This document shows, piece after piece, positions 1 through 64,000 of a stretch of 64,000 nt of DNA. The stretch lies in the NCBI GenBank assembly GCA_022979955.1, contig GCA_022979955.1_3642.1; one strand, 5' to 3'. The notes under the pieces are model-generated. The model was not told the DNA's origin. It did no database searches and was given only the letters and a program-made list of their open reading frames with translations. The position numbers and the translations under genes were made by a program. How positions within the stretch are numbered: position 1 is the stretch's first letter; each line of letters begins with the position of its first letter. Origin of the DNA: a phage.

Positions 1-120
1 CTACCTACCTTACGGAAAAAGAACTGCTGAACCAGGTAAAGATTCAATCATCAAAGTGTTCCCGTGTGCTTTCTGGCTGGAGATTTTGGTATAAGATTGC
101 AGAGGATTTGGGAGAGAATT

Positions 121-315
121 ATGAGAAACAAGAGAGAGCTTTACTCTGGCGAGTGGATCAACGATCAACAAGTCGGAGAGGTAACCTGCTTCCGGTGTTT
201 TACTCGGTACAATCTTAAAACTGCACCAAAAAGTGTTCCAAAGACTGATGGTTATTACATAAAAGAACCTCATTGCCCAAAATGTAAATGCCGATTGTAC
301 TGGAGCAATCTATAA
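121..315 (+). CDS. hypothetical small protein with two CxxC pairs (zinc-ribbon-like)
   Basis: ORF 64..315 trimmed to in-frame ATG at 121 preceded by GGGAGAG; CFRC...CPKC motif. Confidence 0.45.
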   Translation: MRNKRELYSGEWINDQQVGEVTCFRCFTRYNLKTAPKSVPKTDGYYIKEPHCPKCKCRLYWSNL

Positions 316-378
316 GAGGTTGACATCTGAAAACTGCAGTGTATAGTATACGCATAAACTAAAAGAGAGCGATGTATT

Positions 379-570
379 ATGGTAATTTTTAACCGGGATG
401 GTATCATAGTTAGACAGCACCCGTTCCTTGAATACTATCAAATTGAGCAATGGTGCTACGGAGATTGCAGTCACTCCTATGGGCAAAGTTGGGGATATCG
501 CACAGTTTTTGAATCAACAGACCTTGACAAAGTAAGACAGAAAGTTTTAGAACTTATTAACAACAAGTGA
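379..570 (+). CDS. hypothetical protein
   Basis: ORF track; same strand and spacing as neighbouring early genes; weak SD. Confidence 0.4.
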   Translation: MVIFNRDGIIVRQHPFLEYYQIEQWCYGDCSHSYGQSWGYRTVFESTDLDKVRQKVLELINNK

Positions 571-579
571 GTATGATAT

Positions 580-912
580 ATGGTAACATTAGAAAGACGT
601 AAAGCTATCGCCGCCACACTGGCAGACATCTTTTGGGATTGCAACTTAAAAGATACCAGAAATTGTGGCGCATCTGTAGATGTATTATTCCCACGGCCCA
701 CCATTGTTGCAATGGGAAACCTGTTAAACGTAGTGTACGGAGCATGGGACAAAGAAGGTGGATTCTATATCTGGCAACCTGACTACGGAGCCTGGAAAGA
801 GGTAAGGGGTGCGGTTGACTTTGGGCCTACAAGTGCTAAGATGGATGGCTGGGAAATTTATGTTGGAAACGACATGAAGCTGAAAGGCGAGATTGTTTAC
901 TGGTTGCCTTAA
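580..912 (+). CDS. hypothetical protein
   Basis: ORF track 110 aa; packed head-to-tail with neighbours. Confidence 0.45.
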   Translation: MVTLERRKAIAATLADIFWDCNLKDTRNCGASVDVLFPRPTIVAMGNLLNVVYGAWDKEGGFYIWQPDYGAWKEVRGAVDFGPTSAKMDGWEIYVGNDMKLKGEIVYWLP

Positions 913-932
913 GAACGTGCAGGAGATAAAAT

Positions 933-1178
933 ATGAGCAAAGGGTGGACATTTGTAGACGGCGTTAAAAACATGCCTCTTGGAAAGTATATCGTAGCCAT
1001 GGCTGATGAGGATGGCAATGTAGATTTCGGAGCTTGCGAGGTTGTTCTTGCAGGATCTGGTAACTATGTGGACAAAACCGGGATAATTAACGGTCAGTTC
1101 TACTTTGATCACAACCCTGTTGTAGCGTATATGGCTATGCCAGAGTTCAAGTTCCCAAAGGAGGGTGCAGATGTTTAA
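933..1178 (+). CDS. hypothetical protein
   Basis: ORF track; AGGAG SD 8 nt upstream of ATG. Confidence 0.5.
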   Translation: MSKGWTFVDGVKNMPLGKYIVAMADEDGNVDFGACEVVLAGSGNYVDKTGIINGQFYFDHNPVVAYMAMPEFKFPKEGADV

Positions 1179-1368
1179 GCTTAAATCTGCATGGAACATC
1201 GCTGTGGGGGACGAGATCCGTATCCCAGGTGGAAAGACCATTATGAAGATATCTCGTATTGAGTACGAAGGTGACCGTGTATTCCACATCTTCGCAGAAG
1301 ATGGTCGAGAAATTTATATACAGGCAGGTTCTCACATCTATATCCGTAAGAAAGGGGACGACAAATGA
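1171..1368 (+). CDS. hypothetical protein
   Basis: ORF 1165..1368 (GTG) trimmed to ATG at 1171 with AAGGAGGG SD. Confidence 0.5.
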   Translation: MFKLKSAWNIAVGDEIRIPGGKTIMKISRIEYEGDRVFHIFAEDGREIYIQAGSHIYIRKKGDDK

Positions 1369-1697
1369 CAGAGATCATCGTTTCAACTGCAGGGTATGTA
1401 TTCCTGACAATCATTGCGCTGGCTATTCTGGTGGCGGTGTATGGATTTGTTATCCTGCCTATTCTTGAGACATTTAGTTTGTGTCGGTGTTGGAGAAAAG
1501 CTTACGGACCACAACCGTGGAAAGACTGGTTCCATTTGGTGCGTATAGCGTTCTCTTATGCCTATGACCACTCTAGCAGTGCATGCGTAACCGGGTACCA
1601 TGCCTACAACTGGAACTGGGAAGGGCTGGGGAGATGGACTGTTACAAAAACTATACCCTTACGGTTGTACAAAGGAAAGAACACACTGGGAGCCTGA
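1365..1697 (+). CDS. hypothetical membrane protein
   Basis: ATG overlaps upstream stop (ATGA); hydrophobic N-terminal segment. Confidence 0.5.
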   Translation: MTEIIVSTAGYVFLTIIALAILVAVYGFVILPILETFSLCRCWRKAYGPQPWKDWFHLVRIAFSYAYDHSSSACVTGYHAYNWNWEGLGRWTVTKTIPLRLYKGKNTLGA

Positions 1698-1699
1698 TA

Positions 1700-2300
1700 T
1701 TTTAAGTTATCAGGTTGCCAGAGATCAGGAGGATTTCTAAAATGGATTTCCTCCTTTTGATATTTCACCGGGCCGGATATTTTAAAATTCTTAGAAAATC
1801 AGAAAATGGATCGAAAACTAAAATGGATTTTTCAGAGTAGGCGCGACAAGCTGAATAACTCATCCTATCGTTTGCACCATATTCCAGGCCACCATTATAG
1901 ATTTCCCACACATGCTAACCTCTCTCTACTAGAACTTCCTCCACTTACCCTTGACCTTCTATGGTAACAATCTAACCGCTATCTTGAAGTTGCGGTGCAG
2001 CTTTCCAGGTACTCGATCTACTTTTCATTTCAGGGCTTGGATTTTCTGAAAATTTTTCTCGATAAATTTCTCAGTACTCGATCTGTTTTTCGTTTTCTGA
2101 ATCGGATTTTCTGGAAATCGTTCCGGCTCTCAACCTGAAATTTTGGGGACGAAATCGATTTTTCGTTTTCAGAAATGGATTTTTAAAATTTCTATATGGG
2201 AATATTTTAGTGGATACTATTTTATAGTAAATTGTTACGGAGGGTAATTAGCGTGCTAATTAAATTTATTAAATGCGAGGAGTTCTCATTTAGAATTTTG
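1700..2300. repeat. repeat-rich non-coding region (GGATTTTCTG / CAGAAAATGGAT / GTACTCGATCT / TTTCGTTTTC direct and inverted short repeats)
   Basis: no credible ORF; multiple 9-12 bp motifs recur, e.g. 2009 and 2074, 2038 and 2104, 1801/1819/2171. Confidence 0.5.
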
Positions 2301-2331
2301 AATGATAATCATTCTCGTTTGCAGAATAATG

Positions 2332-2354
2332 GGCAGGCCCGGTGATTGTCTCCC
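2332..2354 (+). repeat. 23-bp element GGCAGGCCCGGTGATTGTCTCCC, copy A (inverted partner at 11757..11779)
   Basis: exact reverse-complement match read between the two sites; degenerate third copy near 2476. Confidence 0.55.
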
Positions 2355-2710
2355 GGCCCCTGCTGCCCCGGCTTGTTATTATAGTATCACACAGGACAAA
2401 GAAAGCAAGGATTTTTTGCATAAACTTTTAAATGATAATGATAACCGTTCTCATTTTATGCAGCGCCCATCCCCGGTGGTTGTCTCCCCCGTCACCGGTG
2501 CCTGCCGTCCTTTCGATAGGTATATTGTGCCACCTGGCGGGGCCGCTGTCAACACTTTTCAAAAAATTTTTCTAACCTGATGCGCTAACCGCTGCAACCT
2601 GGCGGGGCCAGCCTGGCAGGACCTAACTGACCAGGTAGGAGAGAATGAAGGCTTGTAAACCTGGTGGGCCTATGCTATAGGAGAGGTAACAATTGAAGAG
2701 GAGGTACAAA

Positions 2711-2836
2711 AATGGAAGGTAATATGATCCCCCTGGAAAATGTAGCTATTAATGACGCTGAGGCTATCGCCCTGGTTGAAAAGGCTATGGCGGGAGCGTT
2801 GGAATATAAAGAAGAGTACGAAAAAATGATGGTTAA
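2711..2836 (+). CDS. small ORF (41 aa), hypothetical
   Basis: strong GAGGAGG SD 7 nt upstream of ATG; below ORF-track size cut-off. Confidence 0.25.
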
Positions 2837-2973
2837 CCTGGCAGGGGCGGCGGCTGGAGAATTCCGCCCAAAAAATAATTTTAACTAATGGTTGACAGCT
2901 CGGACAGTTCTTGTTATTCTTATCCTCACAAGGTGAACAACACCACACTAATTAACAGAGAGGATAAAAAATC

Positions 2974-3171
2974 ATGAACGCCTACGGAATCAAAGTACGT
3001 CGCAGCACTCGCCAGGTGGTCACCGATCAAATGGTTTGCCAGGTGGATGTAACCATCAACAACGGGCAAGGCCTTTATAAATTTCGTCGCGGTCATAGCT
3101 ATACCCTGCAACAGCTTAATCGTTGCGCCCTGACAAAAGGCCAGATCAACCACTGGTTTAATAAAAAATAA
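2974..3171 (+). CDS. hypothetical basic protein
   Basis: ORF track; GAGAGGATAAAAAATC-ATG leader. Confidence 0.5.
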   Translation: MNAYGIKVRRSTRQVVTDQMVCQVDVTINNGQGLYKFRRGHSYTLQQLNRCALTKGQINHWFNKK

Positions 3172-3173
3172 AT

Positions 3174-3203
3174 ATTGACATATAGTCTGACACAAAATAT
3201 ACT
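3174..3203 (+). promoter_or_regulatory. sigma70-like promoter TTGACA-N18-TATACT
   Basis: near-consensus hexamers upstream of gene 3236. Confidence 0.5.
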
Positions 3204-3235
3204 GAAATCACAAAAGACACTAAGAGGATAAAATC

Positions 3236-3634
3236 ATGAAAACCACAACCTTTAATTTTGATAATGCCGACTTCTCTTTTTCTGATGTCAAGAACTGCCG
3301 CCGTGATCGTGGATTTTACAAGGCTTATAATCTGGTTGGCCTGGACGATGATAATAATTTGCACGAAGTAGCGGAGATCCGGTACTATGCCGCCGCCAGC
3401 GGTAACACTAACTATTGCGTTTTTTGGATACACGACAACAAGAACAATAAGTACGGTTATACTGGCGGCAAGGCGAGCGGTCACGGTTATGATAAAGCTA
3501 ACGCAGCACTTGAGAGCGCATTAAATGCTATGGGGATCACTGCCAACGGCTGGGTCTATGAAGAAGAGTTTTTGTCGGCACTTGCTGACCATCTAGGCTA
3601 TAAAAAGCACATTGTAACATGCGCCCACGAATAA
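3236..3634 (+). CDS. hypothetical protein
   Basis: ORF track; AAGAGGATAAAATC-ATG. Confidence 0.55.
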   Translation: MKTTTFNFDNADFSFSDVKNCRRDRGFYKAYNLVGLDDDNNLHEVAEIRYYAAASGNTNYCVFWIHDNKNNKYGYTGGKASGHGYDKANAALESALNAMGITANGWVYEEEFLSALADHLGYKKHIVTCAHE

Positions 3635-3716
3635 AAATCATTGACACGCTGCAAAATTTAAGTAAACTAGGCACAAAAGGTGGGAATGTTTCCCGCCAAC
3701 ACGAAGGAAAAAGATC

Positions 3717-4121
3717 ATGAATAAGAACATACGCCGCATCATGAACGAACTGGCAAACGATGAAAAAATTATTGACATGCATTTAGTCAACATTTGCCGC
3801 CGTTGTGTAACATATAACAACCGCGCCGCAAAAGCGCGTGAGATGAACGCAAAAGGCACCTTAAAGCCATTCCAGGTGGTGGTAAAGGCCATTAAAGATG
3901 TAACTAATACGGCAAACCAGGTACAGGGGAACACCAACGAGAGTACCAATATTGATCCGGCTTACATCATGAAACGGATCCGGACCTGCAAGAACAAAGA
4001 GCAAGTGTATAATGTCATAGACTGGTTGGATTCTATGGGCGATGTGGTTTACAATAGGTTTTCTGCAGCTATCGAGATCCAGCTTGACAGGTTGGACGGT
4101 AAAGTACTGAAAACTTACTAA
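3717..4121 (+). CDS. hypothetical protein
   Basis: ORF track; promoter TTGACA at 3646 and leader hairpin upstream. Confidence 0.55.
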   Translation: MNKNIRRIMNELANDEKIIDMHLVNICRRCVTYNNRAAKAREMNAKGTLKPFQVVVKAIKDVTNTANQVQGNTNESTNIDPAYIMKRIRTCKNKEQVYNVIDWLDSMGDVVYNRFSAAIEIQLDRLDGKVLKTY

Positions 4122-4122
4122 G

Positions 4123-4168
4123 TTTATTTTTAGATGGCCTTGACTCCAGGGTCATCAATAAAGTAAAC
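4123..4168 (+). promoter_or_regulatory. conserved about 45-bp palindromic cassette (TTTATTTTTAGATGGCC-TTGACTCCAG-GGxCATCAATAAAGTAAAC), copy 1
   Basis: near-identical copies at 4744 and 8456; inverted repeat GATGGCC/GGCCATC encloses a -35-like TTGACT; A/T tract upstream. Confidence 0.45.
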
Positions 4169-4202
4169 TAATCTCAACTAAGCGAAAAAGGGGGGCTTTA
4201 AG

Positions 4203-4322
4203 ATGAGCACTACACGCCAATACACAAAGGTAACTATTATCGTTTGCGTTGTCGGTTACATCCTGGCGCAAATGTTAATGAGTAGCGCTAACAGTTTTGC
4301 AAAATTTTTCTTAAATTTTTAA
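4203..4322 (+). CDS. small hydrophobic peptide ORF (39 aa)
   Basis: AAGGGGGG SD; single predicted TM-like stretch; below track cut-off. Confidence 0.25.
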   Translation: MSTTRQYTKVTIIVCVVGYILAQMLMSSANSFAKFFLNF

Positions 4323-4401
4323 TTGACAAACTAACTTAGATCGATATACTTAAACACGTAAACGGGAAAACTTCCCAGAGCACACAAAAGGAGAAAACAC
4401 C

Positions 4402-4743
4402 ATGACTACTATGACCGCCGCAGAAAAAGCTATGCAGATCGCCGCGCTGAAAAAACAGATCGCAGACCTTGAGAATAAGATCGATAACTTTGAAATCGAC
4501 GAGGACAAGTACGACGAAAACTATGATGAATGGTTAGACGAGATCTACGGCGAAATCATGATCGGAAACATTTCTTTTCTTCCGTCGCGTATCCTCAAGG
4601 AGCTAGATCCTATCGCTTACCGCTGCGGATTTAGCGACTACATCGACAGCCTGGATATTGAGGACGATGAAGAATACCAGGAATTACAGACAGAGCTCGA
4701 AGAAGTGAAAGAAGAGCTTGCAGAACTGGAAGAAAACGAGTAA
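4402..4743 (+). CDS. hypothetical highly acidic protein
   Basis: ORF track; AAAAGGAGAAAACACC-ATG; D/E-rich with coiled-coil-like ends. Confidence 0.55.
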   Translation: MTTMTAAEKAMQIAALKKQIADLENKIDNFEIDEDKYDENYDEWLDEIYGEIMIGNISFLPSRILKELDPIAYRCGFSDYIDSLDIEDDEEYQELQTELEEVKEELAELEENE

Positions 4744-4790
4744 ATTTATTTTTAGATGGCCTTGACTTCAGGGCCATCAATAAAGTAAAC
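4744..4790 (+). promoter_or_regulatory. conserved palindromic cassette, copy 2
   Basis: matches 4123..4168 apart from 2 substitutions. Confidence 0.45.
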
Positions 4791-4832
4791 TTTAGACTGT
4801 TAACACTTAACCAATACAGAGGAGTTAAAACC

Positions 4833-5078
4833 ATGGCCGCACTAATTACCAAATATTATGCCCCTACCAACACCAAAAGCGCCCGTATCATGGTAAAAGG
4901 CTTCGGACGTAAAAAGGTTTACACCTGGGATTATGCCTTAGACACGGAAGACAACTACACCAACGCGATGACCGATTTTATTAATGATCTGAACACGCGG
5001 ATCTTAACAAATTATAAAATTACCGACATTGCTTATATAGGTGAAGGCGGGATCTGTTTTGTAGGCATTGTGAAATAG
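4833..5078 (+). CDS. hypothetical protein
   Basis: ORF track; CAGAGGAG SD. Confidence 0.5.
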   Translation: MAALITKYYAPTNTKSARIMVKGFGRKKVYTWDYALDTEDNYTNAMTDFINDLNTRILTNYKITDIAYIGEGGICFVGIVK

Positions 5079-5152
5079 TTATTTTTTCGGTGGTCCTGGC
5101 TGCAGGGCCATCTATAAAGATAATTTATTAACACAATGAAAGGAGAAAGTAC

Positions 5153-5506
5153 ATGATCAGCGGGGCAAGTTTTATTATTGGCGCTATTGCTACGGCTTTA
5201 ATTGTAAACAAGATCCAATCTAAAAACGAAAAAGAGAGCAACGCGCTCACAGAATACCCATTTTGGGTATTCAACGACAATGAAGACTACATTATCAAGT
5301 ACAAGAATGAGAAGGGCGACCAGGTAACACCGCGACCGATCCCAGCTTACAAGATGCAAGAAACACTATACCGCCTAAAGGCTGGAGGCGCAAAAATCGT
5401 AGACTTTTGGGGATATGATTGCAAGGATCAGGAGGTTATAAAACGGCGTATCCGGGCGATTCAGGCAAATATTGAAGTTAGCAAGGGGGGAATATATGAA
5501 GATTAA
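5153..5506 (+). CDS. hypothetical protein with N-terminal TM segment
   Basis: ORF track; AAAGGAGAAAG SD; preceded by variant of the palindromic cassette at about 5085..5135. Confidence 0.5.
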   Translation: MISGASFIIGAIATALIVNKIQSKNEKESNALTEYPFWVFNDNEDYIIKYKNEKGDQVTPRPIPAYKMQETLYRLKAGGAKIVDFWGYDCKDQEVIKRRIRAIQANIEVSKGGIYED

Positions 5507-5693
5507 TTTTGAGAAGATTGTAAAGCGATCTCATGATTCCGAAGAGTTGCCGGAACGCCGCCAGCGCAACAATAAATTGAATAAGCCAAAAAGATTTGGG
5601 AAGATCTGGCGGAATCATTATGATCGTAAATTGCCGGGCCTACTTTTGGAACGTGAACGACAGGCGGAACGATACCGCCACAAAGGCAAATAA
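5496..5693 (+). CDS. hypothetical basic protein
   Basis: ORF 5472..5693 trimmed to ATG with AAGGGGGG SD; K/R-rich. Confidence 0.4.
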   Translation: MKINFEKIVKRSHDSEELPERRQRNNKLNKPKRFGKIWRNHYDRKLPGLLLERERQAERYRHKGK

Positions 5694-5699
5694 CAACCA

Positions 5700-5728
5700 A
5701 CGCCCCGCCATTGTGCGGGGCTTTTTAT
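5700..5728 (+). terminator. rho-independent terminator
   Basis: CGCCCCGCC-loop-GCGGGGC hairpin followed by TTTTTATTT. Confidence 0.55.
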
Positions 5729-5851
5729 TTCTATCATACGAATAGCGCCCCTGGTTGGCCCTGTAAGCGCCAAAAAGGCCCCCACCTATGCAATCGCCCC
5801 CTTTAACCTGAAAACATCGCCCAGGGCCGTTTTATGGCGTTAAAAATATCA

Positions 5852-5879
5852 TTGACATCGTCAACAGGTTAGCTATACT
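5852..5879 (+). promoter_or_regulatory. sigma70-like promoter TTGACA-N16-TATACT
   Basis: hexamers read directly; upstream A/T tract. Confidence 0.5.
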
Positions 5880-5911
5880 AACCACATCAAAGAGAGGAAG
5901 GAGTAAACGCC

Positions 5912-6172
5912 ATGCGTAAATTAAAAAATTTTGATAAAGTTGATGTTATCCTGAATAATTTTTACTACTGCAACAACAAGGCTATTTGGTGGCGTGATAG
6001 TTCCACCGATAAAGTCAAGGCGCGCTTTCTCCAAGGGCACTGGCAAGGCCGCCCAGTGATTAAAATCATGGGGCAATTGGTAGCGTTTAAAAATTGCCGC
6101 CGTGTTGATGACGTTGAGGAGATTTTAAACATTTTGCGCCACAATAATTTAAAAAATAGTGTTGACAAGTAA
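5912..6172 (+). CDS. hypothetical protein
   Basis: ORF track; GAGGAAGGAG SD. Confidence 0.5.
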   Translation: MRKLKNFDKVDVILNNFYYCNNKAIWWRDSSTDKVKARFLQGHWQGRPVIKIMGQLVAFKNCRRVDDVEEILNILRHNNLKNSVDK

Positions 6173-6189
6173 ATCTCAATAAGTATACT
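6162..6189 (+). promoter_or_regulatory. sigma70-like promoter TTGACA-N16-TATACT
   Basis: followed by leader hairpin GGCGGGAAAACTTCCCGCC then SD. Confidence 0.5.
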
Positions 6190-6246
6190 TAAACACACAG
6201 GCGGGAAAACTTCCCGCCACTAACAAAGAAAATAGGAGAAAATATC

Positions 6247-6870
6247 ATGACCACCGTTAACATTACCGCAGGTTACAATTTATCTTTCGACGTGCTGACC
6301 GACGAACAAAAAGAAAAAGCTATTGAAATGGTCCGCGAAAGAGAAGAACACAGTGGGGATAACTTTTTTGCAGAAAGTGTAATTGAATACTATAAAGAAT
6401 ATGTTTTTCCAGAGTACGGGCTTGAAGATACAAAAGTACATTGGTCAGGCTTTTGGTGCCAGGGTGACGGCGCGTCAATCAGTGCGGAAAACGTGGATTT
6501 AGAAAAATTCTTGCGTAAAGTCAAGTCTCTGACTAAATTCCGCTCAATTCGTCGCTTGTTCGGCACAATGCACGATGGCGAACTATCCGCAAGTGTTGAG
6601 CGTGATCCATATAGCCGCTATAGTCACGAAAACACTGTAAGCGGGTACATCGATACTACATGGCTAGACCTGACCGCCAAACAAGAAAATAAAGTGGAAG
6701 ATCTGGAAGAGCTGATCACCGAGACGGTACGGGAGCTATCCCGCAAGGTTTACGTAGACCTGGAGGAGGCCTATCTAGAACAGTTCACTACCGAAAACCT
6801 GATCGGCCTTATTGAGGCCAATGATTGGCGGTTTGATGTAGATGAATATGGAGAGATGAGTTTTTCATAA
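6247..6870 (+). CDS. hypothetical acidic protein (207 aa)
   Basis: ORF track; AATAGGAGAAAATATC-ATG. Confidence 0.6.
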   Translation: MTTVNITAGYNLSFDVLTDEQKEKAIEMVREREEHSGDNFFAESVIEYYKEYVFPEYGLEDTKVHWSGFWCQGDGASISAENVDLEKFLRKVKSLTKFRSIRRLFGTMHDGELSASVERDPYSRYSHENTVSGYIDTTWLDLTAKQENKVEDLEELITETVRELSRKVYVDLEEAYLEQFTTENLIGLIEANDWRFDVDEYGEMSFS

Positions 6871-6959
6871 ATAAAGTGTTGCAATAATCTAAAAACCTGC
6901 TATATTAAAACTCAAGGGGCAAGACGTTTGCCCCCACACAAAACAAAGAGGAAAACATC

Positions 6960-7340
6960 ATGAAAAACACTACTAAAGCTATTGACACCGTCATGTTTAA
7001 CCTAGTTACCTTTCGCGAGGATATGAAAGATCTTCCACGTGAAACAGTGTGCGATCACATTGAAAACTATCGCAAACTAATCAAAGAGTTGCCTTTAAAA
7101 CGTGATCAGTATGCGGCTAACGCCATGCTTAATGCCATGATCAAAAAGATGATCCAGTGTGATTTAACTCTGGCCTATGACTATGCGGGTGGTCGTTTTG
7201 CAGTATACAATCAGCCCGTGCCCGGTATGGGCACCACCGAAGAATTGCACGCGTTAAATCTGAAGCAAGATGTATGGGATAACATGCCCCGCGTGGTGGT
7301 GTGGGCAGAAAGCGGAAAGATTTACGGCGATAATTTTTAA
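6960..7340 (+). CDS. hypothetical protein
   Basis: ORF track; AAAGAGGAAAACATC-ATG. Confidence 0.55.
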   Translation: MKNTTKAIDTVMFNLVTFREDMKDLPRETVCDHIENYRKLIKELPLKRDQYAANAMLNAMIKKMIQCDLTLAYDYAGGRFAVYNQPVPGMGTTEELHALNLKQDVWDNMPRVVVWAESGKIYGDNF

Positions 7341-7404
7341 TCAGGTAACAGGCGGCATATTTGCCGCCTTATTGTTAAACAGAACTGCAAAAGAGGTACA
7401 TAGA

Positions 7405-7776
7405 ATGGAATTTATTATTTTGGCTGTAGTAGTTGCCTTGTTCAACGCCTGGATCGCTGGCAAGATAGGTAGATCCGCTTTTCTATGGTTTGTTATATCT
7501 ATTTTCCTGGGAGTGGTTGCAACTATTGTATTGGTTATCCTTGCAATTGTTGACAAGGGCGATAATAGAAAGGGTAAAGTGTTTTCCGACCTGTATGACG
7601 CACAAACGTTTGTCAACGCCTATTATAGTGATCTTCCAGTCTCCCTACGCTGCAGCCTGGCACAACAGGTTTTTGATGAGGCTAAAACCAGAGACCAAGC
7701 CCATGAGATATGTTTAACTGAGGCGGATCGCCTATTTGAGAGGAATAGAAAATATGTGGACCAGCCGTTTAAATAA
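7405..7776 (+). CDS. hypothetical membrane protein (2 predicted TM)
   Basis: ORF 7270..7776 trimmed to ATG at 7405 with AAGAGG SD. Confidence 0.5.
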   Translation: MEFIILAVVVALFNAWIAGKIGRSAFLWFVISIFLGVVATIVLVILAIVDKGDNRKGKVFSDLYDAQTFVNAYYSDLPVSLRCSLAQQVFDEAKTRDQAHEICLTEADRLFERNRKYVDQPFK

Positions 7777-7999
7777 CGCCACGTTAATTAATCCCTTTAG
7801 TGAAGATTTGAAGCCAGCCGCCTGGCGTGACGGATTCAATAACGAACGCTTTATTTTCAGGCCTGATCTTGAGGAATTTTATAACAATGGATCGAACAAC
7901 AGCGGAGATAATTTTTCTTGTGATGTGCGTGGTGATGGTACTCCTGGGGGCCATTGTAAACCACGTCACTACTACCAGGAGGAAAGGGGGAGACGATGA
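7754..7999 (+). CDS. hypothetical protein (uncertain; alternative overlapping micro-ORFs at about 7887 and 7996 encode TM peptides)
   Basis: ORF track trimmed to ATG with GAGAGG SD; low-complexity C-terminus. Confidence 0.25.
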   Translation: MWTSRLNNATLINPFSEDLKPAAWRDGFNNERFIFRPDLEEFYNNGSNNSGDNFSCDVRGDGTPGGHCKPRHYYQEERGRR

Positions 8000-8107
8000 C
8001 AACCAAGGATAAGCCCCGCACCGATAAGGTGCGCCAGGTTATGGTATGGCTTGAGATCATCGCCCTTGAAATATTGTTAGGGGTAGGAATGTACTTTATT
8101 GCTATAA

Positions 8108-8137
8108 GTAACTGATAACGCCCCCGATCATGGGGGC
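8108..8137 (+). terminator. rho-independent terminator
   Basis: GCCCCCGATCATGGGGGC hairpin followed by T-rich run. Confidence 0.5.
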
Positions 8138-8254
8138 TTAACTTTTTCAAAAAATTTTTCTTCCAGGGTGTTGCAATCTGGTCCGCAATATGGATAATAA
8201 CAATCAACGGGGAAACATCCCCACCAACACAAAAACCAGAAAGGAGAAACAAAA

Positions 8255-8455
8255 ATGAGCAACAATATCCGCGTTATTAACTTCAAAAAAGAAGAAAAAA
8301 TTGCCGTGCTGATTGACGGTCAAGAAATATTCAAGGGGTATTATGAAGATCATCAAACGGCGATTAGTATCACTCGCGTGATTGGTTACCATAATTTTTA
8401 CCCTCAAGGCGCTGAGGCAGCAGTAAAACGAATTAAAGAGATTGTAGGCCTGTAA
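8255..8455 (+). CDS. hypothetical protein
   Basis: ORF track; AAAGGAGAAACAAAA-ATG; promoter TTGCAA..GATAAT upstream. Confidence 0.5.
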   Translation: MSNNIRVINFKKEEKIAVLIDGQEIFKGYYEDHQTAISITRVIGYHNFYPQGAEAAVKRIKEIVGL

Positions 8456-8503
8456 AATTTATTTTTAGATGGCCTTGACTCCAGGGCCATCAATAAAGTA
8501 AAT
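8456..8503 (+). promoter_or_regulatory. conserved palindromic cassette, copy 3
   Basis: identical core to copy 2. Confidence 0.45.
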
Positions 8504-8546
8504 TTAAACCCTGTTAAAATAATCAGTGCAAAAAGGAGTAATGATC

Positions 8547-8846
8547 ATGTTTATCCAGGCTAATAATCTTTATTTCTTTGATGGTCAGATCGTAGACGGC
8601 GTGGAGGTGGAAATCACCGGGTGCCCTGGCGGTCAGGTTATGACTTTTCGGAATAATGCCTTTGATGATTCTCATATCGTTATGAGAATGGAAGTTAGTA
8701 AGCTGGATGACAAGAAAACACTTATCGACTATTCCGTCAAAGATCATCCAGACTACCACATGATCTATGGTGATTTGTGCATTGTTGACCGTGACAAGGT
8801 GAACGGCATTGTTATAGCCATTGTGAACGATGTTTTCTCTGAATAA
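8547..8846 (+). CDS. hypothetical protein
   Basis: ORF 8526..8846 (GTG) trimmed to ATG at 8547 with AAAGGAG SD. Confidence 0.5.
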   Translation: MFIQANNLYFFDGQIVDGVEVEITGCPGGQVMTFRNNAFDDSHIVMRMEVSKLDDKKTLIDYSVKDHPDYHMIYGDLCIVDRDKVNGIVIAIVNDVFSE

Positions 8847-9069
8847 TTCCGGCAAATGATGCAAAATAAGGCCCCTAGCAGGGCCTGCAGCGATATAATC
8901 ACATAAAGGCTATGCGGTTGCATGTCCTTTATTATTTTAGCGTTACAGCGGCCCCAAGGCGCTTAAAAAAATTTTTAAAGAAGTACTTGCATCAAGCCCT
9001 ACAATATGGATAATAGGACGTGTCAGGGGGAGGCCCCAATCATTAACCGGATAGATAGGAGTTAAAACC

Positions 9070-9354
9070 ATGGCTATTGTTACCGCTGGCGATGTAGTAG
9101 AAATGGAAGCAAAATACTTAAAAGCGGGTATGCATATCCTACGCAACGATCTTGAACTGGTCCTGACAATGGTTGACTATAACCCAGGGCAAGATTATCC
9201 AAGTGTTGACTACTTTTTTGAGTATGTTGATGAAGAGTTGAAAGAGGATGAGGCCTATTGCGGTGAGTTCTGCAACTTCTTTTGTCCTGATGAGGTTGTA
9301 AAGGTTATCTATCAACCTGGCGTAGCTTTCCCGCTGCACGCTATCAATAAATAA
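9070..9354 (+). CDS. hypothetical acidic protein
   Basis: ORF track; ATAGGAG SD. Confidence 0.5.
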   Translation: MAIVTAGDVVEMEAKYLKAGMHILRNDLELVLTMVDYNPGQDYPSVDYFFEYVDEELKEDEAYCGEFCNFFCPDEVVKVIYQPGVAFPLHAINK

Positions 9355-9358
9355 ACCT

Positions 9359-9382
9359 GGCGGGGCCGAAAAGGCCCCCGCC
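9359..9382 (+). terminator. terminator-like GC hairpin (GGCGGGGCC-GAAAA-GGCCCCCGCC)
   Basis: perfect stem read directly; weak U tract. Confidence 0.4.
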
Positions 9383-9416
9383 TGAAATTATGAAAAATAA
9401 AAAGAGGCAAACTATC

Positions 9417-9650
9417 ATGATGGAACAAATTAAACGCGCTGAGGCTATTAATGGCAATGTGATCTATTTTGTCAGCAAAAACGAAAAAGGCGTACCCTAT
9501 GCGGCGGTAATAGTACAGCCTGACGGCGATTATTGGTGCACTGTGTACGGCGCTTATTCTTTTGGGCGTCCAGTGCATGATAAAATTTTGAAAGTAGCGA
9601 ACCCTACCGGGAAAAATATTACAGCAGAAAAATTTTTTGAAAATAGTTGA
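9417..9650 (+). CDS. hypothetical protein
   Basis: ORF 9390..9650 trimmed to ATG at 9417 with AAGAGG SD. Confidence 0.45.
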   Translation: MMEQIKRAEAINGNVIYFVSKNEKGVPYAAVIVQPDGDYWCTVYGAYSFGRPVHDKILKVANPTGKNITAEKFFENS

Positions 9651-9725
9651 CATGACCATATAAAACTGTAGTATATAAATCAAAGGGGGCAACAAGCCCC
9701 ACCAACCACAAAGAGGATAAAAATC

Positions 9726-9905
9726 ATGGCTATTATTGCAAAGACTGAGATCGTAGGCTTAGATTCTATTCTCCTCGCATATGAGGAAGCTATAGAAATG
9801 TATGTAGTTTCCTATGGTGAGTATATCCGTGAATATAAATCTATTGATCTGGCTTTTGAATGTTATATTCGCCAGGTAAATAAAGCATATGATGATTATC
9901 GTTAA
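9726..9905 (+). CDS. hypothetical protein (59 aa)
   Basis: promoter TTGACA at about 9643, leader hairpin, AAGAGGATAAAAATC-ATG; just below track cut-off. Confidence 0.45.
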   Translation: MAIIAKTEIVGLDSILLAYEEAIEMYVVSYGEYIREYKSIDLAFECYIRQVNKAYDDYR

Positions 9906-9996
9906 AATAGTTTGACAACAATTACAAATCGGGTAGAATGTATTTCGTAGGGGAGACAAGCGCCCCATTAAACGCAACAGGAAGAGGATAAACACC

Positions 9997-10242
9997 ATGA
10001 AAAGCAATAAAGGTTATAACGGTTACAAAAACAAAACTCATTGGAATGTAAGCCTTTGGATTAATAACGATGAGTCATTGTACCGGTTGGCCCAAGGCTT
10101 TATTAACGCTAATGCTAATCGTAATGATGCGGCGCGGGATATGATGCTTTTTCTGGAGCTAACCGGACAAGATAAGACCCCGGACGGCTTCAAGTACAGC
10201 ACTACGGCGATCCGTTCCGCGATGGTTGGAATGAAACACTAA
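9997..10242 (+). CDS. hypothetical protein
   Basis: ORF track; promoter TTGACA..TAGAAT; GAAGAGGATAAACACC-ATG. Confidence 0.5.
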   Translation: MKSNKGYNGYKNKTHWNVSLWINNDESLYRLAQGFINANANRNDAARDMMLFLELTGQDKTPDGFKYSTTAIRSAMVGMKH

Positions 10243-10319
10243 AAGCACATAGCCGCCTTACCCTGGGGCTGTAGTAGCGGCCCCATGAATAAGGTTACTA
10301 ACAGAAGAGAATAAACACC

Positions 10320-10424
10320 ATGAAACAGAAATTAATCGATGCAGTGATCTTGGTTATTGCCCTTGGTATTGGCCTGATTGCAACCATGTCTAATATGATC
10401 TTGTCTTCCAACGGTATCGGGTGA
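10320..10424 (+). CDS. small hydrophobic peptide ORF (34 aa)
   Basis: AGAAGAGAATAAACACC-ATG leader as in neighbouring genes. Confidence 0.3.
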   Translation: MKQKLIDAVILVIALGIGLIATMSNMILSSNGIG

Positions 10425-10433
10425 GGTTGGCAA

Positions 10434-10649
10434 ATGATCACTAACAAAACAGGCAAAACAGAATTTTTACGCGGCTTGCAAATAGGTAAGCCTGAGATCT
10501 GGCATTGCACTAAAACACCACGCGACGAAATGAAAGACTTTACCGCCACGCTGAAGCGGGTAAAGATATCCATTACGCAGAAAAAAGCCTTGATAGTGGT
10601 GGAAGGTGAGATCCCTCAAGCCGTTGTTATAGTTGAGCGTACAGCATAG
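10434..10649 (+). CDS. hypothetical protein
   Basis: ORF track; GGTGAGG SD. Confidence 0.45.
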   Translation: MITNKTGKTEFLRGLQIGKPEIWHCTKTPRDEMKDFTATLKRVKISITQKKALIVVEGEIPQAVVIVERTA

Positions 10650-10740
10650 TTTAATTTATACCGATACCCGAAAATTAACCAACAAAGCATAAACAGGCGG
10701 TTGCCGCCGCCTTAAACGTAGCAGAAAGAGGATAGATACA

Positions 10741-11025
10741 ATGAAAAAGATGATCGCAGTGGTTGCCCTGGTTGTTGGACTTAATGCGCCTGTAATGGCC
10801 AAAGAGCTGGCAAAAGAGGTAGATCTAACTGATATCCATGCCGTCAATCAAATCGGTGTTACTTATCGCCTATGCCTTGCCGCTAAAACTTTCCAGGATG
10901 GCACGACAGAGTACTACGGATTCGAGGGCGTTCGGTGCGGTGAACTTGCTCACGACCTTAAAGAAGATCCAGACCTGGAGGATCTGCCGATAACCGTAAA
11001 CGGGAAAACTTACGTGAACCGTTAA
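10741..11025 (+). CDS. hypothetical secreted/periplasmic protein
   Basis: ORF track; signal-peptide-like N-terminus MKKMIAVVALVVGLNAPVMA; AGAAAGAGGA SD. Confidence 0.5.
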   Translation: MKKMIAVVALVVGLNAPVMAKELAKEVDLTDIHAVNQIGVTYRLCLAAKTFQDGTTEYYGFEGVRCGELAHDLKEDPDLEDLPITVNGKTYVNR

Positions 11026-11170
11026 CCATGAGAAAGATAATTATTACCATTGGGATCGTGGCGGCAATGTTGGCGATCTTTCCCTTTATGGTTAGGTATG
11101 TGCTGATTAATGTTGTCCTGGTAGTCAGTGATCTGGTGTTATATATTAACTCATTGTTTTAGGCGCGATA

Positions 11171-11362
11171 ATGACAGCGGAAGAAGTTAAAAAAGTACTG
11201 GCGGTACTGCGTTATCATAATCATTGCAAGGTGAAGAATGATCCTGATTATCTTGATTCATCCCTTGAAGAGGATACACTACAAGCCATAAGCAACATGC
11301 AAGAATTGCTTAAGCGTATGACAGAGAAAAACCGACCGGACTACATAGGGGGTAAAATATGA
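11171..11362 (+). CDS. hypothetical protein
   Basis: ORF track; weak SD. Confidence 0.4.
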   Translation: MTAEEVKKVLAVLRYHNHCKVKNDPDYLDSSLEEDTLQAISNMQELLKRMTEKNRPDYIGGKI

Positions 11363-11670
11363 TCGCTATTACGCCAACCGTTTTAGATTGGTATCGGCAA
11401 CGCATAGCGCCTCCGCTGGCTATCTTCAAAGATGCGGAAGCAAAACAACGCCGGATCTCAATACATGAGATCATCAACCTTAACGCCGGAGGCACACCAT
11501 ACCGCCCAGGACCTGGCCGTGAGATGGACAATACGTTAGCGATCCTGAAGATACGCCGTAAACGGTCCTCCCTTACTCTGGACTCATTACACACAATGCA
11601 GCCTCCGTTCCAGGTGACCGGGAAACGGATCGCCAGGTCCTGGACAAAGGCCAATGATCGGACCGTATAA
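11359..11670 (+). CDS. hypothetical protein
   Basis: ORF track; AGGGGG SD; ATGA overlap with upstream gene. Confidence 0.45.
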   Translation: MIAITPTVLDWYRQRIAPPLAIFKDAEAKQRRISIHEIINLNAGGTPYRPGPGREMDNTLAILKIRRKRSSLTLDSLHTMQPPFQVTGKRIARSWTKANDRTV

Positions 11671-11756
11671 ATAAAAGTGTTTTGGTACTGATTTTGGGGT
11701 TGACTTGTTCGGCCCCTTTTGCTATTCTTATTAAACGGGCGGCACTTGGGAACAGG

Positions 11757-11779
11757 GGGAGACAATCACCGGGCCTGCC
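11757..11779 (-). repeat. 23-bp element, inverted copy B of 2332..2354
   Basis: exact reverse complement of copy A. Confidence 0.55.
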
Positions 11780-11887
11780 TGTCATATAAGAACTATAAAA
11801 ACCGTTGACATCTGCCATGGGGTGAGGTAACATTTATCTTGAAGGGGCAAAAGTGCCCACACAACAACCAGGAGAGAGGAAAACACT

Positions 11888-12160
11888 ATGTCAAGCTGGA
11901 TTAATCAAGAAGTCGAATCACGTTTTAATGCTATTTGGGATCTCATCGAAAAAGAGGACGGAACATCAAGCCCCTATCTCAACAATTTGGAATTCCATTT
12001 TGTGGAAGCGATGAACGCAGAACATGATCACGAAGGTGGCGCGGATGAGTTCGCTAAAGGTTATGGCTTTAACAATGCCAACGAAATGATCGAGGCGGTC
12101 GTACTCCAAGCTGAGGAAGATTATCAATTAAAAACGCTTGAATTCTGCCGCCATAAGTAA
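11888..12160 (+). CDS. hypothetical acidic protein
   Basis: ORF track; promoter TTGACA..TAACAT, leader hairpin, GGAGAGAGG SD. Confidence 0.5.
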   Translation: MSSWINQEVESRFNAIWDLIEKEDGTSSPYLNNLEFHFVEAMNAEHDHEGGADEFAKGYGFNNANEMIEAVVLQAEEDYQLKTLEFCRHK

Positions 12161-12220
12161 TAAGATAATGACACGGGCCAAAAGGCCCACTAATCAGAAC
12201 CGCACAAAGAGGTAAACATC

Positions 12221-12484
12221 ATGAAACGTCTTGATCAGCTCAAATTAGTTCAATATATGGCTTATCGTGTTCTTGAAGTCCAGAAAGGTAGCAAAAAAGA
12301 GGTTTGCGAGAAAGCTTATAAGATCTTCACTCGCAAAAAAGATGACTGGATGCTACGCCAGACTAAAAAGGCTGACATCTTGGGGTACCTGGAAGAAGAG
12401 ATCCGCCTTGAAGAGCAAGAAGAGATCCGCCGTAGTGAGGCAGATTATCAGGCAGCTTGGGAAAACTGGATGAGCAACAAATAA
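12221..12484 (+). CDS. hypothetical protein
   Basis: ORF track; AAAGAGG SD. Confidence 0.5.
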   Translation: MKRLDQLKLVQYMAYRVLEVQKGSKKEVCEKAYKIFTRKKDDWMLRQTKKADILGYLEEEIRLEEQEEIRRSEADYQAAWENWMSNK

Positions 12485-12550
12485 TACAACAAGTTACATG
12501 GTCAGGGGCAATAAAGCCCCTTGATCACATAAAAATTATGCTATCCCTGG

Positions 12551-12579
12551 TTGACAGGGATCGGCAGTTTTGCTATATT
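12551..12579 (+). promoter_or_regulatory. sigma70-like promoter TTGACA-N17-TATATT
   Basis: hexamers read directly upstream of gene 12628. Confidence 0.5.
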
Positions 12580-12627
12580 CTTTTTGAAGGGAAGTTGTAA
12601 GAAAATTAACTAAGAGGTAAAAACACC

Positions 12628-13047
12628 ATGAACATTAAATCTAATAATCCGGCATATAGCTTTGATAACGCTTTTTGTCACGGTCCGGCGGCGAAAGGAT
12701 TCGAAATCGATGGTAAACTAATTATTGTCAATGTTGACGGGGAAGAGGTTGCAGTATATCCGGTGGCAGACGTAAAAAGCCGTTTACAATGCCGCATGGA
12801 TGTTACCGCCTATCAGCTTGATCCGGTCCGCATAGTTGCCCTGGTCCTGGAAGAAGAAATTAAAGCCATGCACCATAGCAACAGATTTATTGGTGACGCG
12901 CAGGATAATATGAAAGTATGCCGCCATAAAGTTAATGAAGTGCTTAAAGAGTACGGCTATAGAGATCTTATGATCAAACGTGAGGAAAAATTCCGCTACC
13001 GTAACGACCTGGCAAATCGGATTTTTGAAATATACGAATCATTATAA
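12628..13047 (+). CDS. hypothetical protein
   Basis: ORF track 139 aa; AAGAGGTAAAAACACC-ATG. Confidence 0.55.
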   Translation: MNIKSNNPAYSFDNAFCHGPAAKGFEIDGKLIIVNVDGEEVAVYPVADVKSRLQCRMDVTAYQLDPVRIVALVLEEEIKAMHHSNRFIGDAQDNMKVCRHKVNEVLKEYGYRDLMIKREEKFRYRNDLANRIFEIYESL

Positions 13048-13065
13048 TTTTTTAACTGAATTATC

Positions 13066-13092
13066 AAGGGGCTTAGGCCCCTTTCTTTTTGT
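13066..13092 (+). terminator. rho-independent terminator ending the + strand early block
   Basis: AAGGGGC-TTAG-GCCCCTT hairpin followed by TCTTTTTG. Confidence 0.55.
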
Positions 13093-13695
13093 CTGCTCTT
13101 CTCCTACCATAAACGGCCCTACCTGGCAAGTGGAATAATTGACTAGCCATCAATCCCACATACTGTACAAATATACATGGAAAATAACTATTGCATAATT
13201 TTTCATTGTGTGGTAGCAAGTCCATTTTTACCCGTTTTCTCTCCCAAAAGTGCACGTAATGCCGCTATTGCACAAATTTTAACCTGATGCACATCTCTAA
13301 TATCTTGTCAACAACTAAAAATCTTTATAAGTCATACACTTACACAGCATCGAAAGCGTGTTCTACGCGAAAAATCGAGTATAACTATAGCCGCCAGATC
13401 TCAGAATTCACGTACGCACGCCATTCTATAGCCTGCAAAGTATTTATTCCAACCACAGAATAACGGAATAGTCAATACCTGCATAAAATAATTATTCGTG
13501 TAAACTGCATAACATAAATCAGCTCAGGTGTCAACATTTTTCGTAAACAGTTCGAAATTGTCACGGTAAGTTATTATACACAGAGAAATCTTTAGTCGTC
13601 TAATGGTTACTATACATTACTAATCTGACTGGAATCATTAGATGACTAATAGAAAGATAAGAAATAATTAACAGTCTAATTATATTAACGATAAC

Positions 13696-13970
13696 AATAA
13701 CAGCGGTTAAAGTCATGGCGCGACGGAGTCGCGACATAATAACACCGAGTAACCCTCACCCCCGTGAGCGTTGCGAATGTTATTATGCCATGACTAAATC
13801 ATTTCAACACGTAACTATAGGCATAACAACATTCCCTCGGTGTTATTATGTCGCTAGTTATTATATAACTGTTAACAATAACGCCTCGGGAATAGTTCTG
13901 CCTGCACGATGTTTATAACAGCAAGTTATGATCAACATTTCACAGATTATAATAACAGCGGTTAAAGTCA
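13696..13970. repeat. 20-bp direct repeat AATAACAGCGGTTAAAGTCA (13696..13715 and 13951..13970)
   Basis: two identical copies read directly. Confidence 0.6.
13731..13854. repeat. 19-bp perfect inverted repeat GCGACATAATAACACCGAG / CTCGGTGTTATTATGTCGC separated by 86 bp
   Basis: arms at 13731..13749 and 13836..13854 are exact reverse complements. Confidence 0.6.
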
Positions 13971-14597
13971 GGCGTAGAAACAGTGGAAGTGTAAACAGTC
14001 AATCATGTAAATGATAAGTATGTGAACAGTTATCCATGTAAACTATTAGACATGTAAACAATCAGGTGTGCAAAAGTGTCAAGGGTGTCACCATTGTGTC
14101 TAAAGTGTCGTATGTCATCAGTATGTCAGACAAGTTTTTCTCCTCTTTGTCAAGTGCTGCATGAAAAATTTACAATCTTGTATGGTAGCATTTTTGCGGT
14201 CCTGTTTACATTCAGAGATGTATGTATAATCCTTGTTGTGTGGGCGTTTAGACGTCTAGACGGTCAGAAGTCTGCAGGTCAATATCTAATCTATTGGCTG
14301 CTAACTATATCCCACACAAATAGTAAGAAATATAATTGTTATATGCGTAAACAGTAACCCATGTTATCAATCCCTGTATGGATCGCCAGTGGTGCGCATA
14401 ATGGGTATTATGTTAAATTGCCCGTAATGATAATGGTTCTCACAATGATATGTATTCTCATTCCCCCACACAAAATAGATTGCAAATGTTGTGCCACTAT
14501 GTGAACGGCCTCACCTATTAATTTGCCTCACTGCCTCGATATTTGAGAATTATTATAAGAATGAGAAGTATTCCCATTTCGTCCGCCTGGCAGCGCT

Positions 14598-14900
14598 CCT
14601 GTAGGTCCTGCAAGGACTCTAGCTGAAAGCTAGACCCTTCGGGCCTCCCTGTAGGTCAGGTCAAAATCGTGGTAGAATTGGGCCTATTCAGATATTTCTG
14701 GCTGGCTCTTCAGGTCTGTGTGGGAAAAGCCAACCTCTCCGGCGGGGCAGGGGGAGGTAAATTAAAAAATTTACGGGGTATATGAAGCGCTCTTCAGGTA
14801 AGGCATGTACTATGGGATGAAACCCTCTTCAGGCAATGATATTTGTGGGTGTGATATTTGCTGGAAAGCCAGATATGACGGGACTCCCGGCGGGGCAGGG
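14598..14900. repeat. cluster of short direct repeats: CCTGTAGGTC x2, CTCTTCAGG x3 (4th at 15238), CCGGCGGGGCAGGG x2
   Basis: motifs read at 14598, 14647; 14706, 14790, 14825; 14739, 14887. Confidence 0.55.
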
Positions 14901-15596
14901 GTAGTACAGACAGGGAAAATATGAGAATGTAGTTGGGGAAATTGATCAGACAGGTAGAGTATGGAATATGTTACAAGTATGTTAAATATGGAGGTTGAAT
15001 ATCTGTAGGATTTGTGTGTAAAATCAAAGACTTAAGGGGTGTTGTGGTATTTTCTATAAATAATTCAAGTTTAATAGGCAATATTTGTCTCTATCCGCTT
15101 TGTGTGGTAAACAGATTCAGATTAGATTGGTTTACAAGTGTATACATAATATACAAATTAAAGATACAAGAAACCCCCCTCCCCCTTCGGCTACCATTCA
15201 CCTTTTCCTCTGACTGGTACTTAAACACTTATTCAGACTCTTCAGGTTATCACCCATATATCATATGGCAGTGACTGGTGTCCTCCGGCCCCTCTTTCGT
15301 CACCCGTCCGCTTCGCCATGCTAATGCCATAGCTAATGGTTCGGTTGTTCACCCTGTTCACTCAGGTGTATCTCTATACCCCTTCAAACCGAAGAGAACA
15401 GAAAACCCGAATTACTCGGTAAAAGAAAAGAGAAGAACTTAATTTTATCAGGATAGGCAAGAATGTCAAGGCATGACTGCTCACTAAACAAGCAAACAGT
15501 CATGTGTGGGAGGTAAGTGATTGTGGTGGTAGGAAATTTAGTTGAAAGATGTGTTATAGGTGCTTCCAGCACTTTAGCCTGGCAGCTAATTGTGTG

Positions 15597-15812
15597 TCAG
15601 TCCAGCGGTTCATCCTCTACTTCACTGAAATCAATGTTCATGGTCTCTTCCCAACCATCGATCTCAGCACAAGAGTGGAGTTCTTTAGGGTTTACTCCCA
15701 AAGCCTCAGCAACAGAGTCTATATTTAACACCTCTGGCAGGTATGTTTCATCGAATTCAAGGTAAATCAGGCCACGAGTGTTGTCAGCTCCACCAAATAT
15801 TTCTATCTTCAT
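15597..15812 (-). CDS. hypothetical small acidic protein (MKIEI... N-terminus)
   Basis: ORF track; last gene of - strand block. Confidence 0.45.
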   Translation of the reverse strand: MKIEIFGGADNTRGLIYLEFDETYLPEVLNIDSVAEALGVNPKELHSCAEIDGWEETMNIDFSEVEDEPLD

Positions 15813-15933
15813 GAAATCTCCTCTGGAAATGAGAGTGTGAACAGGGTTTTATACGTTCCAATGCACTGGAATTATACACGTTTGCCTCTTCAGGCCATGC
15901 TTTAGCATGAGGAGCCTGTGTGGGCTCGGTGCT

Positions 15934-16347
15934 TCATAGTCTACCACCTCTGAACTCTTCGTGCTCAGGCATAATAGAGAACCAGATATCTACGATGTCT
16001 TCCCACGTTAGGTCATCAGCCTCAGGATCTGTCTGGGACGAAGATGGAGAATCTTCAGAATCGAAGTTTTCCTCTTGCACTGGCTCAGTCAAGGGACATA
16101 TAGTCACTCCTTTGGATGTCTCTTCAGATGCATGTGTGTTTATCATGTTCCACCCGTGAGTATTCCGGCAACAGCCACTATGGACGTAATGATCATCAGG
16201 ATCACCACCAAAACCTCTGACAATGTTTTCATTGTGTATCCCATATTCTCCAAACGATGTGTGGATACTATCACTGGAGCGGCAATGTGTCAACAGAAAC
16301 GCCGCGAGGGTTTGGTTAAAATCCGAGCGTATGGTGATTTGGGTCAA
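15934..16347 (-). CDS. hypothetical acidic protein
   Basis: ORF track 137 aa. Confidence 0.4.
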   Translation of the reverse strand: MTQITIRSDFNQTLAAFLLTHCRSSDSIHTSFGEYGIHNENIVRGFGGDPDDHYVHSGCCRNTHGWNMINTHASEETSKGVTICPLTEPVQEENFDSEDSPSSSQTDPEADDLTWEDIVDIWFSIMPEHEEFRGGRL

Positions 16348-16451
16348 AACGGACGTGCGTTCTCGCTACGCTCGAAAGAGAGACTTGTTTGTAGAAAGCT
16401 CTTAAACGCTCTGTAACGAGATTATCTGTCCAAGGTATGCAATCGTGCACC

Positions 16452-16482
16452 AGATAAAGAAAAGGACGCCACAGAGCGTCCT
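16452..16482 (-). terminator. rho-independent terminator (- strand)
   Basis: GGACGC-CACAGA-GCGTCC hairpin followed by U-rich run on - strand. Confidence 0.5.
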
Positions 16483-16506
16483 AGGTGTCTTAAATTTGAT
16501 ATTTTG

Positions 16507-16818
16507 CTATACCCATGAGGGCTTATCAAGGTTGGAGTAGCTGAAAGGTGTCAAAAGGTGACTGTCAAAATCCCTCAAACTATCCAAATCTTTTTCCTCG
16601 TCCTGACACCATCTGTGCCTACATTTATTGTTGTAGTGCATAGAATGCATAGCGTTCTGCAACTTAACAGGTACAAGTGATTCAGGAGTAGATAGTATTG
16701 TTGGGTATGCCAGAATCACCTCAAACAGTGGAAACACATCGAAACTAAAGTCTACCTCTGCAGAGGTTGATGGCATATAGGAGTATTTAGCCGCCTTTGT
16801 AGACATAATCCACCTCAC
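16507..16818 (-). CDS. hypothetical protein
   Basis: ORF track. Confidence 0.4.
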   Translation of the reverse strand: MRWIMSTKAAKYSYMPSTSAEVDFSFDVFPLFEVILAYPTILSTPESLVPVKLQNAMHSMHYNNKCRHRWCQDEEKDLDSLRDFDSHLLTPFSYSNLDKPSWV

Positions 16819-17141
16819 ACAGGTTTGATAATACCTTTACCGAATAATTCTTCGTATCTAATCTTATCCGGATCCCACTCTTGGATAATTTCGAAGACAA
16901 TATCCAACCCAGGGATAATCACTTCTCCAGTGTCAAGTTTGGCAAGAACAAAACCAGAAGGCTGAATGGTTTCCCAGTTGCGCCGATTGGAATAGAAGAC
17001 CTCGAAAATATCGCCGACCTTTATCTGTTGATCAAGATGTTCAAGATTCTCTTTCATATAGACGCAGCGGATTTTTCGTGCAGGCCATAGACCACCTGCA
17101 TCACGTTCATTTAGCTCTTTTACAGTAATCGGTATACCCAT
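16815..17141 (-). CDS. hypothetical protein
   Basis: ORF track; 4-nt overlap with downstream gene. Confidence 0.5.
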   Translation of the reverse strand: MGIPITVKELNERDAGGLWPARKIRCVYMKENLEHLDQQIKVGDIFEVFYSNRRNWETIQPSGFVLAKLDTGEVIIPGLDIVFEIIQEWDPDKIRYEELFGKGIIKPV

Positions 17142-17162
17142 CTCAAATCTCCTTCATAGATA

Positions 17163-17190
17163 GTAAAAAGAGGGGCCCAAGCCCCCCTCT
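17163..17190 (-). terminator. rho-independent terminator (- strand)
   Basis: AGAGGGG-CCCAAGC-CCCCTCT hairpin followed by UUUUU on - strand. Confidence 0.5.
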
Positions 17191-17196
17191 TTGTCA

Positions 17197-17502
17197 TTAT
17201 TCTACAGAGCGTTTGAACAGAATGTCTGCCTCAGACATGTGCTCAACCTCTTCTTCGATTTTAGCGCGACGTTTTTCAGCCTCATAGCGAATATCGAACT
17301 CGGTAGCCACCAGAGATTTGATGAATTTAGGAGAATACAGGTGATCCTGCTTCTCAACGAGAATGATATCCTTAATGGCATCTTTCAGATCTTTAATCTG
17401 AAGTTGGAGTTCTACCAGTTCTTCGATTGTTTTGCGAAGGCGATCACGCTCTGCAGTGTCAGAAGGAAGAGAGGTGAACAGTTCAACTTTAGATTTAGCC
17501 AT
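17197..17502 (-). CDS. hypothetical coiled-coil protein
   Basis: ORF track; charged heptad-like sequence. Confidence 0.5.
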   Translation of the reverse strand: MAKSKVELFTSLPSDTAERDRLRKTIEELVELQLQIKDLKDAIKDIILVEKQDHLYSPKFIKSLVATEFDIRYEAEKRRAKIEEEVEHMSEADILFKRSVE

Positions 17503-17530
17503 AGTAAGAGTCTCCTTATGTTGTTTTAAA

Positions 17531-17782
17531 TTAACGTTCTACAAAAATACCGTTCAGTTCAATAACCAGGAATTTCTGGTCTTCACTATCGTCTCGTGCC
17601 AGCACCTCACAGACGTATCGGTCATCCCCATCATCATCGCAGTCAAATACAAGACTGAGGACTTTATCATGGTAAACCTTCGCCACTACCGCCTCGTAAG
17701 TATTGCCGATTGTGAATCCAAGATAATCTCCGATGCATTTGACAACAACATGGTCTCCAGCATTTAAGTCAATCTTCGTCAT
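17531..17782 (-). CDS. hypothetical acidic protein
   Basis: ORF 17531..17848 trimmed to ATG at 17782 preceded by AAGGAG. Confidence 0.45.
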   Translation of the reverse strand: MTKIDLNAGDHVVVKCIGDYLGFTIGNTYEAVVAKVYHDKVLSLVFDCDDDGDDRYVCEVLARDDSEDQKFLVIELNGIFVER

Positions 17783-17937
17783 TACTGCGCTCCTTGGGTA
17801 ATAATACTGTATGTAAAACTTTAACCAGAGATGTGAATAACGCCCCAAAACACACCGATAGCGCTAAAACAGACAAGGCCATCATTAAAGCTTCAGTAAA
17901 ATCAGTCATTCCTCACCTCTTGTTAGTCACTATACTA

Positions 17938-18201
17938 TCATTTATCCTTGTCGTCAAGAACTTTTTTAAATCTTTCAGGGATATCTCCCGTTCTTAGATA
18001 GTTCATGACCTCGCAAGGTTCCCACTTGAATTTCTTACAGAGCAGGGCGGCTGAGATTGTTTCATTGCGAAAAGAAAGGATATTAATATCCCACTCTGAG
18101 AACCCCAACTTCCGAAGGGTAGCTACAGAAATCCTCACCGCAACCCAGCAGCAAAAACATGCAACAAACGCCACTGCTACAACCCACATCAGGATGTTCA
18201 T
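17938..18201 (-). CDS. hypothetical membrane protein
   Basis: ORF track; N-terminal hydrophobic helix. Confidence 0.45.
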   Translation of the reverse strand: MNILMWVVAVAFVACFCCWVAVRISVATLRKLGFSEWDINILSFRNETISAALLCKKFKWEPCEVMNYLRTGDIPERFKKVLDDKDK

Positions 18202-18290
18202 ATAAGCACCTTACTGAAATACAAGACACAGTGTTAAGGTTACTGACCAGCAAATAATTAACAGTGCCGTTGCAACCTTGGCAAGATTTA

Positions 18291-18578
18291 TCATAGTGCC
18301 TCTAAGATTTCATATCCTTCGGGTCGGAATACAAGCCACTCTGTGGCTCCGTTTGGTCGATACGCTTTATACAGAACAACCTGGTCTCGGCACATGCACA
18401 TGGCTACATAGTTTTCATCCACACCTGCAGCCTGCATTGTATCTTCTTCTCCGGCAACTGCTTTGCTTACAACCTCCTTGGTAGGCAGGTGTGCGATCAG
18501 CTCGTCACCATCATTAATTCCAAAATGGCTGAGTTCTCCATTGGTATCTTTAATCTTAATCTTAACCAGATCTTTCAT
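18291..18578 (-). CDS. hypothetical small acidic protein
   Basis: ORF track; tiled with neighbours. Confidence 0.5.
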   Translation of the reverse strand: MKDLVKIKIKDTNGELSHFGINDGDELIAHLPTKEVVSKAVAGEEDTMQAAGVDENYVAMCMCRDQVVLYKAYRPNGATEWLVFRPEGYEILEAL

Positions 18579-18907
18579 TAGTCTTCCTCCAGGTTCAAAG
18601 GTCCTAAGATTTCATATGCCAGATTAGAAGTTACCAGAGGGTCTTCTGCATCTTTAGTATTATACCACCCGTGAATAACCAGAGTCCCACTCTGTTTCAT
18701 ATCTAACTGGAACTGTTCTGCAGTTTCCTCATCCATCTCTAAGATCTCCATAAGGTACTTGATGTTAGGAAGGTATGCAGCTGTTACAGTTCCCTCTACC
18801 AGACCTTCGGGCCAACCTACATCCGGATGACAAGTAGGAACCAGGTTGGTCAGCTTAATGGTGTACGCTTTTTCTGCACGAGCCTTCAGTAACGGGTCAA
18901 TTTTCAT
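18578..18907 (-). CDS. hypothetical small acidic protein
   Basis: ORF track; start/stop overlaps with neighbours. Confidence 0.5.
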   Translation of the reverse strand: MKIDPLLKARAEKAYTIKLTNLVPTCHPDVGWPEGLVEGTVTAAYLPNIKYLMEILEMDEETAEQFQLDMKQSGTLVIHGWYNTKDAEDPLVTSNLAYEILGPLNLEED

Positions 18908-19257
18908 TATTCGTCCTCCTCTTCGGTGCCTGCTTCCAGTAATAAGTTAAGAATATCTTCTGCACAAGGCTCATAGAACTCTTGGCCTTCATTATCGATG
19001 ATTTTGTAGTCATCTCCACGAATAATCAGGGGATCACTCTCAAAATTATCGAGACCTTTAACAACGACAACACGATCGATTGCCATCATTGTAAGAACTT
19101 TATCGACATTTTCCTCTGCTACACCATACTGCAGCAGAATGTCTTTGGTAGGAGGAACAGCATCCACAACAACACCGTTACCAAAACCTTCCGGAAGTTT
19201 AACTAAAATATCTTCCGGAACAACATTCACATCAAAACCAGTAATTTCTACTTTCAT
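18907..19257 (-). CDS. hypothetical small acidic protein (MKVEITG... N-terminus, acidic tail)
   Basis: ORF track. Confidence 0.5.
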   Translation of the reverse strand: MKVEITGFDVNVVPEDILVKLPEGFGNGVVVDAVPPTKDILLQYGVAEENVDKVLTMMAIDRVVVVKGLDNFESDPLIIRGDDYKIIDNEGQEFYEPCAEDILNLLLEAGTEEEDE

Positions 19258-19518
19258 TTACAGCACCTCTTCGTCAACTACTTCATAAAAATGGCTTGGG
19301 ATTGCAATAGCGTTCTCACCTTCACCCAAGAACACTGTCCCACTAACGATTAACATTAGAAGAACGTCTGCGATACCTTCCTCGGGGACGTTGCCAAAAC
19401 CTTTAATCAGCTCGTAGGTTGGAATATTTACCTCTAAGATGTCACCATCTTTAGAACGGAAATCAACACCGTCCTGAATCTCTGCCGTTTCAAGGTTTTT
19501 CAATTTAATCTTCATCAA
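19258..19518 (-). CDS. hypothetical small acidic protein (MKIK...YEVVDEE termini shared with paralog array)
   Basis: ORF track; own promoter upstream. Confidence 0.5.
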   Translation of the reverse strand: MMKIKLKNLETAEIQDGVDFRSKDGDILEVNIPTYELIKGFGNVPEEGIADVLLMLIVSGTVFLGEGENAIAIPSHFYEVVDEEVL

Positions 19519-19547
19519 TCGGTCTCCTATCTTGTTAAGATGAAGGT

Positions 19548-19586
19548 ATTATTTCACACAGGGTTGGCGTTGTCAACACCTGTGTG
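19548..19586 (-). promoter_or_regulatory. sigma70-like promoter (TTGACA-N17-AATAAT on - strand) overlapped by inverted repeat CACACAGG / CCTGTGTG
   Basis: hexamers and 8-bp inverted repeat arms (19555..19562, 19579..19586) read directly. Confidence 0.45.
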
Positions 19587-19594
19587 CAAGAAAA

Positions 19595-19990
19595 TTACTG
19601 AAACAGTGCGGATAAATTACCTTCTGGTGGGAACTTATCTGCCAAAAACGGTGTTAGCACAGTAGCCTTCTGAAGATCTGGGGTCCACTCGTTGTTCAGA
19701 ACATCCCAGTAGTACGCAATGTTACTGTGTGGGTGCCGCATTACGAACTTTTTCCCCTCGTAGTCATCTGAAACCTCTACAGAAGAAATAACAACAGAAT
19801 CTTCAAGGGTTTCTTCATAGAAAGATCCGCCTTCAAATTTCCAACGAGATGCAAGAGCCCCTGCCTTGAACGCTGCAGATAACGGACTGTCGGCAAGAAC
19901 ATACATTTCTTGCACTCTGTCGCTGCGATCTTTGCTTCTTACGTTGTATACAGTATCTGAGCTATACTCAACACGGTATAGGCTTACCAT
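19595..19990 (-). CDS. hypothetical protein, paralog of 21800..22198
   Basis: shared segment FV.RHP.S...YW......WTP with 21800..22198. Confidence 0.5.
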   Translation of the reverse strand: MVSLYRVEYSSDTVYNVRSKDRSDRVQEMYVLADSPLSAAFKAGALASRWKFEGGSFYEETLEDSVVISSVEVSDDYEGKKFVMRHPHSNIAYYWDVLNNEWTPDLQKATVLTPFLADKFPPEGNLSALFQ

Positions 19991-20322
19991 TACCGCACCT
20001 CCTCAATAACTTCCACATCTGAACCCACCACAAATGCAAAAGGACAGGTTTCATGAAAGACATCCGGATCGCCGCCAAGCTTGCTAACAATTTCTCCACC
20101 ACTAATAAACACAAGCTCACCGATATTCATCAGATTGCTGAAATAGTATCCATAATGATTAAAGAATGCAGCAGGGTCAGGTAGACTAGTAGCCTCAAGT
20201 TCTACATCGGTTGAGATTACTTTCTTATCATAACCTCTCGCCTTCTGAGATGCAAGATCTGCAGAATCTTCAGGCGACCGGAGATGCACAGGAATTGTTT
20301 CACCAATAAATCGTACTTTCAT
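19990..20322 (-). CDS. hypothetical small acidic protein, paralog-family A member
   Basis: ORF 19990..20349 begins at TTG; trimmed to ATG at 20322; motif LVFISGGEIVSKLGG and C-terminal VEVIEE. Confidence 0.45.
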   Translation of the reverse strand: MKVRFIGETIPVHLRSPEDSADLASQKARGYDKKVISTDVELEATSLPDPAAFFNHYGYYFSNLMNIGELVFISGGEIVSKLGGDPDVFHETCPFAFVVGSDVEVIEEVR

Positions 20323-20326
20323 ATTC

Positions 20327-20590
20327 TTACCCAACAACCATAGCTTCAAAAGGAGTCATGAACGAATAAACGGCATCATCATCTGCTTCAGGAAATGCTC
20401 CCAAAGACTTCATATCTGAGCCCTTGACAAATACAAGGTTTTGATCAAAAGCTTCTTGAGGGTCAATCCGATACATATCTCGTAGGATATCGCTTACCTC
20501 CTCATCAAGAGGTGAGTATGCTGTGCACGTTTTTCCGATCAAGCTTTGAGAATCAGGGTATCCACCTGAAGTTTTAAAATAAACAATCAT
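20327..20590 (-). CDS. hypothetical small acidic protein, paralog-family A member
   Basis: motif LIGKT...LVFVKGSDMKSLGA. Confidence 0.5.
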   Translation of the reverse strand: MIVYFKTSGGYPDSQSLIGKTCTAYSPLDEEVSDILRDMYRIDPQEAFDQNLVFVKGSDMKSLGAFPEADDDAVYSFMTPFEAMVVG

Positions 20591-20684
20591 ATAGTATCAC
20601 CTCTGGCAAGAGATGGGGATTCCTTTCCCACAAATAATTACAAACTTTTCTTTTTATTGAGGGAGTATGCTAATCAAAGCAGGA

Positions 20685-20954
20685 TTACTCTTCTACAATC
20701 TCATACACATCAGGAGTTACAATCAACTCTTCTCCGTTACCTGGTGCAACAAACACCACCAAGCCTTCAGGTGTGTGCTTTTTAGCCATCTCGATGACAT
20801 CTTCTCGCAGAGCTGGCTCCATCAGATCAAAGCCTTCACCCAGTGCATCACGAACTACCTTCATGTAGTCCACTGGTTGTGCTTCAACGATCATGCCTTC
20901 AACCAGTCCGCAGTTTTTGTCTGCCAGCTCAGTTTTGAATAATTTAATTTTCAT
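20685..20954 (-). CDS. hypothetical small acidic protein (MKIK...YEIVEE)
   Basis: ORF track; leader hairpin GGGAAAGGAATCCCC upstream. Confidence 0.5.
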   Translation of the reverse strand: MKIKLFKTELADKNCGLVEGMIVEAQPVDYMKVVRDALGEGFDLMEPALREDVIEMAKKHTPEGLVVFVAPGNGEELIVTPDVYEIVEE

Positions 20955-21091
20955 TTAGAGGTCTCCTCGATTATTTGATATTAATAGCCGTAACCTAACA
21001 CATTAACTACAACTGCGATTGCAAACATAATTTCAAAGCATGCAATCTCTACATTTGGGACTAATTTCTTAATCATACCCATTGTAGCACC

Positions 21092-21409
21092 TCAATCCCA
21101 AAAGTCAATCTTTACTTTACCTTTTCCCTTACCTTTCTTTCCACCGCATTTAGCCAACTGGCGTGCTGCAACATCCACCATACGGTCAGTTGCCTCGTAA
21201 GCATCGCTACCTTTAGCTTTGGCGATAACTTCTTTCCCAGAATTGTCAAAAATAAAAGCCATAACTTCCTGGTGATCATTTTCAACTTTTACACTCACAC
21301 GTGCATAGTTGGCAGAGGGGTGCAAGCGCTCCAGCTTGGACATTTTGTGGGAAATGAAAGACACCATACCTTCAGTGATCTCTACGTTGCCAGTGATTTC
21401 AATCTGCAT
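21092..21409 (-). CDS. hpf: ribosome hibernation promoting factor / RaiA (YfiA)-like protein
   Basis: N-terminus MQIEITGNVEITEG and C-terminal DAYEATDRMVDVAARQLAK track the E. coli HPF pattern MQLNITGNNVEITEA...DMYAAIDGLIDKLARQLTK (recalled); followed by lysine-rich tail. Confidence 0.6.
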   Translation of the reverse strand: MQIEITGNVEITEGMVSFISHKMSKLERLHPSANYARVSVKVENDHQEVMAFIFDNSGKEVIAKAKGSDAYEATDRMVDVAARQLAKCGGKKGKGKGKVKIDFWD

Positions 21410-21456
21410 AACGTGCTCCTTTTAAAGAAGAGGGAACCAAACCCTCTTTGAAAATA

Positions 21457-21485
21457 ATGATACTAAAGATCAAATGTTGTGTCAA
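21457..21485 (-). promoter_or_regulatory. sigma70-like promoter TTGACA-N17-TATCAT (- strand) for hpf-like gene
   Basis: hexamers read directly; leader hairpin AGAGGGTTTGGTTCCCTCT then AAAAGGAG SD. Confidence 0.5.
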
Positions 21486-21491
21486 CAGTTT

Positions 21492-21782
21492 TTACAGCTT
21501 GTCGTCGATAGTTTTTAAAATATCTACTGCAAGATCTGCCATTTTACGAACATACTCTGCAAACTCAACAGGATCCTTGATCAATGAGTTCACAGGGTCA
21601 TACCCTAAAGCGTTTAAAATGGCTACAGCATCCACAACCTTCTCATCATTTGCGAAGATCTCACCGTCAAACTTGTAGGTCCATTTTGAGTCAATCTTGG
21701 CATGGCAGGATTGGTCCATGCTTATTACACCATCTTTTTTAAACGATTCGGTGTTATCAGTGTCCAAAACTAAATCCATCAT
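21492..21782 (-). CDS. hypothetical acidic protein
   Basis: ORF track. Confidence 0.5.
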   Translation of the reverse strand: MMDLVLDTDNTESFKKDGVISMDQSCHAKIDSKWTYKFDGEIFANDEKVVDAVAILNALGYDPVNSLIKDPVEFAEYVRKMADLAVDILKTIDDKL

Positions 21783-21799
21783 GTAAGTACCCCACTATT

Positions 21800-22198
21800 T
21801 CAGCTTATTTTTTCTTCAACAACCCCGTAGCTCGGGGCAGAGTCAAGAGCTTTCTGGTTTAAAAGTGGTGTAGCAGAATCTGCAAACGGTGTCCAAGTTT
21901 TTGTTCTGGCATTCCAGTAATGCTTCACTCTGGAATCCGGATGCACTATAACAAAAACTTTTTCACTTGTCAACACATTAATTTCTTCTACACCCTTGCT
22001 GATAATTTCTCCGTCATAGCCCCCAGTCTGGTATCCTTCGTACCAGGTTCTTGCATAGGCATAGCCAGCCTGCCAGCATGCAGCCTCCTCCGAGGTGGAG
22101 ACTACGTAGAAGTCTTTCTCAAATTCCGGAATACGCCCTTGCTTTACGCTCCAAGCTCCGCGAATTTTCATTGTAACTTTGAACAGTTTATTTTTCAC
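21800..22198 (-). CDS. hypothetical protein, paralog of 19595..19990
   Basis: shared FVIVHPDSRVKHYWNARTKTWTP-like segment. Confidence 0.5.
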   Translation of the reverse strand: MKNKLFKVTMKIRGAWSVKQGRIPEFEKDFYVVSTSEEAACWQAGYAYARTWYEGYQTGGYDGEIISKGVEEINVLTSEKVFVIVHPDSRVKHYWNARTKTWTPFADSATPLLNQKALDSAPSYGVVEEKIS

Positions 22199-22210
22199 AA
22201 CGGTTACCCA

Positions 22211-22465
22211 TCACAGCTCTACAATATCTGCATCTGACCCTGCCCCAAAGGCATAATAGGACTCTTCCCCGAAATAATATTCAGGTGCACCAGCGGTGAT
22301 CAGGTCTGCTCCTAAGATAAACACCACGTTGTGGCCTACATAACTGTGATGTTGCCGCACAGGATCATCCCACGGCAACCCTTCGAAGTATACCGCAGGA
22401 ACGACCTTTCCATTCAGGAAGGATTGTCCCAAGTAGACGTTAGAATCAAGAATTTTAACCTTCAT
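22211..22465 (-). CDS. hypothetical small acidic protein, paralog-family A member
   Basis: MKVKILDS...NGKVV...VVFILGADLITAGA. Confidence 0.5.
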   Translation of the reverse strand: MKVKILDSNVYLGQSFLNGKVVPAVYFEGLPWDDPVRQHHSYVGHNVVFILGADLITAGAPEYYFGEESYYAFGAGSDADIVEL

Positions 22466-22682
22466 GATCGTCCTCCACTACCTCTACATCCTCACCTAGG
22501 GCAAAGTTGTAGGTCCACTGACTGTCAAAGCATTCCTGAGATGCACCAGCGGCAATAAGATCTGCTCCTTTTATTTTTAAAAGGTCATGGTAATCTTCGT
22601 TAGGGACAGCAGTAAACACTTTTCCTACTAAAGGATCCTGACCAATATAGAAGCTTGAATCTAAAACTTTAACTTTCATCAA
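22455..22682 (-). CDS. hypothetical small acidic protein, paralog-family A member
   Basis: MKVKVLDS...VGKVF...LLKIKGADLIAAGA...VEVVED. Confidence 0.5.
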   Translation of the reverse strand: MMKVKVLDSSFYIGQDPLVGKVFTAVPNEDYHDLLKIKGADLIAAGASQECFDSQWTYNFALGEDVEVVEDDHEG

Positions 22683-22963
22683 CGGTCTCCATCAGGTGGT
22701 TGTGGGACGTAAACACTGTTACGAATATCGTCCGCAGTATAGTAATAAGTGTCTCCAACCCTATCTCTGGCTGCAATGTACTCTGCTATACCAATAAGTG
22801 CCATTGATTTGGTGGCGTATCTTCCCCATTCGTTAGCTCCCCAGCAAAATCTCTGCCAAAACGGTATGAAACCGAATAGGTACACCTTCTGTTTCACTAT
22901 CCAATAAGTTCCTTTACAGATCACTTTAAACTCTGCAGCACTGTTACTGACACCATTGTTCAT
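22679..22963 (-). CDS. hypothetical protein
   Basis: ORF track; 4-nt overlaps. Confidence 0.5.
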   Translation of the reverse strand: MNNGVSNSAAEFKVICKGTYWIVKQKVYLFGFIPFWQRFCWGANEWGRYATKSMALIGIAEYIAARDRVGDTYYYTADDIRNSVYVPQPPDGDR

Positions 22964-22975
22964 TATCTTCTCCTT

Positions 22976-23296
22976 TTATTTTTCTGGGTTTGGCAGATAT
23001 TGCACATTGGCAGGAGGAACACCGGATAGCTCCCAAACAACCATAGTGCTGTACCCTGGCACACTTCTAACATTTAAAAGAGTAGGAGCACCAACACATT
23101 TAAACTTCCTTTTCCCAAATCCGTTCTCCATCATAACCCAGTATCCGGTATCCTGATCACCTGGAATTTGTGTTCCATCATCGTCCACCCAGCGGACGGT
23201 CCATTTTGATACAGCAACGGCTCGGTATTTAAACTTTTTAAACCACTCAAACAGTTTCATCTTCAGCCTCGCTTGGCAGCTCTTCCATTTTGACAT
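22976..23296 (-). CDS. hypothetical protein (true start possibly at internal ATG near 23260)
   Basis: ORF track. Confidence 0.45.
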   Translation of the reverse strand: MSKWKSCQARLKMKLFEWFKKFKYRAVAVSKWTVRWVDDDGTQIPGDQDTGYWVMMENGFGKRKFKCVGAPTLLNVRSVPGYSTMVVWELSGVPPANVQYLPNPEK

Positions 23297-23444
23297 ACCG
23301 GAAAGTGTTGCCGTAATAGTTGATCCATGACATCAGCTCGCTTTCTTGCTCTTCCTCTGGGATTGACTCTCGGATGCTGACAAGTTTTAAGAAAATCCAA
23401 TCACAATCTACACCCATCCTACCAGACAGGCAATAGTGCTTCAT
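23247..23444 (-). CDS. hypothetical protein
   Basis: ORF track. Confidence 0.4.
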   Translation of the reverse strand: MKHYCLSGRMGVDCDWIFLKLVSIRESIPEEEQESELMSWINYYGNTFRYVKMEELPSEAEDETV

Positions 23445-23462
23445 AGAACCCTCCCGACTGGT

Positions 23463-23657
23463 TTAGAATATTGCTTCTTCCATTGCACCTGAGAGCAACA
23501 AAGAGGTAATATGGCTAACATTCATCTCAGACTCTACTTCCTCCCCTTTGAAAGGTTCGCGGCAGAATAGGACTGTTTCAGGACTTTTACTTCGAACAAT
23601 ATAATACAAATCATTCAAAGTGTTGTAGTAATAAGTGTTAAAACGTAAGTTTTTCAT
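23463..23657 (-). CDS. hypothetical protein
   Basis: ORF track. Confidence 0.4.
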   Translation of the reverse strand: MKNLRFNTYYYNTLNDLYYIVRSKSPETVLFCREPFKGEEVESEMNVSHITSLLLSGAMEEAIF

Positions 23658-23941
23658 TTTCTAGTCCCCTTCTTAGATTTTTGTGCAGAAACGCTTTCTG
23701 CAATACGAGACAGGCGTTCTTCTGAAGCTTTACCTACCCCAGGTTTCTTGAGCGGGTTATCTTTATGACCGCAATCCAATTGGATGCTAGATACCTCCCC
23801 AACCTTGTAAGTCAATTCTAACAAAAGGTTGTCGTCCTTGTCAAATGTTTTTACGATAAATTTTTTATCGTCCTCCTGAACCTCATATCGGGTACCTGCA
23901 GTATACAGCATGGTGCCATCAGTATAGGATATCCAGATCAT
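23654..23941 (-). CDS. hypothetical protein
   Basis: ORF track; overlaps neighbours by 4 nt. Confidence 0.45.
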   Translation of the reverse strand: MIWISYTDGTMLYTAGTRYEVQEDDKKFIVKTFDKDDNLLLELTYKVGEVSSIQLDCGHKDNPLKKPGVGKASEERLSRIAESVSAQKSKKGTRK

Positions 23942-24285
23942 TGAGCCTCCTTCTGCTGCAACAGCATTAACTCTTTGTTAGAGATCTTTACTGCTGTTTT
24001 TATTGTTCCATCTTCACGGAACCACGACCAGAACTCTACAGTGTCACCACTATCAAGCAAAGCATGCCCATGGTAAAAATCCTTGTCCTTAGACAGTTTC
24101 TCATCTATATCTGCATCAACACATTCGTGATCCATAGCATTTTGCCTGAATGCATCGGTTATGCCAATGCATGCCTTGCTCTCAAGACTGGTATATCCGA
24201 TATCTTTTAATTCAGTTTCCCAAGTCCAGTATCCTACAAAAGCTACAACAGCTGCCCACATTAATACCGACTTAATCTTTGGCAT
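23938..24285 (-). CDS. hypothetical membrane-anchored protein
   Basis: ORF track; N-terminal TM-like helix. Confidence 0.45.
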   Translation of the reverse strand: MPKIKSVLMWAAVVAFVGYWTWETELKDIGYTSLESKACIGITDAFRQNAMDHECVDADIDEKLSKDKDFYHGHALLDSGDTVEFWSWFREDGTIKTAVKISNKELMLLQQKEAQ

Positions 24286-24345
24286 TCTCTCTACCTCTTT
24301 CTTAGTTTATTTAATCATGGCACATCCTTTGTGCCTTGTTGCACA

Positions 24346-24807
24346 CTACTTGAACAACAGTTCAAGATAGTGCAAAATTAACAGAAGTTGAATTACGCCT
24401 AGCACAACGGCGAGTATGTTAATCTTAGAATCAAAAAACTTCTTAACTTTTACCCTAAAAGGCTCTTTAATGTCCTTTACGATCCTATTTATAGATGATT
24501 TCATATCCCTGATTACCATCCTAAACATTAGAGACGGATCCTCCTTCTCTGTAACAGAATCGAAAACATACTCTCTTCGGTCATAAGGCCCTCCAGATCT
24601 GCGTATTAACCTCTCCACAGAGACCTCGTACGACACACCTGTAACGTAATCATCTATGACAAGTAGTGACGGGTCTTTATCATCCAAGGGTATCAAAGTT
24701 ATCTTTCCAGATCTTGTTAAAATTTCTCCTTTTTCAAGCAAGGTGTACCAATGCTCTCTACCAAGGTTGTTGAGGCACGTTTTTACATATTTAACAAACA
24801 TCGTCAC
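24346..24807 (-). CDS. hypothetical protein with C-terminal TM anchor
   Basis: ORF track; hydrophobic C-terminus. Confidence 0.5.
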   Translation of the reverse strand: MTMFVKYVKTCLNNLGREHWYTLLEKGEILTRSGKITLIPLDDKDPSLLVIDDYVTGVSYEVSVERLIRRSGGPYDRREYVFDSVTEKEDPSLMFRMVIRDMKSSINRIVKDIKEPFRVKVKKFFDSKINILAVVLGVIQLLLILHYLELLFK

Positions 24808-25007
24808 CCCTCATCACACGTCTGATATAACCATTCTATGAAATCTTGATACCACTCTCCCTCTGAGCGCTCCGTAGGCCAATAATCTTCCCCCTCTCTT
24901 GCATTAAAATCTGAGTATTCGACTTTCCACTCCTTTACCAGCTCGTGGAGAAGGTTTTCAGCCTGTTCTAAGGATTTATTTTTTGTCATTACTGTCCCCT
25001 TTTTCAA
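24804..25007 (-). CDS. hypothetical acidic protein
   Basis: ORF track. Confidence 0.45.
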   Translation of the reverse strand: MKKGTVMTKNKSLEQAENLLHELVKEWKVEYSDFNAREGEDYWPTERSEGEWYQDFIEWLYQTCDEG

Positions 25008-25209
25008 GATAATTATACATTAGTGCCGCACCACCCAAAATGGCTACCAGCAGTAATACTCCGGAGAGCATTTCAATAAACATGGCTTGAAACATTAGAA
25101 GGTCCCCTCTAATTTCACGCACCATTTTAAATACACACTCTTTTCCCATGAAGATACTGAACTAAGGTCTGTATAGAATGCAATCTCCCTAAGAACAGTA
25201 TAAACAGTT

Positions 25210-25446
25210 TCAGTCACTGTTACCATTCTTATCTTCCTCCTTCATTTTTCTGACGGTTTTACAGTGATCTACCAAGCACATAACAACAATGAAGAGAACG
25301 ACAGGCCAAAAAGGTGCGGCAGTGATTATAGTTATAAAGTCGTCAAACTTAATTTTTCTACAAGATATGATGCAAAGAGTTGCTAAAACAACCATTGTCA
25401 GAAAGGTCAATGCGCAATACCAAACCAACACAGTATCTATGGCCAT
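25210..25446 (-). CDS. hypothetical membrane protein
   Basis: ORF track; two hydrophobic segments. Confidence 0.4.
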   Translation of the reverse strand: MAIDTVLVWYCALTFLTMVVLATLCIISCRKIKFDDFITIITAAPFWPVVLFIVVMCLVDHCKTVRKMKEEDKNGNSD

Positions 25447-25447
25447 A

Positions 25448-25975
25448 TTACATCTCCTGGTTCAAACTGTTAAGAAAGGATACTCTGTCTTCGCTATTTT
25501 TCTCTGTGATATACCCTCCAAACATGGAAAGAATCACATGCTTCAAGTAATCTTTTTCTGGGTCGCTTAGATGATTGCGTGGCTTTATTTCCACATCATG
25601 GTAGTCATACAATCCACAATCATGATACCCCCAGTATCGACACACCTCAATACTGATCGGGAGTTTTTTGTCACACGAAACTTTCCAACGGGTTACGTTG
25701 TTACCAGGGGATAAATCCTCGCCCACCTTCACGAATGACAAATCGTAATTCATAAACTTTTCGTGCAGTTTAAGTACAAAACCCTCTACCTGTGGAGAAA
25801 CACCAGCCACTAGCTGGGCGTATCTATATTTACTTTCAATAATTTTTCGGCGCTTTGCTGTAAGGTTTATTGCAGCAATTTGACTCTCTGAGTATCTCCA
25901 AGGCTTATATATAAATGCTTTCGGGTCTTTATCGCCATAAAAATCTTTCCAATCAACCAGTAGCATACCTGTCAC
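25448..25975 (-). CDS. hypothetical protein
   Basis: ORF track 175 aa. Confidence 0.5.
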   Translation of the reverse strand: MTGMLLVDWKDFYGDKDPKAFIYKPWRYSESQIAAINLTAKRRKIIESKYRYAQLVAGVSPQVEGFVLKLHEKFMNYDLSFVKVGEDLSPGNNVTRWKVSCDKKLPISIEVCRYWGYHDCGLYDYHDVEIKPRNHLSDPEKDYLKHVILSMFGGYITEKNSEDRVSFLNSLNQEM

Positions 25976-26205
25976 TCCTCCACAACTTCAAGGCCTTTGC
26001 CGCCTCGTTCTGGTAGATTACTTAAAGACAGGTAATACGTATAGTCAGGAGAGATCCTGCCAGACTCTGCACCTGCAGATAGTAAATCTTTTCCCTTAAC
26101 CATGACAACATTATCGTTTGCAGATAGTCGTTTTGCTTCCACAATTTTACCAACGCAGTCAACCAAGGAAGGGTACCCTAAATCTGTAAGAAATTTAACT
26201 TTCAT
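25972..26205 (-). CDS. hypothetical small acidic protein, paralog-family A member
   Basis: MKVKFLTD...VGKIVEA...VVMVKGKDLLSAGAE...LEVVEE. Confidence 0.5.
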   Translation of the reverse strand: MKVKFLTDLGYPSLVDCVGKIVEAKRLSANDNVVMVKGKDLLSAGAESGRISPDYTYYLSLSNLPERGGKGLEVVEE

Positions 26206-26244
26206 GCTACCTCCTACTTCTACCGTCCCTGGTAAGATAAATTA

Positions 26245-26643
26245 TTACTGAACAGAGCGCGGAGCTGGGAAGGATAACTCTTCTAAAGAGAAGATTTCAT
26301 TCCCCACAATCCATGTTGCAGGATCATCTGGGTTGACTGGATAGATAATCATCACCTCGTCAGTGTTACATACCCGCTTTTTACCTGTGGAGTCATCAGC
26401 GACCAGCATGCGCGGTTCTTCAGAAATGCACAGGTAGCCTCCTCGGCCCACTGTTCCTTCCACAGGATCTTGTCCTTTGATCACGATGATTATCTTCTCT
26501 CCTGAGGTGATATTACCTTGCACACTCACCGTTTGACCAACTTTAGATGTGCCGAACTTGGTGGTTTCAAACATTAAATCTCGAATTACTGTTGCATAGT
26601 CTCCAGACACTTTCTTACCTTCTTTAGTGATCTCAATCTTCAT
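26245..26643 (-). CDS. hypothetical protein
   Basis: ORF track. Confidence 0.5.
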   Translation of the reverse strand: MKIEITKEGKKVSGDYATVIRDLMFETTKFGTSKVGQTVSVQGNITSGEKIIIVIKGQDPVEGTVGRGGYLCISEEPRMLVADDSTGKKRVCNTDEVMIIYPVNPDDPATWIVGNEIFSLEELSFPAPRSVQ

Positions 26644-26906
26644 ACACTGGGCTCCTTAAATGAATCTATGTAATCAATTAAATCCCAAGCATCCCTATGA
26701 CCTGTCAGAGGGTATACTTCTCCAAGAGGGATCATAGCAATAAGTCTATCAAAAACCCAATCTGGGCGCAACATTTTATGGTGATACTCCCACTCACCTT
26801 CTACAGATTTTTTCTGAGTAATCAGGATCTCTGTGTAGTGTTTCGCCTGTCTTGAGTAAATTGAAAATGACTTGTACATAAATGACCCCCTTGTTGAGAA
26901 CAACAA
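26640..26906 (-). CDS. hypothetical protein
   Basis: ORF track. Confidence 0.45.
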   Translation of the reverse strand: MLFSTRGSFMYKSFSIYSRQAKHYTEILITQKKSVEGEWEYHHKMLRPDWVFDRLIAMIPLGEVYPLTGHRDAWDLIDYIDSFKEPSV

Positions 26907-26913
26907 TACATAA

Positions 26914-27198
26914 CTACCAGGTTACTGTCAAGTAGGCAACCGTGTTATTTTTCTCTGGAGAGATGCCAACAACATCTACCTGCAGACCTCCTGCCCTCAA
27001 ATCCCCAACAATATGCGGGAAGTAATCTGAGAGATGTGAGGGTAGATTTATCGAAAATCCGCATCCCAGAAAGCCTGCTAACGCTTTATTTTGTATCTCC
27101 CCTACAATCGCATCATAAATGGAGTTAAGCTCGTCAGGGAGCGTTACAGGACGTTTTAGCGCTAACTGGTGCAACTTGTCCTTAGCACTCATTTTCAT
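26914..27198 (-). CDS. hypothetical protein
   Basis: ORF 26914..27267 trimmed to ATG at 27198 giving ATGA overlap with upstream methyltransferase. Confidence 0.45.
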   Translation of the reverse strand: MKMSAKDKLHQLALKRPVTLPDELNSIYDAIVGEIQNKALAGFLGCGFSINLPSHLSDYFPHIVGDLRAGGLQVDVVGISPEKNNTVAYLTVTW

Positions 27199-27728
27199 TT
27201 CAAATCTGCCTCTGGTGGTGCCAACCACATAAATGGCGGCAAGTTTAGACGGTTTTTCTTGTCCCATACAAAATATGCATATGCCTGCCCATCCGTTCTA
27301 CCATTGGATTGGAATGACGGGCGCTTAGATATTGTGATCACAGTGGTAGGTGCATTATCAAGCCACCATTCAAATCTGGCCTTGCTTTCCAGAAAATTAA
27401 GACGCAAAAGCATAATAACTACGTCAGCATCTTTCAACGCCTTGTCTACAAACTCACGAGCCAGGCTGTATGGTGGGTTGGTGATAATACAGTCAACATG
27501 GTTGTATTCTGTATTCAGATAGTCAACACCTTCTTGGATTTCTCCCCATGCAGATCCTAACGGCATACGGGAGTAGAACACACCTGAGGCACTATTCCTG
27601 CAAGGCTCTAAGTAGGTCCAGTCTTCTGGGAACGGAATAAGGTCATACAGCCCTTCTGCACACCACTCCGGTGTCACATACTCATCGTAGGCGTTACGTT
27701 GTTCATCAGGTTTTCTAGCACAAGTCAT
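27195..27728 (-). CDS. small DNA N6-adenine methyltransferase-like protein
   Basis: motif IV DCIITNPPYS; motif I-like LEPCRNSASG upstream. Confidence 0.55.
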   Translation of the reverse strand: MTCARKPDEQRNAYDEYVTPEWCAEGLYDLIPFPEDWTYLEPCRNSASGVFYSRMPLGSAWGEIQEGVDYLNTEYNHVDCIITNPPYSLAREFVDKALKDADVVIMLLRLNFLESKARFEWWLDNAPTTVITISKRPSFQSNGRTDGQAYAYFVWDKKNRLNLPPFMWLAPPEADLK

Positions 27729-27741
27729 GCAAATCTCCAGA

Positions 27742-27770
27742 TCATAAAAGCCCTCCGAAGAGGGCTTTAG
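27742..27770 (-). terminator. hairpin terminator (bidirectional-looking)
   Basis: AAAGCCCTC-CGAA-GAGGGCTTT flanked by A and T runs. Confidence 0.5.
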
Positions 27771-27779
27771 AATTAATGT

Positions 27780-28826
27780 TTAAGCTTCTTCGACAATTCC
27801 TGCACCCAGGATTTTTTCATTGAGCTCTTTTGCTGTTTTAATAATATTGTCCACCAGACGCTTGCGAGTCTTATCTTTCACCTTAACCTCTTCACCGCCG
27901 TTCAGAGTAGTCTTCAATTGAGACAGAATATCCTGAAGTTCAACGACAGAGAATCTCTGCAGATCTTCTGAAGTAATCTCACCTAGGGCAATTCTGACGG
28001 TCTCGCCACTTTCCATCTGCAGATTCAGGAACACAGTGTGAACATCACCTTTCGAACCAACCGCTTTCGCAGATTCAACAGCATGAACTAACTCATCTAA
28101 AGAGGTGCACTGGTGAATCTCAGGAAGACCTGCTTCACCTAACACTCCTTCATCACCTTTTGCCAGAAGCTTTTTAGGTTTTTGTCCGTTCTGGATGCGT
28201 TGTATGTTACCTTCATCCAGAATAATAGCTCCAGTGCGTGCTGCCAGCTCTTCTCCGTCCAACCACACTTCGCCACCAGCTGTGATGGATGCGATCTCAT
28301 CTTCTGTCAGCACCCCACCGTAGTATTTTTCGATCAGGCGTTCGAAACGTTTTTTCCAGTAGCTGACCTGAGTATTCATGTTCACACCGTTACCATAAGT
28401 GCCGCCTTGATAGTAGTGGAACATAAACTCTGTGTCCGGAGCCACGGTGCGTTCTTTGCAACCCAGCCATAGGATTGTTCCAGCAGAGCAGCACATCCCT
28501 TCAGCATGTGCAACAACGCTTGCCTGAGATTCGCGGAATGCCTGCAGATAAGCCATTGCAATGTGCACGCAACCCCCAGGGCTATTGATGATTACCCGAA
28601 TGCTTTCTTCCGGCTGAGCCATACGGATCGTCTGCAGACGAGACATATGATCCTGCAGGTCTTCCAAATCGTCGATATAAAGAACGTGGTCAACAACAGG
28701 TGTTGGGTAGCTGTATGTTTCCATGATACCGCCCGGCATACCAAACATTTTATTACTCATAGGTTCGAAACCGTTCTGTTTTTCTTTCATGCCGTGTACC
28801 ATGGTGCTGCGAGGTGTTAAATTCAT
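27780..28826 (-). CDS. ClpP-like (S14 family) serine protease with C-terminal coiled-coil extension
   Basis: INSPGG motif; Ser in GMCCSAG, His in FMFHYYQGG, Asp in WLDGEE; about 150-aa Ala/Glu/Lys-rich tail. Confidence 0.6.
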   Translation of the reverse strand: MNLTPRSTMVHGMKEKQNGFEPMSNKMFGMPGGIMETYSYPTPVVDHVLYIDDLEDLQDHMSRLQTIRMAQPEESIRVIINSPGGCVHIAMAYLQAFRESQASVVAHAEGMCCSAGTILWLGCKERTVAPDTEFMFHYYQGGTYGNGVNMNTQVSYWKKRFERLIEKYYGGVLTEDEIASITAGGEVWLDGEELAARTGAIILDEGNIQRIQNGQKPKKLLAKGDEGVLGEAGLPEIHQCTSLDELVHAVESAKAVGSKGDVHTVFLNLQMESGETVRIALGEITSEDLQRFSVVELQDILSQLKTTLNGGEEVKVKDKTRKRLVDNIIKTAKELNEKILGAGIVEEA

Positions 28827-28886
28827 GAGAAATCCTTAATATTGGAAGTTGAAAGCTATTTATTTAAACCTGATTCACATTTACCT

Positions 28887-29321
28887 TTATTTAGCAATCA
28901 CTATGGAATACTTACGATTGTCAGAAGCATCACAACTCAATGATTGCCAGTCTACCACATACCACGTATCATTGTCAACAATTACTTTATCGCCTGTTCT
29001 GTAGCAGGTGCTGCTTTCAATAATCCGAGACTCGATAAAGAATCTGTGTCGGCGCTCACGTAGCAACGCTAAGTTGATTATATTACCACCACTGTCCTTG
29101 ATCCACACATTCTTGGATCCTTTATTTGCCAAAATTGTCTCGCCGTTATAGACAAACAGGCAGTATATTTTATTCAGTTTCTCTTGTATTGTAGCCATAC
29201 TGTCCTCCTCCTTGTTTTGTCCGATAATAATATCTAAAGCTTGCCTATTTGTCAACAACTGTTTTAGATATTTAAGGGTGGAATAACCACCCTTCTGTAT
29301 TACTCGGAAACAGGGGTCCAA
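28887..29321 (-). CDS. hypothetical protein
   Basis: ORF track. Confidence 0.45.
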   Translation of the reverse strand: MDPCFRVIQKGGYSTLKYLKQLLTNRQALDIIIGQNKEEDSMATIQEKLNKIYCLFVYNGETILANKGSKNVWIKDSGGNIINLALLRERRHRFFIESRIIESSTCYRTGDKVIVDNDTWYVVDWQSLSCDASDNRKYSIVIAK

Positions 29322-30088
29322 ATATGATTTGCACGATCCTCAATAAGATTGAGTGCAATCTGACGACCCAACCCGGAACGAACGACATCATCTGGACTAT
29401 CAAAGCTGATCATTCCAACCTCAGGATCTGGATGACGAGTAAAGAAATCCGTCACCCATGCAAGGCCAGATTTACCAGGGATGTCACGTTGGCTATTATC
29501 GCCCATAATTACAAGGGTTGCCTGATCAGAGATCCTTGTGATAATTGACAACATTTCTTCAGGGTTAGTTTGCTGTGCCTCGTCAATCAGGACAAAGCAT
29601 CGCTCATCGAAACTACGACCACGAATGCTTTCAACTTCACAAATCTCGATACGGCTGTTCTGACCGTCTCCCAGCATTGCGGCAAAAGCACCTTTACCAA
29701 CACGACGACAAATCGTGTCCATCATGCTTCGAAGATAGGGCCACAGTTTCTGCATTGCATTTCCGGGTTTAAATCCTGAAGTCTTTCCTGTCTGGACGTA
29801 AGGACGTGCAACAATGATCTTATCAATCTCGTTCTTACGCAGAAGATCACCTGCATATGCAGATGCCATGAATGTCTTACCGGATCCAAACACACCGTTT
29901 ACAATAATAATCTTACGTGACCCTAGATAATCAAGATACTTTTGCTGCTTCTTATTCATTGGTCGGAGAGCTGGAGCGGTGTGCTCTCGTTCGTCAGCAA
30001 ATTTCTCAGCAGCCTTACGCAGGCGATCAGATTTGCGAGCCTCTCTAGCTTCATCACGCATGCGTTTTGTTTCTTTAGCTCGACCCAT
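29300..30088 (-). CDS. phoH: PhoH-like ATPase
   Basis: Walker A GVFGSGKTF; Walker B-like FVLIDEAQ; size typical of phage PhoH. Confidence 0.7.
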   Translation of the reverse strand: MGRAKETKRMRDEAREARKSDRLRKAAEKFADEREHTAPALRPMNKKQQKYLDYLGSRKIIIVNGVFGSGKTFMASAYAGDLLRKNEIDKIIVARPYVQTGKTSGFKPGNAMQKLWPYLRSMMDTICRRVGKGAFAAMLGDGQNSRIEICEVESIRGRSFDERCFVLIDEAQQTNPEEMLSIITRISDQATLVIMGDNSQRDIPGKSGLAWVTDFFTRHPDPEVGMISFDSPDDVVRSGLGRQIALNLIEDRANHIWTPVSE

Positions 30089-30126
30089 GTTGGGACTCCT
30101 TTCAGATTGAGATGTGCCAAGTACTT

Positions 30127-30477
30127 TTACTGCAACAGTTTTTCAATAGCCGCTTCCATGCTGCTTGCAACAGCCTGAACTCGGATATTCATCTCTTCTT
30201 GGTGGATCAGCTCCTTAAGCTCTTTAATGGTAAATTCTTTAGAGAAACCTTCCACCATAATCTTGTGTAAGGCTTCTTGCGTATCTACTTGCAAGAACTT
30301 TTCCAGTTTGTTGGCAGAGGCTTCTAAATCAGCCCGAATACGAGGGTCATCTGTGCGATTCAGCATTAGGCGTAAGCCATCAAGATTAGTAGAAATAGCA
30401 TCTGCATGTTGAGTAACTAACCGTGGCAAAATGAGATCTACAAACTTATTAGCCAAATCGATACGTTCTTGTGTCAC
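30127..30477 (-). CDS. hypothetical protein (GTG start)
   Basis: ORF track; first codon read as GTG. Confidence 0.4.
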   Translation of the reverse strand: MTQERIDLANKFVDLILPRLVTQHADAISTNLDGLRLMLNRTDDPRIRADLEASANKLEKFLQVDTQEALHKIMVEGFSKEFTIKELKELIHQEEMNIRVQAVASSMEAAIEKLLQ

Positions 30478-30587
30478 TGTTGCACCCCCTCTTCATCTTC
30501 ATGATGTTTCTTTTCACGCTTGTGTTTTTTCTTAAGCTCAAGCGCAATCTCTTTCTTGTACGCCTTCTTCAAGGCTTTTTTAGCCAT
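30474..30587 (-). CDS. small basic peptide ORF (37 aa)
   Basis: GGAGGTG SD upstream of ATG; K-rich; coordinates hand-counted. Confidence 0.3.
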   Translation of the reverse strand: MAKKALKKAYKKEIALELKKKHKREKKHHEDEEGVQQ

Positions 30588-30649
30588 TTGGCACCTCCTC
30601 TGCTTTCATTACGGCAATTATAACCAACTCAACAAAGCTTTGTCAACAA

Positions 30650-31123
30650 CTAGTCCACCTGAACCCAACCGCCTGATACTTTTTTAAACATTCTTTGGTT
30701 ATCACTGCCTCGGAACGGTTTCTTGGTTGGTAAATCTTTTACATACTTACCGTCAATGATGATATCAGCCAGTTTAAGAACATCACTAGAGATATGGTCA
30801 AATGTGAACCCAGTATATACAAGAATAGTTTTCTTGTCACCAAATTTTTCCTTAATTTTCTCCATCAGGCTAATAATATCTGGCTCATTATAGTATGCTA
30901 AGGGTTCTCCACCCAGTAGAGAGATACCGCACACAGACGGGTTATCTAAATCTGACAAGATTTTTTGCAAATCTTCTTCAGTGAACTCTCTCCCCTTATC
31001 CTTTGACCAAAATGCCTGATTAAAGCAACCAGGGCAAGCGTGTGGGCACCCAGATACCCACAAGGCAGTTCTAATACCTGGCCCTTCGATGTAAGATATT
31101 TCTGTATATCCGGCAATGTTCAT
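30650..31123 (-). CDS. nrdG: anaerobic ribonucleotide reductase activating protein (radical SAM)
   Basis: CPHACPGCFN radical-SAM cysteine motif; size about 157 aa; adjacent to nrdD. Confidence 0.7.
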   Translation of the reverse strand: MNIAGYTEISYIEGPGIRTALWVSGCPHACPGCFNQAFWSKDKGREFTEEDLQKILSDLDNPSVCGISLLGGEPLAYYNEPDIISLMEKIKEKFGDKKTILVYTGFTFDHISSDVLKLADIIIDGKYVKDLPTKKPFRGSDNQRMFKKVSGGWVQVD

Positions 31124-31236
31124 AGATACTCCGCATCACATTTGGGGCAATGCCAAATAAAATCGTCCAGTGCCTTGCACCAACGAAGATTGCAATGACA
31201 ACCACACTTGCAAATTTTATAAATACCTGATGACAT
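31120..31236 (-). CDS. Cys-rich micro-protein (38 aa, zinc-ribbon-like)
   Basis: AGGAGGTG SD; CKCGCHC...HCPKC; stop overlaps nrdG ATG. Confidence 0.35.
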   Translation of the reverse strand: MSSGIYKICKCGCHCNLRWCKALDDFIWHCPKCDAEYL

Positions 31237-31299
31237 ACTGCACCTCCTAGCTCGCTGTGTGTCAATAATATGCCACATCCTTGTGGCTTTTGTCAAGAA

Positions 31300-32292
31300 T
31301 CAGCAACCACAACTTCCGTAGTGCTTAACTCGCTCGATAACTTCCGCTTGCTTACCTTTATTGTAAGGACGGGAGTTAGGACTGGAAAGATATCCAGACA
31401 CTCTTCGGATCACTGAGATATATTGTTCATCGTGGCATCCACACGCAGGGCAGCAGAACCCTTTAGCTGTTGCACTGAACTCACCAGAGAAACCGCACTT
31501 AAGACATTTATCCACAGGCTGGTTAATACCAAAATACATAATGTGTTTATATCCGAAATCAACAAGAGCTTCCAAAGCATCTAAGTTGTTTTTCAGATTT
31601 GGTGTCTCTATGTACCCAATGTTGCCACCAGAGGAGATCATAGCAAAACCTTCCTCATACTTCCACTTATCAAAAGGCGAGCTATTTATCCATACTGGCT
31701 GATGGAAACTGTTGGTGAGATATTCATGCTCATGCTTCAACACTTCAGGATATTCACGATCCAGACAGGTTGCAGCTTTATAGCATAGACTCTCAGAAGG
31801 GGTGCCGTACAAGCTAAACGCTAGTCTACTTTCCTTCTTGTATCGCTCACAAGCATCTCTCATGTGCTGAAGGATTCCAAGAGCTAAAGCCTTGTCACCC
31901 TCTCTGCCCAAAATCTGACAGGTTTCATACACACCAATATACCCAATACTGATGGAAGCGTACCCGTCATAGAAGAGTTTATCAATACTCTCTTCAGGAT
32001 CCAGGCGAGCAAGAGCGCCTTCACACCACATGATAGGGTTCTGCCCTGCCTTGGTGCCTTTCAGACGGTTAACCCTTACAAGGTGAGCTTCATATGCCAA
32101 ATCCAGATACTCGTCAAGAACGGCAAAGAAATCAACACCTTCCGTCTTAGCTTTTGCCGCAATCATTGGTAGGTTAAGGCTAACAACACCCAAGTTGAAT
32201 CTGCCGAGGTATTTCTCCTCGCCTGTTACAGGGTCGCTATATTTCGATAAGAAACTTCTACACATTATGTTCAGGGTGGTTCGCAAGTCCAC
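31300..32292 (-). CDS. nrdD: anaerobic ribonucleoside-triphosphate reductase, C-terminal exon (glycyl-radical domain)
   Basis: GRFNLGVVSLNLP, Zn-site cysteines CLKCG...CPACGC, glycyl radical motif RVSGY; exon boundary upstream of 32292 not resolved. Confidence 0.7.
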   Translation of the reverse strand: MDLRTTLNIMCRSFLSKYSDPVTGEEKYLGRFNLGVVSLNLPMIAAKAKTEGVDFFAVLDEYLDLAYEAHLVRVNRLKGTKAGQNPIMWCEGALARLDPEESIDKLFYDGYASISIGYIGVYETCQILGREGDKALALGILQHMRDACERYKKESRLAFSLYGTPSESLCYKAATCLDREYPEVLKHEHEYLTNSFHQPVWINSSPFDKWKYEEGFAMISSGGNIGYIETPNLKNNLDALEALVDFGYKHIMYFGINQPVDKCLKCGFSGEFSATAKGFCCPACGCHDEQYISVIRRVSGYLSSPNSRPYNKGKQAEVIERVKHYGSCGC

Positions 32293-33015
32293 CCCCGCAC
32301 CTTTACGTGCTGCTGCATGTTCCCATGCAGATCAGACTATATCTTCACACTTAGTGTGTCTACCATTTCGAGTGTCATCGGCTTACACCCTACACCGCTA
32401 CATTCATCACGGTTAGTCGTTAGGCATTTCGTAACAGAACTCGTAATCATAGTTATTAGGCGCACCACGTTTCAGGATAGCAGATATTCTTTTTCTATCC
32501 ACTCCTAAAACATCAGCACAACATCTCAGACTTTTAAAGTGGAAAACCTCACCAGTTAATTTGTTGGTGGCTTTCACACCGTGGCATCTTGTGTAAAAAG
32601 CATAACAGTTGTTGTTGTATCCTTCTTGCGTATTGTCTGGGCAAGCTCCCCACTCAAGGTTGTATACACTGTTATCTTTCCTGTTGTCCCCTTTGTGCTT
32701 AACATAGGGTAAATTGTCTGGATTTGGTAAGAACGCTTCAGCAACAAGTCTGTGAACCCTTAGGCAAACAGTCTTTTTGTTCTTGCGTATCCTAACAAGA
32801 CGGTAACCTGTGTTTATCTCTTCCCACGAATGAATAATTCTTTCATTTTCGTAGCGGGTGCAATAAACATTGCCCATCTCGTCAATTTCATAACCTTCAA
32901 AATCACGAATTTGTTTTCTCATTTCAGGACTCCTCTTGGTCAGGAGTTCTGTTACGTTTAGCACGGGATTGTCCGTTCTGGAGTTTCCCCGTTTAGATAG
33001 ATTTTACATGAGCAG
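32293..33015 (-). mobile_element. putative group I intron in nrdD carrying an HNH homing endonuclease gene
   Basis: nrdD reading frame interrupted; free-standing HNH ORF with own start inside. Confidence 0.5.
32413..32964 (-). CDS. HNH homing endonuclease
   Basis: HRLVAEAFLPNPDNLPYVKHKGDNRKDNSVYNLEW pattern typical of phage HNH endonucleases. Confidence 0.7.
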   Translation of the reverse strand: MLNVTELLTKRSPEMRKQIRDFEGYEIDEMGNVYCTRYENERIIHSWEEINTGYRLVRIRKNKKTVCLRVHRLVAEAFLPNPDNLPYVKHKGDNRKDNSVYNLEWGACPDNTQEGYNNNCYAFYTRCHGVKATNKLTGEVFHFKSLRCCADVLGVDRKRISAILKRGAPNNYDYEFCYEMPND

Positions 33016-33270
33016 TTATAGTTTACCCATGCTCGTTACTTTACCATCTGTCGATCCTGTCACTTTACGATTTAGTGGAACAGAGACAAAGTCAGGATAA
33101 ATCCGCTCTGCAGAGCATTCCAGAGCTAATCGTTTCAAATCATAGTTAGGATCTCCAGGGTTCATGTTGACACCATCTTCTAGGAAGAACAGCACTTTAG
33201 GGAACACAGGTGTGATACGTTCTTCACCAAGACCCATTTTGTGGACTTTCAAGTAGTTTTTGGTAATCAT
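33016..33270 (-). CDS. nrdD: probable middle exon of nrdD
   Basis: segment PVFPKVLFFLEDGVNMNPGDPNYDL..CSAERIYPDF resembles class III RNR core; boundaries not resolved. Confidence 0.4.
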   Translation of the reverse strand: MITKNYLKVHKMGLGEERITPVFPKVLFFLEDGVNMNPGDPNYDLKRLALECSAERIYPDFVSVPLNRKVTGSTDGKVTSMGKL

Positions 33271-33578
33271 TCTACCAAATACTGAGGTGTCCAGACCTAA
33301 ACTTAATGTGATAAAAGGGGTTTGCGGTCCCCACCCTTATGTTTCCACAAGGCCAGACTATCTCTTGCCTGAAATCACACCGTGTGATTCTTAATCAGAC
33401 CTCTGCGTTTCGGAATCTTCCATAATCCCTACACCAAAAGGTTAGTCGTTACAACCGCCTCACTCCTTGTGAAGCTAGTCACGGGATTGGCATAGCTTGA
33501 GCCTTAGCGTTCCCCGTTAGCCAGCGATCAGCTGACCCCTCATACTGAGGTTAGCAGAGTTTTAAAACGGCCAGCTTG
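33271..33578 (-). other. putative ORF-less group I intron (or spacer) within nrdD
   Basis: about 300 nt GC-balanced, stop-rich sequence between two nrdD-like reading frames. Confidence 0.35.
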
Positions 33579-34442
33579 TTAACCGTTGACAGAAGTTAAC
33601 GTATTGATTTGATAGAGCAAAGTCTGCATGCTGTCAAATACGTCTTTATCTGTCATTTGCATTGCAACAGTCTCAGCATCTGGCAACCAATGTTCCTGGC
33701 AAAATTTAAGGTTCTTCTCATAGGTCGCTTCAGCATACTGTGCCAGATAATGATCAATATGGCTCATAGTCTGACCCCCATATTGAGCACTAGCTACTGC
33801 ACTAGAGATTTGGCTAAGGATTGTTGTTGCAACCCCTATTGACTTAGGCTTACTGACATGGGCGTTACCAATGTTGAATCCGTTTTCCAACATATCTGGA
33901 TAATTTACCAAACAACAGTTTGTTAACGGACTAATCAAGTAGTCAAGATCATGCACATGGATGAAGCCTCTATTGTGCTCTTCTGAGACACGGTCTGGCA
34001 GGATCTGTGTTGATGCAAGGTGTTTGCTAAGGATGCCTGCAAGCAGGTCACGATGAGTGTGTACATGATTGGTAGGCTTATTTGCGTTTTCTTTTGTAAA
34101 TTCATCACAAGTGCGATCCAAGAAGCCACTAATATCTGCAAGCAGTTTTCCACCTGCCTCTCTGTTATTATCTCTTGTCTGCCTATACTGGATGTATTCT
34201 CTGGCTGCACATTTTAAACCCATATCCATAAAAGCGTCTTCAACAAGGGTATGGATATTTTCTACAGAGATCGTGCACTGGTCGGTTGGTAGATTGTTAG
34301 CAACAACTTCATTAACCGCGCAGGCGATCCGGTAAGCTTCTTCTTCAGTATGTCCAGACTCAAGTAAGGCGGACTCTGCCGCCTTGATCACCTTAATCCC
34401 GTTATATACCTCTTCTCTACCGTCCCGTTTTACAACTTTCAC
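33579..34442 (-). CDS. nrdD: anaerobic ribonucleoside-triphosphate reductase, N-terminal exon (ATP-cone)
   Basis: N-terminal ATP-cone-like MKVVKRDGREEVYNGIKV; continues into class III RNR-like sequence. Confidence 0.7.
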   Translation of the reverse strand: MKVVKRDGREEVYNGIKVIKAAESALLESGHTEEEAYRIACAVNEVVANNLPTDQCTISVENIHTLVEDAFMDMGLKCAAREYIQYRQTRDNNREAGGKLLADISGFLDRTCDEFTKENANKPTNHVHTHRDLLAGILSKHLASTQILPDRVSEEHNRGFIHVHDLDYLISPLTNCCLVNYPDMLENGFNIGNAHVSKPKSIGVATTILSQISSAVASAQYGGQTMSHIDHYLAQYAEATYEKNLKFCQEHWLPDAETVAMQMTDKDVFDSMQTLLYQINTLTSVNG

Positions 34443-34717
34443 TTTTTCTCTCCAAAACCATTCTTAACAAAAGAGATGAAATCGTCGGCACCGCCTATAT
34501 GGACACTTTCAAGATTGCTTTCTAAGAAGATCTGCGGCAACGTTCTGGGTACGATTGGACTGCACTTCTCAATAAGCTCTTCTTTTGTGTAACCCTCGCC
34601 AAGTGTCTTATACACAAAAGGTATGCCTTTGCTGACTGCAAATTCTTTTGCTCTTACACAATGTGGGCAGTTATCTTTACCGTAAATAATAAAGAAAAAA
34701 GATTTTTCACAGCTCAT
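34439..34717 (-). CDS. glutaredoxin-like redoxin
   Basis: CPHC active site, TLPQIF motif; sits between nrdB and nrdD. Confidence 0.6.
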   Translation of the reverse strand: MSCEKSFFFIIYGKDNCPHCVRAKEFAVSKGIPFVYKTLGEGYTKEELIEKCSPIVPRTLPQIFLESNLESVHIGGADDFISFVKNGFGEKK

Positions 34718-34720
34718 GTA

Positions 34721-35809
34721 TTAAAACTCCCAAATTTCTTCTTCAGCGTCATTAACAGTTGTGTTGACGCGGTAGTCAGTGTTCGACATTTCTTGGTTCG
34801 CCGTCTGTTGCAATGAAGGTTTCATCCACACCTGCATAAACGGTAGCGGGTCCTTTGTTGGCGGCACAAAGTCTTTGTCGATGTCGTAGTAATCATAAAT
34901 AGGTGAGCAGTTATAGTCAACCCATTCTTTAAGCAACGGTGAGTTAAGACCTATAATCGCTCTTCCTTCGCTGAAAATATAGTCACTCCAACCGTACTCC
35001 TTGGTTCGTACTTCATCAAGAATCTCTTTTAACTCTCCTTTTATCTCAAGGAAGCTTTTCTCCCATGCTGGATCATTAAGCAAGATATCAATGATGGCAA
35101 AATCACCTTTCGAATGCAGCATTTCGTCAAGCATGATTTTTTGAACAAGCTGCGCCACCTGAACAAAAATACCCTGTTCAGCTACTGCGAAAGTGCATGC
35201 AAAACTTGCAATAAACTCAATACTTTCCAGGGCTAAAAGTGCAAAAAGCGCTCTAAGAATGCATTTCCGCACAATATCTTCTTCAACACTAGAAGGATCC
35301 AGTCGGTATTTTGCACCAATAACCTCAAGCTCTTGCATGTATTTGACAATAACGCCAGATCTGCTCAGAACGTTTTGGTTTTCCTGAATCTCTTCTATAA
35401 TCTCACGGGCATTGGGGAGGCATTGTCTAACAATCTCTGAGTAAGTTAGTGCGTGAAGAACTTCAATCTCTGACTGTTTCATCAATAGAGTGAAAAGCTC
35501 ACTATTAGTGATGAATGGTGAAAAGAGGCAGATGATCGATCTTGCCGCAACGCTATCAGCCTCCCATTGCCACATCAAGGTCTGCACCATCACATCATAA
35601 GTTGACTTGGAGCATGTTACAAAATCTGAAATAGATTGCGACAAATCCACTTCATCCTCTGCCCAGTCTTGTTCTTTTTGTTTTTTGTATAGTTCAAACA
35701 GTTGTGGATATTTTTTGTTGATAGAGTCGTACATACCCATTTGCTGTCCTAGAAACAGCGGATAGTCACCAGTTTTATGAGCGGTGTTCTCAGCATTAAA
35801 TACAGCCAT
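34721..35809 (-). CDS. nrdB: ribonucleotide reductase class Ia beta subunit
   Basis: 362 aa; ATG verified; diiron-site-like EXXH segments and C-terminal aromatic tail; adjacent to nrdA. Confidence 0.8.
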   Translation of the reverse strand: MAVFNAENTAHKTGDYPLFLGQQMGMYDSINKKYPQLFELYKKQKEQDWAEDEVDLSQSISDFVTCSKSTYDVMVQTLMWQWEADSVAARSIICLFSPFITNSELFTLLMKQSEIEVLHALTYSEIVRQCLPNAREIIEEIQENQNVLSRSGVIVKYMQELEVIGAKYRLDPSSVEEDIVRKCILRALFALLALESIEFIASFACTFAVAEQGIFVQVAQLVQKIMLDEMLHSKGDFAIIDILLNDPAWEKSFLEIKGELKEILDEVRTKEYGWSDYIFSEGRAIIGLNSPLLKEWVDYNCSPIYDYYDIDKDFVPPTKDPLPFMQVWMKPSLQQTANQEMSNTDYRVNTTVNDAEEEIWEF

Positions 35810-35848
35810 TATTCTAACCTCTAAAATGGGGCCGAAGCCCCTTTAAAA

Positions 35849-38164
35849 TTATAGTGCACAACTTTCGCAATACGGATCTTCAACTGAACTATCTGCAATC
35901 AAAGGATAGTTCTTTCTGGTTTCATCTTCAGCCTGTTTCTTGGCATGAAGTTCCTCTGCCAAGGAGTCCCCCGCACCAACCCTAGAGTTTAAATAATACC
36001 ATGTCTTCATTCCGAATTTAGTGGCACGGATAAGGTACCCTAGCTGCTCCTTCATTGAAATTTTACCATCTTTCAACTTGGTGTAGTCTATGTATAAATC
36101 CGCGCTGATTGCCTGACCTGTGAATTTTTGAATCACAGCATACATATCGATCATGTCGTTAGTATCAACGTCCCAAGCCGAAGTGTAATACTCTTTCAAC
36201 TCATCATAGTCAGGAACGATAAACAGCACCTGCCCTTGTGGCGATTTTTTAAAGATAATGTGCTCACGAACAGGATAAACCCCATTAGTGGTGTTTGTTG
36301 CCAGCGAAGAGCTTTCATTAGGCATATATGCTTCAAGAACGCTATTACGTAGCCCACCATTTTCAATGATTTCTTTACGTAACCCTTCCCAATCCTGTTT
36401 AAGAGAAGGATCTTTCACCACACTATCGACCTCTTTGTTATAGGTGTCGATTGGTAACCAACCTTCTGGATATTTTGTTTTATGCATCCACTCGCAGACA
36501 CCACGCTCTTTTGCCAACCGTAAACTTGCCTTATGCAAGCTGTAGCTGTGAAGTTCTGCAAGATCGTGAACAAGCTGTTTACTTTCAGGAGATCCGTAAG
36601 TAACCTTGTGGCTGGCAATAAAATGTGCAACATTGGTAAGGCCAACCCCGATGGATCTGCGTTTTTTAACAGTGCTCTCCATATTTTCATACGGATATGT
36701 CATGATTTCCATAACATTGTCAATCATAAGCACCGTGTAGTATGCAACATCCTCATACTCCTCTGGGGTAACCCTTCCAGCTACAAGAGATGACAGGAAG
36801 CACAATGCAACCTCACCATCATCAACATCGTACTTGAAGATATTACGCATATCTGAATAGCCTTTTGTCGGGAGGGCTATTTCTGCACACAGGTTACTTG
36901 AATAGATCACATCTTTAAAGGGTGTATGTCTATTCATCTCATCTGTCCAGTATACGTACAGCCTTCCCACCTCGGTACGCTGCGTGATCAGCTCAACAGC
37001 AAGATCTCTAGCTCGGATCCATGTTTTAGGAATACTGTCATCTTTAGCGATACGATCAACCTCTGCATCAAACTCCTCCATAGACATGGTGAAGATACCC
37101 TCATGCAGTTGAGGAGCGTGCTTATAAGAAACAAGCATCCAATCTAAATTCTTAGCCACACGGTTGATAAACGACCTATTAATACCGATGGAGTAGTCCA
37201 TGGTGTTGATTCTTTTTGAAGCAACAGTCATAGGGTTTCTCAAGCGTATTAGCTCATCAATCTGCGGGTCTAGTGCAAGGAATGATACTGTTGCAGAACC
37301 GCCACGTGATTGTTGCCTGTTCTCCTTAACCCCAGCGTCAATACCTCGATAATATGGAATCTTACCCATGTGTTTAATAGTGTTACCACGAACACCATCG
37401 CCTGCAGATCTTGATGATAGATAGTAGCCGATACCTGCTTGGTTAACCGTCATTGTGTACGCAACTTCACGTGCCACACCAATAGATTTTGCTGTATCGT
37501 CAGCTTTTATTACACAACAAGATGCATACCCTGTCTTACCTGTGCGCAGCCCGTTTAAGTATGGTGTCGGGGCATTGATCTTTAGGTCGGACAGATAGGT
37601 GTATAATTTTACAACATCGTTGATACGACGTTCTTTCGGCATATTCTTCATGACAGCCATTGCTATCCCCATAAACATCATCTGGGGAGATTCAAACAAG
37701 GTGTCTTTAAGAGTATCCTTGATCCCGTATTTGTCGCGAAACTGTTTAAGTACTGCATAGCCATAACCGAGATCTTTACTGTGGTCAATAACAGCTCCTA
37801 AAGTGTTTAGCTCGGTAAAGCTATAACCCATATCCTCCCAATACCCTTTCTCAACCATGGTATTGTAAAATGATGGTAAGGAAGGGATCTTTGTAAACCC
37901 TCCAAAAGCCTCTTTATAAATCTGACCAATAAGAACACGACCAGCCATACGGGAATGTGCTTCGTCTTTACGGCTAACACAGGAGTCTATGATAGCTTGG
38001 TTAACTTCTTTGGTTGTACATCCATCATACAGTCGTTTGTATGCATCCAGTGCAATGTGTGACCAATTGCCGTTACCGTCGTCACCGAAAATAGCTGCCT
38101 TATTTAAACGTTCTGGATCGAATGCCACTTCACATCCGTTGCTTTTAATTACCTTGGTGATCAA
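35849..38164 (-). CDS. nrdA: ribonucleotide reductase class Ia alpha subunit (TTG start)
   Basis: 771 aa; N-terminal ATP cone ITKVIKSNGCEVAFDP; start codon read as TTG preceded by GGAGGA SD. Confidence 0.85.
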   Translation of the reverse strand: MITKVIKSNGCEVAFDPERLNKAAIFGDDGNGNWSHIALDAYKRLYDGCTTKEVNQAIIDSCVSRKDEAHSRMAGRVLIGQIYKEAFGGFTKIPSLPSFYNTMVEKGYWEDMGYSFTELNTLGAVIDHSKDLGYGYAVLKQFRDKYGIKDTLKDTLFESPQMMFMGIAMAVMKNMPKERRINDVVKLYTYLSDLKINAPTPYLNGLRTGKTGYASCCVIKADDTAKSIGVAREVAYTMTVNQAGIGYYLSSRSAGDGVRGNTIKHMGKIPYYRGIDAGVKENRQQSRGGSATVSFLALDPQIDELIRLRNPMTVASKRINTMDYSIGINRSFINRVAKNLDWMLVSYKHAPQLHEGIFTMSMEEFDAEVDRIAKDDSIPKTWIRARDLAVELITQRTEVGRLYVYWTDEMNRHTPFKDVIYSSNLCAEIALPTKGYSDMRNIFKYDVDDGEVALCFLSSLVAGRVTPEEYEDVAYYTVLMIDNVMEIMTYPYENMESTVKKRRSIGVGLTNVAHFIASHKVTYGSPESKQLVHDLAELHSYSLHKASLRLAKERGVCEWMHKTKYPEGWLPIDTYNKEVDSVVKDPSLKQDWEGLRKEIIENGGLRNSVLEAYMPNESSSLATNTTNGVYPVREHIIFKKSPQGQVLFIVPDYDELKEYYTSAWDVDTNDMIDMYAVIQKFTGQAISADLYIDYTKLKDGKISMKEQLGYLIRATKFGMKTWYYLNSRVGAGDSLAEELHAKKQAEDETRKNYPLIADSSVEDPYCESCAL

Positions 38165-38469
38165 TTTGCTTCCTCCACTTCATTAACGTATTTATCAAGG
38201 CAGGTATCAGTATTTTGCTGTATAAAGGTATCCTCTTCTACAGAGATATTTATAATTTTACCTGTATACTCGTCATAATAAACATCATCATACATTTTAA
38301 TATCGTTTGTCAGACCGTTGAACCAAAGCCAACCAACATATTCTGCCCGACTTGCAAAACCAAGATCCTTCCACTTGGAGTTATGACTCATCTTCACCAC
38401 CTTAGCTTTCAATACCGAATAATTTTTCCAGGCGATGCAGATCTTCAAAATTGAAAGGTTCATCAACAA
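38161..38469 (-). CDS. hypothetical protein
   Basis: ORF track. Confidence 0.45.
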   Translation of the reverse strand: MLMNLSILKICIAWKNYSVLKAKVVKMSHNSKWKDLGFASRAEYVGWLWFNGLTNDIKMYDDVYYDEYTGKIINISVEEDTFIQQNTDTCLDKYVNEVEEAN

Positions 38470-38902
38470 TATGAATATCTTCAGCCTTTTCAGATTGTTT
38501 TGTATACTTTCTTACATTAACACGATCTTCTACAGGGATATCATACGGGAGATCTTGAACAAGCATTGCCTCACCAGGTGCTTTATCTACATCTAAAATA
38601 TCTACACCGTTATACATTTGTGGGTATCTAAAGTCTGCACGCATGACACCAGCAAATACATCTGCCTTTCGATAATGTGTTGGCTTATTTTTGCATCGAA
38701 CGTTTTTTCCACGAAGAACATCAATACTTTTTAAATCAAACCCTACGGCAAAGAGTGCAGCTCGGAGACCGTTTCGTGTGCGAACGTTAAACCCGGGGAC
38801 GGTAGATAGAAAATCTAAAGTAACTGAAATAAATGTCTTTTTAGGAATCATAACATTACTCATATCTGTCTCCATTTCTGGCTCACCAACAAAGTGAGCC
38901 AT
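38402..38902 (-). CDS. hypothetical protein
   Basis: ORF track 166 aa. Confidence 0.45.
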   Translation of the reverse strand: MAHFVGEPEMETDMSNVMIPKKTFISVTLDFLSTVPGFNVRTRNGLRAALFAVGFDLKSIDVLRGKNVRCKNKPTHYRKADVFAGVMRADFRYPQMYNGVDILDVDKAPGEAMLVQDLPYDIPVEDRVNVRKYTKQSEKAEDIHIVDEPFNFEDLHRLEKLFGIES

Positions 38903-38961
38903 TATTATAGATTATCTAATACTATTAGTCAACACAAAAGTTACCTATCGCTGTGATAGGA

Positions 38962-39945
38962 TTAACCTTTCACGAAGTGGTTATTAAGCAGTTGTCTGTG
39001 CTGAACCCACCCACAAAAGTTGGCAGACCAGAATTTACCATCACGGTCTTGATGGGTTACACCTTCCTGCCAAGTACTGATGTCTTGTGTGATTTCACAT
39101 GAAGACAGGTAGTAGTTTAAACGTTCCATTGCGTTATCGTGATCCATAGGTGTTGCCTGGTGCTCGTAAGGGCTTGCATGAATACGATCCCCACCAATCA
39201 ATTTTTTAGCCACACTATCTGCCTTTTCAAACGTGCTGTCAATATTTCGATAAGATACTTGTGCACAGCAACTAGCACTGATAGACAGAGCTTCTTTAGT
39301 ATCGAGAATGCAGAGCTTTCCTTCTGTGTCACGTACAGCGTAGTTAAACTCTCCGTCCAAATAAACGTGCTCTACATATGGGGTGTGCCATTGACCCGGT
39401 TTAAGGATTTCAGGAGTGCTATTCTCAAGAGCCTCCCACATACAATTAGCTAACATCTGAATCGTAGGATCCGCATCGTGCCAGCAACGGAGGTGGAAAA
39501 AATTATTCCACTCGGTGCTTGTTACAACTGTTTTCATGCGCTGGAACGGCTCCACTAAGCGGTTACATACTTGCTTATGGTAACCAGCAAGGGCGAACTT
39601 CTCTGCATGCCAAGCGGCGTTTTTTGCAGCTTCTTTCCAAAACTCTTCAGGAGTTAGCTCCATGTCAGTGTACTCTACACGGATCTTTTGATCGTGTTCC
39701 CCACCATCTTCCATTCCTCGCTTATTTACACCGAAGCGAACTGGCATTGCCGGATTCTCCACAATCTGTTGCAGCATCTTGCCGACAGGTACTGCACGGG
39801 AAGACATGGCGTTTCGGCTGAACACTCGGTGCGTCATAAGCTCTGAGTGAATAATTCGAGGATACTCTAGTTCAAAAGTGGTGATACGCTTACCTTTCTC
39901 GGAAATGCTGTCAGCAATAATCTTTGCAGTGCACAGTTTTAGCAT
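38962..39945 (-). CDS. thyX: flavin-dependent thymidylate synthase (ThyX)-like protein
   Basis: THRVFSRNAMSSR resembles ThyX motif RHRx7S; placed in dNTP-synthesis module; longer than typical ThyX. Confidence 0.45.
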   Translation of the reverse strand: MLKLCTAKIIADSISEKGKRITTFELEYPRIIHSELMTHRVFSRNAMSSRAVPVGKMLQQIVENPAMPVRFGVNKRGMEDGGEHDQKIRVEYTDMELTPEEFWKEAAKNAAWHAEKFALAGYHKQVCNRLVEPFQRMKTVVTSTEWNNFFHLRCWHDADPTIQMLANCMWEALENSTPEILKPGQWHTPYVEHVYLDGEFNYAVRDTEGKLCILDTKEALSISASCCAQVSYRNIDSTFEKADSVAKKLIGGDRIHASPYEHQATPMDHDNAMERLNYYLSSCEITQDISTWQEGVTHQDRDGKFWSANFCGWVQHRQLLNNHFVKG

Positions 39946-40145
39946 TATTTAGCTCTCCTTGTTTTAATTTTGGAAATTTCGTCTGGGTTTATGTTGGCCT
40001 TAAATGCAAGGTATCTGTTGAACATGTCAGAGCACATATCTTGGGTGATCCTAGAGGCATACACTAGCTTACCTCCTAGATCATACACCTCTAGCCAGTC
40101 ACCGTATCTGACTACAGGATCGCCACCTTTAGAACATCTGCCCAT
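39945..40145 (-). CDS. hypothetical protein
   Basis: ORF track. Confidence 0.4.
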   Translation of the reverse strand: MGRCSKGGDPVVRYGDWLEVYDLGGKLVYASRITQDMCSDMFNRYLAFKANINPDEISKIKTRRAK

Positions 40146-40146
40146 T

Positions 40147-40740
40147 TCAAATACCTTCTAAAAATTTTCCTATTTTATACCAGCTATTAGCGGTATAGTC
40201 AACACTGACCTTTAACTCCTCGAATTGCTCATAAGGCGTATCTTTTAGGATTTTAATAACTTCAGGTCGTGAAGCGAATTGGTTCAGGTATTCATGCCTG
40301 TCGTCAATTATAACATCTACAGCCACATTCCCTTTGAAATGTGTGGCGTAGAAGCCGTGGCCCTGGGTGTGATCGTCCAGATCCATAAAATCACTGGTCC
40401 AACGCTTTAAGAACCTTGATTTAGATGCAAGGTGACCTTTCTTGCATACCGAGATAAATGCAAGCTTGTGACCACGAGCCACCAAATCTTTCATAACCTC
40501 AATAGCCCCCTCTTCAGGCTTAAGGAAGTCGTAGAGGAACGGATCACTCCAGAAATCAAAAGGTCCTATGATGTTTTCTTTGGGACGATCAGGCCAATAC
40601 TTTGACAGATCGTAATACATTAGCCCATTAGAAGGTTTAGCTACTGTCTTACTGGCTGGACCATACAAACGCTCCAACCACTCCCACCATGCTGTTCCTG
40701 AATCTACCAGTGTCAGATCTACATCAATTCCGATTAACAT
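40147..40740 (-). CDS. HAD-superfamily phosphatase (5'-deoxynucleotidase-like)
   Basis: N-terminal IGIDVDLTLVDS (DxDxT) motif. Confidence 0.55.
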   Translation of the reverse strand: MLIGIDVDLTLVDSGTAWWEWLERLYGPASKTVAKPSNGLMYYDLSKYWPDRPKENIIGPFDFWSDPFLYDFLKPEEGAIEVMKDLVARGHKLAFISVCKKGHLASKSRFLKRWTSDFMDLDDHTQGHGFYATHFKGNVAVDVIIDDRHEYLNQFASRPEVIKILKDTPYEQFEELKVSVDYTANSWYKIGKFLEGI

Positions 40741-41348
40741 TCTTCTTGGGCCTCTTTAGCATCAATATACTTGCACACAATCTCCGATGCACACTCCCAA
40801 GGTGCACCTTCAGGGTTTACAACATCAAACTCAACCCCTTTTATTCCGTTCTTTTCCAGACTTAGATAGGTTCTGGAATCATTTCCCCAGTCATATCCTA
40901 CACGGTGAATACGGAACAACAACAGATCTCCACCTGTGCTGTATGCGTACTCGCTAAGGCATGCCAGCTCCTCTTTGAATCCCCCATCGGAGTAAACAAT
41001 AACCCCTTTACCTTCAGGGAAATCTTTCTTCAAAGATGCGACTGCGGCTTTACCGAAAGCATCTTCACCAAAGATAGGTTTAATCAGATTTTCACTACAA
41101 TGGATCATCCATTCTCGCGGAGAAACATGCTTGCCGTCTATCATTAAGAAAGGGCAAGGCTCTTCTTTGTAGTGGCGGTCATAAAGTGCATTCCAGAGTT
41201 GAGGAGTTACACCAGCTGCCTTAATTGCCACACTGAAGAGCATTTCCTTAACCTCACGGTGGTGTGAGTTAGGAATAGCTTCCAACAAGAGATCTGCAAT
41301 GTGATCCTTACCACTGCTGGGTGGGGCGTTAAGAACAATAATATCCAT
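40734..41348 (-). CDS. P-loop nucleotide kinase (dNMP kinase-like)
   Basis: N-terminal P-loop NAPPSSGKD; size about 200 aa; context. Confidence 0.45.
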   Translation of the reverse strand: MDIIVLNAPPSSGKDHIADLLLEAIPNSHHREVKEMLFSVAIKAAGVTPQLWNALYDRHYKEEPCPFLMIDGKHVSPREWMIHCSENLIKPIFGEDAFGKAAVASLKKDFPEGKGVIVYSDGGFKEELACLSEYAYSTGGDLLLFRIHRVGYDWGNDSRTYLSLEKNGIKGVEFDVVNPEGAPWECASEIVCKYIDAKEAQEEC

Positions 41349-41551
41349 TAAAAACCTCCGTGGTATTCTTCAACTGCATCAATAATACTTTTACACTTAT
41401 CTACCAGCTCGTTAGCCACTACAGCATCGTCTTCCCAAACAGCCTCCTCAATCTGATCAAGCAATGATCGCATCTTACTCATCATTTCTGGGATAAAGTT
41501 TTCTGAAAAGCTGTCTGGAATTGTTAACTCTAGTGTCATTTCGGTCTCCAA
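41348..41551 (-). CDS. hypothetical acidic protein
   Basis: ORF track. Confidence 0.4.
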   Translation of the reverse strand: METEMTLELTIPDSFSENFIPEMMSKMRSLLDQIEEAVWEDDAVVANELVDKCKSIIDAVEEYHGGF

Positions 41552-41566
41552 TCATACTATGCGTTA

Positions 41567-42025
41567 TTAGAAGTTTGTTTTTACACGTCCCTTCTCATCA
41601 ACCTCGTTGTTAGCTAAAAGCGTTACAAAGTCTGTGAAACGAACATGAAGAACCCTTTTCTTATCAAGGTATCCTAAAGCCACCCCTGAGAAATTTAGCA
41701 TCAAAGGGGCTAAAGAAGCTCTGGCACTGAAATGCTGTTGTTCTACCCTTCCAACACCCTTAGTGTAGGATGGGTTAAGATTGTAAGTTCTGAATCCCAG
41801 TTTTGTTGGAGCTTTAGAATTAAAAACGACTTTATAGCGTTTCTTACTCAACTTATGCTCCAGGATAAGCATTCCCTTATCACCTTTGATAAGTTGAAAA
41901 TCTGTAAAGTGCTCTTTTAAGACGAAAGGTAGTGCCAGTCCCATCGCCTGTCCTCTTTGTACCGCTGTCTCACCAAAAGCTTTTGCATCAGTAAGTTCTT
42001 TGGTCAAGTCTATGCTTTTGATCAT
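41567..42025 (-). CDS. hypothetical protein
   Basis: ORF track; ATG verified. Confidence 0.45.
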   Translation of the reverse strand: MIKSIDLTKELTDAKAFGETAVQRGQAMGLALPFVLKEHFTDFQLIKGDKGMLILEHKLSKKRYKVVFNSKAPTKLGFRTYNLNPSYTKGVGRVEQQHFSARASLAPLMLNFSGVALGYLDKKRVLHVRFTDFVTLLANNEVDEKGRVKTNF

Positions 42026-42836
42026 ACCTGGTCTCCAAAATGTATTGTAGTTCTTTCTTACCTATACTCTTCATTCCAGCAGTCTTACCTGCTTCTTCTT
42101 GAAAAGAAGAATAGCATTCAGCAAACACTCTGTCAACACCGTTAACTAAAGATTTTATGAAATATGTTGATTCTTCAGATTTTGGGTCATCATCCCCCAA
42201 TACTTTTCCAGCATTATACCCAACACGTCTTACACAGAAGTCGTAGTCATCTGGTGTGCTAAAAGAAAATAACTTATTCTCTCCAATCTCTACAGGATCC
42301 CTATTGCACGCCTTTTTCTCCCAAATTTGGAAAACACATGGCACGTCATAAGGTTTGCCATTAAGTAAAAACGAATTCTTAGGGCACCTTTCGCTGTAGA
42401 CAAGGTGCATCGACATGTCCAGTTTGTTTGCAAAAAATATTTTTTCAAATGTCCGTGGCAAGATGAAGGCTATAGCCCCTCCAAGCTCTAGCAATGATGC
42501 ACAATGGTTAAAGAATTTGCAAGCTAAGGATGAATTCTTGCCAAATGGTGGGTTACCTATGAAGACATCTGCCTTGGGATGCACCTCCAAGAAGTTTGCC
42601 TGAATGCACGGTGTTGGTCCTTCAAATTCAGGATCTGGTACTAAATCGTACGACAGTATCTCTGAAAATAGTTTTGAAAAAGAACCCCTTCCAGCAGAAG
42701 GCTCAACGTATGCACAATTCCCATACTTATCTTTTACTTTACCAACAAGATATTCTGCATACTCAGGGTTTGTGTAGTATTTGTCGTTGGACTCTTTCTT
42801 GCTCAAAGTGCCTCCAAAAGGAAAAGGGAGGCGCAA
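41988..42836 (-). CDS. DNA N6-adenine methyltransferase
   Basis: motif I VEPSAGRGSF and motif IV VFIGNPPFG. Confidence 0.6.
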   Translation of the reverse strand: MRLPFPFGGTLSKKESNDKYYTNPEYAEYLVGKVKDKYGNCAYVEPSAGRGSFSKLFSEILSYDLVPDPEFEGPTPCIQANFLEVHPKADVFIGNPPFGKNSSLACKFFNHCASLLELGGAIAFILPRTFEKIFFANKLDMSMHLVYSERCPKNSFLLNGKPYDVPCVFQIWEKKACNRDPVEIGENKLFSFSTPDDYDFCVRRVGYNAGKVLGDDDPKSEESTYFIKSLVNGVDRVFAECYSSFQEEAGKTAGMKSIGKKELQYILETRYDQKHRLDQRTY

Positions 42837-42851
42837 GCCTCCCTATAATTG

Positions 42852-43835
42852 TTAGATTATCTGAATCAGGGTATTTTTCATTTCTTCTCTGGTGCGGATG
42901 TTGTTACGGTCACGAACAACAGATCCACAACCTTCGCAGCGGTATGTTTTAAATGCACTCAGTTGAGTATATGCCAAAGCTTCTTCCTCGTGAAGGTGTT
43001 CTCCACCACATCGTGGGCAACGAACCTTTGGCTCCTCGTCCTGGTAGTACAATGACATGTTTGGGTGCTGCTTAGCAAACGGGCGAGCCAGCAAATACAG
43101 TCCTTCCAGAGACAGGATATCACCAACATTATACTCCCGCATCTGTTTAAATGCCTCAAGATCGCCATGGACACACTTGATCCACATTTCAAATGTGTGA
43201 TCAATCAGTTTCTGTCGGGCCAGTTGGAAGTATTTGCATGCATACTCCAAAGTGTTTGCATTCAAACGGAATGCCTTCTTGATCATTTTAAGGGTGTCAA
43301 CCTCTTTGTAGGGGCTTGTTGGAGGCAACCCGTGAAATGCAAATCGTTGGTTGGCCCACCCGCAGTCAAAACCTGAATTGTGGGCTACTGCGACATCGCA
43401 TTTATCCAGATAATACCACAAATCCTGAATCAATTCGAGATCATTGTGAATATCCTCATCCCACATTTTGTAATCGGGAAGAGCGCAGTCAACCACACTA
43501 GGGCTGTCTAACCACTTACCTGCGAAAGTTAGCATATAAGGCATAACTTCAATACCACAGGTTTGAATGTTGGTCTTATAGTGCCCAAAGAACCAGCCGT
43601 TTGTTGGGGATGTCTCTGTATCATACACCCAAACTTTAGCGCCTTTGTGCTCTTCAAGGAAGCGCTCCGTTGCTTCTCCTACAATCTCTGACATATTCTC
43701 TTGTGCACGTTTAAGCTGTAGTCGGATCCAGCTCTCACGTGACTCACGACCTAAAAATTCACGAGCAATTTGTCTATTAGTGTATCCCTGTTGCTTTAGT
43801 GTTAAAATTTGCTCAAGAGTTAACTTTGTCATCAT
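42852..43835 (-). CDS. DEDD-family 3'-5' exonuclease with N-terminal HTH and C-terminal Cys-rich ribbon
   Basis: Exo I VYDTETS, Exo II VAHNSGFDCGW, Exo III YNVGDILSLEGLY; N-terminal TNRQIAREF; C-terminal CPRCGG...CEGCG. Confidence 0.6.
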   Translation of the reverse strand: MMTKLTLEQILTLKQQGYTNRQIAREFLGRESRESWIRLQLKRAQENMSEIVGEATERFLEEHKGAKVWVYDTETSPTNGWFFGHYKTNIQTCGIEVMPYMLTFAGKWLDSPSVVDCALPDYKMWDEDIHNDLELIQDLWYYLDKCDVAVAHNSGFDCGWANQRFAFHGLPPTSPYKEVDTLKMIKKAFRLNANTLEYACKYFQLARQKLIDHTFEMWIKCVHGDLEAFKQMREYNVGDILSLEGLYLLARPFAKQHPNMSLYYQDEEPKVRCPRCGGEHLHEEEALAYTQLSAFKTYRCEGCGSVVRDRNNIRTREEMKNTLIQII

Positions 43836-43847
43836 CGTTAAGATTCC

Positions 43848-44069
43848 TTAGTAAAACTGAAGAATGTCTTTTAAAGCGAAGTCACGATATTCGCCCTTGT
43901 CTACATCGAAGGCACGCATCAACCACTGCTCTTCTTTATGATACTCTGTAGAACCAAACCATAAATTAGGCTCAGTAACGCAGCGATCTGCAACAACACC
44001 TTTCCAGTTACGGTATTTCATCCTGATCAGGACCGAGTCGCAAGGATTGAATACCTTTTTCATCCCCAT
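43848..44069 (-). CDS. hypothetical protein
   Basis: ORF track. Confidence 0.4.
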   Translation of the reverse strand: MGMKKVFNPCDSVLIRMKYRNWKGVVADRCVTEPNLWFGSTEYHKEEQWLMRAFDVDKGEYRDFALKDILQFY

Positions 44070-44613
44070 AGAAATCTCTCTCCTCAGTTTTCTTTATAAA
44101 CTCCTGCATGTAGAACTCAATAGCCTCATGCTTGGTGCACTCCGGATTAATGACAAGATTGAGATCTGATTCTGCTCGTGCAATAATCGTAGCTTTAGAG
44201 CATCTCCTCAAGAATTTTGTCATATCATCTCTGTAGTTTTTGTGGAGCGGGAAGTCGCTGTAGTCTTTCTCCAAATAGTCAGCCATCCGGCGCAACGCCT
44301 CTGATAAACTGCAATCTGTATACTCGTTACAGTATTTCATCCAGTATTTAAGCACATACCCCTCAAAGGTATTAGTGCATTGAGACAAAACACCCCTGCA
44401 ACGACCAGTCAGATGATCATGATCTAAACAAGGCTTACGAAGTGGCTCGCACAAGATCGGATCAAGACCATCCTGCTCCTCTGACAATTCTTTTCGAAAG
44501 TTGGCTATGTCCTTAGAATCTTTTAACCACCCGTTATGAACTGGGGCTTTGACAGCTTTCTTTCTTATTTTACGCTTTGCGATAATCCCTCCAGATGAGC
44601 CCTGCCTATCCAA
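44008..44613 (-). CDS. endonuclease VII-type HNH nuclease (TTG start, overlaps RuvC-like gene)
   Basis: CLDHDHLTGRCRGVLSQCTN motif; first codon read as TTG; no in-frame ATG before motif. Confidence 0.4.
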   Translation of the reverse strand: MDRQGSSGGIIAKRKIRKKAVKAPVHNGWLKDSKDIANFRKELSEEQDGLDPILCEPLRKPCLDHDHLTGRCRGVLSQCTNTFEGYVLKYWMKYCNEYTDCSLSEALRRMADYLEKDYSDFPLHKNYRDDMTKFLRRCSKATIIARAESDLNLVINPECTKHEAIEFYMQEFIKKTEERDFYGDEKGIQSLRLGPDQDEIP

Positions 44614-45194
44614 TAAGCATCTGCGAGATCGGCCTTACCTTGTACCAAATTGATCCCGTCTAGGAACCCAGGTTCAGATACTTCGCAGGCCTTAACCATC
44701 AACTTTTTATCCATTGTAACAGGTTTCTTCACAGTATGCTCTTTACCTGTCTTTTTGTCAAGCTTTTTCTTCTCCTCAAAAGCAAGTTCTTCAGGAAGAT
44801 GACTACGAGCAAACTTTTTGGCAGTTGTTGGTGTCACTGTGTGGACCTTAAACAGGCCGTCATTTTCACAATCAGCTAAGGCATCCCAAAGCATAATTTC
44901 AAGACCGTAAAACAACCCAGCCAGTTCACGTGTGGCATCCCCGCGTGATCCAAAGGAAAGCCCTTCCATAACCACGGTGTCAATGTGATGCGTGTGGATA
45001 TAATATCTGACCTGTTTGCAGATCCAGTCAATACGCTCAGCAGCTGTTGCAAAAGAAACCGTCCCTGGTTTCTTCTCTTTTGCAGATGAGCTTTGAGTTC
45101 GTAACACAACCTTGTGAACAGGCTTTCCATCGTCCCATACAACGCAAGCTGTGTGTGTCAACGACTGGTCTATGGATAATAGACGCTCTCTCAT
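44565..45194 (-). CDS. RuvC-like Holliday junction resolvase
   Basis: N-terminal LSIDQSLTHTACVVW and HIDTVVMEGLSF resemble RuvC-fold catalytic segments. Confidence 0.45.
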   Translation of the reverse strand: MRERLLSIDQSLTHTACVVWDDGKPVHKVVLRTQSSSAKEKKPGTVSFATAAERIDWICKQVRYYIHTHHIDTVVMEGLSFGSRGDATRELAGLFYGLEIMLWDALADCENDGLFKVHTVTPTTAKKFARSHLPEELAFEEKKKLDKKTGKEHTVKKPVTMDKKLMVKACEVSEPGFLDGINLVQGKADLADAYWIGRAHLEGLSQSVK

Positions 45195-45526
45195 GCTTCC
45201 TCATCCTCCTCTCCTTCATCAGGAGCATAAGCCTTATCTTTGAACAAGACGAGAGAGCAAAGCTTAACATCTGTTTCCACACTGGTGAACATGCATAACC
45301 GCTCGCCCTCAATCAACTCACAATCCTCTTTTAAAACAGCAGACCATACACGGTCATCTGCGTAATCATCTGTGTACAGGATGTATGAAATGGTGTCATC
45401 TTCATACAACCGCCACATACCTGTGGCAACAACGAATGTATTTTTTGTTTTAAGGGCCCCTGTTGTATGATCATCCTCAAAAACAGCTTCCATAATTGCA
45501 CTATCTACAGAGTTTTTAGTCATCAA
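45191..45526 (-). CDS. hypothetical acidic protein
   Basis: ORF track. Confidence 0.45.
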   Translation of the reverse strand: MMTKNSVDSAIMEAVFEDDHTTGALKTKNTFVVATGMWRLYEDDTISYILYTDDYADDRVWSAVLKEDCELIEGERLCMFTSVETDVKLCSLVLFKDKAYAPDEGEEDEEA

Positions 45527-46662
45527 ATTGCTCCAACATTTCTAAGAACGTTAACAAGTTTTGTTTGATCATTGAATGTCCGCTTCATATACAAACAGTC
45601 AAAAATTATACTCATCCACTGACCTACGGAAATTCTACGATCAATACCATTGAAATCAGTATACTTAACAACACCTTTCGGGAACCACTTCTTGTACTGA
45701 TCAATAATAGCCACCCACATCTCCTTTGGAGTGCTGCACTGAGACAGCAGGTAGAATGCTGAGGCATCCCCGAACTTACCCTTACCGATAAGTCCTTGAT
45801 ACGGCTTGATGTTGTCGGCAGAGTCACCACACAGCATTTGGTATCCGAAGAACAGCATTCCGTAACCACCAACCTCTCCATTAGGCTTCATGAAGATGTT
45901 ACCCATACCGTTATCGATCAGCATAGGGGTTTCCCTTACAAAATCTCCCTTATCGTTTCGCATGGGATCGAACACAAGCCCCGGTAGTGTTCTTTGGTCC
46001 TTATCAATAGAGATAATAAACTTGTTGAACTTACCTGTTTTTTGGTAGTGGTTCCAACCTTCAAATTGCTGGATAGCTAACCAGTCATCAGCCTCGATAC
46101 CGTTGATCACTTGAGCATTATACTGCTTTTGGAGATACTGTCTTGCATCTCCAAGCAGCAGTGGTCGAAGAGTATTGTTACGGTTGGCTTTATATCTTTC
46201 CGGCATGGGAAGATCTAGTCTGAAATTACCTGTGCCTCCAAGTACCCCCACGCACCGATCTTCCGGAATACCGAGATAATTAAGGACTGCATTAGCTTTA
46301 CACTTAATTGTGTGCAAGCAGTTCTCTACAGGATCAGGGGTTTGGATATCCAAGACATCGAAATCTTCCCGTGTCCACGGAATAAACTCCTTGCCAGCCT
46401 TTTTACATGCAGCTTCACGGTTGGTATTCTCAGCTTTTAACCAACCACCAACGGTGTTCTTCTGCCGCCCCCAGAACTCTGTTCGTGTTTTAAACATCTT
46501 CTTACGTCCGGAGGCTTTGTGTGTTACCTCAATTGTCCTTTTTTCACAACTTGCTGCAGCTTGATATGCAACCTGATCGAAGTCATAATAAACTATAGCG
46601 TCAGGTTCAAGAAGATCAGCCAGACAATCTATGGACTCAATAAGTGGATATTCTCTACTCAA
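45523..46662 (-). CDS. 5'-3' exonuclease / flap endonuclease (RNase H-like, FEN family)
   Basis: GIEADDW and CGDSADNI motifs. Confidence 0.55.
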   Translation of the reverse strand: MSREYPLIESIDCLADLLEPDAIVYYDFDQVAYQAAASCEKRTIEVTHKASGRKKMFKTRTEFWGRQKNTVGGWLKAENTNREAACKKAGKEFIPWTREDFDVLDIQTPDPVENCLHTIKCKANAVLNYLGIPEDRCVGVLGGTGNFRLDLPMPERYKANRNNTLRPLLLGDARQYLQKQYNAQVINGIEADDWLAIQQFEGWNHYQKTGKFNKFIISIDKDQRTLPGLVFDPMRNDKGDFVRETPMLIDNGMGNIFMKPNGEVGGYGMLFFGYQMLCGDSADNIKPYQGLIGKGKFGDASAFYLLSQCSTPKEMWVAIIDQYKKWFPKGVVKYTDFNGIDRRISVGQWMSIIFDCLYMKRTFNDQTKLVNVLRNVGAI

Positions 46663-46963
46663 AGACCCTCCTGTTAGTTATTCTGCAAGATGGTTGGATG
46701 CTGTAATGGAATGCATCATCACTTTCTGCAATAAGTGACTCAACATCCCAATACTTTTCAAAAAGGAACGGATTAGAACCCCAGTGATGAGTTATTTTCA
46801 TCAAGGAGTCTGGTATCAGATAACCAGAGATCTTAACTACATCGCCAGGTTGAATTGTGTTTTCATGAAGGTTGCTTGCCTTCTTCAGGATCATACCTTT
46901 ATGATTCTCGTTTGCATACAACTGGACAATATCTTTATCTTCAACAATAAAAATTTTAAGCAT
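46655..46963 (-). CDS. hypothetical protein
   Basis: ORF track. Confidence 0.45.
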   Translation of the reverse strand: MLKIFIVEDKDIVQLYANENHKGMILKKASNLHENTIQPGDVVKISGYLIPDSLMKITHHWGSNPFLFEKYWDVESLIAESDDAFHYSIQPSCRITNRRVFE

Positions 46964-47022
46964 ATCTAGTTCTCCTGGTTTATAAATATCTGAACGATAA
47001 TATCAGATTAATAACACTTTTG

Positions 47023-47316
47023 TCAAGACTTTTTAGTCTTTCTTGGAGAGCTTTTTGTTGATCTTTTCCTTTTGTGGTAGATTCCAAGTGCAGCGTTTTC
47101 TTGGGCGCACGTTTTAACAGTTCTCAGACAAGAACTTTCAGCTTTAGGCAGGTTTAACTCCCACCAACCAAGCCAGTAAAGTTCTGATTCAGACAACTGC
47201 TCAGATTCAGCCTTCCGATACAAGGCTTGCATACCTCTGATGATATCGTCCAGAGGTGTATCGAATACAAAAGCTGTCTTATCGAATTTCTCTTTTACAG
47301 GTTTCTTAGCCATCAA
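47023..47316 (-). CDS. hypothetical basic protein
   Basis: ORF track. Confidence 0.4.
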   Translation of the reverse strand: MMAKKPVKEKFDKTAFVFDTPLDDIIRGMQALYRKAESEQLSESELYWLGWWELNLPKAESSCLRTVKTCAQENAALGIYHKRKRSTKSSPRKTKKS

Positions 47317-47770
47317 GGTAACCCTCTATCCACGAAAAGTCAGTCTTCCATTCTGGAACTTTACTAAGCTCACGCCACTCTGCAAAGCAGTCTCGGTAAT
47401 AGGCCTCTGCCATACCCTTGGTGATCTTATTCACCTTAGCTAACTGACTAACTGCCTGAGCATACTTTCCACGGATACTTGCTAACCCAGGATGCACCGA
47501 TGTGTGACAATCTGGGCACAACGCTATCAGTCCGACAAGCCGGATCACTCCCTCTTCGAAAGTGTAAAGTTCATGACACTCCACTGGGTGTTTGCTGCCT
47601 TTACCGCCGCACACCTCACAGGTGTAGTTGGCTTCTCTATAGCACTTCTTGCGGATCTTATCCCACTCACTCTTCTTCACAGCGTTTCGGAGGTTATTAT
47701 ACCAAGCTGTTTCTGGGATCAGTTGCACAATAAGCCTGCGTTCAGACTTCATTAAACGTCCGTCTTCCAC
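47306..47770 (-). CDS. zinc-finger / HNH-like protein
   Basis: CEVCGG...H....CPDCH cysteine/histidine pattern. Confidence 0.4.
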   Translation of the reverse strand: MEDGRLMKSERRLIVQLIPETAWYNNLRNAVKKSEWDKIRKKCYREANYTCEVCGGKGSKHPVECHELYTFEEGVIRLVGLIALCPDCHTSVHPGLASIRGKYAQAVSQLAKVNKITKGMAEAYYRDCFAEWRELSKVPEWKTDFSWIEGYLDG

Positions 47771-47779
47771 GTATTCTCC

Positions 47780-47986
47780 TCACTCAAAGAAATGGGTGCG
47801 AGGACAAGATCCAGCCTCGCCTTGTTTCACAAGCTCGTAGAGCTCACCTTGACTTGTCTCATAAAGGCAAATACGTTTACCATTGTCCCGATATACATCG
47901 ACAAGATACGCTGTTTCACCTGCAAACACGACACCACAGGCCAGACATGCTGCCATGAACAAAATTGCCAACAGAAAGTCTTTCAT
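47780..47986 (-). CDS. putative small lipoprotein
   Basis: hydrophobic N-terminus with lipobox-like FMAAC. Confidence 0.4.
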   Translation of the reverse strand: MKDFLLAILFMAACLACGVVFAGETAYLVDVYRDNGKRICLYETSQGELYELVKQGEAGSCPRTHFFE

Positions 47987-48049
47987 GGTTAAACCCTCCT
48001 AAACATTTTATGAGGTAACAATACCACGTCCGTGTGGTTATGTCAATGA

Positions 48050-48520
48050 TCAATCAAGGACAACACCGCCTGCCTTTTTAAACACCTCGATCAACTTCTC
48101 AATCTTCTGTTCATGCTGACCATATCCAGCACCAGGCAACGAAGCCCAGCGGGAACGGCATTTATGGATAGCCTCGTGGATACGCCCTTCGTCAATGTCG
48201 GCGAGAGCCTTGCACTCACGGATCAGTTGCAACGCAATCTTGTCCTGACTGGCAGGGCCAAAATCTGGCAATCCTAACTGTTCCATGTAGTGTTTAGCAA
48301 ACTTCTCCAAAACCTGGTAACGCCCAGCAGCGGAGGAGGTAAGTTTAGCATTTAGCTTAACGTAAACACCGGGATGCTTGCTGTAATCGCTGAACAGCTT
48401 GCCTCCGACTATGACATCGTATCCCCGATCCTTGGTAGGTTGTCTACCATTATCTGTGCCTTCCGAATATGCGATCATATCCAAGAAAGCCTTTCGTTGA
48501 ACATTTTTATCAAGTTTCAT
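48050..48520 (-). CDS. endolysin, lambda R-type lytic transglycosylase
   Basis: NVQRKAFLDMIAYSEGTDNGRQ...YDVIVGG...SAAGRYQ...WASLPGAGYGQ closely tracks lambda R (recalled). Confidence 0.85.
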   Translation of the reverse strand: MKLDKNVQRKAFLDMIAYSEGTDNGRQPTKDRGYDVIVGGKLFSDYSKHPGVYVKLNAKLTSSAAGRYQVLEKFAKHYMEQLGLPDFGPASQDKIALQLIRECKALADIDEGRIHEAIHKCRSRWASLPGAGYGQHEQKIEKLIEVFKKAGGVVLD

Positions 48521-48662
48521 TTTTCATACTCTCCAGTTCACTCATAACGAGCCCCGATCAGCACCACTGTGTGGTGTGGCTAGGTTGCACAGTTCATACA
48601 TCAGGGCATATGTAGGTGCAAATTGAAAACACTTATTCAATTGGCTACTAAACATACCTAAA

Positions 48663-49946
48663 TTATTCCAGCACCTCCCAAGTGTCTGGGTTAACATTTC
48701 GGACGCAGATACCGACAGGGAATTGGTAGTTGTTGTCTTCTGTCCTTGCTTGATATTTGAAGGTGACAAACTTGCCGATCATTTCCTGCATTCTGTCATA
48801 GCTACGCTCCTCGTGCGTACCTTTCATCTTCATTTTAACAACAATACCTTCCTTGTCAACACAGATAAGAACACCTTCATCATTCTTATCTTTCTCAACG
48901 TCAATAACTTTCACCTCTGCGTCGTTGAACTTTTTCCATTTCAATGCTTCAGATGTTCGCTGACCGTACTCATATTTACCACAGAAGTTACGCATAATGG
49001 TACCTTCATATCCTTCGGACATGAATATACCAACAGATTCTTCGCAATGATCAACTGTGTACGCAAGCTCTGCGTCAACAACCTTGATATGGTCAAGCAT
49101 CAGAGTGGTAACGGTATCCTCTGCATCCATAAGATCCTTGCAGCGTCCAGACTCTGTTTCGGGATCCCACCACACCTTGTCGCTAGGAATATCAAAAATG
49201 TGATACTCCAGATCGTAGCTACAGTACCCACCGTAACGCAAATCATCACGAACAGGCTCAACATCGACAGGAATATCTACCTTGTTGAAGTTTTTGTATG
49301 TTGATAAGCCGGACTTAATTGCGGCATGACGGCGTTTTTTATCTGCCTCATAGTCTTTATCGATCTCGGCCTGAATCTCTTCCTGTGTGCGCCACCGTTT
49401 AGCAAGAGACACTATTTTCTGCAAAGGAAGACCATGAATGTATAGTTCCCCATCAAGTTGTTTAATCCCAGTGGTAGAATGGAAAGAACGAAGTTGCTCT
49501 AAAAGCTTTCCTTGAATAGGGTAGGACTTATTACCACGGGAAATAAATTTAGGCTCACCATTTTGGAAAACAACAAGCAGACGAAGGCCATCTAACTTAC
49601 GCAAGATCCAGCAAGGTAGTTTAAGTGCCTTGCCACGCTTCAGGTAGTCATGCACCAGCATGGGTAAAAGATCAACACCCTGCTCGCAATCTTCCATGTT
49701 TTCAACATACCCAAGACGGACTTGTTTTTCCCACTTGCTGATAGCCTCAAGCTCGGCCTGTTGCTCAGCTGTAGTCTCATTGGCACGACCTACGTTCTTA
49801 GGTGTGCATACCGTCTCTTTGTACTGCAATTTACCGTCAAGCTTGCCAAACTCTACGATAACCTTTTCGCCATCAGTGAATACTTTCCACTGTTGGTAGC
49901 TGCCATCTTTGTTCAGTGCGTACAGTGTTGTTTTGATTTGATGCAT
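48663..49946 (-). CDS. ATP-dependent DNA ligase
   Basis: motif I KLDGLR, motif III GELYIHG, motif IV EGTIMRN, motif V KWKKF. Confidence 0.65.
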   Translation of the reverse strand: MHQIKTTLYALNKDGSYQQWKVFTDGEKVIVEFGKLDGKLQYKETVCTPKNVGRANETTAEQQAELEAISKWEKQVRLGYVENMEDCEQGVDLLPMLVHDYLKRGKALKLPCWILRKLDGLRLLVVFQNGEPKFISRGNKSYPIQGKLLEQLRSFHSTTGIKQLDGELYIHGLPLQKIVSLAKRWRTQEEIQAEIDKDYEADKKRRHAAIKSGLSTYKNFNKVDIPVDVEPVRDDLRYGGYCSYDLEYHIFDIPSDKVWWDPETESGRCKDLMDAEDTVTTLMLDHIKVVDAELAYTVDHCEESVGIFMSEGYEGTIMRNFCGKYEYGQRTSEALKWKKFNDAEVKVIDVEKDKNDEGVLICVDKEGIVVKMKMKGTHEERSYDRMQEMIGKFVTFKYQARTEDNNYQFPVGICVRNVNPDTWEVLE

Positions 49947-50215
49947 TACTCGGCCTCTTCCTTAAAAATTTTAAACATCTCTTCTTTACTCATTACCAAC
50001 CAGTCTCCCATAAAGTCAACTAGCCAATCTCCCTGGTACAAGACAAGGTTACCAAAAGGCTCGACAAGCTCACACATGCGACGAAGATCTCTGGTCCGAA
50101 CAGGTGACGATGTAAACACACCTGTATCAATCCACCGTTGCAGATCAGATACTGATGAAGAGCTTCCGTCAAACTGGTGGGCTTCTACAGGTTTAGCAAG
50201 ATTAAATAACGGCAT
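49946..50215 (-). CDS. hypothetical protein
   Basis: ORF track. Confidence 0.4.
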   Translation of the reverse strand: MPLFNLAKPVEAHQFDGSSSSVSDLQRWIDTGVFTSSPVRTRDLRRMCELVEPFGNLVLYQGDWLVDFMGDWLVMSKEEMFKIFKEEAE

Positions 50216-50540
50216 TGCAGTCCTCCTTATCTAATAGATCTTTTATTGGGTAAACAAGCAGGTGTGGATCGTAATAATTTATAGTTTTATTCTGCCACAC
50301 TATGAACTTAATTACAACTAAATTTACCACATCTTTATCTCCATGTAGTCCAACACACAGATTTGTCCATATTTTGTGGTTGAATACTTTGCTGTCGATG
50401 TAGATCTTAGTGTCAAACTTATCCTCTATCCTGCCTATAAGTTTAACCAACTCTTTCATCTGATCCCCAAACACAGCATCGTTTTCAAGATCTCTAGAGT
50501 GCTTGTACATAACTATCTGCCTCACTTGCATACTTTCCAC
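50202..50540 (-). CDS. hypothetical protein
   Basis: ORF track. Confidence 0.4.
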   Translation of the reverse strand: MESMQVRQIVMYKHSRDLENDAVFGDQMKELVKLIGRIEDKFDTKIYIDSKVFNHKIWTNLCVGLHGDKDVVNLVVIKFIVWQNKTINYYDPHLLVYPIKDLLDKEDCNAVI

Positions 50541-50573
50541 AACAAGTAAAGCCGGGTAATCCCGGCCATGTTG

Positions 50574-51287
50574 TTAAATATACTCTGCTACATCCTTGAA
50601 GCTCGAAGGCTTCATGATCTTACCTTTACTGTCAAGGAATATGATAACTTTATTACCGTTGTAGAATTCTTCCTTAGCAACAAAACCTTCATATCGACCA
50701 TCAAAGCGTCGCTCAAGATCTTTAATCTCCAACTCTATGAGTTGTTCAGCAGGCATATCTGCACTGGCACCGTGTGAATACCGTAGATGGTTGACCCGTG
50801 CAAACTTGCTGTCATTCGATTTGAGAACCTTACGCATCATCCCGCACACATCGCCGCGAAGCTGGAACAGCAAAGCTGTTGACAACTCCGCTAAACGGTA
50901 AGCTGACGCTCTTTGCTTGGATGTGTTTTTCGCAGCGATCAGTGTGTCATAGAACTCACCGATCTTGAACTTAAGACCTCGTGGATTATCAAACAGGTTT
51001 GACCACTTTTCGTGATTGTCATTAACAAGATAAGCTGCATAACTTGTGACAACGTGAAGATCGCAGGCCTCCTTTAGCAGGTGATCTCCACCATCACCTT
51101 TCTCCAGCTCTTCCAAAACTTCATTGAACTCTTCCTCAATGAAGCTAAGCTGTAATTCGAATGGTGTGTATGATTTTTTCACTTTAGCTGCCACACGGTT
51201 CCAGTTTTCCACCCAGTTGGCAGACCAAAGGTAGTTTTCAGGTTGGGATAGTTTTTCCAGGTTGTCAATTAATTTAGTATTCAGCAT
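50574..51287 (-). CDS. MazG-like all-alpha NTP pyrophosphohydrolase domain protein
   Basis: SFIEEEFNEVLEELEKGD...KEACDL resembles EExxE/ExxD metal-binding helices of MazG/HisE. Confidence 0.4.
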   Translation of the reverse strand: MLNTKLIDNLEKLSQPENYLWSANWVENWNRVAAKVKKSYTPFELQLSFIEEEFNEVLEELEKGDGGDHLLKEACDLHVVTSYAAYLVNDNHEKWSNLFDNPRGLKFKIGEFYDTLIAAKNTSKQRASAYRLAELSTALLFQLRGDVCGMMRKVLKSNDSKFARVNHLRYSHGASADMPAEQLIELEIKDLERRFDGRYEGFVAKEEFYNGNKVIIFLDSKGKIMKPSSFKDVAEYI

Positions 51288-51300
51288 TAAAGGTCTCCTT

Positions 51301-52062
51301 TTAAAGTTCCATAAAGTTTTCTACAGTCTCAATGAATGTTTTATCAGAGAAGGCATCAACCGCACCGTTAAACCAAACTGGGATGCCACGATCCTCATAC
51401 TGGTAAATATCACTACGTGAAATGCCATTCTCCTCTAGATGCTGTGAGTCGTATTTATTAACGATCAGTAGTTTGGTTCCCTTATTGCAGGCAGGGAATA
51501 GCTCCCAGTTAAAATTGATAACTGTGTTGGAGCACCCTACAAGGATAACCATATCATTGCTCGTAAGAGAAGTCAACAGGTCATACATGTCTGTATACTT
51601 CGGAGCTACTTCTCCGAAGAACACCACATTAGGCTTAACCCAGGTATACTTTCCTGCGTCTACCTCAGAGTATCCAATGTCCTTAATGACGTCACTTCCT
51701 TCATCGTCCTCATAGACTATTTCTGGCAAATACCCGTGGACATGTAAAATATCTTCATGTTTTACACCAGCACGCTCCAGCAAATCATCTACATTGGTGG
51801 TAAGGTTGATCACACGACCAGACCAGCGGGAATACCACTCAGCGATCCGAAGATGTGCAAGGTTAGGCTCAACACTGCCTAAAGCTACACGACGTGCATT
51901 GTAAAAGTCATGCACCTTATAGTAGTTCTTGGCAAAGGTGTGGATGTTGCACACCTCATCGATGCTGAAATTCTCCCACATTGCAGTGCTACCAGATCGG
52001 AAAGTGGGAATACCAGATTCAGCGCTCAAACCAGCACCGGAGATAATAATCAGTCGTCGCAT
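51301..52062 (-). CDS. Sir2-family (sirtuin-like) NAD-dependent protein, apparently lacking Zn-ribbon
   Basis: GAGLSAESGIPTFR, TTNVDDLLERAG, VHGYL, VVFFGE motifs; no CxxC pairs between them. Confidence 0.7.
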   Translation of the reverse strand: MRRLIIISGAGLSAESGIPTFRSGSTAMWENFSIDEVCNIHTFAKNYYKVHDFYNARRVALGSVEPNLAHLRIAEWYSRWSGRVINLTTNVDDLLERAGVKHEDILHVHGYLPEIVYEDDEGSDVIKDIGYSEVDAGKYTWVKPNVVFFGEVAPKYTDMYDLLTSLTSNDMVILVGCSNTVINFNWELFPACNKGTKLLIVNKYDSQHLEENGISRSDIYQYEDRGIPVWFNGAVDAFSDKTFIETVENFMEL

Positions 52063-52070
52063 AAGTGTCC

Positions 52071-52421
52071 TCAGTAGATGTTTTGTTTAATCTCTATTCC
52101 AAACTTTTTAAACGAGTCAGCTGCAAGCATGAATTTACGAGCCGCTGATGGGTTAGAAGTATGCACGAAAATCTTCACGTTGTCAACTACAGGAGGCTTA
52201 CCAAATACAAATTTTTCCTCCAACATAGATAGGCAATCGTACCCTTCGAATACCTCTCCAAGGTCGTTGTCCATATGCCACTCAGAAACGCGTCTGTAGA
52301 GCTTTCTATTATCGTTAATAAAATCTATAAACTCGGAGGAATTCTTTAGCCAAACAGCGTCTTGGAGCCCGTACTTTGACGGATCTCTCAAGTCATCCAG
52401 CCACACAATCAACTTCTTCAT
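52071..52421 (-). CDS. hypothetical protein (possible CheY-like receiver fold)
   Basis: ORF 52071..52451 trimmed to MKKLIV start at 52421 abutting RNA ligase stop; DD...D...T pattern IVWLDD / HMDNDLGE / VHTSNP. Confidence 0.4.
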   Translation of the reverse strand: MKKLIVWLDDLRDPSKYGLQDAVWLKNSSEFIDFINDNRKLYRRVSEWHMDNDLGEVFEGYDCLSMLEEKFVFGKPPVVDNVKIFVHTSNPSAARKFMLAADSFKKFGIEIKQNIY

Positions 52422-53353
52422 TGCATATAGTCCTCGTTGTGAAAATAGCAATCAAGTATCTCACGGCGTTCCTGCTCCAGGAGGCAGTTCCACACATCTT
52501 CTGTGTAATTGCTACGAATGAAGTTTACCATGCCGTAAAACTCTTCGTCAATACGTTTAAAGATATCATCATCCCAAATCTTCCAAGCTTTACCCCTCAT
52601 TACGGCCTTCCGTGCCAAATAGTATGGAGACTTGATCTTCAGCTGCAGGTCATAAGGGTAGTAAGGCTTACGGATCATATACCCTTCGCCCCTTGTTTCT
52701 GCAGCTAATTCTTTTGCATAGCTGAACGGGATTTCACGCACAGTGTGAGGACGTTTTGCACCAAGGTATTTGGCAATCCCATCTAAAGCTGCTTCTGGTA
52801 GCATTATTCCAGAATCATTATATCTGCAACCTATCAAATATGCGCCATGGTCTTCTTGAACAATATGCGGATCTGAAGGGTGACAAATTTCAAACATGAA
52901 TGTCATGTTTTCATTGCCCATAACCTTCTTGATAAGATCTAAATTACCACATTGCTCTTGGATGGTTTCCTTTGCAAGGTTACAATATGGAGAATCAAGA
53001 GACCCGGTTGTTGAGAACAATAGGTCACCTTTATGAGATGATACCACACCAAGGAATCCGTTCTTTTTCTCTACCGCAGTCACAAGCTTATTGTCAGGCA
53101 GGTTGGTGGAGTTTTCTCCCAAGTTAAACACTTTTGTGAAGGGCCATGCCACAACATTTCCTTCATTACCTACAACAATGCCTCGGCACTCCAGTAAACG
53201 AGGGGACAAATGCCATAAATTGTTGTAAAATACTTTTCTAGCATATTTATAGATCTTTAACCCGAGATCTGGGTAATACCTACTGGTTACAAGACCTTTG
53301 TCAACTAGGTCGTCTGCATTAAAATACTTCATCATACGTTCCTCATTTGTCAT
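52418..53353 (-). CDS. Rnl1-family RNA ligase
   Basis: LLECRGIVVGNEG...TKVFNLGEN...TAVEKKNGFLGVV tracks T4 Rnl1 segment ALECRGIMF...KFFNLNEN...TKEDGSLVS (recalled), incl. motif I lysine. Confidence 0.65.
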   Translation of the reverse strand: MTNEERMMKYFNADDLVDKGLVTSRYYPDLGLKIYKYARKVFYNNLWHLSPRLLECRGIVVGNEGNVVAWPFTKVFNLGENSTNLPDNKLVTAVEKKNGFLGVVSSHKGDLLFSTTGSLDSPYCNLAKETIQEQCGNLDLIKKVMGNENMTFMFEICHPSDPHIVQEDHGAYLIGCRYNDSGIMLPEAALDGIAKYLGAKRPHTVREIPFSYAKELAAETRGEGYMIRKPYYPYDLQLKIKSPYYLARKAVMRGKAWKIWDDDIFKRIDEEFYGMVNFIRSNYTEDVWNCLLEQERREILDCYFHNEDYMQ

Positions 53354-53396
53354 TTTGTCAGTCTATCCTGCCACACAAATAACCTGGTGTCAACAC

Positions 53397-53425
53397 TTGA
53401 AATTAACAAAACAGTTAGGTATACT
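53397..53425 (+). promoter_or_regulatory. sigma70-like promoter TTGAAA-N17-TATACT
   Basis: divergent intergenic region; hexamers read directly. Confidence 0.45.
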
Positions 53426-53453
53426 ATCGTTGAAATTAAAACGGAGGGTCACT

Positions 53454-53864
53454 ATGTCTAAAATGCTATATATCGTGCGTGGTCTGCCAGGGTCTGGCAA
53501 ATCAACACTGGCAAATGCGCTATCTTTAGAGGGTCTGTATCCACATTTTGAGAACGACATGTTCTGGTATGACGATGACGGCAATTACAACTGGGATGCA
53601 AGTAAAGTAACACTCGCAGCGAAATGGTGCAAAGATAACGTAGAAGATATGATGCGTATGGGATACGACCGTATCGTGGTAAGTAATACGTTTACAAAAG
53701 AAAAACATGTGCAGGAATATGTTGACATGGCAATCAGTCATGGGTATAGTTATACCGTGATCGTGGTTGAAAACCGCCACGGTAATAAAAGCATTCATGA
53801 TGTTCCAGACAAGGTTGTGGATCGTATGGAACGCCAGCTTAAAAACTGCATTAAACTTAAATGA
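53454..53864 (+). CDS. polynucleotide kinase-like P-loop kinase
   Basis: ORF 53298..53864 trimmed to ATG with GGAGGG SD; P-loop GLPGSGKST as in T4 Pnk kinase domain. Confidence 0.55.
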   Translation: MSKMLYIVRGLPGSGKSTLANALSLEGLYPHFENDMFWYDDDGNYNWDASKVTLAAKWCKDNVEDMMRMGYDRIVVSNTFTKEKHVQEYVDMAISHGYSYTVIVVENRHGNKSIHDVPDKVVDRMERQLKNCIKLK

Positions 53865-53871
53865 GGAATGT

Positions 53872-54426
53872 ATGAAATACTTTGTAACAAGCGACACACA
53901 CTTTCTCCACCAGCGGGTCATGGAGTTCGATTCATGTCAAAAACACAGATCTCAGTATGATCACAATCTTGACAGTATGAATGCGGGAATCATCACCAAG
54001 TGGAACTCTGTTGTGTCACCTGCAGACACTGTGTTTCACTTGGGAGATATTGCGTGCACTAATGATAAGAATATCAACAAATTGCTCCCAGATGTTCTAA
54101 ATATGTTGAACGGACATATTATTCTTGTTCGTGGTAACCATGACACAAGGACGACTGTCAGAATTATGAAAGAGTTCGGTCATGAGGTTGTAGATTATTA
54201 CGAGCTTCGCCACAACAAGAATTTGATCTGTATGAGCCATTACCAGTTTGCAAAGTGGAACAGAAAGCCTCACGGATCAGTCCAACTGTTCGGTCATGCT
54301 CACGGAACCACACAGCAGTTGTTTGGCAGGCAGTTTGATGTCGGTTGGGATGTGTGGGGGAGACTCTTACCATTAGAAGAGGCATACCGTATTGCAATGA
54401 GTCTTGCTATTGACAGCGGGGAGTAA
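53872..54426 (+). CDS. metallophosphoesterase (calcineurin-like phosphatase)
   Basis: ORF 53767..54426 trimmed to ATG with GAGGA SD; VTSDTHF, HLGDI, VRGNHD motifs. Confidence 0.6.
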   Translation: MKYFVTSDTHFLHQRVMEFDSCQKHRSQYDHNLDSMNAGIITKWNSVVSPADTVFHLGDIACTNDKNINKLLPDVLNMLNGHIILVRGNHDTRTTVRIMKEFGHEVVDYYELRHNKNLICMSHYQFAKWNRKPHGSVQLFGHAHGTTQQLFGRQFDVGWDVWGRLLPLEEAYRIAMSLAIDSGE

Positions 54427-54473
54427 TCCCTGCTATTTTAAAGAAAATTGCCACACAAGGAGAATCAGGAGAT

Positions 54474-54824
54474 ATGAAAGATGGGGATAAGCTGCTATAT
54501 CTTAAAGTCCCCCTTGAAATACTGTCTATGTCAAAAGTTTTGAATGACACAACTGGGGAGGTTGTTGTTCTTGACTTATATGACAAGATCGTATACTGCT
54601 ACCTGCACAACTGGTATAAGCTTGGAGGAAATTCACGCTTCACACCCAGCACAAGGAAAATTGCAGCAGATGTTGGGATAAAGAAAACAAAAGCAGCAGC
54701 GTGCGTTAAAACTTTAGAATGTGCAGGAGTGGTTGAAATATCCACACAAGGGAGAGGTAAAAGATGTACATTTTCCAAAGTTTTGCCACCAGAAGAGGTT
54801 ATTCGAATGTCAACAACTGGTTAG
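54474..54824 (+). CDS. winged-helix/HTH DNA-binding protein (candidate origin-binding or regulatory protein)
   Basis: TRKIAADVGIKKTKAAACVKTLECAGVV HTH-like segment; GAATCAGGAGA SD; iterons immediately downstream. Confidence 0.45.
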   Translation: MKDGDKLLYLKVPLEILSMSKVLNDTTGEVVVLDLYDKIVYCYLHNWYKLGGNSRFTPSTRKIAADVGIKKTKAAACVKTLECAGVVEISTQGRGKRCTFSKVLPPEEVIRMSTTG

Positions 54825-54895
54825 ACCAGTAAAAACTTAAATATCTGTACTATAAGGATTCGTATGTTTTATGTTCGCTCTGGAACAGAGGTCAG

Positions 54896-54981
54896 TAACT
54901 GTCCGTGATACGGACACTACTGTCCGTCACGCGGACACATCTGCCCGTAATACGGACACTAACTGTCCGTGATACGGACAC
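54896..54981. repeat. four tandem 21-22 bp iterons, each with core GTCCGT-N3/4-ACGGACAC
   Basis: 54896..54917, 54918..54938, 54939..54959, 54960..54981 read directly; copies 1 and 4 identical. Confidence 0.7.
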
Positions 54982-55125
54982 ATAAAGAATATAACTAAAA
55001 TAACTAAATAATAAAAATAAAAGATCTAGTACTTATGGTACTAAGTACATATACTTAACTTATGTAGAATATACTAGATCCTAAGTACCATGTTTTAAAA
55101 TTATTACTTACTATAGGTAGTGTCG
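54982..55125. other. AT-rich tract with short palindromes next to the iterons (candidate DNA-unwinding element)
   Basis: ATAACTAAA x2, AGTAC...GTACT palindromes; no ORF. Confidence 0.45.
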
Positions 55126-55400
55126 GCCCTTCATTGGCACTCGCCTACGAGGGGCGAGATGCCGGGCCTCCTTGGTGCACACAATAACAGAAGTGCATAC
55201 ATGCAGGTCTGTTAACATGTGTGGGAGCGAAGCGATAGCGCAGGCCAAAGGCCGAGCACTGATGTGGACCACCGACGAAAGCTTGCCAGCGCCGTAAGGA
55301 GTCGGTTGAGAGTCTCCCGCGCGAGCTTGGATGAAGTTTATGTGTGGAAACTGACAAGAAGGCCCCTAAATCGCTCCACAGCTATATAAACTATACCAGG
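55126..55400. ncRNA. candidate structured non-coding RNA (GC-rich, nested hairpins)
   Basis: no SD-associated ORF; nested stem GGCCC..GGCA/CTCGCC-TACGAG-GGCGAG/TGCC..GGGCC and further hairpins. Confidence 0.35.
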
Positions 55401-55483
55401 TAATGCAATCGCACCAGTTTGATAGAAAAGCTCGTTACAAAGTGATACAGTGAGTTTTTCTATAACTTGAAGAGGAGGCAGCT

Positions 55484-56062
55484 ATGGGTTCACGCAAAGA
55501 TGACCGTGAAAAGATTGCAAAACGTTATCAGAATGAAGAACAGATGGAGAAAACTTTCAAGTGGAAGCCTGGTTTCCAGCGTAATCATTCTAACGCTCGT
55601 GATCGTAAGCATCCGGATAAGTGGCTAACACCGCCAAATGATGGCATGCAGGTTGGTGATGAGAAGGAGATGTCACCTGGAAAAGATGGCAACTACATTC
55701 GCACTAAGGAAGCTGGTCCAAAGGATGACAGCTATCTTGTAGATAAGGTTCTTAATGGTATTGATGTAGATGTTGACACTGCACGAAACCTTTTTCTTGG
55801 TTGGTATCGTACAGGGTTTTTCGACATCAAGGCTATTCGTCGTGTTTGCGATATTAAAAAGTCTGCCTATGATGATGACTCCCTACATCGCACTCTGAGA
55901 CAATACTCAGAGAGATACGGTCATCCAGTTATCACTCTTGACGATATTAACGAAGTGATGTATCATGCAGAGGTTGTTGCAGGTAGATTCGGTGATGCAT
56001 ATCTAGATATCCTTTCTGCAAAGGATGAGGTAATGTTAAATAAGATTTACTATGAACGCTGA
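55484..56062 (+). CDS. hypothetical protein
   Basis: ORF track; GAGGAGG SD. Confidence 0.5.
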   Translation: MGSRKDDREKIAKRYQNEEQMEKTFKWKPGFQRNHSNARDRKHPDKWLTPPNDGMQVGDEKEMSPGKDGNYIRTKEAGPKDDSYLVDKVLNGIDVDVDTARNLFLGWYRTGFFDIKAIRRVCDIKKSAYDDDSLHRTLRQYSERYGHPVITLDDINEVMYHAEVVAGRFGDAYLDILSAKDEVMLNKIYYER

Positions 56063-56072
56063 GGGGTGCTTA

Positions 56073-56261
56073 ATGAACAATCCGGTAGCAAAGAACTGTA
56101 CTAAGTTTAACAAGTCTGCGATTCACACTGACAGGAAAAAGGGCTGGTCTCCTGACATTGACGAGGAGCTTGAGAGTTACTTTGAAGACCTGGTCACTAA
56201 TGCAGATGAGGTTGCGATTAAAGAATACGCAGACAGGAAGGATAAGGCCGGAATCTGTTGA
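56073..56261 (+). CDS. hypothetical acidic protein
   Basis: ORF 56052..56261 trimmed to ATG with GAGGGG SD. Confidence 0.35.
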   Translation: MNNPVAKNCTKFNKSAIHTDRKKGWSPDIDEELESYFEDLVTNADEVAIKEYADRKDKAGIC

Positions 56262-56337
56262 CAAAAATAGTGTTACCTGATAAGATCTGCAATATGATGT
56301 GATGCAATTTTAACTTACGAGGTCTACAGGTAATGCT

Positions 56338-56580
56338 ATGTTTAAGGTTAAGCTCGTTTTTCGTTCCATGAATGAGGATTATTTAGAAGATGAAGGTGAA
56401 TTTCGTGCACTGGATGATGCAATAGATTTTGCCAACGACTTAGCTTGTATGAATACAGGTTATGGGCTATGTTGTTGGGATGGTGGTGTTCAGATCGGTG
56501 ATAGCAAGATCTTCTACTTCTACCCTGAGCCTGATAACAAACAAATTAAGTATGTTTTATTTATTTGTGCTTTACAATGA
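56338..56580 (+). CDS. hypothetical protein
   Basis: ORF track; promoter-like TTGACA at about 56270. Confidence 0.35.
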   Translation: MFKVKLVFRSMNEDYLEDEGEFRALDDAIDFANDLACMNTGYGLCCWDGGVQIGDSKIFYFYPEPDNKQIKYVLFICALQ

Positions 56581-56589
56581 GGTTGTTTT

Positions 56590-56900
56590 CGTGTATCATG
56601 ATGAATATCCAATTTAAAGATGAATTTGATGGCTTTATCTCCGGATGCTTTGAAACAGGGTTCGGAGAAGACTGAGTTCCCCTCAGAGGGCTTGATAGTG
56701 CACCACACTTAAAATGGTAGGGGCAGCCAGCACATGACGATGTGACCCCAGCCAACCTGTAACAAGGTCGAGCCGAAGCGCGGGTAATAGGCCTCTGGTA
56801 ACCCACTTGTTGGGTCTTGCTGGTCCAGGACGCTGGACAAGTCGCAGGGAATACCACCCTGCGGCGAACTTGACAATCAGTATTTGCTATGATAAAATCC
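56590..56900. ncRNA. candidate structured non-coding region (several GC hairpins)
   Basis: hairpins CACATGACGATGTG, GTCCAGG-ACG-CTGGAC, CGCAGGG-AATACCA-CCCTGCG; ORF 56807 start lacks SD. Confidence 0.3.
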
Positions 56901-56926
56901 ACCTATCACGTGATAATGGAGGAAAC

Positions 56927-57265
56927 ATGGCGGATACAACTAAAAAGCGTCGCCGTAGAGGCAGACCTCTGAAAGAGGAGTCCAACGCCATTCAGCTAGA
57001 GAAGAACATCCTTGATATGAAGGAATCTTTTATAGCGATGGTTCCAGAAGCTCACAAAGTTTTAAGAGAGCTGATGTTGGACCCGAAAACCAAACAAAAC
57101 ATTCGTCAAAGCATTGCAGAGTATGTTCTTGATAAGGCAGACCGAATGCAGGAAGAATATGATGAGATGTTTGGTGAAGAGGAAGAGGTGGTAGTAGAAG
57201 AGGCTGAAAAACCAGCACCTTTTATGCCATTTACTACAGAAATACAGCCTGTTAGCAATAGCTAA
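56927..57265 (+). CDS. hypothetical protein (basic N-terminus, acidic C-terminus)
   Basis: ORF 56807..57265 trimmed to ATG with GGAGGAAAC SD; promoter TTGACA..TAAAAT upstream. Confidence 0.5.
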   Translation: MADTTKKRRRRGRPLKEESNAIQLEKNILDMKESFIAMVPEAHKVLRELMLDPKTKQNIRQSIAEYVLDKADRMQEEYDEMFGEEEEVVVEEAEKPAPFMPFTTEIQPVSNS

Positions 57266-57274
57266 AATATTTTC

Positions 57275-57303
57275 TTGACAAACTTTGCTTAACAGTGTAA
57301 TAT
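57275..57303 (+). promoter_or_regulatory. sigma70-like promoter TTGACA-N17-TAATAT upstream of tRNA cluster
   Basis: hexamers read directly. Confidence 0.45.
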
Positions 57304-57361
57304 TGTAAACATGGTCTCCCACCTTTTCTGGCGGCTAAGGTGTAAAAGAAAGCCACCCAGT

Positions 57362-57436
57362 GCCCTGTTAGCTTAGTGGATAAAGCAGCGGCCTTCTAAG
57401 CCGTTGACACTGGTTCGAGTCCAGTACGGGGTGCCA
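57362..57436 (+). tRNA. tRNA-Arg (anticodon UCU)
   Basis: hand-folded cloverleaf: acceptor GCCCTGT/ACGGGGT, anticodon loop CTTCTAA, T-loop TTCGAGT, 3' CCA encoded. Confidence 0.7.
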
Positions 57437-57440
57437 AATT

Positions 57441-57527
57441 GGGGAGTTATCCCGTAGAGGTAGCGGTGTAGACTGTAAATCTATTGTCATTGCGACTCGG
57501 GTGGTTCGACTCCACCACTCCCCACCA
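57441..57527 (+). tRNA. tRNA-Tyr (anticodon GUA), type II long variable arm
   Basis: acceptor GGGGAGT/ACTCCCC, anticodon loop CTGTAAA, T-arm GGTGG-TTCGACT-CCACC, CCA encoded. Confidence 0.7.
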
Positions 57528-57641
57528 AATTTATATTTTTAGATGCGTAAATAATACAGATAATGGCATTGATATTTATCGTCGTTTATACTAGTCACTA
57601 ACTGCTCGAAAATCAGTGTCATTATCAGTATAATTTATAAA

Positions 57642-57732
57642 GGAGGGTAGGGAGCAATGGTGCTCAAGCGGTCTTGAAAACCGTCCCATTGAGGATGACT
57701 CGATGATGGTTCGATTCCATTACTCTCCGCCA
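57642..57732 (+). tRNA. tRNA-Ser (anticodon UGA), type II
   Basis: acceptor GGAGGGT/ACTCTCC, anticodon loop CTTGAAA, long variable arm, T-loop TTCGATT, CCA encoded. Confidence 0.65.
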
Positions 57733-57830
57733 CATTGTTGACCTTGTAATTAAGCGAAAGCCGGAAGCAGAACCGGATTATCAAATGTTACAGTCGTCAT
57801 CGCCGACTAGCAACATGGTCAACATACTGA

Positions 57831-57927
57831 GCTAGGTAAGCCCTTTGGCAAGGGCGAGGATTTTTAATCCTGAAAATAGACGAGGTAGTCGTTGAATACA
57901 TAGGTGGTTCGATTCCACCGCCTAGCA
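57831..57927 (+). tRNA. atypical tRNA-like gene (anticodon loop TTTTTAA, nominal Lys-UUU) with about 30-nt extra arm
   Basis: acceptor GCTAGGT/GCCTAGC, D-arm GCCC-TTTGGCAA-GGGC, T-arm GGTGG-TTCGATT-CCACC; 4-bp anticodon stem; no encoded CCA. Confidence 0.35.
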
Positions 57928-57933
57928 CCTTTT

Positions 57934-58009
57934 GCTGATGTAGCACAATTGGCAGTGCAATTGATTTGTAATCAATAGGTTGCAGGTTCAAGTCCTGCCA
58001 TCAGCACCA
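57934..58009 (+). tRNA. tRNA-Thr (anticodon UGU)
   Basis: acceptor GCTGATG/CATCAGC, anticodon stem ATTGA/TCAAT with loop TTTGTAA, T-arm GCAGG-TTCAAGT-CCTGC, CCA encoded. Confidence 0.75.
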
Positions 58010-58010
58010 T

Positions 58011-58085
58011 GGCCCTGTAGCTGGAAGGTTCAAGCAAGCGACTCATAATCGCCAGATGGTGGTTCAATTCCACCCAGGGCCACCA
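58011..58085 (+). tRNA. tRNA with CAU anticodon (Met, or Ile if lysidine-modified)
   Basis: acceptor GGCCCTG/CAGGGCC, anticodon loop CTCATAA, T-arm GGTGG-TTCAATT-CCACC, CCA encoded. Confidence 0.65.
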
Positions 58086-58096
58086 AATTATAAATA

Positions 58097-58163
58097 CTCC
58101 GCGTAGCTCAGCTTGGTAGAGCGCCTGATTTGGGATCAGGAGGTCGAGTGTTCGAATCACTCC
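58097..58163 (+). tRNA. tRNA-Pro (anticodon UGG)
   Basis: acceptor CTCCGCG/CGTGGAG, anticodon stem CCTGA/TCAGG with loop TTTGGGA, T-loop TTCGAAT, CCA encoded. Confidence 0.7.
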
Positions 58164-58219
58164 GTGGAGACCACCTTTAGTTATACTTTAAACATATACA
58201 AACGAAAGGAACCTTTAAA

Positions 58220-58489
58220 ATGTATACACTTAAAATTGTAGAGCGTGTAAATCCAACAAATACTGTAGATTTTCGTGACGATTTCAATCCTCTGGCTGTA
58301 AATCTTCGAGAGTCATATCATGAACTCAGCTGCGATGCAGTGGTGGTCTTTTTTGAAGACAACTCTGAAGGGGCGGTAGCTTGTGTTGTTGATAGTGAGC
58401 AGAAGTTTTATATTTACAGAGATGTAGATGCATACTTGATGAATGAAAATGCAGTTACTGTTAGAATCATCCACAGAGTGCCTCGATAA
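58220..58489 (+). CDS. hypothetical protein
   Basis: ORF track; AAAGGAACC SD-like. Confidence 0.45.
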   Translation: MYTLKIVERVNPTNTVDFRDDFNPLAVNLRESYHELSCDAVVVFFEDNSEGAVACVVDSEQKFYIYRDVDAYLMNENAVTVRIIHRVPR

Positions 58490-58544
58490 GTATTAGTCTC
58501 CTTTTAGTTAGTTTCGATCTATTTAGGTTACTCAATTTTAACCC

Positions 58545-58575
58545 GCCCCGTTAGCTGTATAGCTGCGGGGTTTTT
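58545..58575 (+). terminator. rho-independent terminator
   Basis: GC hairpin CCCCG...CGGGG followed by TTTTTTCGTTT. Confidence 0.5.
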
Positions 58576-58594
58576 TCGTTTCTGGAGCCTTAAA

Positions 58595-58993
58595 ATGATT
58601 TCAGGTTTAACATGGCTGAGTAGGTATAGAGGGATCATAAAAGGTTTAGTTTTTGCAGCGGCTATAGGTGCAGCTTATCTTGGGGCCGTGTATTGGTTTA
58701 ACTCTAAGCTTAATGATGCCTACCAAGAGGGTGTGTCAGCAACAGAGTTAAAGTGGGAACGGATCCTTGATCAGCAACAAAAGCAGGCCGACAAAATTAA
58801 AATGGGCCACGCAGAGGAGGTTAAAAACCTTGAAAAATCTCTTTCTGATTTGCAGGATAAATTAAATATAGCTGAGAGGGCAGGTAGAGAAAAGCAGATT
58901 ATCTACCTCCAATCACCTGAAGGTAAGAAGTCAACACTTCCTGATCAGCTTATAGATATTTATAATGAGAGTATCAATCAGGAGGATCGATGA
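58595..58993 (+). CDS. putative i-spanin (Rz-like)
   Basis: N-terminal TM helix then charged coiled-coil-like periplasmic domain; followed by overlapping lipoprotein gene. Confidence 0.5.
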   Translation: MISGLTWLSRYRGIIKGLVFAAAIGAAYLGAVYWFNSKLNDAYQEGVSATELKWERILDQQQKQADKIKMGHAEEVKNLEKSLSDLQDKLNIAERAGREKQIIYLQSPEGKKSTLPDQLIDIYNESINQEDR

Positions 58994-59277
58994 GAGTTGC
59001 TACACTGTTTATTGCGTGCTTGTTATTATGTGGGTGTGCAACCAGTGTTGAGAAAGAATACAAGATTGACCCTCCAGATGTAGGAAGGTTGATTGTTAAA
59101 CCCCCAGAAGGTGCCATGAAACCACCTGCTAAAGCTATGCCTTTGAAGAAAGGTGCGCCAGATGCAGTGAACTCTGGCATTATGAGGGATAATAATCTGT
59201 CTTGTAGCAATGATAGAGCTAAATTGATCATTTTGCAAGACTATATTAGAACACTGTTTCCAAAGGAGAGAGGTTAA
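58990..59277 (+). CDS. putative o-spanin (Rz1-like lipoprotein)
   Basis: signal peptide with lipobox LLCGC; Pro-rich mature region; ATGA overlap with upstream gene. Confidence 0.5.
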   Translation: MRVATLFIACLLLCGCATSVEKEYKIDPPDVGRLIVKPPEGAMKPPAKAMPLKKGAPDAVNSGIMRDNNLSCSNDRAKLIILQDYIRTLFPKERG

Positions 59278-59705
59278 TGTCTAAGATTTACGGACCGTGT
59301 TCTGAAAAGCAGAAGATGATCCTAGAAAACGATGCAGATATTTTGGTAATCGGCGGTGCCGCAGGGTCTGGCAAGTCGTTCCTCTTGCAGTTGATGCCAC
59401 TTAAAATTATTGATGACCCCCACAGCTCTGTGGTTATGTTCCGAAGAACAACCCCACAGTTGGAAGGTGAGGGTGGACTATGGCCTAAAGCAGTAGCTAT
59501 TTATAGTGATCTGCCTGAAAACATTAAGCCAAAGTTCAGAGAGAAGGATCATAAGTTCATTTTTCCACGGTTTGATCCGAACACTGGCAAGTGGGATAGG
59601 AGCAAAAAGGGAGCTGTTGTAAAATACTGCCACATGGAGTATGTACAAGATAAGCTTAACCATCAAGGGCTTGAGTACACCATGGTTTGCTTCGATGAGG
59701 GTTAA
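59277..59705 (+). CDS. terL: terminase large subunit, N-terminal exon (ATPase Walker A/B)
   Basis: Walker A VIGGAAGSGKS, Walker B-like MVCFDEG immediately before stop; C-terminal part resumes at about 60619. Confidence 0.6.
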   Translation: MSKIYGPCSEKQKMILENDADILVIGGAAGSGKSFLLQLMPLKIIDDPHSSVVMFRRTTPQLEGEGGLWPKAVAIYSDLPENIKPKFREKDHKFIFPRFDPNTGKWDRSKKGAVVKYCHMEYVQDKLNHQGLEYTMVCFDEG

Positions 59706-60640
59706 TTTGTAGCTCTCGTAAAACCTCCCTAATTGCGGGGAAATCTTTATTATTGACACCACCAACCTGTTATGGTAACATAATAGAGGCTTCGAAGAGA
59801 GATCGAAGGTATGGTAATAGTGTGTTAATTTAGATAATCCGCAGCGAAGCATCCGAGAGGATGAACGTTCAACGACTAGTCGAAAGACGTAGAATCAAGC
59901 GATTCGAAACGGGAGGGTGAATGTGTAATACTAAAAAATGTATGGATTGTCAAAGAGTTCTACCTATTGATGATTTCTTTTTATCATCTAAGAGCAAGGA
60001 TGGATACTCAGGTACATGCAAGGAATGCTATATGTACTACAGGAAGGGTGGATCTCGTAAAAACAAAAATATGGTTAAGAGAGATGACGCAGCATTGTTT
60101 ATTCAAGACTTGCTGAAGAAAGGTGAACTTTTTGAATGCAAATCTTGTCATGAAAGTATGCTCGCTGATAGTTTTTACACAAAACGTGACTATGGTAAAG
60201 TATACCTGGTTACGAACAGGTGTAAGATGTGTGAAAAGTTTTATCAGATTGAGAAAAAATTTCACATAACAAAAGATGAATACTATCGTCTACTCTCAGA
60301 TCAAGATCATAAGTGTGCCATTTGTAGAATATCTCTTGATGAGTATAGGACGCAAGGGTACAGAGATTTCTTTTGTGTTGATCATGACCATAAAACTGGC
60401 GCTGTAAGAGGGTTGCTTTGTGATAAATGCAACAGAGCTTTAGGTTTCTTCCAAGAGGATGAGGAAACTATTCTTAGAGCGGCAGAGTATTTGCACATTC
60501 ATAAGATATAGTCTGGTCTGCATGGAGACATGCAGCTGCCTGAAAATGGCGGGGCAAGACTAGCGACCTTGCCCGAACATAAACGACACAATTCGAATGG
60601 GAGCAGATAGACTACCTGATGTCTCGTTTGCGATCTCAGT
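59706..60640 (+). mobile_element. putative group I intron in terL carrying an HNH homing endonuclease gene
   Basis: terL frame interrupted right after Walker B; structured-looking flanks; free-standing HNH ORF with own SD; boundaries approximate. Confidence 0.5.
59921..60511 (+). CDS. HNH homing endonuclease (endonuclease VII-type motif)
   Basis: CVDHDHKTGAVRGLLCDKCNRALG motif plus N-terminal Cys-rich region; GGGAGGGTGA SD. Confidence 0.7.
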   Translation: MCNTKKCMDCQRVLPIDDFFLSSKSKDGYSGTCKECYMYYRKGGSRKNKNMVKRDDAALFIQDLLKKGELFECKSCHESMLADSFYTKRDYGKVYLVTNRCKMCEKFYQIEKKFHITKDEYYRLLSDQDHKCAICRISLDEYRTQGYRDFFCVDHDHKTGAVRGLLCDKCNRALGFFQEDEETILRAAEYLHIHKI

Positions 60641-61707
60641 CAAAGTATCCATCAAGGATGGTTATCAGCTGTAACCCTGATTCAGAACACATGCTTGCCA
60701 AACTGGTTAGATGGTGGTTGGACGATGAAGGGTATCCAGATCCGGAGAAATGTGGTAAGAAAAGATATTTTATCCGACGCGACGGTGAATTTATTTGGGG
60801 AGACTCTAAGGAAGAGTTGATAGAGAAATACACCACGGTTAACGGACTGGGTGTAGAGATCAAGCCAAGACCGTTGTCATTCTCGTTCATAGGCGCAACA
60901 ATATTTGATAATCCTGTCTGTTTGAGAGACAACCCAGAATACCTTGCTTTCCTCGAAGGTCTGCCAGAGCTGGAAAAAGCTCAGCTTCTCCATGGTAACT
61001 GGTTTGCAAAGCCTGAGGGTGCAAACTATTTTCAAAGATCTTTCCTTCGTGATGCCGATAGAGTACCCCTTGGATCAGTATCTTGCAGGGCATGGGATAA
61101 GGCAGGAACCGAGAGAACTTCTGGCAATAAATTTCCTGACTTTACTGCCAGTATTAAGGTAAGTAAAGATAGCGACGGCTTTTATTACCTGTCAGGGGAT
61201 TATTGTCCTGAAAACGTGGATGACGGGAGGTATTCCACAGGTCTGGAAGGCAAGTTCTGTAAAAAGGCTGGTGAACGAGATGTGATCATCAGGAAACAGG
61301 CGCAGTTTGATGGTGATGATTGCATAATCGTATTCTCTGTGGACCCTGGTCAGGCAGGTAAGAGTGAGTTCTTAACCTCATCCAGATCCTTGCTCGCCGA
61401 AGGGTTCAGGGTTGAAGAAGACCCAATGCCTTCCAACAAATCTAAACTGACAAGGTTCTCACCTTTTGCCAATCTTGCACAACAAGGGATGGTGAGGATT
61501 GTAAAATCCAGTTTCCATCCTGATACTCTGGAAGCATTTCTGACTGAACTTGAAAAATTCAACGGGGAAAGATCAACATTTAACAGAAAAGACGACTGGG
61601 CAGACTGTGTAGCTTCTGCGATTAATTTCCTGGAGAAAGAGGAGGTAGCACTTCCTTGTGTGATTCCATCAATCTCATCACCTTCTATGTTCAAGCGTTT
61701 TATCTAA
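60619..61707 (+). CDS. terL: terminase large subunit, C-terminal exon (nuclease domain); true exon start unresolved
   Basis: continues terminase after the intron (ISCNPD segment near start); size and position before portal. Confidence 0.55.
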   Translation: MSRLRSQSKYPSRMVISCNPDSEHMLAKLVRWWLDDEGYPDPEKCGKKRYFIRRDGEFIWGDSKEELIEKYTTVNGLGVEIKPRPLSFSFIGATIFDNPVCLRDNPEYLAFLEGLPELEKAQLLHGNWFAKPEGANYFQRSFLRDADRVPLGSVSCRAWDKAGTERTSGNKFPDFTASIKVSKDSDGFYYLSGDYCPENVDDGRYSTGLEGKFCKKAGERDVIIRKQAQFDGDDCIIVFSVDPGQAGKSEFLTSSRSLLAEGFRVEEDPMPSNKSKLTRFSPFANLAQQGMVRIVKSSFHPDTLEAFLTELEKFNGERSTFNRKDDWADCVASAINFLEKEEVALPCVIPSISSPSMFKRFI

Positions 61708-61809
61708 GTGTTGCCAATCTTAATTAGATGTGGTAGAATAGAGTAATCGGAGATACTAGCCCTCTAACACGAGGGCTATTTTGTTATACTGTTTTGAGGG
61801 GTAAAGCTT

Positions 61810-63366
61810 GTGTCCAAAAAGAACCGCAGGAAACACAACGCCACAGCCAAAACTGTGAATAAATCTGGGAACGCAGGCGCACCAACTCATAATGTTCGTA
61901 TGAGTGAGATCGGTTCTGGCGCACTTTCCCAAATTATGGCAGAATCGCAATCTATGATGGTTGAGGAATTGCGTTGGCCTCAGCTGATTGCCACAGTGGA
62001 GACTATGAAATGTGATTCCACAGTTGCTACTGCCTTAGATACAAAATATGTTTTCATCACGAAAGCATTCAATGATTTTAAGATCCTTTATAATGTTAAA
62101 AGTGAAGACTCTAAGAAAGCTGCTGAGCTTATAGAGTATTCTTTGCGTAATTTGGCAAACCAACAAACTCTTCGAGATATTGCAAGAAGCGCAGCTACCT
62201 TTAACGAGTATGGTTTTTCACTGTTTGAGAAAGTATACCGCAGAGAGAAAGAAGGTAAATATGCCGGGATGCTTCTTATTGATAAAATTGCATTCCGACC
62301 TCAGGCCAGTTTGTCCAGATCAGAGCCGTTTGTCTTTGACAAGAATAGTAGAACACTGACAGGTATTTATCAGTCACCTAATGCATTTCTAAACACTCAG
62401 AATGCACGCTGGGCTGGACCTCTTGCTGCAATGCCTTCAAAAGGCTTTAATGAGCCTGAAATTTTCATCCCTGCTAAAAAGCTTATGCTCATGACCCTGT
62501 CAGGAACAGAATCTAACCCTGCAGGTGTGTCACCGATGATAGGTTGCTACAGATCTTTCCGTGAGAAAGTTCTGATTGAAAACCTTGAGGTTGTTGGCTG
62601 TTCCAAAGACCTTGGTGGTGTGCTTGAGCTGAAAATTCCTTCCAATATTTTGAACAAGGCCAGCATTGACCCGAATTCAATGGAAGGGAGAATGGTTGCA
62701 GACCTTATGCTTGACGCAGCAAACGCCCATAGTGGTGAGCAAAGTTTCTTTATACTTCCGTCTGATAGAGATAAGTCTGGTAAAGAGCTTTACTCCATGA
62801 CCCTGAAGGGGGTTGACGGTATGGGTAAGCAATATTCCACTAAAGATTTGATCGATGCCCGTAAGAAGGCGATTCTTGACCGTTTCGGTGCTGGCTTTAT
62901 TAACCTCGGTAACGATAACGTTGGATCCTTCTCTCTGTCTGAGTCAAAACAGTCTATCCATGGTCATTTTGTTCAGCGTGATATAGATATTATCACTGAA
63001 GCCTTCAATAAGGATCTTATTCCACAGCTTCTGGCATTGAATGGTATCATCCTTGAAGATGATGATATGCCTAAACTGAAACCTGGTCTGATTGAAGAGG
63101 TGGACATGGAGAGCTTCTCCAAGTTTGTCCAGAGGATCGGTGCTGTAGGTTACTTGCCAAAAACTCCTGCAGTAATTAATAAGATTCTTGAAGTAGGCGG
63201 GTTTGATGAAAGATTTGACGAGGACATGGATCAGGAAGAGCTGATGAAGCTCTTGGGCCAGGACATCAGTAGGGCTGGTGATGGAATGGCTGCAGGATCC
63301 ACTGGTAACGGCACTTCTAAGATGTCATCAACCAGAGATAATTCCATATCCAACATGGAAAATTAA
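61810..63366 (+). CDS. putative portal protein (GTG start)
   Basis: 518 aa directly downstream of terL; GAGGGG SD before GTG; call by position and size only. Confidence 0.45.
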   Translation: MSKKNRRKHNATAKTVNKSGNAGAPTHNVRMSEIGSGALSQIMAESQSMMVEELRWPQLIATVETMKCDSTVATALDTKYVFITKAFNDFKILYNVKSEDSKKAAELIEYSLRNLANQQTLRDIARSAATFNEYGFSLFEKVYRREKEGKYAGMLLIDKIAFRPQASLSRSEPFVFDKNSRTLTGIYQSPNAFLNTQNARWAGPLAAMPSKGFNEPEIFIPAKKLMLMTLSGTESNPAGVSPMIGCYRSFREKVLIENLEVVGCSKDLGGVLELKIPSNILNKASIDPNSMEGRMVADLMLDAANAHSGEQSFFILPSDRDKSGKELYSMTLKGVDGMGKQYSTKDLIDARKKAILDRFGAGFINLGNDNVGSFSLSESKQSIHGHFVQRDIDIITEAFNKDLIPQLLALNGIILEDDDMPKLKPGLIEEVDMESFSKFVQRIGAVGYLPKTPAVINKILEVGGFDERFDEDMDQEELMKLLGQDISRAGDGMAAGSTGNGTSKMSSTRDNSISNMEN

Positions 63367-63433
63367 AAATTATCAACACAGGGGGTTGCAAAACCTCCTT
63401 TGGCGTGATAAAATAATCCACATGGGGAATAAT

Positions 63434-63853
63434 ATGCCACAGGAAGAAATGATTTCCTACGAAATCATCTACGAGCCTGACACTAAAGATGCTCACGGTG
63501 AGTGGATGAGTAAAGACACCATCAAAAAGGCTAAAGATAACTGGGACGCAGCATACGCCGCAGGCCTAGTTTCTGAGAACCTTTTCCACTTGACCTCTAC
63601 AGATGCTTTCACCATTGAAAAAACGTGGATTCAAGAAGAGTTTGATGTTGTAGTAATTGGCACTGAGCAGGTCATCAAGGCTGGCTCTTGGGTTGCTAAA
63701 GTTAAATACAATAATCCTGAACTATGGGAAGCTAAGAAGGCTGGCATTGTTGGTGGCCTAAGCATTCAGGCAACAGGTAATGTTGATGAAGAAACTGGTG
63801 AAATTACCAACGTAAACTTCGGGATCAGTGTTGTAGAAGAGGGCAATGAATAA
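63434..63853 (+). CDS. hypothetical head-module protein
   Basis: ORF 63278..63853 trimmed to ATG with GGGG SD; follows portal gene. Confidence 0.4.
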   Translation: MPQEEMISYEIIYEPDTKDAHGEWMSKDTIKKAKDNWDAAYAAGLVSENLFHLTSTDAFTIEKTWIQEEFDVVVIGTEQVIKAGSWVAKVKYNNPELWEAKKAGIVGGLSIQATGNVDEETGEITNVNFGISVVEEGNE

Positions 63854-64000
63854 TGTCTGAAAAAACGATTACTATTAAAGAGAAGGGGATTGCCCTGTGC
63901 CACAAGGCGCAAGGCTATAGCGCTAACAATAGACCTGTATCTCTTTTGATGAAGAGTGATCTTAAGCCTGAGCAGTTAACAGACGATATTGTTAAGGCAC
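63853..64000 (+). CDS. hypothetical protein, 5' partial (runs off window)
   Basis: ATG overlaps upstream stop (TAATG); open to window end. Confidence 0.3.
   Translation, partial: MSEKTITIKEKGIALCHKAQGYSANNRPVSLLMKSDLKPEQLTDDIVKA

Follow-up and report, generated by a model that had tools for sequence, protein, structure and literature searches.

What function could account for a cluster of short GC-rich direct repeats in a stretch of phage DNA that contains no genes? Such a cluster occupies positions 14598-14900 of the window, the whole stretch of 64,000 nucleotides analysed here (assembly GCA_022979955.1, contig GCA_022979955.1_3642.1). The original prediction, made from the letters alone, was that these repeats could mark a packaging site (pac/cos), a terminase recognition site or a nicking site. 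The cluster probably forms part of a cis-acting packaging and end-processing region at the concatemer junction, beside one fixed genome end and analogous to that of T7, a reading to which we assign a probability of roughly 0.55. The link to packaging is drawn from position and conservation.

Genomic setting of the repeat cluster

The window belongs to a Vequintavirus, an rV5-like E. coli phage with a myovirus genome of ~137 kb. The plus-strand genes end at 13918 and the minus-strand genes at 15597; hence, transcription converges on the interval between them. This 1.7-kb interval is free of ORFs and is crowded with iteron-like families, including GTAAACA boxes, RTGTC decamers, CCCACACAAA inverted repeats, and CTCTTCAGG. 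The cumulative GC skew peaks near the motif interval. Furthermore, a strong sigma-70-like promoter on the minus strand (15469-15442), with an 11/12 match and an extended -10 element, is directed toward the direct terminal repeat (DTR) described below. In the homologous interval of rV5, Kropinski 2013 gave a 'non-coding' box without explanation, read the skew change at that position as a switch in transcription direction, and expected bidirectional terminators, of which none were found.

Within 14598-14900 there is no ORF of at least 40 aa, and the 38-39-aa ORFs are frameshifted in relatives, so that the block is effectively non-coding, as originally described. The non-coding segment 14680-14960 is 89-99% conserved, and the sequence directly outside both DTR boundaries is hypervariable. 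The 71-aa gene at 15597-15812 is a conserved neighbour confined to Vequintavirus; the DTR of the Mydovirus KPP-1 was therefore used as the bridge to other genera.

The direct terminal repeat and the physical ends

At least seven GenBank relatives, deposited independently, share start or end nucleotides equivalent to 14129 or 14587. Both ends of EdH4 are 100% identical over 459 bp, corresponding to 14129-14587 of the window. HdK5, ECP2309, and Gotham carry the same 459 bp at the record start and hold the repeat in two places, and in Gotham it is annotated as a repeat_region. ECP2303 ends with the 459-bp repeat, Pr121LW starts at 14129, and the bov11CS3 record opens exactly at 14587/14588. These boundaries define the following feature:

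14129-14587, no strand: DTR of the virion DNA, from the EdH4 ends and record boundaries; one copy in the assembly.

For the window phage, the end positions are taken over from relatives with 92-99% identity. Between 14129-14587 and the annotated repeats the identity is 95-97%, and on this basis an exact short direct repeat would be carried at both virion ends of the window phage as well. Across 14 vequintaviruses the DTR is 88-98% conserved, with conservation falling sharply at both edges, and it is homologous to the DTR of Mydo- and Seunaviruses, with ~70% identity in parts. The available passages of Korf et al. 2019 (PMC6563267) give a terminal redundancy of 458 bp for both EdH4 and HdK5, and those of PMC9862379 describe a 514-bp DTR for KPP-1, confirmed by PhageTerm and called T7-type; neither set of passages mentions flanking arrays, a shared inverted cut-site motif or a conserved upstream module. 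The 514 bp of KPP-1 stand exactly at the start of the records of Klebsiella phages DP and KP12. Fixed, site-specific ends are found both in the EdH4-type boundary records and in the Mydovirus group of KPP-1, DP, and KP12. For another vequintavirus, headful packaging with partial permutation was inferred by PhageTerm (PMC13211470), in conflict with fixed ends. A headful pac site of the P1/SPP1/P22 type was rejected for the present locus, as records deposited by separate laboratories agree in their end nucleotides and in the 459-bp repeat, and KPP-1 is T7-type.

As transferred by alignment, the motif cluster is on the concatemer side of the ~459-bp DTR boundary. The block starts 10 bp outside the boundary 14587/14588, in agreement with the proposed packaging, terminase or nicking role, but the cut site itself lies just outside 14598-14900. 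The original prediction had named the absence of an end signal as evidence against itself; a signal is present at 14128/14129 and 14587/14588, and this objection fails because the ends of relatives fall at the DTR boundaries.

Boundary motifs and flanking arrays

Four features are situated at or beyond the two boundaries (a slash within a motif marks the end position):

14124-14131, plus strand: candidate end or cut site TGTCA/GAC, cut at 14128/14129, at the boundary of Pr121LW, EdH4, HdK5, and other records.
14585-14592, minus strand: candidate end or cut site TGCCA/GGC, cut at 14588/14587, at the EdH4 left end and the bov11CS3 opening.
14076-14128, plus strand: six (R)TGTC(A) boxes with ~10 bp spacing, from repeat counts; the array ends at the cut site.
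13990-14065, plus strand: GTAAACA-type iterons TGTAAACA / TGTGAACA, beyond the DTR boundary at 14128/14129.

The two DTR boundaries carry one short motif, TGYCA/GRC, in inverted orientation, and Mydo- and Seunaviruses carry TGYTA/RAC at the homologous boundary positions. TGTCA/GAC is invariant in 12 of 14 vequintaviruses, namely those retrieved by the anchor pattern, and the homologous position reads TGCTA/AAC in KPP-1 and the Seunaviruses. The minus-strand end is TGCCA/GGCGGAC in relatives, with TGCCT in rV5. Its homologue is TG(C/T)TA followed by GACGGAC in KPP-1, PVP-SE1, FENT2, and others, including Seuna- and Henunaviruses. The published coordinates of KPP-1 place its ends at TGCTA/GAC and TGCTA/AAC.

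Short-repeat arrays exist on both DTR flanks, with RTGTC at 14076-14128 and CTCTTCAGG, the G-tract, and GATATTT at 14683-14946. Six RTGTC boxes are found in 70 nt, compared with 0.11 expected (Poisson P = 2e-9), and three to six RTRTGTCA decamers are kept in relatives amid otherwise hypervariable sequence. Meanwhile, TAAACAT boxes similar to the GTAAACA-type iterons are situated upstream of the GRCGGAC end in Seunaviruses.

One-directional boxes outside the GGCGGAC end

All three motifs of the cluster, CTCTTCAGG, CCGGCGGGGCAGGG, and CCTGTAGGTC, occur where they were first placed, including CTCTTCAGG at 15238, and a further CTCTTCAGG is found at 15886. The expected enrichment over shuffled sequence holds for two of them. 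CTCTTCAGG has eight copies in the window, all on the plus strand, against 0.54 +/- 0.72 expected, a number reached in none of 100 dinucleotide shuffles, and CCGGCGGGGCAGGG has two copies against 0.07. However, CCTGTAGGTC at one mismatch has four copies in the window against 2.4 expected, which is not above chance. Exact copies of CTCTTCAGG are situated at 14706, 14790, 14825, 15238, and 15886, that is, five on the plus strand in 14706-15894, and a copy with one mismatch is situated at 16120. Besides the copy at 14706, which belongs to a repeat unit described below, they comprise:

14790-14798 and 14825-14833, plus strand: two CTCTTCAGG boxes in the 35-bp-spaced 20-mers ATGAAGCGCTCTTCAGGTAA / ATGAAACCCTCTTCAGGCAA, from repeat families.
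15238-15246, plus strand: distal CTCTTCAGG box in a 100%-conserved stretch, from motif count and conservation.
15886-15894, plus strand: most distal exact CTCTTCAGG box, from motif count.

Four to five copies, on the plus strand only, are present in 14/14 vequintaviruses, and the three boxes at 14706, 14790, and 14825 are invariant in 14 genomes. Viewed from the GGCGGAC end, the outside sequence contains one-directional CCTGAAGAG boxes (equivalent to CTCTTCAGG on the plus strand), a C/G-tract element, and AAATATC boxes, and the same kinds of element occupy the same place in other Vequintavirinae genera. CTGAAG, the core of CTCTTCAGG on the opposite strand, recurs three to five times upstream of the same DTR end, in a single orientation throughout, in 6/8 genomes from four genera. 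In the window, KPP-1, PVP-SE1, 4MG, GEC_vB_MG, and GAP31, these copies, never reversed, lie no more than 600 nt upstream of the GRCGGAC end; the expectation is ~0.1-0.2 copies (shuffle P <= 0.002 per genome), and the sequence between the boxes is unalignable across genera. FENT2 and pEp_SNUABM_01 have no CTGAAG boxes upstream of the homologous end; therefore, the boxes are not universally required. The CTCTTCAGG boxes span 1.3 kb, reaching 15886, which is wider than typical binding sites of the terminase small subunit.

A duplicated G/C-tract module

Two adjacent units form a degenerate direct repeat of ~140 bp:

14683-14786, plus strand: unit 1, with GATATTT at 14691-14697, CTCTTCAGG at 14706-14714, and the G-tract CCGGCGGGGCAGGG at 14739-14752, from alignment of the units.
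14824-14946, plus strand: unit 2, with GATATTT at 14838-14844 and 14853-14859 and the G-tract CCGGCGGGGCAGGG at 14887-14900, from alignment of the units.

Their local alignment score is 51, compared with 22 +/- 3.6 (maximum 35) in shuffles, so that a segmental duplication is found above chance. Among relatives, unit 2 shows 98-99% conservation. The degenerate repeat includes the G-rich motif and some of the CTCTTCAGG/GATATTT pattern, and two G-tract copies exist because the module is duplicated in the window phage. CCGGCGGGGCAGGG occurs at 14739 and 14887, with no further site in the window even at two mismatches.

On the minus strand, the layout of unit 1 is homologous to a module that Seuna-, Mydo-, and Henunaviruses carry upstream of the DTR end and in which a C-tract element (ACCCACCCC..CCCCCG) is followed by GAAAATATC; this order is found in 8/8 genomes, 95-150 nt from the DTR end. 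CCGGCGGGGCAGGG is the local, duplicated form of the C/G-tract element common to these 8/8 genomes. The exact CCGGCGGGGCAGGG string varies from zero to two copies among close relatives, and these also have sequence differences in the first G-tract copy. The box nearest to the cut site is about 76 to 126 nt away, varying with the insertion alleles; thus, no strict geometry is kept between module and cut. An IMG/VR scan for CCGGCGGGGCAGGG returned unrelated single chance matches in GC-rich contigs only. A G-quadruplex was rejected as the shared feature, as the canonical four-tract motif is present on the G-rich strand in PVP-SE1, 4MG, GEC_vB_MG, GAP31, and pEp_SNUABM_01 and absent in the window, KPP-1, and FENT2.

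Insertion alleles beside the cut site

The exact copies of CCTGTAGGTC at 14598 and 14648 belong to a single feature:

14598-14657, plus strand: allele-specific 40-bp insertion flanked by the duplicated CCTGTAGGTC, from allele comparison.

Three alleles are distinguished at this position. rV5 is insert-free; the window, APECc02, and Alma contain the 40-bp insert with a 10-bp duplication; and most others contain a 22-bp insert with an 11-bp duplication of GGCAGCACTCC. The second CCTGTAGGTC copy is found neither in rV5 nor in most relatives. The 40-bp insert folds into three small stem-loops with GCAA-, GAAA-, and UUCG-type loops, and it occurs in 32 of about 120 relatives' records, at this locus only. 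A mobile mini-element was rejected for this hairpin insert, which occupies a single locus in the 32 vequintavirus records and has no second copy in the window. By comparison of the alleles, the CCTGTAGGTC pair is a lineage-specific footprint of insertion next to the cut site. The packaging proposal accordingly divides by motif: CTCTTCAGG and the G/C-tract have cross-genus support, whereas the two CCTGTAGGTC copies are the trace of an insertion.

Alternative explanations

The motifs might instead bind proteins serving replication or another function of the DNA ends, such as an iteron origin, protection of the ends from host exonucleases or a role in DNA ejection. Several independent iteron-like families occur in the 1.7-kb ORF-free interval, one-directional boxes scattered over more than 1 kb are less typical of a compact terminase site, and the GC skew peak lies nearby, with a skew change also at the rV5 homologue (Kropinski 2013); furthermore, ends and origins often coincide. 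We nevertheless regard this function as unlikely, since a skew change accompanies a switch in transcription direction, which is also the interpretation of Kropinski 2013, since reading of the sequence showed no AT-rich unwinding element or DnaA-box cluster beside the motifs, and since the exact DTR boundary and the inverted cut-site motif are more directly explained by end formation. A role in transcription, either as terminators or pause sites between the convergent units or as part of a non-coding RNA from the promoter at 15469-15442 (minus strand), would fit the gene convergence at 13918 / 15597, the bidirectional terminators expected by Kropinski 2013, the 11/12 promoter with its extended -10 element directed at the DTR, and the GC-rich stem-loops, including the GNRA- and UUCG-type loops of the 40-bp insert. 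However, a permissive Rfam 15 scan of 13700-16700 gave zero matches at E <= 10, and a gathering scan of the whole window gave tRNAs only. The folding energy is no better than that of shuffles (z = -0.19 for the plus and -1.28 for the minus strand), and the cross-genus G/C-tract alignment yields a weak 5-pair hairpin with a consensus of -2.0 kcal/mol and one compensatory pair, that is, almost zero covariation; by these results a structured RNA is rejected. The G-tract hairpin is lost in MaxBurger/APECc02-type alleles, and the tetraloop insert is missing in about three quarters of relatives. The terminator scan found no hairpin with a T-run, and thus no intrinsic terminator for the convergent operons, in 14598-14900; its only two terminator-like sites, 16482-16463 and 15419-15407, are minus-strand sites. 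After the G-tract stem, the plus strand reads TAAATTAAAAAATTTA, where a terminator would need a T-run. A transcriptional role is thus quite improbable. Transcription that crosses the junction contributes to T7 packaging; therefore, this role partly overlaps with a packaging function.

It is likewise quite unlikely that the repeats are functionless remnants, left by local duplication and insertion events in a zone by the genome end that is prone to recombination. Such an origin suits the G-tract pair, which derives from the degenerate ~140-bp duplication, the insertion-associated CCTGTAGGTC copies in 32 of about 120 relatives, and the hypervariable DTR flanks with their changing copy numbers, but it accounts poorly for the 89-99% conservation of 14680-14960, the three invariant CTCTTCAGG boxes, the number and orientation of CTGAAG kept in three other genera where the intervening sequence is beyond alignment, and the C-tract ... 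GAAAATATC module in all eight genomes compared. Coding of small proteins is the most improbable explanation by far. A 38-aa ORF (14669-14785) and a 39-aa ORF (14805-14924) are both present in the window and APECc02, and APECc02 annotates the homologue of the former as a 'structural protein'. Against this, both ORFs are broken by 1-nt and 2-nt indels in close relatives: the first G-tract segment, from TGTGTGGGA to AATTAAAAAATTTAC, measures 58, 57 or 56 nt depending on the relative, and Alma has 2 additional nt in the second ORF. In addition, the 38-aa ORF starts with GTG, and most relatives' records carry no annotation at the block.

Model and significance

The preferred reading, a packaging and end-processing region, suggests the following scheme. 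A terminase or an accessory DNA-binding protein would bind the repeated boxes on the concatemer during packaging, with the CTCTTCAGG and CCGGCGGGGCAGGG motifs serving as recognition or architectural elements rather than as the cut site. The two strands would be nicked after TGYCA, one at each DTR boundary, and the recessed 3' ends would be extended through the repeat, giving each packaged genome a full DTR copy in a T7-type scheme. A broader proposal is put forward only tentatively: the Vequintavirinae (~135-150-kb myoviruses of enterobacteria) may share a previously undescribed two-part end-formation signal, consisting of the inverted pentamer TGYCA or TGYTA at both DTR boundaries and an upstream module of C/G-tract, AAATATC, and one-directional YCTGAAGNG that recruits the packaging nuclease. 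The boundary hypervariable zones and the insertion and 10/11-bp-duplication alleles would then have arisen as scars where staggered cuts were mis-processed.

Collections for phage therapy and biocontrol make wide use of rV5-like phages, and the opening point of most deposited genomes is arbitrary. Exact ends and a likely cis signal permit consistent genome orientation and annotation, and they offer an explanation for the long 'non-coding' box, unexplained since the 2013 rV5 paper. For work that engineers these phages or builds packageable vectors, they point to a specific stretch of DNA that can be retained or tested. For DTR phages beyond the T7 group, packaging signals are poorly defined, and the inverted cut-site motif and the cross-genus module yield directly testable predictions. 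The result is useful yet unsurprising: the repeats are real and start 10 bases from one fixed physical end.

Comparison with known systems

The T7/T3 junction reportedly contains a 160/230-bp terminal repeat, SRL/SRR short-repeat arrays, and adjacent pac sequences. Like T7/T3, the window phage has fixed ends that carry a short, exact direct terminal repeat, short direct-repeat arrays directly outside both repeat boundaries, putative cis elements on the concatemer side, and a near-end promoter directed toward the repeat. Unlike T7, it is a ~137-kb myovirus without a phage RNA polymerase, its DTR is ~459 bp, its motif sequences are unrelated, the inverted pentamer TGYCA occurs at both boundaries, and the packaging role of the motifs is putative.

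In P1 pac, lambda cosB, and SPP1 pacL-pacR, the small subunit of terminase binds to repeated short boxes beside the cleavage site. The locus resembles these systems in having several oriented short boxes in non-coding DNA adjoining a putative terminase cleavage site. P1 and SPP1 package by the headful mechanism and have permuted genomes, and lambda has cohesive ends, whereas the ends of the window type are fixed and terminally repeated, and the boxes extend over up to 1.3 kb rather than about 100-200 bp. We know of no report of small-subunit binding to boxes of this type. Compared with the reported DTRs of Vequintavirinae, for which the available passages give repeat length and position only, the DTR of the window is the same as that of EdH4 and HdK5 (458 bp, Korf et al. 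2019) and homologous to that of KPP-1 (514 bp, PMC9862379).

Genome ends and the direct terminal repeat

The 2.6-kb interval 13900–16500 matches 122 phage records at 90–99% identity, all of them rV5-like (Vequintavirus), of which 19 bear the label 'Campylobacter phage'. These 19 GenBank records (MG0656xx), 17 of them with Campylobacter jejuni as the host entry, match this region of an E. coli vequintavirus at 92–99% identity and are probably mislabelled or contaminant genomes. Plus-strand genes stop at 13918 and minus-strand genes at 15597; hence, the interval is the convergence point of two transcription units. The homologous rV5 interval was drawn as an unexplained 'non-coding' box, in which terminators were expected and not found (Kropinski et al. 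2013, PMC3606486).

The EdH4 record has the same 459 bp at either end, at 100% identity, corresponding to 14587 down to 14129 of the window, and the bov11CS3 record is opened exactly at 14587/14588. In a search with 14129–14587, EdH4, HdK5, ECP2309 and Gotham start exactly with the 459 bp and contain the repeat a second time (the segment is annotated as repeat_region in Gotham), ECP2303 ends with the 459 bp, and Pr121LW starts at 14129. Together with the terminus account of Korf et al. 2019, which gives 458-bp terminal redundancies in EdH4 and HdK5 (PMC6563267), these record ends, which are transferred from relatives, identify 14129–14587 as the virion DNA's direct terminal repeat (DTR). In the Mydovirus KPP-1, the terminus description gives a PhageTerm-confirmed DTR of 514 bp, termed T7-type (PMC9862379), and the records of two Klebsiella phages, DP and KP12, have exactly these 514 bp as their start. 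Parts of the DTR are alignable across genera at ~70% identity, and in BLAST with the KPP-1 DTR, the homology breaks off precisely at query position 514, the boundary. Headful packaging, inferred in one paper for another vequintavirus (PMC13211470), counts against the fixed-end reading.

Conservation (alignment of 14 vequintaviruses) and repeat motifs (repeat finder and reading of 14000–15600) around the DTR
13760–14119: outside one boundary, 25–61% conserved
14129–14587: DTR, 88–98% conserved
14600–14679: outside the other boundary, 36–70% conserved
14680–15930: largely non-coding segment, 89–100% conserved
14706, 14790, 14825, 15238, 15886, plus strand: CTCTTCAGG, with a one-mismatch copy at 16120
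14739, 14887: CCGGCGGGGCAGGG
14598, 14648: CCTGTAGGTC

Within the conserved segment, ~900 bp lacking a credible gene (14680–15600) are 89–100% conserved in the 14 vequintaviruses, more than the adjoining coding DNA at 13560–13760, and 15200–15500 is essentially invariant.

Inverted motif at the probable cut sites, and decamer array

At 14128/14129, the plus strand reads ...GTATGTCA↓GACAAG, and at 14587/14588, the minus strand reads ...GCTGCCA↓GGCGGAC (arrows mark the boundary); therefore, both ends follow one short motif, TGYCA↓GRC, inverted between the two, an exact-register match having a chance of ~6e-5 by our own estimate. KPP-1, at its published DTR coordinates, has GGTGCTA↓GACGGAC on one strand and ATTGCTA↓AACAC on the opposite one, and the homologous positions of the Seunaviruses (PVP-SE1, 4MG, GEC_vB_MG, GAP31 and FENT2) and the Henunavirus pEp_SNUABM_01 read TG(C/T)TA↓GACGGAC and TGCTA↓AAC. 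Presumably, each DTR boundary is cut strand-specifically at the pentamer, on one strand at the first boundary and on the opposite strand at the second, as the classical T7-type scheme of terminal-repeat duplication requires.

Outside the 14129 boundary, six (R)TGTC(A) boxes spaced ~10 bp apart form an array (0.11 expected, P = 2e-9), the last box being the cut site itself. The copy number of this array varies among relatives, which retain three to six decamers, and the remaining flank is unalignable. The flanks 13760–14119 and 14600–14680 are hypervariable among phages otherwise 90–99% identical, and two different insertions immediately beside the cut site are each flanked by a 10–11-bp duplication. 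The hypervariable flanks, the array copy changes and the insertion duplications may have been left by errors in end processing. Inside the DTR, a CTTGACA..GAG box (14150–14156, minus strand) is located ~20–25 nt from the TGTCA/TGCTA end and is shared by the window, KPP-1 and five genomes of Seunaviruses, with TTGACATAGGGA in its place in pEp_SNUABM_01; the box is similar to a −35 element, and the matching −10 element would span the edge of the repeat.

Repeat motifs outside the GRCGGAC end

The original prediction had described three GC-rich direct repeats at 14598–14900, and sequence reading and the repeat finder recover all of them in place. Against dinucleotide shuffles of the window, the enrichment holds for CTCTTCAGG (8 copies versus 0.54 expected, 8/8 on the plus strand) and CCGGCGGGGCAGGG (2 versus 0.07, even allowing two mismatches), but not for CCTGTAGGTC, whose two exact copies are followed at one mismatch by a count not above chance. 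A degenerate direct repeat of ~140 bp (14683–14786 versus 14824–14946; score 51 versus 22 ± 3.6 in shuffles) accounts for both copies of the G-tract and for the repetition of the GATATTT boxes.

CTCTTCAGG, which reads CCTGAAGAG toward the cut site, is invariant at three sites in 14/14 vequintaviruses, each with 4–5 copies on the plus strand only. Over the 600 nt leading up to the GRCGGAC end (minus strand at 14587/14588 in the window), CTGAAG has three copies each in the window, KPP-1 and GAP31, four in 4MG, and five each in PVP-SE1 and GEC_vB_MG, which are near-identical there and count as one observation. All six genomes have 0 copies in the opposite orientation, ~0.1–0.2 copies are expected, and shuffling gives P ≤ 0.002 in every one of them. 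The boxes share the extended consensus YCTGAAGNG; upstream of the homologous end, FENT2 and pEp_SNUABM_01 have none.

On the minus strand, CCGGCGGGGCAGGG is a C-tract, CCTCCCCCTGCCCCGCCGG. Other genera carry ACCCACCCC(T/C/G)CCCCCG... at the homologous place, followed by GAAAATATC (~35 nt on) and the cut site (~50 nt on), in 8/8 genomes compared. The window has the matching order of C-tract, CCTGAAGAG, AAATATC and cut site, the ~140-bp duplication having doubled the module. The exact CCGGCGGGGCAGGG is not conserved in close relatives (0 to 2 copies; rV5 has CCGGCGGCGGGGAGGGG), and what is conserved is a strand-asymmetric G/C tract. A hairpin at this tract is possible in most genomes and lost in some alleles, and covariation support for it was not found in the cross-genus comparison. 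The G-rich strand also contains GGGNAGGG, the E. coli FtsK-orienting KOPS consensus, at 14744–14751 and 14892–14899; apart from these two copies in the window, it occurs in rV5, PVP-SE1, 4MG, GAP31 and KPP-1 and is absent from FENT2 and pEp_SNUABM_01, the two genomes also devoid of CTGAAG boxes, and may be a coincidence of G-richness.

The sequence adjoining the boundary exists in three alleles: in rV5, it is GGCAGCACTCCTGTAGGTCAGG, lacking any insert; in the window, APECc02 and Alma, CCTGTAGGTC is followed by an insert of 40 bp and this 10-mer is present a second time; in most other relatives, the insert measures 22 bp and the duplicated sequence is GGCAGCACTCC. Because the duplication around the insert is allele-specific, the CCTGTAGGTC pair is an insertion footprint instead of a conserved site, and its proposed role as a functional repeat is abandoned. 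The 40-bp insert, with three small stem-loops of GCAA-, GAAA- and UUCG-type loops, is found in 32 records, only at the boundary-adjoining site; a mobile element was ruled out, there being no other copies.

Alternative explanations

The block was correctly described as non-coding: the ORF scan found no ORF of at least 40 aa in it, and the two 38–39-aa ORFs crossing it are not genes because close relatives have 1- and 2-nt indels within both, so that small proteins were ruled out. A structured RNA was likewise rejected, with no Rfam match even at E ≤ 10 and fold z-scores of −0.19 and −1.28. No terminator lies inside 14598–14900, the nearest terminator-like hairpins being at 15419–15407 and 16482–16463, both on the minus strand. 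A replication origin may lie in the interval, which is crowded by other iteron-like families (GTAAACA boxes at 13990–14065; CCCACACAAA inverted repeats) and contains the peak of cumulative GC skew; however, this peak coincides with the change of transcription direction, as was also concluded for rV5 (Kropinski et al. 2013, PMC3606486).

A cis-acting signal for end formation and packaging is the reading we favour from sequence comparison, at a probability of roughly 0.55; the rest is shared among a different DNA–protein function (an origin, for instance), a role in transcription, neutral remnants of duplication and small ORFs. The observed basis comprises the location beside the DTR, the inverted motif shared by both ends, the significant, oriented and conserved boxes, and the cross-genus module. 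Its weak points include the transfer of the ends from relatives, the 1.3-kb spread of the boxes, the absence of boxes from FENT2 and pEp_SNUABM_01, the headful inference for another vequintavirus, and a box-to-cut-site spacing that varies with the insertion alleles. The packaging, terminase or nicking sites originally proposed are partly supported: the place and kind of function agree, the region begins 10 bp outside a DTR boundary, and the motifs' own role is putative.

Proposed packaging model and comparison with known systems

On concatemeric DNA, terminase or an accessory protein would load onto the boxes upstream of the GRCGGAC end, cuts would follow TGYCA on opposite strands at the two DTR boundaries, and 3'-end extension would then duplicate the 459-bp repeat.

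Elsewhere in the window, the terminase large-subunit gene is split (59277–61707) into an N-terminal part (59277–59705, profile positions 147–273) and a C-terminal part (60619–61707, profile positions 285–621), separated by an endonuclease VII/HNH-like ORF (59921–60511). The split looks like an intron or homing-endonuclease insertion, and Rfam at its gathering threshold gave no group I intron there. Within the tRNA cluster, ARAGORN predicts a tRNA-like gene of 99 nt at 57831–57929, whose anticodon (atcc) has four bases; it is not among the hits of the Rfam tRNA model.

As for the DTR, this phage group was known to have one from the terminus accounts of EdH4/HdK5 (PMC6563267) and KPP-1 (PMC9862379); the passages compared describe neither the inverted cut-site pentamer nor the decamer array ending in the cut site nor the upstream module with one-directional CTGAAG boxes. 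The region thereby adds to the terminus-flanking packaging signals of DTR phages. A strong sigma-70-like promoter (15469–15442, minus strand; 11/12 match, extended −10) fires toward the repeat, and the hairpin at 15419–15407 lies within 30 nt after it. This promoter recalls that of T7, which is also end-proximal. Furthermore, at the concatemer junction of T7/T3, short-repeat arrays flank the terminal repeat with pac sequences adjacent, and this junction would be the closest functional analogue of the region.

What the first reader, a model, noticed from the sequence alone, without database searches (positions are those of the whole stretch)
21092..21485. Phage-encoded ribosome hibernation promoting factor (HPF/RaiA) homolog with its own strong promoter
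The 105-aa protein starts MQIEITGNVEITEG and contains DAYEATDRMVDVAARQLAK, closely following the bacterial HPF/YfiA pattern, and ends in a lysine-rich tail. It has a near-consensus TTGACA-N17-TATCAT promoter, a leader hairpin and a strong SD. A phage copy could shut down or protect host ribosomes during takeover.
Basis: partly seen in the sequence, partly recalled or inferred. Interest (0 to 1): 0.7.

Follow-up and report, generated by a model that had tools for sequence, protein, structure and literature searches.

The report
Known rV5-phage ribosome hibernation factor homolog
This is the already described copy of a bacterial ribosome-parking protein (HPF) carried by rV5-like E. coli phages; the gene is real and well conserved, but what it does during infection is still untested.

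Summary
On the minus strand, 21092..21409 encodes a 105-aa protein. Upstream lie TTGACA-17-TATCAT (21485..21457), a 7-bp leader hairpin (21448..21428) and an AAGGAG Shine-Dalgarno site. The protein is a true S30AE/HPF-family member: Pfam 48.3 bits against a cutoff of 23.7, 43% identity to E. coli K-12 HPF against 25% to RaiA, and a confident model that superposes on solved HPFs at 1.1 Å.

It is not new. The window is a Vequintavirus. The gene is rV5 ORF144, annotated in 2006 together with promoter P144. Mizuno et al. 2019 analysed it as a phage HPF and expressed it in E. coli. They did not find it on 0.5 M NH4Cl-washed ribosomes and saw no change in 100S.

New here:
- It derives from short HPF.
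- It keeps K22, K25, R83, Q84, K87 and K91, but has lost other ribosome or E-site-tRNA contact residues (R33, T53, H55, K80, K89, H95).
- It carries a 15-residue disordered Lys/Gly tail.
- It is under strong purifying selection (dN/dS 0.00-0.04).
- A 64%-identical copy sits at the same position in an uncultured sister lineage.

Most likely it is a salt-labile, RaiA-like occupant of idle ribosomes. This is unproven.

The parts
21457..21485 (-). Sigma-70-type promoter: -35 TTGACA (21485..21480), 17-nt spacer, -10 TATCAT (21462..21457). Equals rV5 promoter P144.
   Evidence: Searches give an 11/12 match. It is annotated in rV5. The -35 and its upstream context AAACTGTTGACACA are invariant down to the sister lineage. 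Near-consensus sites are about 9-fold enriched in the window.
21428..21448 (-). 5'-leader stem-loop AAGAGGG-tttggtt-CCCTCTT. It starts a few nt after the expected transcription start and does not cover the SD.
   Evidence: Folding gives -9.9 kcal/mol. It is retained in rV5-like genomes with loop or stem variants (-7.3 to -11.7) and is absent in L005. The leader as a whole is not exceptional (z = -0.6).
21416..21421 (-). Shine-Dalgarno AAGGAG, 6 nt upstream of the ATG
   Evidence: Read directly from the sequence.
21140..21409 (-). Codons 1-90: S30AE/HPF core domain (beta1 2-7, alpha1 13-29, beta2 33-42, beta3 47-55, beta4 60-67, alpha2 70-90)
   Evidence: Pfam PF02482 matches residues 3-88. The AF2 model has block-mean pLDDT of 81-96 over residues 1-90. 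Foldseek against 4hei, 2rql and 6h4n gives rmsd 1.1-3.0 Å. dN/dS is 0.00-0.04.
21095..21139 (-). Codons 91-105: Lys/Gly-rich tail KKGKGKGKVKIDFWD, predicted disordered, ending in an aromatic plus acidic residues
   Evidence: pLDDT is below 50 for residues 91-105. Isolates vary in length and sequence here, and the sister lineage has KSKGIDKRTAKWDY.
21092..21094 (-). Stop codon TGA

Best explanation
The gene is the Vequintavirus ortholog of rV5 gp144. It is a short-HPF-derived S30AE protein made from a host-sigma70 promoter in the block of small, presumably early, genes.

Most likely it still docks, weakly and in a salt-labile way, into the decoding channel of vacant 30S/70S ribosomes, between h30 and h44 across the A and P sites. 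In E. coli HPF the C-terminus follows the mRNA path to the E-site codon. The phage protein is 10 residues longer, so its basic tail should run further, toward the mRNA exit and anti-SD region where RMF binds. That would make it behave more like RaiA than like HPF. Idle ribosomes would be capped as 70S monomers and shielded from RNases, and RMF-driven 100S dormancy would not be promoted. The ribosome pool would then stay intact and quickly reusable for phage translation.

Shown here: family membership, fold, which contact residues are kept or lost, the disordered tail, purifying selection, the promoter, and conservation.
Inferred: ribosome binding during infection, the path of the tail, early timing, and the benefit to the phage.
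For: Family and fold:
- Pfam S30AE 48.3 bits against GA 23.7.
- TIGR00741 45.9 against 40.9.
- 43% identity to E. coli K-12 HPF, E = 5e-18.
- AF2 with an alignment gives mean pLDDT 84.7.
- Top solved-structure matches are all ribosome hibernation factors, with rmsd 1.1 Å to 4hei and 6h4n.

Contact residues:
- Those named in published HPF-ribosome structures are partly retained: K22 (=K23), K25 (=K26), E60, R83, Q84, K87, K91.
- R28 restores the basic residue found in S. aureus HPF (R30), where Enterobacterales HPF has Q29.

Tail:
- The RaiA tail heads toward the RMF site.
- The phage tail is 18 residues after K87, against 8 in HPF and 26 in RaiA.

Selection and retention:
- dN/dS is 0.00-0.04 over codons 1-88.
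- The gene is present in 118 Vequintavirus records at 95-100% aa identity.
- It sits at the same position in a sister lineage at 64% identity.

Biological rationale:
- HPF, RaiA and RMF protect 16S rRNA from YbeY and RNase R (PMC7913689).
- Continuous arabinose induction did not stop cultures reaching OD 1 and left ribosome profiles normal. This argues against a potent global inhibitor.
Against: The only experiment did not find the protein in 70S or 100S fractions and saw no effect on 100S.

Several residues that contact the ribosome or E-site tRNA in bacterial HPF are replaced in both phage lineages:
- R33 to S/T
- T53 to F/R
- H55 to F
- K80 to V/T
- K89 to G/S
- no C-terminal His95

The NCBIfam HPF equivalog score is 55.8, against a cutoff of 125.

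Natural variants with a frameshifted tail (APCEc02) or a 6-residue N-terminal deletion (inoa) are viable isolates. The tail, or even the gene, is therefore not essential in the laboratory.

No expression-timing data for this gene were found.
Confidence: 0.4

Rival explanations
1. The fold has been repurposed. The protein no longer acts on the ribosome. [quoted passage not shown]
For: It was not detected on purified ribosomes although it was present in extract. It has lost K80, K89, H55, T53, R33 and H95, all conserved or contacting in Enterobacterales HPF. It is an isolated clade: only 22 proteins in 1.84 billion reach E <= 1e-3, and the nearest bacterial ones are 31-45% identical. Weaker fold matches include dsRNA-binding domains.
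Against: Most of the alpha1/alpha2 basic face is retained (K22, K25, R28, R83, Q84, K87, K91). The 35 best structural matches are all ribosome-bound hibernation factors. The negative experiment used a 0.5 M NH4Cl wash and growing cells, and under those conditions loosely bound factors would be lost.
Confidence: 0.2
2. It is a host shut-off factor. Made early and in excess, it blocks the A and P sites of free 30S/70S and suppresses initiation on host mRNAs, while phage mRNAs with strong SDs out-compete.
For: It has a near-consensus promoter and a strong SD. HPF-type factors occlude the mRNA and the A- and P-site tRNA positions. S. aureus HPF suppresses initiation on specific mRNAs.
Against: E. 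coli induced continuously with arabinose grew to OD 1, and sedimentation profiles were unchanged. Nothing in the protein suggests discrimination between host and phage mRNAs. The phage needs the same ribosomes.
Confidence: 0.12
3. It is an anti-dormancy or anti-defence factor. It counters host responses that inactivate ribosomes during infection, such as RMF-driven 100S dormancy or abortive-infection RNases that cut 16S rRNA in the decoding centre or at the 3' end. It would do so by occupying the site and excluding RMF.
For: The tail is long enough to reach toward the RMF site, by analogy with RaiA. RMF is reported to rise in DRT2-mediated defence (review PMC13434031). Hibernation factors occlude RNase target sites. 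Mizuno et al. proposed competition with cellular HPF to prevent dimers.
Against: There is no direct evidence. The published work saw no effect on the 100S peak, though 100S was minor in those cells. No RMF-like or other hibernation gene accompanies it in the window. Vequintaviruses are described as highly sensitive to RM systems, which does not suggest a strong anti-defence repertoire.
Confidence: 0.15
4. It is a neutral passenger, a recently captured host gene with no role for the phage.
For: Two isolates carry disrupted versions.
Against: dN/dS is 0.00-0.04 with dS up to 0.75. It is retained in 118 genomes and in a sister lineage at 64% identity with the same synteny and promoter. It is only 43% identical to host HPF, so the capture is not recent.
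Confidence: 0.03

Closest known systems
rV5 gp144 / ORF144 (ABI79209), the 'phage HPF' of Mizuno et al. 2019, Nat Commun 10:752
   Same: It is the same gene. The sequence is 98% identical (P0001), with the same position, promoter P144 and neighbours. The window's protein is 100% identical to that of phage FV3.
   Different: Only the last two residues differ, WD here and GE in rV5.
E. coli short HPF (YhbH, 95 aa; PDB 2RQL, 6H4N)
   Same: It is the best sequence and structure match: 43% identity and rmsd 1.1 Å. [quoted passage not shown]
   Different: The phage protein has lost R17, R33, T53, H55, H62, K80, K89 and the terminal His95. It has gained R28, R37, K59, K64 and K66. It has 10 extra C-terminal residues rich in Lys and Gly. 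The gene is not in an rpoN operon. It scores below the NCBIfam HPF equivalog cutoff.
E. coli RaiA / YfiA / protein Y (113 aa)
   Same: The fold is the same. Both have an extended flexible C-terminal tail ending in an aromatic plus acidic residues (RaiA ...DANFVEEVEEE; phage ...KIDFWD). Many GenBank records call the phage gene RaiA.
   Different: Identity is only 25%. The RaiA equivalog score is 17.6 against a cutoff of 158. The phage tail is basic rather than acidic and is 8 residues shorter.
HPF-fold proteins of jumbo phages (Cronobacter GAP32, Escherichia PBECO4, Xanthomonas XaC1)
   Same: They are phage-encoded S30AE-fold proteins. XaC1's 129-aa protein also has a long tail, ending YDDDEDE.
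   Different: They share 17-34% identity and come from separate acquisitions. They are not detectable from the rV5 protein by tblastn.
Long HPF of Firmicutes, Thermus and others
   Same: The N-terminal domain is homologous, and R28 matches S. aureus R30.
   Different: The phage protein has no C-terminal dimerisation domain. It is 105 aa with a disordered tail.

Membership tests
Pfam PF02482 Ribosomal_S30AE (HPF/RaiA/pY superfamily) | Score above the curated gathering threshold over the whole domain | tested here: met
   48.3 bits against 23.7, residues 3-88 on profile positions 1-83 of 88. TIGR00741 'HPF/YfiA family' scores 45.9 against 40.9.
Pfam PF02482 Ribosomal_S30AE (HPF/RaiA/pY superfamily) | [quoted passage not shown] | tested here: met
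   The AF2 model has mean pLDDT 84.7 and elements E2-7 H13-29 E33-42 E47-55 E60-67 H70-90. Foldseek gives 4hei E = 1.5e-9 at rmsd 1.1 and 6h4n_x at rmsd 1.1. The top 35 hits are all hibernation factors.
Short HPF (YhbH) of gammaproteobacteria | Closer to HPF than to RaiA; equivalog-level similarity | tested here: inconclusive
   It is closer to HPF: 43% against 25% identity, and PRK10470 scores 55.8 bits against 17.6 for PRK10324. Even so, 55.8 is far below the HPF equivalog cutoff of 125.
Short HPF (YhbH) of gammaproteobacteria | Conserved basic residues of alpha1 and alpha2 that contact 16S rRNA (K23, K26, K80, R83, K87, K89, K91), plus H55/E60 (uS9) and T53/H62 (m2G966) | tested here: inconclusive
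   Kept: K22, K25, E60, R83, K87, K91. Lost in both phage lineages: K80 (V/T), K89 (G/S), H55 (F), T53 (F/R). H62 is replaced by I or M.
Short HPF (YhbH) of gammaproteobacteria | C-terminal residues that contact E-site tRNA and stack on G693 (R33, K93, H95) | tested here: not met
   R33 is S32, there is no His at the end, and a different and longer Lys/Gly tail takes its place.
Short HPF (YhbH) of gammaproteobacteria | Binds 70S and, with RMF, promotes 100S dimers | not testable with these tools
   Published result: the protein was absent from salt-washed 70S and 100S, with no change in 100S (PMC6375957). The conditions were not decisive.
RaiA / YfiA | Equivalog-level similarity and a long C-terminal tail that blocks RMF binding | tested here: not met
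   PRK10324 scores 17.6 bits against a cutoff of 158, with 25% identity. A tail exists, but it is basic, shorter and not homologous. Whether it blocks RMF is untested.
Long HPF | C-terminal dimerisation domain after a linker | tested here: not met
   The protein is 105 aa with no second Pfam domain. Residues 91-105 are disordered.

The most novel reading that the evidence does not exclude
The phage protein is not a hibernation factor but an anti-hibernation or anti-defence device. It would be an HPF core that parks in the decoding channel only loosely, with a basic tail that occupies the mRNA-exit and anti-SD pocket. RMF could then not bind, so the host could not drive ribosomes into 100S dormancy, for example after defence-triggered RMF induction. 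Abortive-infection RNases could not cut 16S rRNA. The ribosomes would remain instantly reusable for phage mRNAs.
Probability: 0.15. Interest if true: 0.65.

Novelty: already known. Interest (0 to 1): 0.22.

Why it matters
Phage-encoded ribosome-associated factors are one of the few direct routes by which viruses might reprogram or preserve the host translation machinery. Vequintaviruses are common, broad-host-range coliphages used in biocontrol and in the BASEL collection, so genetic tools and hosts already exist.

The gene's existence is old news. Its function is still an open and testable question. It is under strong purifying selection, yet the only experiment did not find it on ribosomes.

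The residue map given here makes specific predictions for a follow-up experiment. It lists which HPF contacts are kept, which are lost, and where the extra basic tail should go. It does not change the classification.

Tried and rejected
- Single-sequence AF2 gave a poor model (pLDDT 61). It was replaced by the alignment-based model.
- The word-indexed homolog search with the protein alone returned only 5 close relatives. The IMG/VR scan returned only 2 loci. Comparative power for the leader therefore rests on six sequences.
- I tested whether 'promoter followed by a 5' hairpin' is a recurrent design in this genome. Six of 19 strong promoters have hairpins of -9.9 kcal/mol or stronger, but overall the difference from random 40-nt windows is not significant (Mann-Whitney p = 0.21). 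I do not claim it.
- An Rfam scan of 20500..22000 found nothing credible; the best hit had E = 0.93.
The best hit was E = 2.9, so none was found.
- I checked whether the neighbour ORF146 (20685..20954), labelled 'sigma 54 modulation factor' in several records, is a second HPF. It has no Pfam hit and falls in a PHROG of unknown function. The label is rejected as an annotation error.
- The neighbours gave no functional clue. All fall in PHROGs of unknown function.
- Literature searches for functional or transcriptomic work on the Vequintavirus hpf after 2019-2020 found none.

Full report
**1. What is there**

The finding's coordinates cover a minus-strand gene and its upstream signals.

- Promoter-like site, read on the coding strand: TTGACA (21485..21480), a 17-nt spacer, TATCAT (21462..21457).
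- Stem-loop: AAGAGGG-tttggtt-CCCTCTT (21448..21428).
- SD: AAGGAG (21421..21416), followed 6 nt later by the ATG.

The promoter scan scores the promoter-like site 11/12. Sites this good are strongly over-represented in the window, with 19 against 2.0 +/- 1.3 in shuffles. They are therefore a genuine feature of this genome and not chance.

The hairpin is real (-9.9 kcal/mol), but the leader as a whole folds no better than shuffled sequence (z = -0.6). Rfam has nothing here.

**2. Which genome it is**

The 3-kb surroundings match 121 phage records at 90-99% identity. Essentially all are Vequintavirus (rV5-like coliphages).

In the rV5 reference record the gene is ORF144, 'sigma 54 modulation factor', and the promoter is annotated as 'Sigma70-type promoter P144'. 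Other records call it RaiA, hpf, ribosome hibernation factor, or PSrp-1. A few call it 'ATP-dependent protease La', which is an error.

The window's protein is 100% identical to that of phage FV3. It differs from rV5's only in the last two residues.

**3. Family membership**

| Test | Result |
|---|---|
| Pfam PF02482 | 48.3 bits, cutoff 23.7 |
| TIGR00741 (HPF/YfiA family) | 45.9 bits, cutoff 40.9 |
| HPF equivalog PRK10470 | 55.8 bits, cutoff 125 |
| RaiA equivalog PRK10324 | 17.6 bits, cutoff 158 |
| Identity to E. coli K-12 HPF | 43% over 88 residues, E = 5e-18 |
| Identity to E. coli K-12 RaiA | 25%, E = 3e-5 |

The best solved-structure sequence matches are E. coli and V. cholerae HPF.

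A single-sequence AF2 model was poor. With a 50-sequence alignment the model is confident: mean pLDDT 84.7, with block means of 81-96 over residues 1-90. [quoted passage not shown] Foldseek places it on V. cholerae HPF (4hei) and ribosome-bound E. coli HPF (6h4n) at 1.1 Å. The 35 best hits are all hibernation factors.

It is therefore a bona fide S30AE protein of short-HPF ancestry.

**4. It is already known**

Mizuno et al. 2019 (PMC6375957) listed rV5 ABI79209 and five close relatives as phage-encoded HPF. They expressed the rV5 gene from pBAD24 in E. coli NM522. They then purified ribosomes through a 0.5 M NH4Cl sucrose cushion and a gradient.

Their mass spectrometry found no HPF peptides in the 70S or 100S fractions. 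The protein was present in crude extract, and the 100S peak was unchanged. The authors named three possible reasons: wrong growth phase, loss in the salt wash, or genuine loss of binding. They speculated that viral HPF might compete with cellular HPF to prevent dimers.

Mathieu et al. 2020 (PMC6969025) again listed hpf in five rV5-like isolates. I found no later functional or transcriptomic work on it.

**5. What I can add: anatomy relative to bacterial HPF**

I used the contact residues reported for E. coli and Enterobacter HPF on the ribosome (bioRxiv 382572; bioRxiv 2025.10.07.680626). I also used the 'conserved basic residues' of Basu and Yap (PMC4889938). I mapped these through alignments with 46 Enterobacterales HPFs and the K-12 proteins.

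Residues kept: K22 (=K23), K25 (=K26), E60, R83, Q84, K87, K91.

Residues replaced, in both the rV5-like proteins and the 64%-identical sister protein:

| E. coli HPF residue | Phage residue | Reported role |
|---|---|---|
| R17 | V | conserved in Enterobacterales HPF |
| R33 | S/T | E-site tRNA contact |
| T53 | F/R | m2G966 motif |
| H55 | F | uS9 C-terminus |
| K80 | V/T | one of four basic residues shared by HPF and RaiA |
| K89 | G/S | 16S rRNA contact |
| H95 | absent | stacks on G693 |

Residues gained: R28, R37, K59, K64 and K66. R28 is basic in S. aureus HPF (R30), where Enterobacterales HPF has Q29.

After K87 the phage protein has 18 residues, against 8 in HPF and 26 in RaiA. The HPF C-terminus follows the mRNA path to the E-site codon. 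The RaiA tail continues toward the RMF pocket. A longer basic tail should therefore reach toward the mRNA exit and anti-SD region. This last step is inference, not a computed docking.

**6. Evolution**

- The core is under strong purifying selection. dN/dS is 0.00-0.04, with dS between 0.3 and 0.75 among rV5-like sequences.
- The gene is present in 118 Vequintavirus records at 95-100% aa identity.
- An uncultured sister lineage (contigs of 124-137 kb) has 73-76% nt identity over a third of the region. It carries a 64%-identical, 103-aa copy at the same position, with the same TTGACA -35 and upstream context. It has a different -10 (TGcAATTAT), no leader hairpin and no 33-aa downstream ORF.
- Exhaustive phmmer against 1.84 billion representatives gives only 22 hits at E <= 1e-3. 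Beyond the phage clade, the hits inspected were short or intermediate-length HPF-family proteins at 27-45% identity, apart from one spurious repeat protein; the closest resemble gammaproteobacterial short HPF. A profile search ranks Enterobacterales HPFs first, at 35-45% identity.

The capture was therefore from a gammaproteobacterial short HPF, but it was not recent.

The tail is the variable part:
- It ends in FGE or FWD.
- One isolate lacks two residues.
- One isolate has an extra KG.
- APCEc02 has a frameshifted, shorter tail.
- Phage inoa has an in-frame 6-residue deletion in beta1.

The tail, and perhaps the gene, is therefore dispensable for plaque formation.

Other phage S30AE proteins are separate acquisitions: GAP32, PBECO4 and XaC1. 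Several tiny 'phage' records with HPF hits look like bacterial fragments.

**7. Mechanism**

I commit to the RaiA-like 'cap and protect' reading at about 0.4. Its three steps are:
- transcription by host RNA polymerase from P144;
- salt-labile binding to vacant ribosomes in the decoding channel;
- a tail directed toward the RMF and anti-SD region, so that idle ribosomes stay as protected 70S and are not pushed into 100S.

This reading is consistent with four things. The basic face is retained. Ribosome profiles stayed normal and 100S was unchanged in expressing cells, and the cultures still reached OD 1. E. coli hibernation factors have a demonstrated role in blocking YbeY and RNase R. Selection is strong.

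The rivals, with my estimates:
- a repurposed fold that no longer targets the ribosome (0.2);
- an anti-dormancy or anti-defence role (0.15), which is the most novel reading;
- a host translation shut-off factor (0.12);
- a neutral passenger (0.03).

None can be separated without experiments. The decisive ones are listed under next steps.

**8. Verdict**

The homology interpretation is supported. The functional interpretation is unproven, and the one inconclusive negative experiment stands against it. The feature is already annotated and published, so novelty is 'already known' and interest is low. A modest open question remains about what the protein actually does.

Noticed in passing
window 20685..20954 (-): The 89-aa gene two positions downstream (rV5 ORF146) is labelled 'sigma 54 modulation factor' in several GenBank and RefSeq records, for example APCEc02, HMD-6, ECP26/32 and inoa. 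It has no Pfam hit and belongs to phrog_11868, which has no known function. The label looks like a propagated annotation error. The hpf gene itself is mislabelled 'ATP-dependent protease La Type I' in the O177 and bov phage records.
   Followed up: yes
window 20981..21082 (-): A 33-aa hydrophobic ORF (MGMIKKLVPNVEIACFEIMFAIAVVVNVLGYGY, phrog_15151) lies directly after hpf. It is annotated in rV5-like genomes as ORF145 and is absent from the sister lineage, where hpf is followed directly by a promoter-like site and the ORF146 homolog.
   Followed up: partly
window 21416..21448 (-) compared with L005 3985..4000: In the alignment, the 5' arm of the rV5-type leader hairpin (AGAGGG) lines up with the Shine-Dalgarno sequence (GAGGG) of the sister lineage. 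The rV5-type leader looks like a roughly 27-nt insertion. The insertion supplied a complementary CCCTCT and a new SD (AAGGAG), turning the old SD into a hairpin arm.
   Followed up: partly
window 19595..19990, 21800..22198, 22211..22465, 22455..22682, 20327..20590 (all -): hpf sits between duplicated modules of small genes. There are two phrog_7379 paralogs (131 and 132 aa, 28% identical). There are two or three phrog_5009 paralogs (84 and 75 aa, 41% identical, plus a weak third). All are of unknown function.
   Followed up: partly
whole window, e.g. 30646 (-), 6162 (+), 53722 (+), 38932 (-): There are 19 near-consensus sigma70 promoter-like sites (>=11/12, one a perfect 12/12 at 30646), against about 2 expected. 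Several are followed by strong 5' stem-loops, for example GGCGGGAAAACTTCCCGCC at about 6200. As a class, though, the hairpins are not significantly enriched (p = 0.21).
   Followed up: partly
window 57362..58173 (+): A cluster of seven tRNA calls: Arg-TCT, Tyr-GTA, Ser-TGA, Thr-TGT, Met-CAT, Pro-TGG, and a 99-nt call with a four-base 'anticodon' atcc at 57831..57929. The last may be a mis-called or degenerate tRNA.
   Followed up: no
window 20000..23000: The closest DNA matches (98.9%) are unannotated records named 'Campylobacter phage' (MG0656xx series, host given as C. jejuni). Over the regions compared they closely match E. coli Vequintavirus genomes, so the host label looks doubtful.
   Followed up: no
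L012 395..694 (phage inoa) and L009 401..706 (APCEc02): These are natural variants of the phage HPF. One has an in-frame loss of residues GNVEIT between the two EIT repeats, which removes the invariant G7. The other has a frameshift in the Lys/Gly-coding repeat that replaces the tail with RKKGKGERQSKD. Both come from plaque-forming isolates.
   Followed up: partly

Follow-up and report, generated by a model that had tools for sequence, protein, structure and literature searches.

A ClpP-like peptidase gene among the DNA-metabolism genes of rV5-type phages that is probably distinct from the capsid protease

From the 2013 rV5 paper onward, a gene of the Vequintavirus phages has been annotated as 'ClpP ATP-dependent protease subunit' or 'ClpP-like protease', and its products are collected in PHROG 5410 ('ATP-dependent protease', Vequintavirinae). 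The ClpP-like gene of rV5-type E. coli phages is already known and already catalogued, and it is kept in well over a hundred Vequintavirus genomes. Related proteins have been described in other settings. The ClpP-related head-maturation proteases (NF045542; PHROGs 1684, 94, 2976, and 133) include those of Gordonia phage Clark (gp5), Vibrio phage K233, and Bacteroides phage p00, and PHROG 1827 contains ICP1 gp211, PaP1 gp041, the ClpP of KVP40-like phages, and an 'ATP-dependent protease' of a T5-like Klebsiella phage. Our survey of the literature turned up neither a functional study of a non-structural phage ClpP-like protein, nor an experiment on the rV5-type protein, nor an expression time course of a Vequintavirus.

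The window analyzed in this work, a stretch of 64,000 nucleotides, belongs to a Vequintavirus and is about 98% identical to rV5-like phages. The ClpP-like gene (27780..28826, minus strand) encodes 348 amino acids, begins with an ATG that is preceded by an AAGGA Shine-Dalgarno sequence 7 nt upstream, and is a real gene. Its DNA is 98% identical to annotated Vequintavirus genes, and it is the same gene as rV5 ORF122 (gp117) and its Vequintavirus orthologs, with a protein identity of 96-100%. The match to PHROG 5410 is full-length (E=2.3e-153, residues 24-344 against profile positions 4-322/323), and residues 59-168 match the Pfam family CLP_protease (PF00574) with 47.7 bits (E=2.2e-12), above the gathering threshold of 20.2 bits.

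The ClpP-fold catalytic domain comprises residues 44-215 (28182..28697, minus strand), is modelled by AF2 with a pLDDT of 85-93, and contains in this monomer model the 20-residue 'handle' helix (residues 150-169). In a Foldseek search of the model against the PDB the top matches were all ClpP (target TM about 0.7, about 167 columns), as were the top PDB sequence matches. Together with the Pfam match and the alignment of the motif Ser and His to the catalytic Ser and His of solved ClpPs, this bears out the ClpP-like protease of the preliminary description. The 'Ser/His/Asp context' claimed there holds for its first two members and for both motifs, GMCCSAG (residues 110-116) and FMFHYYQGG (residues 134-142), but not for the third. 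The predicted nucleophile Ser114 (codon 28485..28487, minus strand) aligns with ClpP Ser97 and does not vary among 41 members of the family, nor in 4 phage homologs of the short form or 3 head-maturation proteases, and the predicted general base His137 (codon 28416..28418, minus strand) aligns with ClpP His122. This His is likewise invariant; the Pfam family Peptidase_S49 (SppA, lambda gpC), which has a Ser-Lys dyad, gave no match at E<=1. The oxyanion Gly, like Ser114 and His137, is invariant in the 41 homologs and in more distant phage homologs. In contrast, the position of ClpP Asp171 is occupied by Glu186 (codon 28269..28271, minus strand), by Gln in 36 of the 41 family sequences, and by Asp in the ICP1, KVP40-like, and T5-like homologs, and the ClpP Arg170 position is Gly.

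Hydrolases with a Ser/His dyad are able to work without an acid residue. Judging from this conservation, the protein is predicted to be an active peptidase, and probably is one, although most relatives have Gln as the third triad residue, which could point to a low intrinsic activity. Non-catalytic ClpP paralogs are known, for example ClpR of plants and cyanobacteria, and a weakly active or inactive ClpP fold with a non-proteolytic role, for instance as a decoy, as a chaperone-like cage, or as a factor for assembly or tethering that relies on its C-terminal region, would agree with the Gln or Glu at the third position, with the loss of the Arg170 'sensor' position, and with the conservation of a family-specific C-terminal domain. 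Such a role is nevertheless quite improbable: the invariance of Ser114, His137, and the oxyanion Gly in very divergent phages is the pattern of an active enzyme, and capsid maturation proteases of verified context also carry Glu at the third position.

The models specific for cellular ClpP were not passed, scores being 33.2 bits for the equivalog TIGR00493 (cut-off 308.6), 39.2 bits for PRK12553 (cut-off 228), and 38.2 bits for PRK00277 (cut-off 249). The residues of the ADEP/IGF pocket of E. coli ClpP were taken from bioRxiv 10.1101/2023.03.01.530711 and compared by alignment only, and the oligomeric state and the pocket geometry were judged from the monomer model and the alignment. Positions Y60, F82, I90, and M92 correspond to invariant R, E, H, and E, respectively, L114 corresponds to S or A, and L48 and F49 are deleted; the short-form phage homologs also lack a hydrophobic docking pocket. 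The apical hydrophobic pocket into which the IGF/IGL loops of ClpX and ClpA dock is thus apparently absent. Since it is polar or deleted, the term 'ATP-dependent' is unsupported, and because the protein in addition fails the equivalog models, 'ATP-dependent Clp protease subunit' is a widely used but probably mistaken label. The N-terminal region, residues 1-43 (28698..28826, minus strand), is of variable length in the alignments and predicted to be disordered (pLDDT about 30). It carries a conserved FG..PG...YP motif, but no equivalent of helix A or of the axial loop was modelled there, and no convincing alignment to the N-terminus of ClpP was obtained.

These data bear on the idea of a genuine ClpP subunit that forms a tetradecamer, either by itself or together with host ClpP, is driven by ClpX or ClpA, and re-targets ATP-dependent proteolysis. 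The CLP_protease match above threshold, the exclusively ClpP top matches in sequence and fold, the conserved Ser, His, and oxyanion Gly, and the retention of the handle helix, which is needed for ring-ring contacts, speak for it. However, all equivalog and subfamily models stopped at 33-39 bits against cut-offs of 228-309, the docking residues have been deleted or replaced by invariant charged residues, here and in the short-form homologs of other phages the pocket is missing, the Arg170 position is Gly, and the region of helix A and the axial loop is unrecognizable, so that a subunit of this kind is very improbable.

The C-terminal region had been described as a long coiled-coil tail, rich in Ala, Glu, and Lys and resembling protease-scaffold fusions. 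None of these features was recovered. The extension contains only 6% Ala, next to 11.5% Glu, 9.5% Lys, and 12% Leu, and a search for heptad windows in it returned none. According to the AF2 model, the C-terminal ~130 residues are a disordered linker followed by a small alpha/beta domain without detectable relatives. The linker (residues 216-239; 28110..28181, minus strand) is variable, with gappy, unconserved alignment columns and a pLDDT of about 38, and the family-specific domain (residues 240-341; 27804..28109, minus strand) is predicted as one helix, a beta-hairpin, and a helix-loop-helix with helices of 15 and 21 residues. Within it, Phe292 and Glu296 do not vary, and Leu297, Arg321, and Leu324 hardly do. 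When it was searched alone against 1.84 billion representatives, the only real matches were family members; three long repetitive proteins were rejected as spurious, their composition being biased. The Pfam HeH family matched a fragment only (E=0.065), and hhalign comparisons with the SAP domain of PIAS1 and the N-terminus of Rho, made with approximate sequences of these two, gave E about 0.3. Kinship with the extension of the capsid maturation protease of Gordonia phage Clark was also rejected (hhalign E=0.16), and a long BLAST HSP to that protease is a low-identity prolongation of the catalytic-domain match. A likeness to protease-scaffold fusions of the lambda C/Nu3 or P2 gpO type, in which the protease is followed by a long helical or coiled-coil scaffold, is not supported, given the missing heptads, the disordered linker with only a small domain behind it, and the lack of homology to a capsid protease extension.

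The gene is flanked, as had been described, by a methyltransferase gene and PhoH. The N6-adenine DNA methyltransferase-like gene (27195..27728, minus strand; phrog_799, E=2.6e-67, and annotations) follows immediately downstream. Upstream, one small ORF of 103 amino acids (28887..29198, minus strand; phrog_5456), a homolog of rV5 ORF121 and a conserved neighbor in other Vequintavirinae genera, separates the gene from that of a PhoH-like P-loop ATPase (29300..30088, minus strand; Pfam PhoH, E=3.6e-47, and synteny). This synteny is kept across the genera of the Vequintavirinae. A sigma70-type promoter-like site (TTGACA-17-TATTAT, 11/12; 29227..29255, minus strand) is equivalent to rV5 P121, and a terminator-like hairpin with a U-run (27747..27768, minus strand), located 12 nt past the stop codon, is equivalent to rV5 t122; its 9-bp stem has a predicted energy of -14.7 kcal/mol (z=-3.85). 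Both P121 and t122 are listed independently in Table S4 of the rV5 study, and the small ORF is probably co-transcribed with the ClpP-like gene. In the same table, the late-promoter motif of rV5 is listed for the structural region only. No exact copy of it was found in the 64-kb window, whereas copies with one mismatch are scattered through it, including upstream of the portal gene; one such 10-mer lies within the small ORF (29079..29088, minus strand) and is not decisive. PADLOC defence models matched neither the ClpP-like protein nor the product of the small ORF.

The catalytic domain recurs in ICP1 and in PAK_P1/PaP1-like, KVP40-like, and T5-like phages, among them therapy candidates and model phages, and PHROG 5410 and its sister PHROG 1827 form a phage-specific, non-structural clade of ClpP-fold proteins. 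The ICP1 gene for gp211 is located near PhoH, from which it is two genes away, NrdAB, and ligase, and the PaP1 gene for gp041 near ligase and dCMP deaminase; in KVP40-like phages clpP is found between frd and uvsX, and the gene of the T5-like Klebsiella phage adjoins a dNMP kinase gene. PhoH adjoins the locus in the Vequintavirinae and ICP1, but not in PaP1 or in the KVP40-like and T5-like phages. ICP1 gp209 and BIS47_133 were considered as partner candidates and dismissed; both are HNH homing endonucleases (phrog_953) and therefore mobile elements rather than partners. A head module with a protease of its own is present in these phages as well. PaP1 has an S78_2 homolog in its head module, and the T4-type KVP40-like phages presumably use a gp21-type prohead protease, as in the T4 core genome. 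For ICP1, gp125 was named the capsid-cluster protease by the authors of an RNA-seq study, in which capsid genes are late and gp211 is 'Middle-late', the same class as PhoH (PMC7567579).

The nearest relatives outside this clade are head-maturation proteases. The best non-self profiles were phrog_1684 (E=6.6e-22, 79 bits), phrog_94, and phrog_2976, all of them head-maturation families, and the top NCBIfam match was NF045542, 'head maturation protease, ClpP-related' (60.4 bits, E=2e-16), the score being half of the cut-off of 120 bits. BLAST gave 46-54 bits for head-maturation proteases versus 42 for E. coli ClpP. In terms of sequence, cellular ClpP is more distant from the family than the ClpP-type head-maturation proteases are, but the curated cut-off of neither group is reached. 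A polar pocket and a third residue of Glu or Asp also occur in the head-maturation proteases, and alone these features do not exclude a role in the capsid.

The head module is located 30-35 kb away from the ClpP-like gene, which is 30.5 kb from the terminase start and 33.0 kb from the portal gene, both on the opposite strand; the distance of about 30 kb and the difference in strand given in the preliminary description are thus correct. No capsid or scaffold gene adjoins the ClpP-like gene, and its unusual location is therefore real and not an artefact of the window edge. The portal gene (61810..63366, plus strand) is directly followed by a candidate prohead protease gene of the Peptidase_S78_2/XkdF type (63434..63853, plus strand), and the scaffold, decoration, and capsid genes lie just beyond the window edge. 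The 139-residue product matches PF14550 (E=8.7e-18, 65 bits against a cut-off of 24), its His52 and Ser110 are conserved with the PaP1 homolog, and no relative of solved structure was found for it by sequence. Its MaxBurger counterpart is annotated 'prohead protease' and is followed by scaffold, decoration, and MCP genes, and a one-mismatch copy of the late-promoter motif precedes the gene. In some annotations the S78_2/XkdF gene adjoining the portal gene is mislabelled 'DNA methyltransferase'. Capsid maturation most likely belongs to this gene, and since it fills the slot, the ClpP-like protein should not be annotated as the head protease.

It had been suggested that the ClpP-like protein may be a dislocated prohead protease. 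As a present-day function this is disfavored, because the head module has its own S78_2 protease, because the gene is part of a unit bounded by a sigma70-type promoter and a terminator and is not placed behind a late-promoter motif, because four other phage lineages also encode their homologs amid genes of replication and nucleotide metabolism, and because the ICP1 ortholog is 'Middle-late' like PhoH and the capsid cluster of ICP1 contains a protease of its own. With regard to evolution the suggestion retains merit, given that the nearest outside relatives are head-maturation proteases. A variant would be a second, auxiliary head-maturation protease encoded outside the head module, which would gain entry to proheads through its C-terminal domain. 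Its substrates would be the scaffold, the portal, or internal proteins, and it would work beside the S78_2 enzyme or replace it. This variant would account for the best non-self profiles, with NF045542 as the top NCBIfam match, and for three features shared with capsid maturation proteases of verified context: a pocket that is polar, an acidic residue in place of M92, and Glu or Asp as the third residue. Long extensions at the C-terminus (402 and 339 aa) are likewise found in these proteases. The 'Middle-late' class of the ICP1 ortholog and the presence of a virion protein gene in the same block also agree with it: rV5 ORF133, encoded 3 kb from the ClpP-like gene, is abundant in virion mass spectrometry, so that location is not decisive for function. 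This predominant virion protein, 'gp133', is not the ClpP-like product, as ORF133 (rv5_gp128) is a different protein of 151 residues. The mass of ORF122 is absent from the table of 19 rV5 virion proteins, an absence that carries no information, as a prohead protease normally does not stay in the capsid. However, the complete portal, S78_2, scaffold, decoration, and MCP module, the same double arrangement in PaP1 and ICP1, the NF045542 score of 60 against 120, the sigma70-type signals, and a C-terminal domain unrelated to a real capsid protease extension make an auxiliary head protease unlikely.

The best explanation, to which we assign a probability of roughly 0.6, is that the gene encodes a conserved and probably active ClpP-fold peptidase of a non-structural clade, which is grouped with DNA-metabolism genes, is probably not the capsid protease, and would act independently of AAA+ partners. 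Host RNA polymerase would most likely transcribe the short unit of promoter, small ORF, ClpP-like gene, and terminator, with expression alongside the middle-phase genes of DNA and nucleotide metabolism, a timing that we infer for Vequintavirus. The protein would probably assemble into a ClpP-like ring and act in the cytoplasm of the infected cell, where the Ser114-His137 pair would catalyze hydrolysis with Glu186 substituting for the Asp of ClpP. Because the hydrophobic ClpX/ClpA pocket is lost, degradation would proceed without an AAA+ partner, the likely substrates being peptides, unfolded proteins, or specifically recruited proteins, and the C-terminal domain may serve as a recruitment or tethering module. 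The ICP1 class counts against this explanation, as 'Middle-late' is not 'early' and overlaps the onset of head assembly. The degradation of host or defence proteins, or a regulatory role, as proposed in the preliminary description, is compatible with the data; if such proteins are the targets, phages would possess in this peptidase a simple and widely distributed means of takeover. More tentatively, the clade may be an exapted ClpP-type capsid-maturation protease that lost its place in the head module to an S78/XkdF enzyme. Several large lytic phages, unrelated to one another, would then have kept it among their DNA-metabolism genes as a cytoplasmic protease that needs no unfoldase, with the C-terminal domain of the Vequintavirinae, possibly a nucleic-acid-binding helix-extended-helix, directing it to certain host, nucleoid-associated, or defence proteins as the phage takes over the cell.

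Clear links and differences emerge when the protein is compared with known systems. Its overall fold with the handle helix corresponds to that of cellular ClpP (MEROPS S14; TIGR00493), as do its catalytic Ser and His, its INSPGG and QGG motifs, and its oxyanion Gly, but the identity is only about 20%, and the protein differs in the Glu or Gln for Asp171, the Gly for Arg170, the polar or deleted docking pocket, the absence of a recognizable N-terminal gate, and the 130 additional C-terminal residues. The head-maturation proteases have in common with it the ClpP fold, the Ser/His pair, Glu or Asp at the third position, and an acidic residue in place of M92; they likewise lack a hydrophobic docking pocket and often have a C-terminal extension. 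In contrast, their genes lie between the portal and the scaffold or MCP genes, whereas the Vequintavirus gene is found in a DNA-metabolism block, and their C-terminal domains are unrelated to that of the Vequintavirinae. The PHROG 1827 proteins are homologous in the catalytic domain (29-36% identity, 63-97 bits), with the invariant Ser and His and a polar docking pocket, and are likewise encoded within replication or nucleotide-metabolism blocks of phages that also have a head-module protease. However, they lack the Vequintavirinae C-terminal domain, PaP1 gp041 having 182 and the T5-like Klebsiella protein 203 residues and ICP1 gp211 ending in an unrelated tail of 150 residues, and in several of them the third triad residue is still Asp. 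The published rV5-type annotation implies an ATP dependence that the sequence does not support, but nothing substantial otherwise distinguishes the gene from its Vequintavirus orthologs, and the rV5 ORF122 locus shows, as here, PhoH, the small ORF, the methyltransferase gene, promoter P121, and terminator t122.

The ClpP-like gene (27780..28826, minus strand) is predicted to encode a Ser-His(-Glu) ClpP-fold peptidase that is probably active and probably made in the middle phase of infection from a sigma70-type promoter. This enzyme would work in the cytoplasm of the infected cell without ClpX or ClpA, probably as a ClpP-like ring, and its C-terminal domain may recruit substrates or tether the enzyme; we assign this reading as a whole a probability of roughly 0.6. 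The 348-aa ORF is genuine, with an AAGGA Shine-Dalgarno sequence 7 nt 5' of its ATG, and its product matches Pfam CLP_protease significantly (47.7 bits, cut-off 20.2). Both ClpP motifs recognized in the preliminary description were found again, in residues 110-116 and 134-142, and their Ser and His align with the catalytic Ser97 and His122 of solved ClpPs. The catalytic Asp that had also been claimed is missing: the position of ClpP Asp171 is occupied by Glu186 here and by Gln in 36 of the 41 family sequences, and only phage homologs further removed have Asp there. The E. coli ClpP sequence used for the comparison has Ser97, His122, and Asp171 at the expected positions, in agreement with PDB alignments. 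An AlphaFold2 model, based on an alignment of 41 homologs, has a pLDDT of 85-93 for residues ~45-215 and contains the 20-residue "handle" helix, and the top Foldseek matches to it were exclusively ClpP structures (target TM ~0.7, ~167 columns, ~20% identity). A ClpP-fold protein with weak or no catalytic activity, to which the replaced Asp could point and against which the invariant Ser and His argue, is very unlikely.

A nucleotide search with the 3.2-kb segment around this gene matched 123 phage records, 110 of which cover at least 80% of the segment at 90-99% identity; these phages are rV5-like myophages of E. coli (genus Vequintavirus). The gene is named "ClpP-like protease" in the BASEL phage MaxBurger, its rV5 counterpart rv5_gp117 (ORF122) is named "ATP-dependent protease", and the 2013 rV5 paper lists ORF122 as "ClpP (ATP-dependent) protease subunit", PF00574 (PMC3606486, Table S3). 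It was therefore already catalogued, and known and annotated before this analysis. What is new here is a corrected description: a protein with no recognizable unfoldase docking site that is probably not the head protease and that groups with a recurrent non-structural clade, its C-terminal domain being particular to its family. In GenBank, 19 records carry the name "Campylobacter phage" (MG065635-MG065682; host Campylobacter jejuni) and share 98-100% identity with the window; one of them encodes a 100% identical ClpP-like protein; their host label is probably wrong.

The long Ala/Glu/Lys-rich coiled-coil tail initially proposed was not borne out. The C-terminal ~130-150 residues contain 6% Ala and 27% Ala, Glu, and Lys together, versus 19% in the N-terminal part, and no heptad-repeat window was found in them. 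Two AlphaFold2 runs placed a disordered linker at residues 216-239, followed by one helix, a beta-hairpin, and two further helices (15 and 21 residues) joined by a loop, so that the region is modeled as a small domain rather than a long coiled coil. This domain is kept within the family, with Phe292 and Glu296 invariant and Leu297, Arg321, and Leu324 nearly so, whereas the tail of ICP1 gp211 is unrelated and short-form phage ClpP-like proteins lack a tail altogether. Searched alone against 1.84 billion representative proteins, it retrieved family members only; three long repetitive proteins that also matched were rejected as spurious.

The possibility that the protein is a true ClpP subunit driven by ClpX or ClpA, as the existing names and the fold would have it, was evaluated at the docking site. 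Residues of the ADEP/IGF-loop pocket of E. coli ClpP (bioRxiv 10.1101/2023.03.01.530711) are largely polar or absent in the family: Y60 is replaced by R, F82 by E, I90 by H, and M92 by E invariantly in 41 sequences, L114 is replaced by S or A, and L48 and F49 are deleted. ClpP Arg170 is replaced by Gly. Because no unfoldase docking site can be recognized by alignment and in a monomer model, the protein does not appear to be a ClpP in the functional sense; the label "ATP-dependent" is unsupported, and a ClpX/ClpA-driven subunit is highly improbable. The charged residues that stand in place of the hydrophobic pocket (R77, E99, H107, and E109 in the window protein) are invariant in the 41-sequence alignment, which suggests a conserved polar interface, either inter-subunit or partner-binding, instead of simple pocket decay. 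The same departures from E. coli ClpP, along with Glu or Asp at the third position, are seen in three ClpP-type capsid maturation proteases, those of Gordonia phage Clark, Vibrio phage K233, and Bacteroides phage p00, chosen from verified portal/protease/capsid contexts. The best NCBIfam match was NF045542, "head maturation protease, ClpP-related" (60.4 bits, cut-off 120), cellular ClpP models reached only 33-39 bits (cut-offs 228-309), and the PHROG head-maturation families 1684, 94, 2976, and 133 matched at 53-79 bits. In BLAST, non-structural phage proteins scored 63-97 bits, head-maturation proteases 46-54, and E. coli ClpP 42. By alignment and a monomer model, the simplest view of the non-structural clade is that it is sister to, or branched off from, the phage ClpP-type maturation proteases.

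This kinship could point to an auxiliary role in head maturation, on which the head module itself bears. The terminase large subunit (59277..61707), the portal (61810..63366), and a putative 139-aa protease (63434..63853; Peptidase_S78_2, XkdF-type phage serine protease, 65 bits, cut-off 24) are encoded on the plus strand, which also holds spanins. The S78_2 gene is annotated as prohead protease in MaxBurger, where scaffold, decoration protein, and lambda-E-type major capsid protein follow, just past the window edge; the PaP1 homolog retains its His52 and Ser110. The start of the ClpP-like gene is 30.5 kb from the terminase, 33.0 kb from the portal, and 34.6 kb from the S78_2 gene, on the opposite strand, in line with the distance first noted, and capsid and scaffold genes are therefore not adjacent to it. 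With a protease already present in the head module, the idea of a dislocated prohead protease loses its motive. The ClpP-like protein is probably not the working prohead protease, its kinship to that family (NF045542, PHROG 1684) stands, and a cytoplasmic role is plausible. ORF122 was not among the 19 proteins identified by mass spectrometry of rV5 virions, an absence that counts for little, since prohead proteases usually do not stay in the capsid. ORF133, encoded in the same block as the ClpP-like gene (its homolog at 24346..24807, minus strand, has 153 aa and a hydrophobic C-terminal helix), was abundant among the proteins of those virions, so block position alone cannot exclude particle association; ORF133 itself may be a genuine part of the virion or a contaminant from membranes. 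An auxiliary head-maturation protease is unlikely. A maturation protease exapted for host takeover is possible but improbable. Two annotation features of this module were observed: the terminase is in two pieces (59277..59705 and 60619..61707) with an HNH-type ORF between them (59921..60511), introns in this gene being described in the rV5 paper, and phrog_1530 describes the S78_2 family as "DNA methyltransferase", a name that PaP1_gp048 (3025-3495 of the PaP1 locus L013) also bears and that looks like a propagated error.

The ClpP-like gene lies in a minus-strand block (~16-53 kb) that in the window and its relatives encodes ribonucleotide reductases, thymidylate synthase, ligase, exonucleases, and methyltransferases, and its reported neighbors were found there: PhoH (29300..30088) and a methyltransferase (27195..27728), both on the minus strand. 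A TTGACA-17-TATTAT site (29255..29227, minus strand) directly precedes a 103-aa ORF (28887..29198, minus strand; phrog_5456, no Pfam match), and 12 nt 3' of the ClpP-like stop there is a 9-bp GC-rich hairpin followed by a U-run (-14.7 kcal/mol, z=-3.85). Both signals were independently named by the rV5 authors (promoter P121, terminator t122), who place their putative late-promoter motif only in the structural region (rV5 Table S4). No exact copy of this motif occurs within the window, and one-mismatch copies, 5' of the portal, 5' of the head protease, and within the 103-aa ORF, are not decisive. The 103-aa ORF shares the promoter/terminator unit, its homolog stays one to two genes 5' of the ClpP-like gene in Mydovirus and Henunavirus, and it may serve the protease as partner or regulator. 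Elsewhere in the block, the class III anaerobic ribonucleotide reductase gene NrdD (31300..32964, minus strand; C-terminal part 31300..32292) is interrupted by a 183-aa homing-endonuclease-like ORF (32413..32964), and in MaxBurger the gene is annotated as two joined pieces, together with a "putative homing endonuclease". The block ends with genes for a Sir2-like NAD-dependent deacetylase homolog (51301..52062) and a T4 RnlA-like RNA ligase (52418..53353), both on the minus strand, and annotations of relatives place a RaiA-like ribosome hibernation factor in this block.

By tblastn, 1,095 phage records carry a match to the ClpP-like protein. No defence-system model matched it, and literature searches turned up no functional study of a non-structural phage ClpP-like protein. 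Full-length homologs (PHROG 5410; 40-69% identity) occur only in Vequintavirinae-like phages of Escherichia, Salmonella, Cronobacter, Klebsiella, and Erwinia, and across genera the order is kept: endolysin/Nrd and PhoH come first, next one to four small genes (phrog_5456 among them), and the ClpP-like gene is followed by methyltransferase/HNH. Homologous HNH homing endonucleases (phrog_953) adjoin the ClpP-like gene in both ICP1 (gp209, L004:4038-4670) and a Klebsiella Mydovirus (BIS47_133, L008:4879-5517), which may mark the locus as a recurrent target for homing. Homology to the PHROG 1827 proteins is limited to the catalytic domain (29-36% identity, 63-97 bits). Among these, KVP40-like phi-pp2 clpP has frd on one side and uvsX on the other, and the prohead protease of T4-type phages is of the gp21 type (T4 core genome). 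The gene of a T5-like Klebsiella phage adjoins dNMP kinase, and PaP1 gp041 has ligase and dCMP deaminase nearby, in a phage whose head module shares the rV5 arrangement of portal, S78_2 protease, scaffold, and major capsid protein. ICP1 gp211 is two genes from PhoH, with NrdAB and ligase near; it is classed "Middle-late" by RNA-seq, as is PhoH gp208, and the maturation protease named by those authors is gp125, within the late capsid cluster gp122-126 (PMC7567579). A separate head-module protease is seen or reported only for rV5, PaP1, and ICP1; from the gene placement in ICP1, PaP1, phi-pp2, and the T5-like phage, a ClpP-fold gene is therefore kept among DNA-metabolism genes in at least four unrelated lineages.
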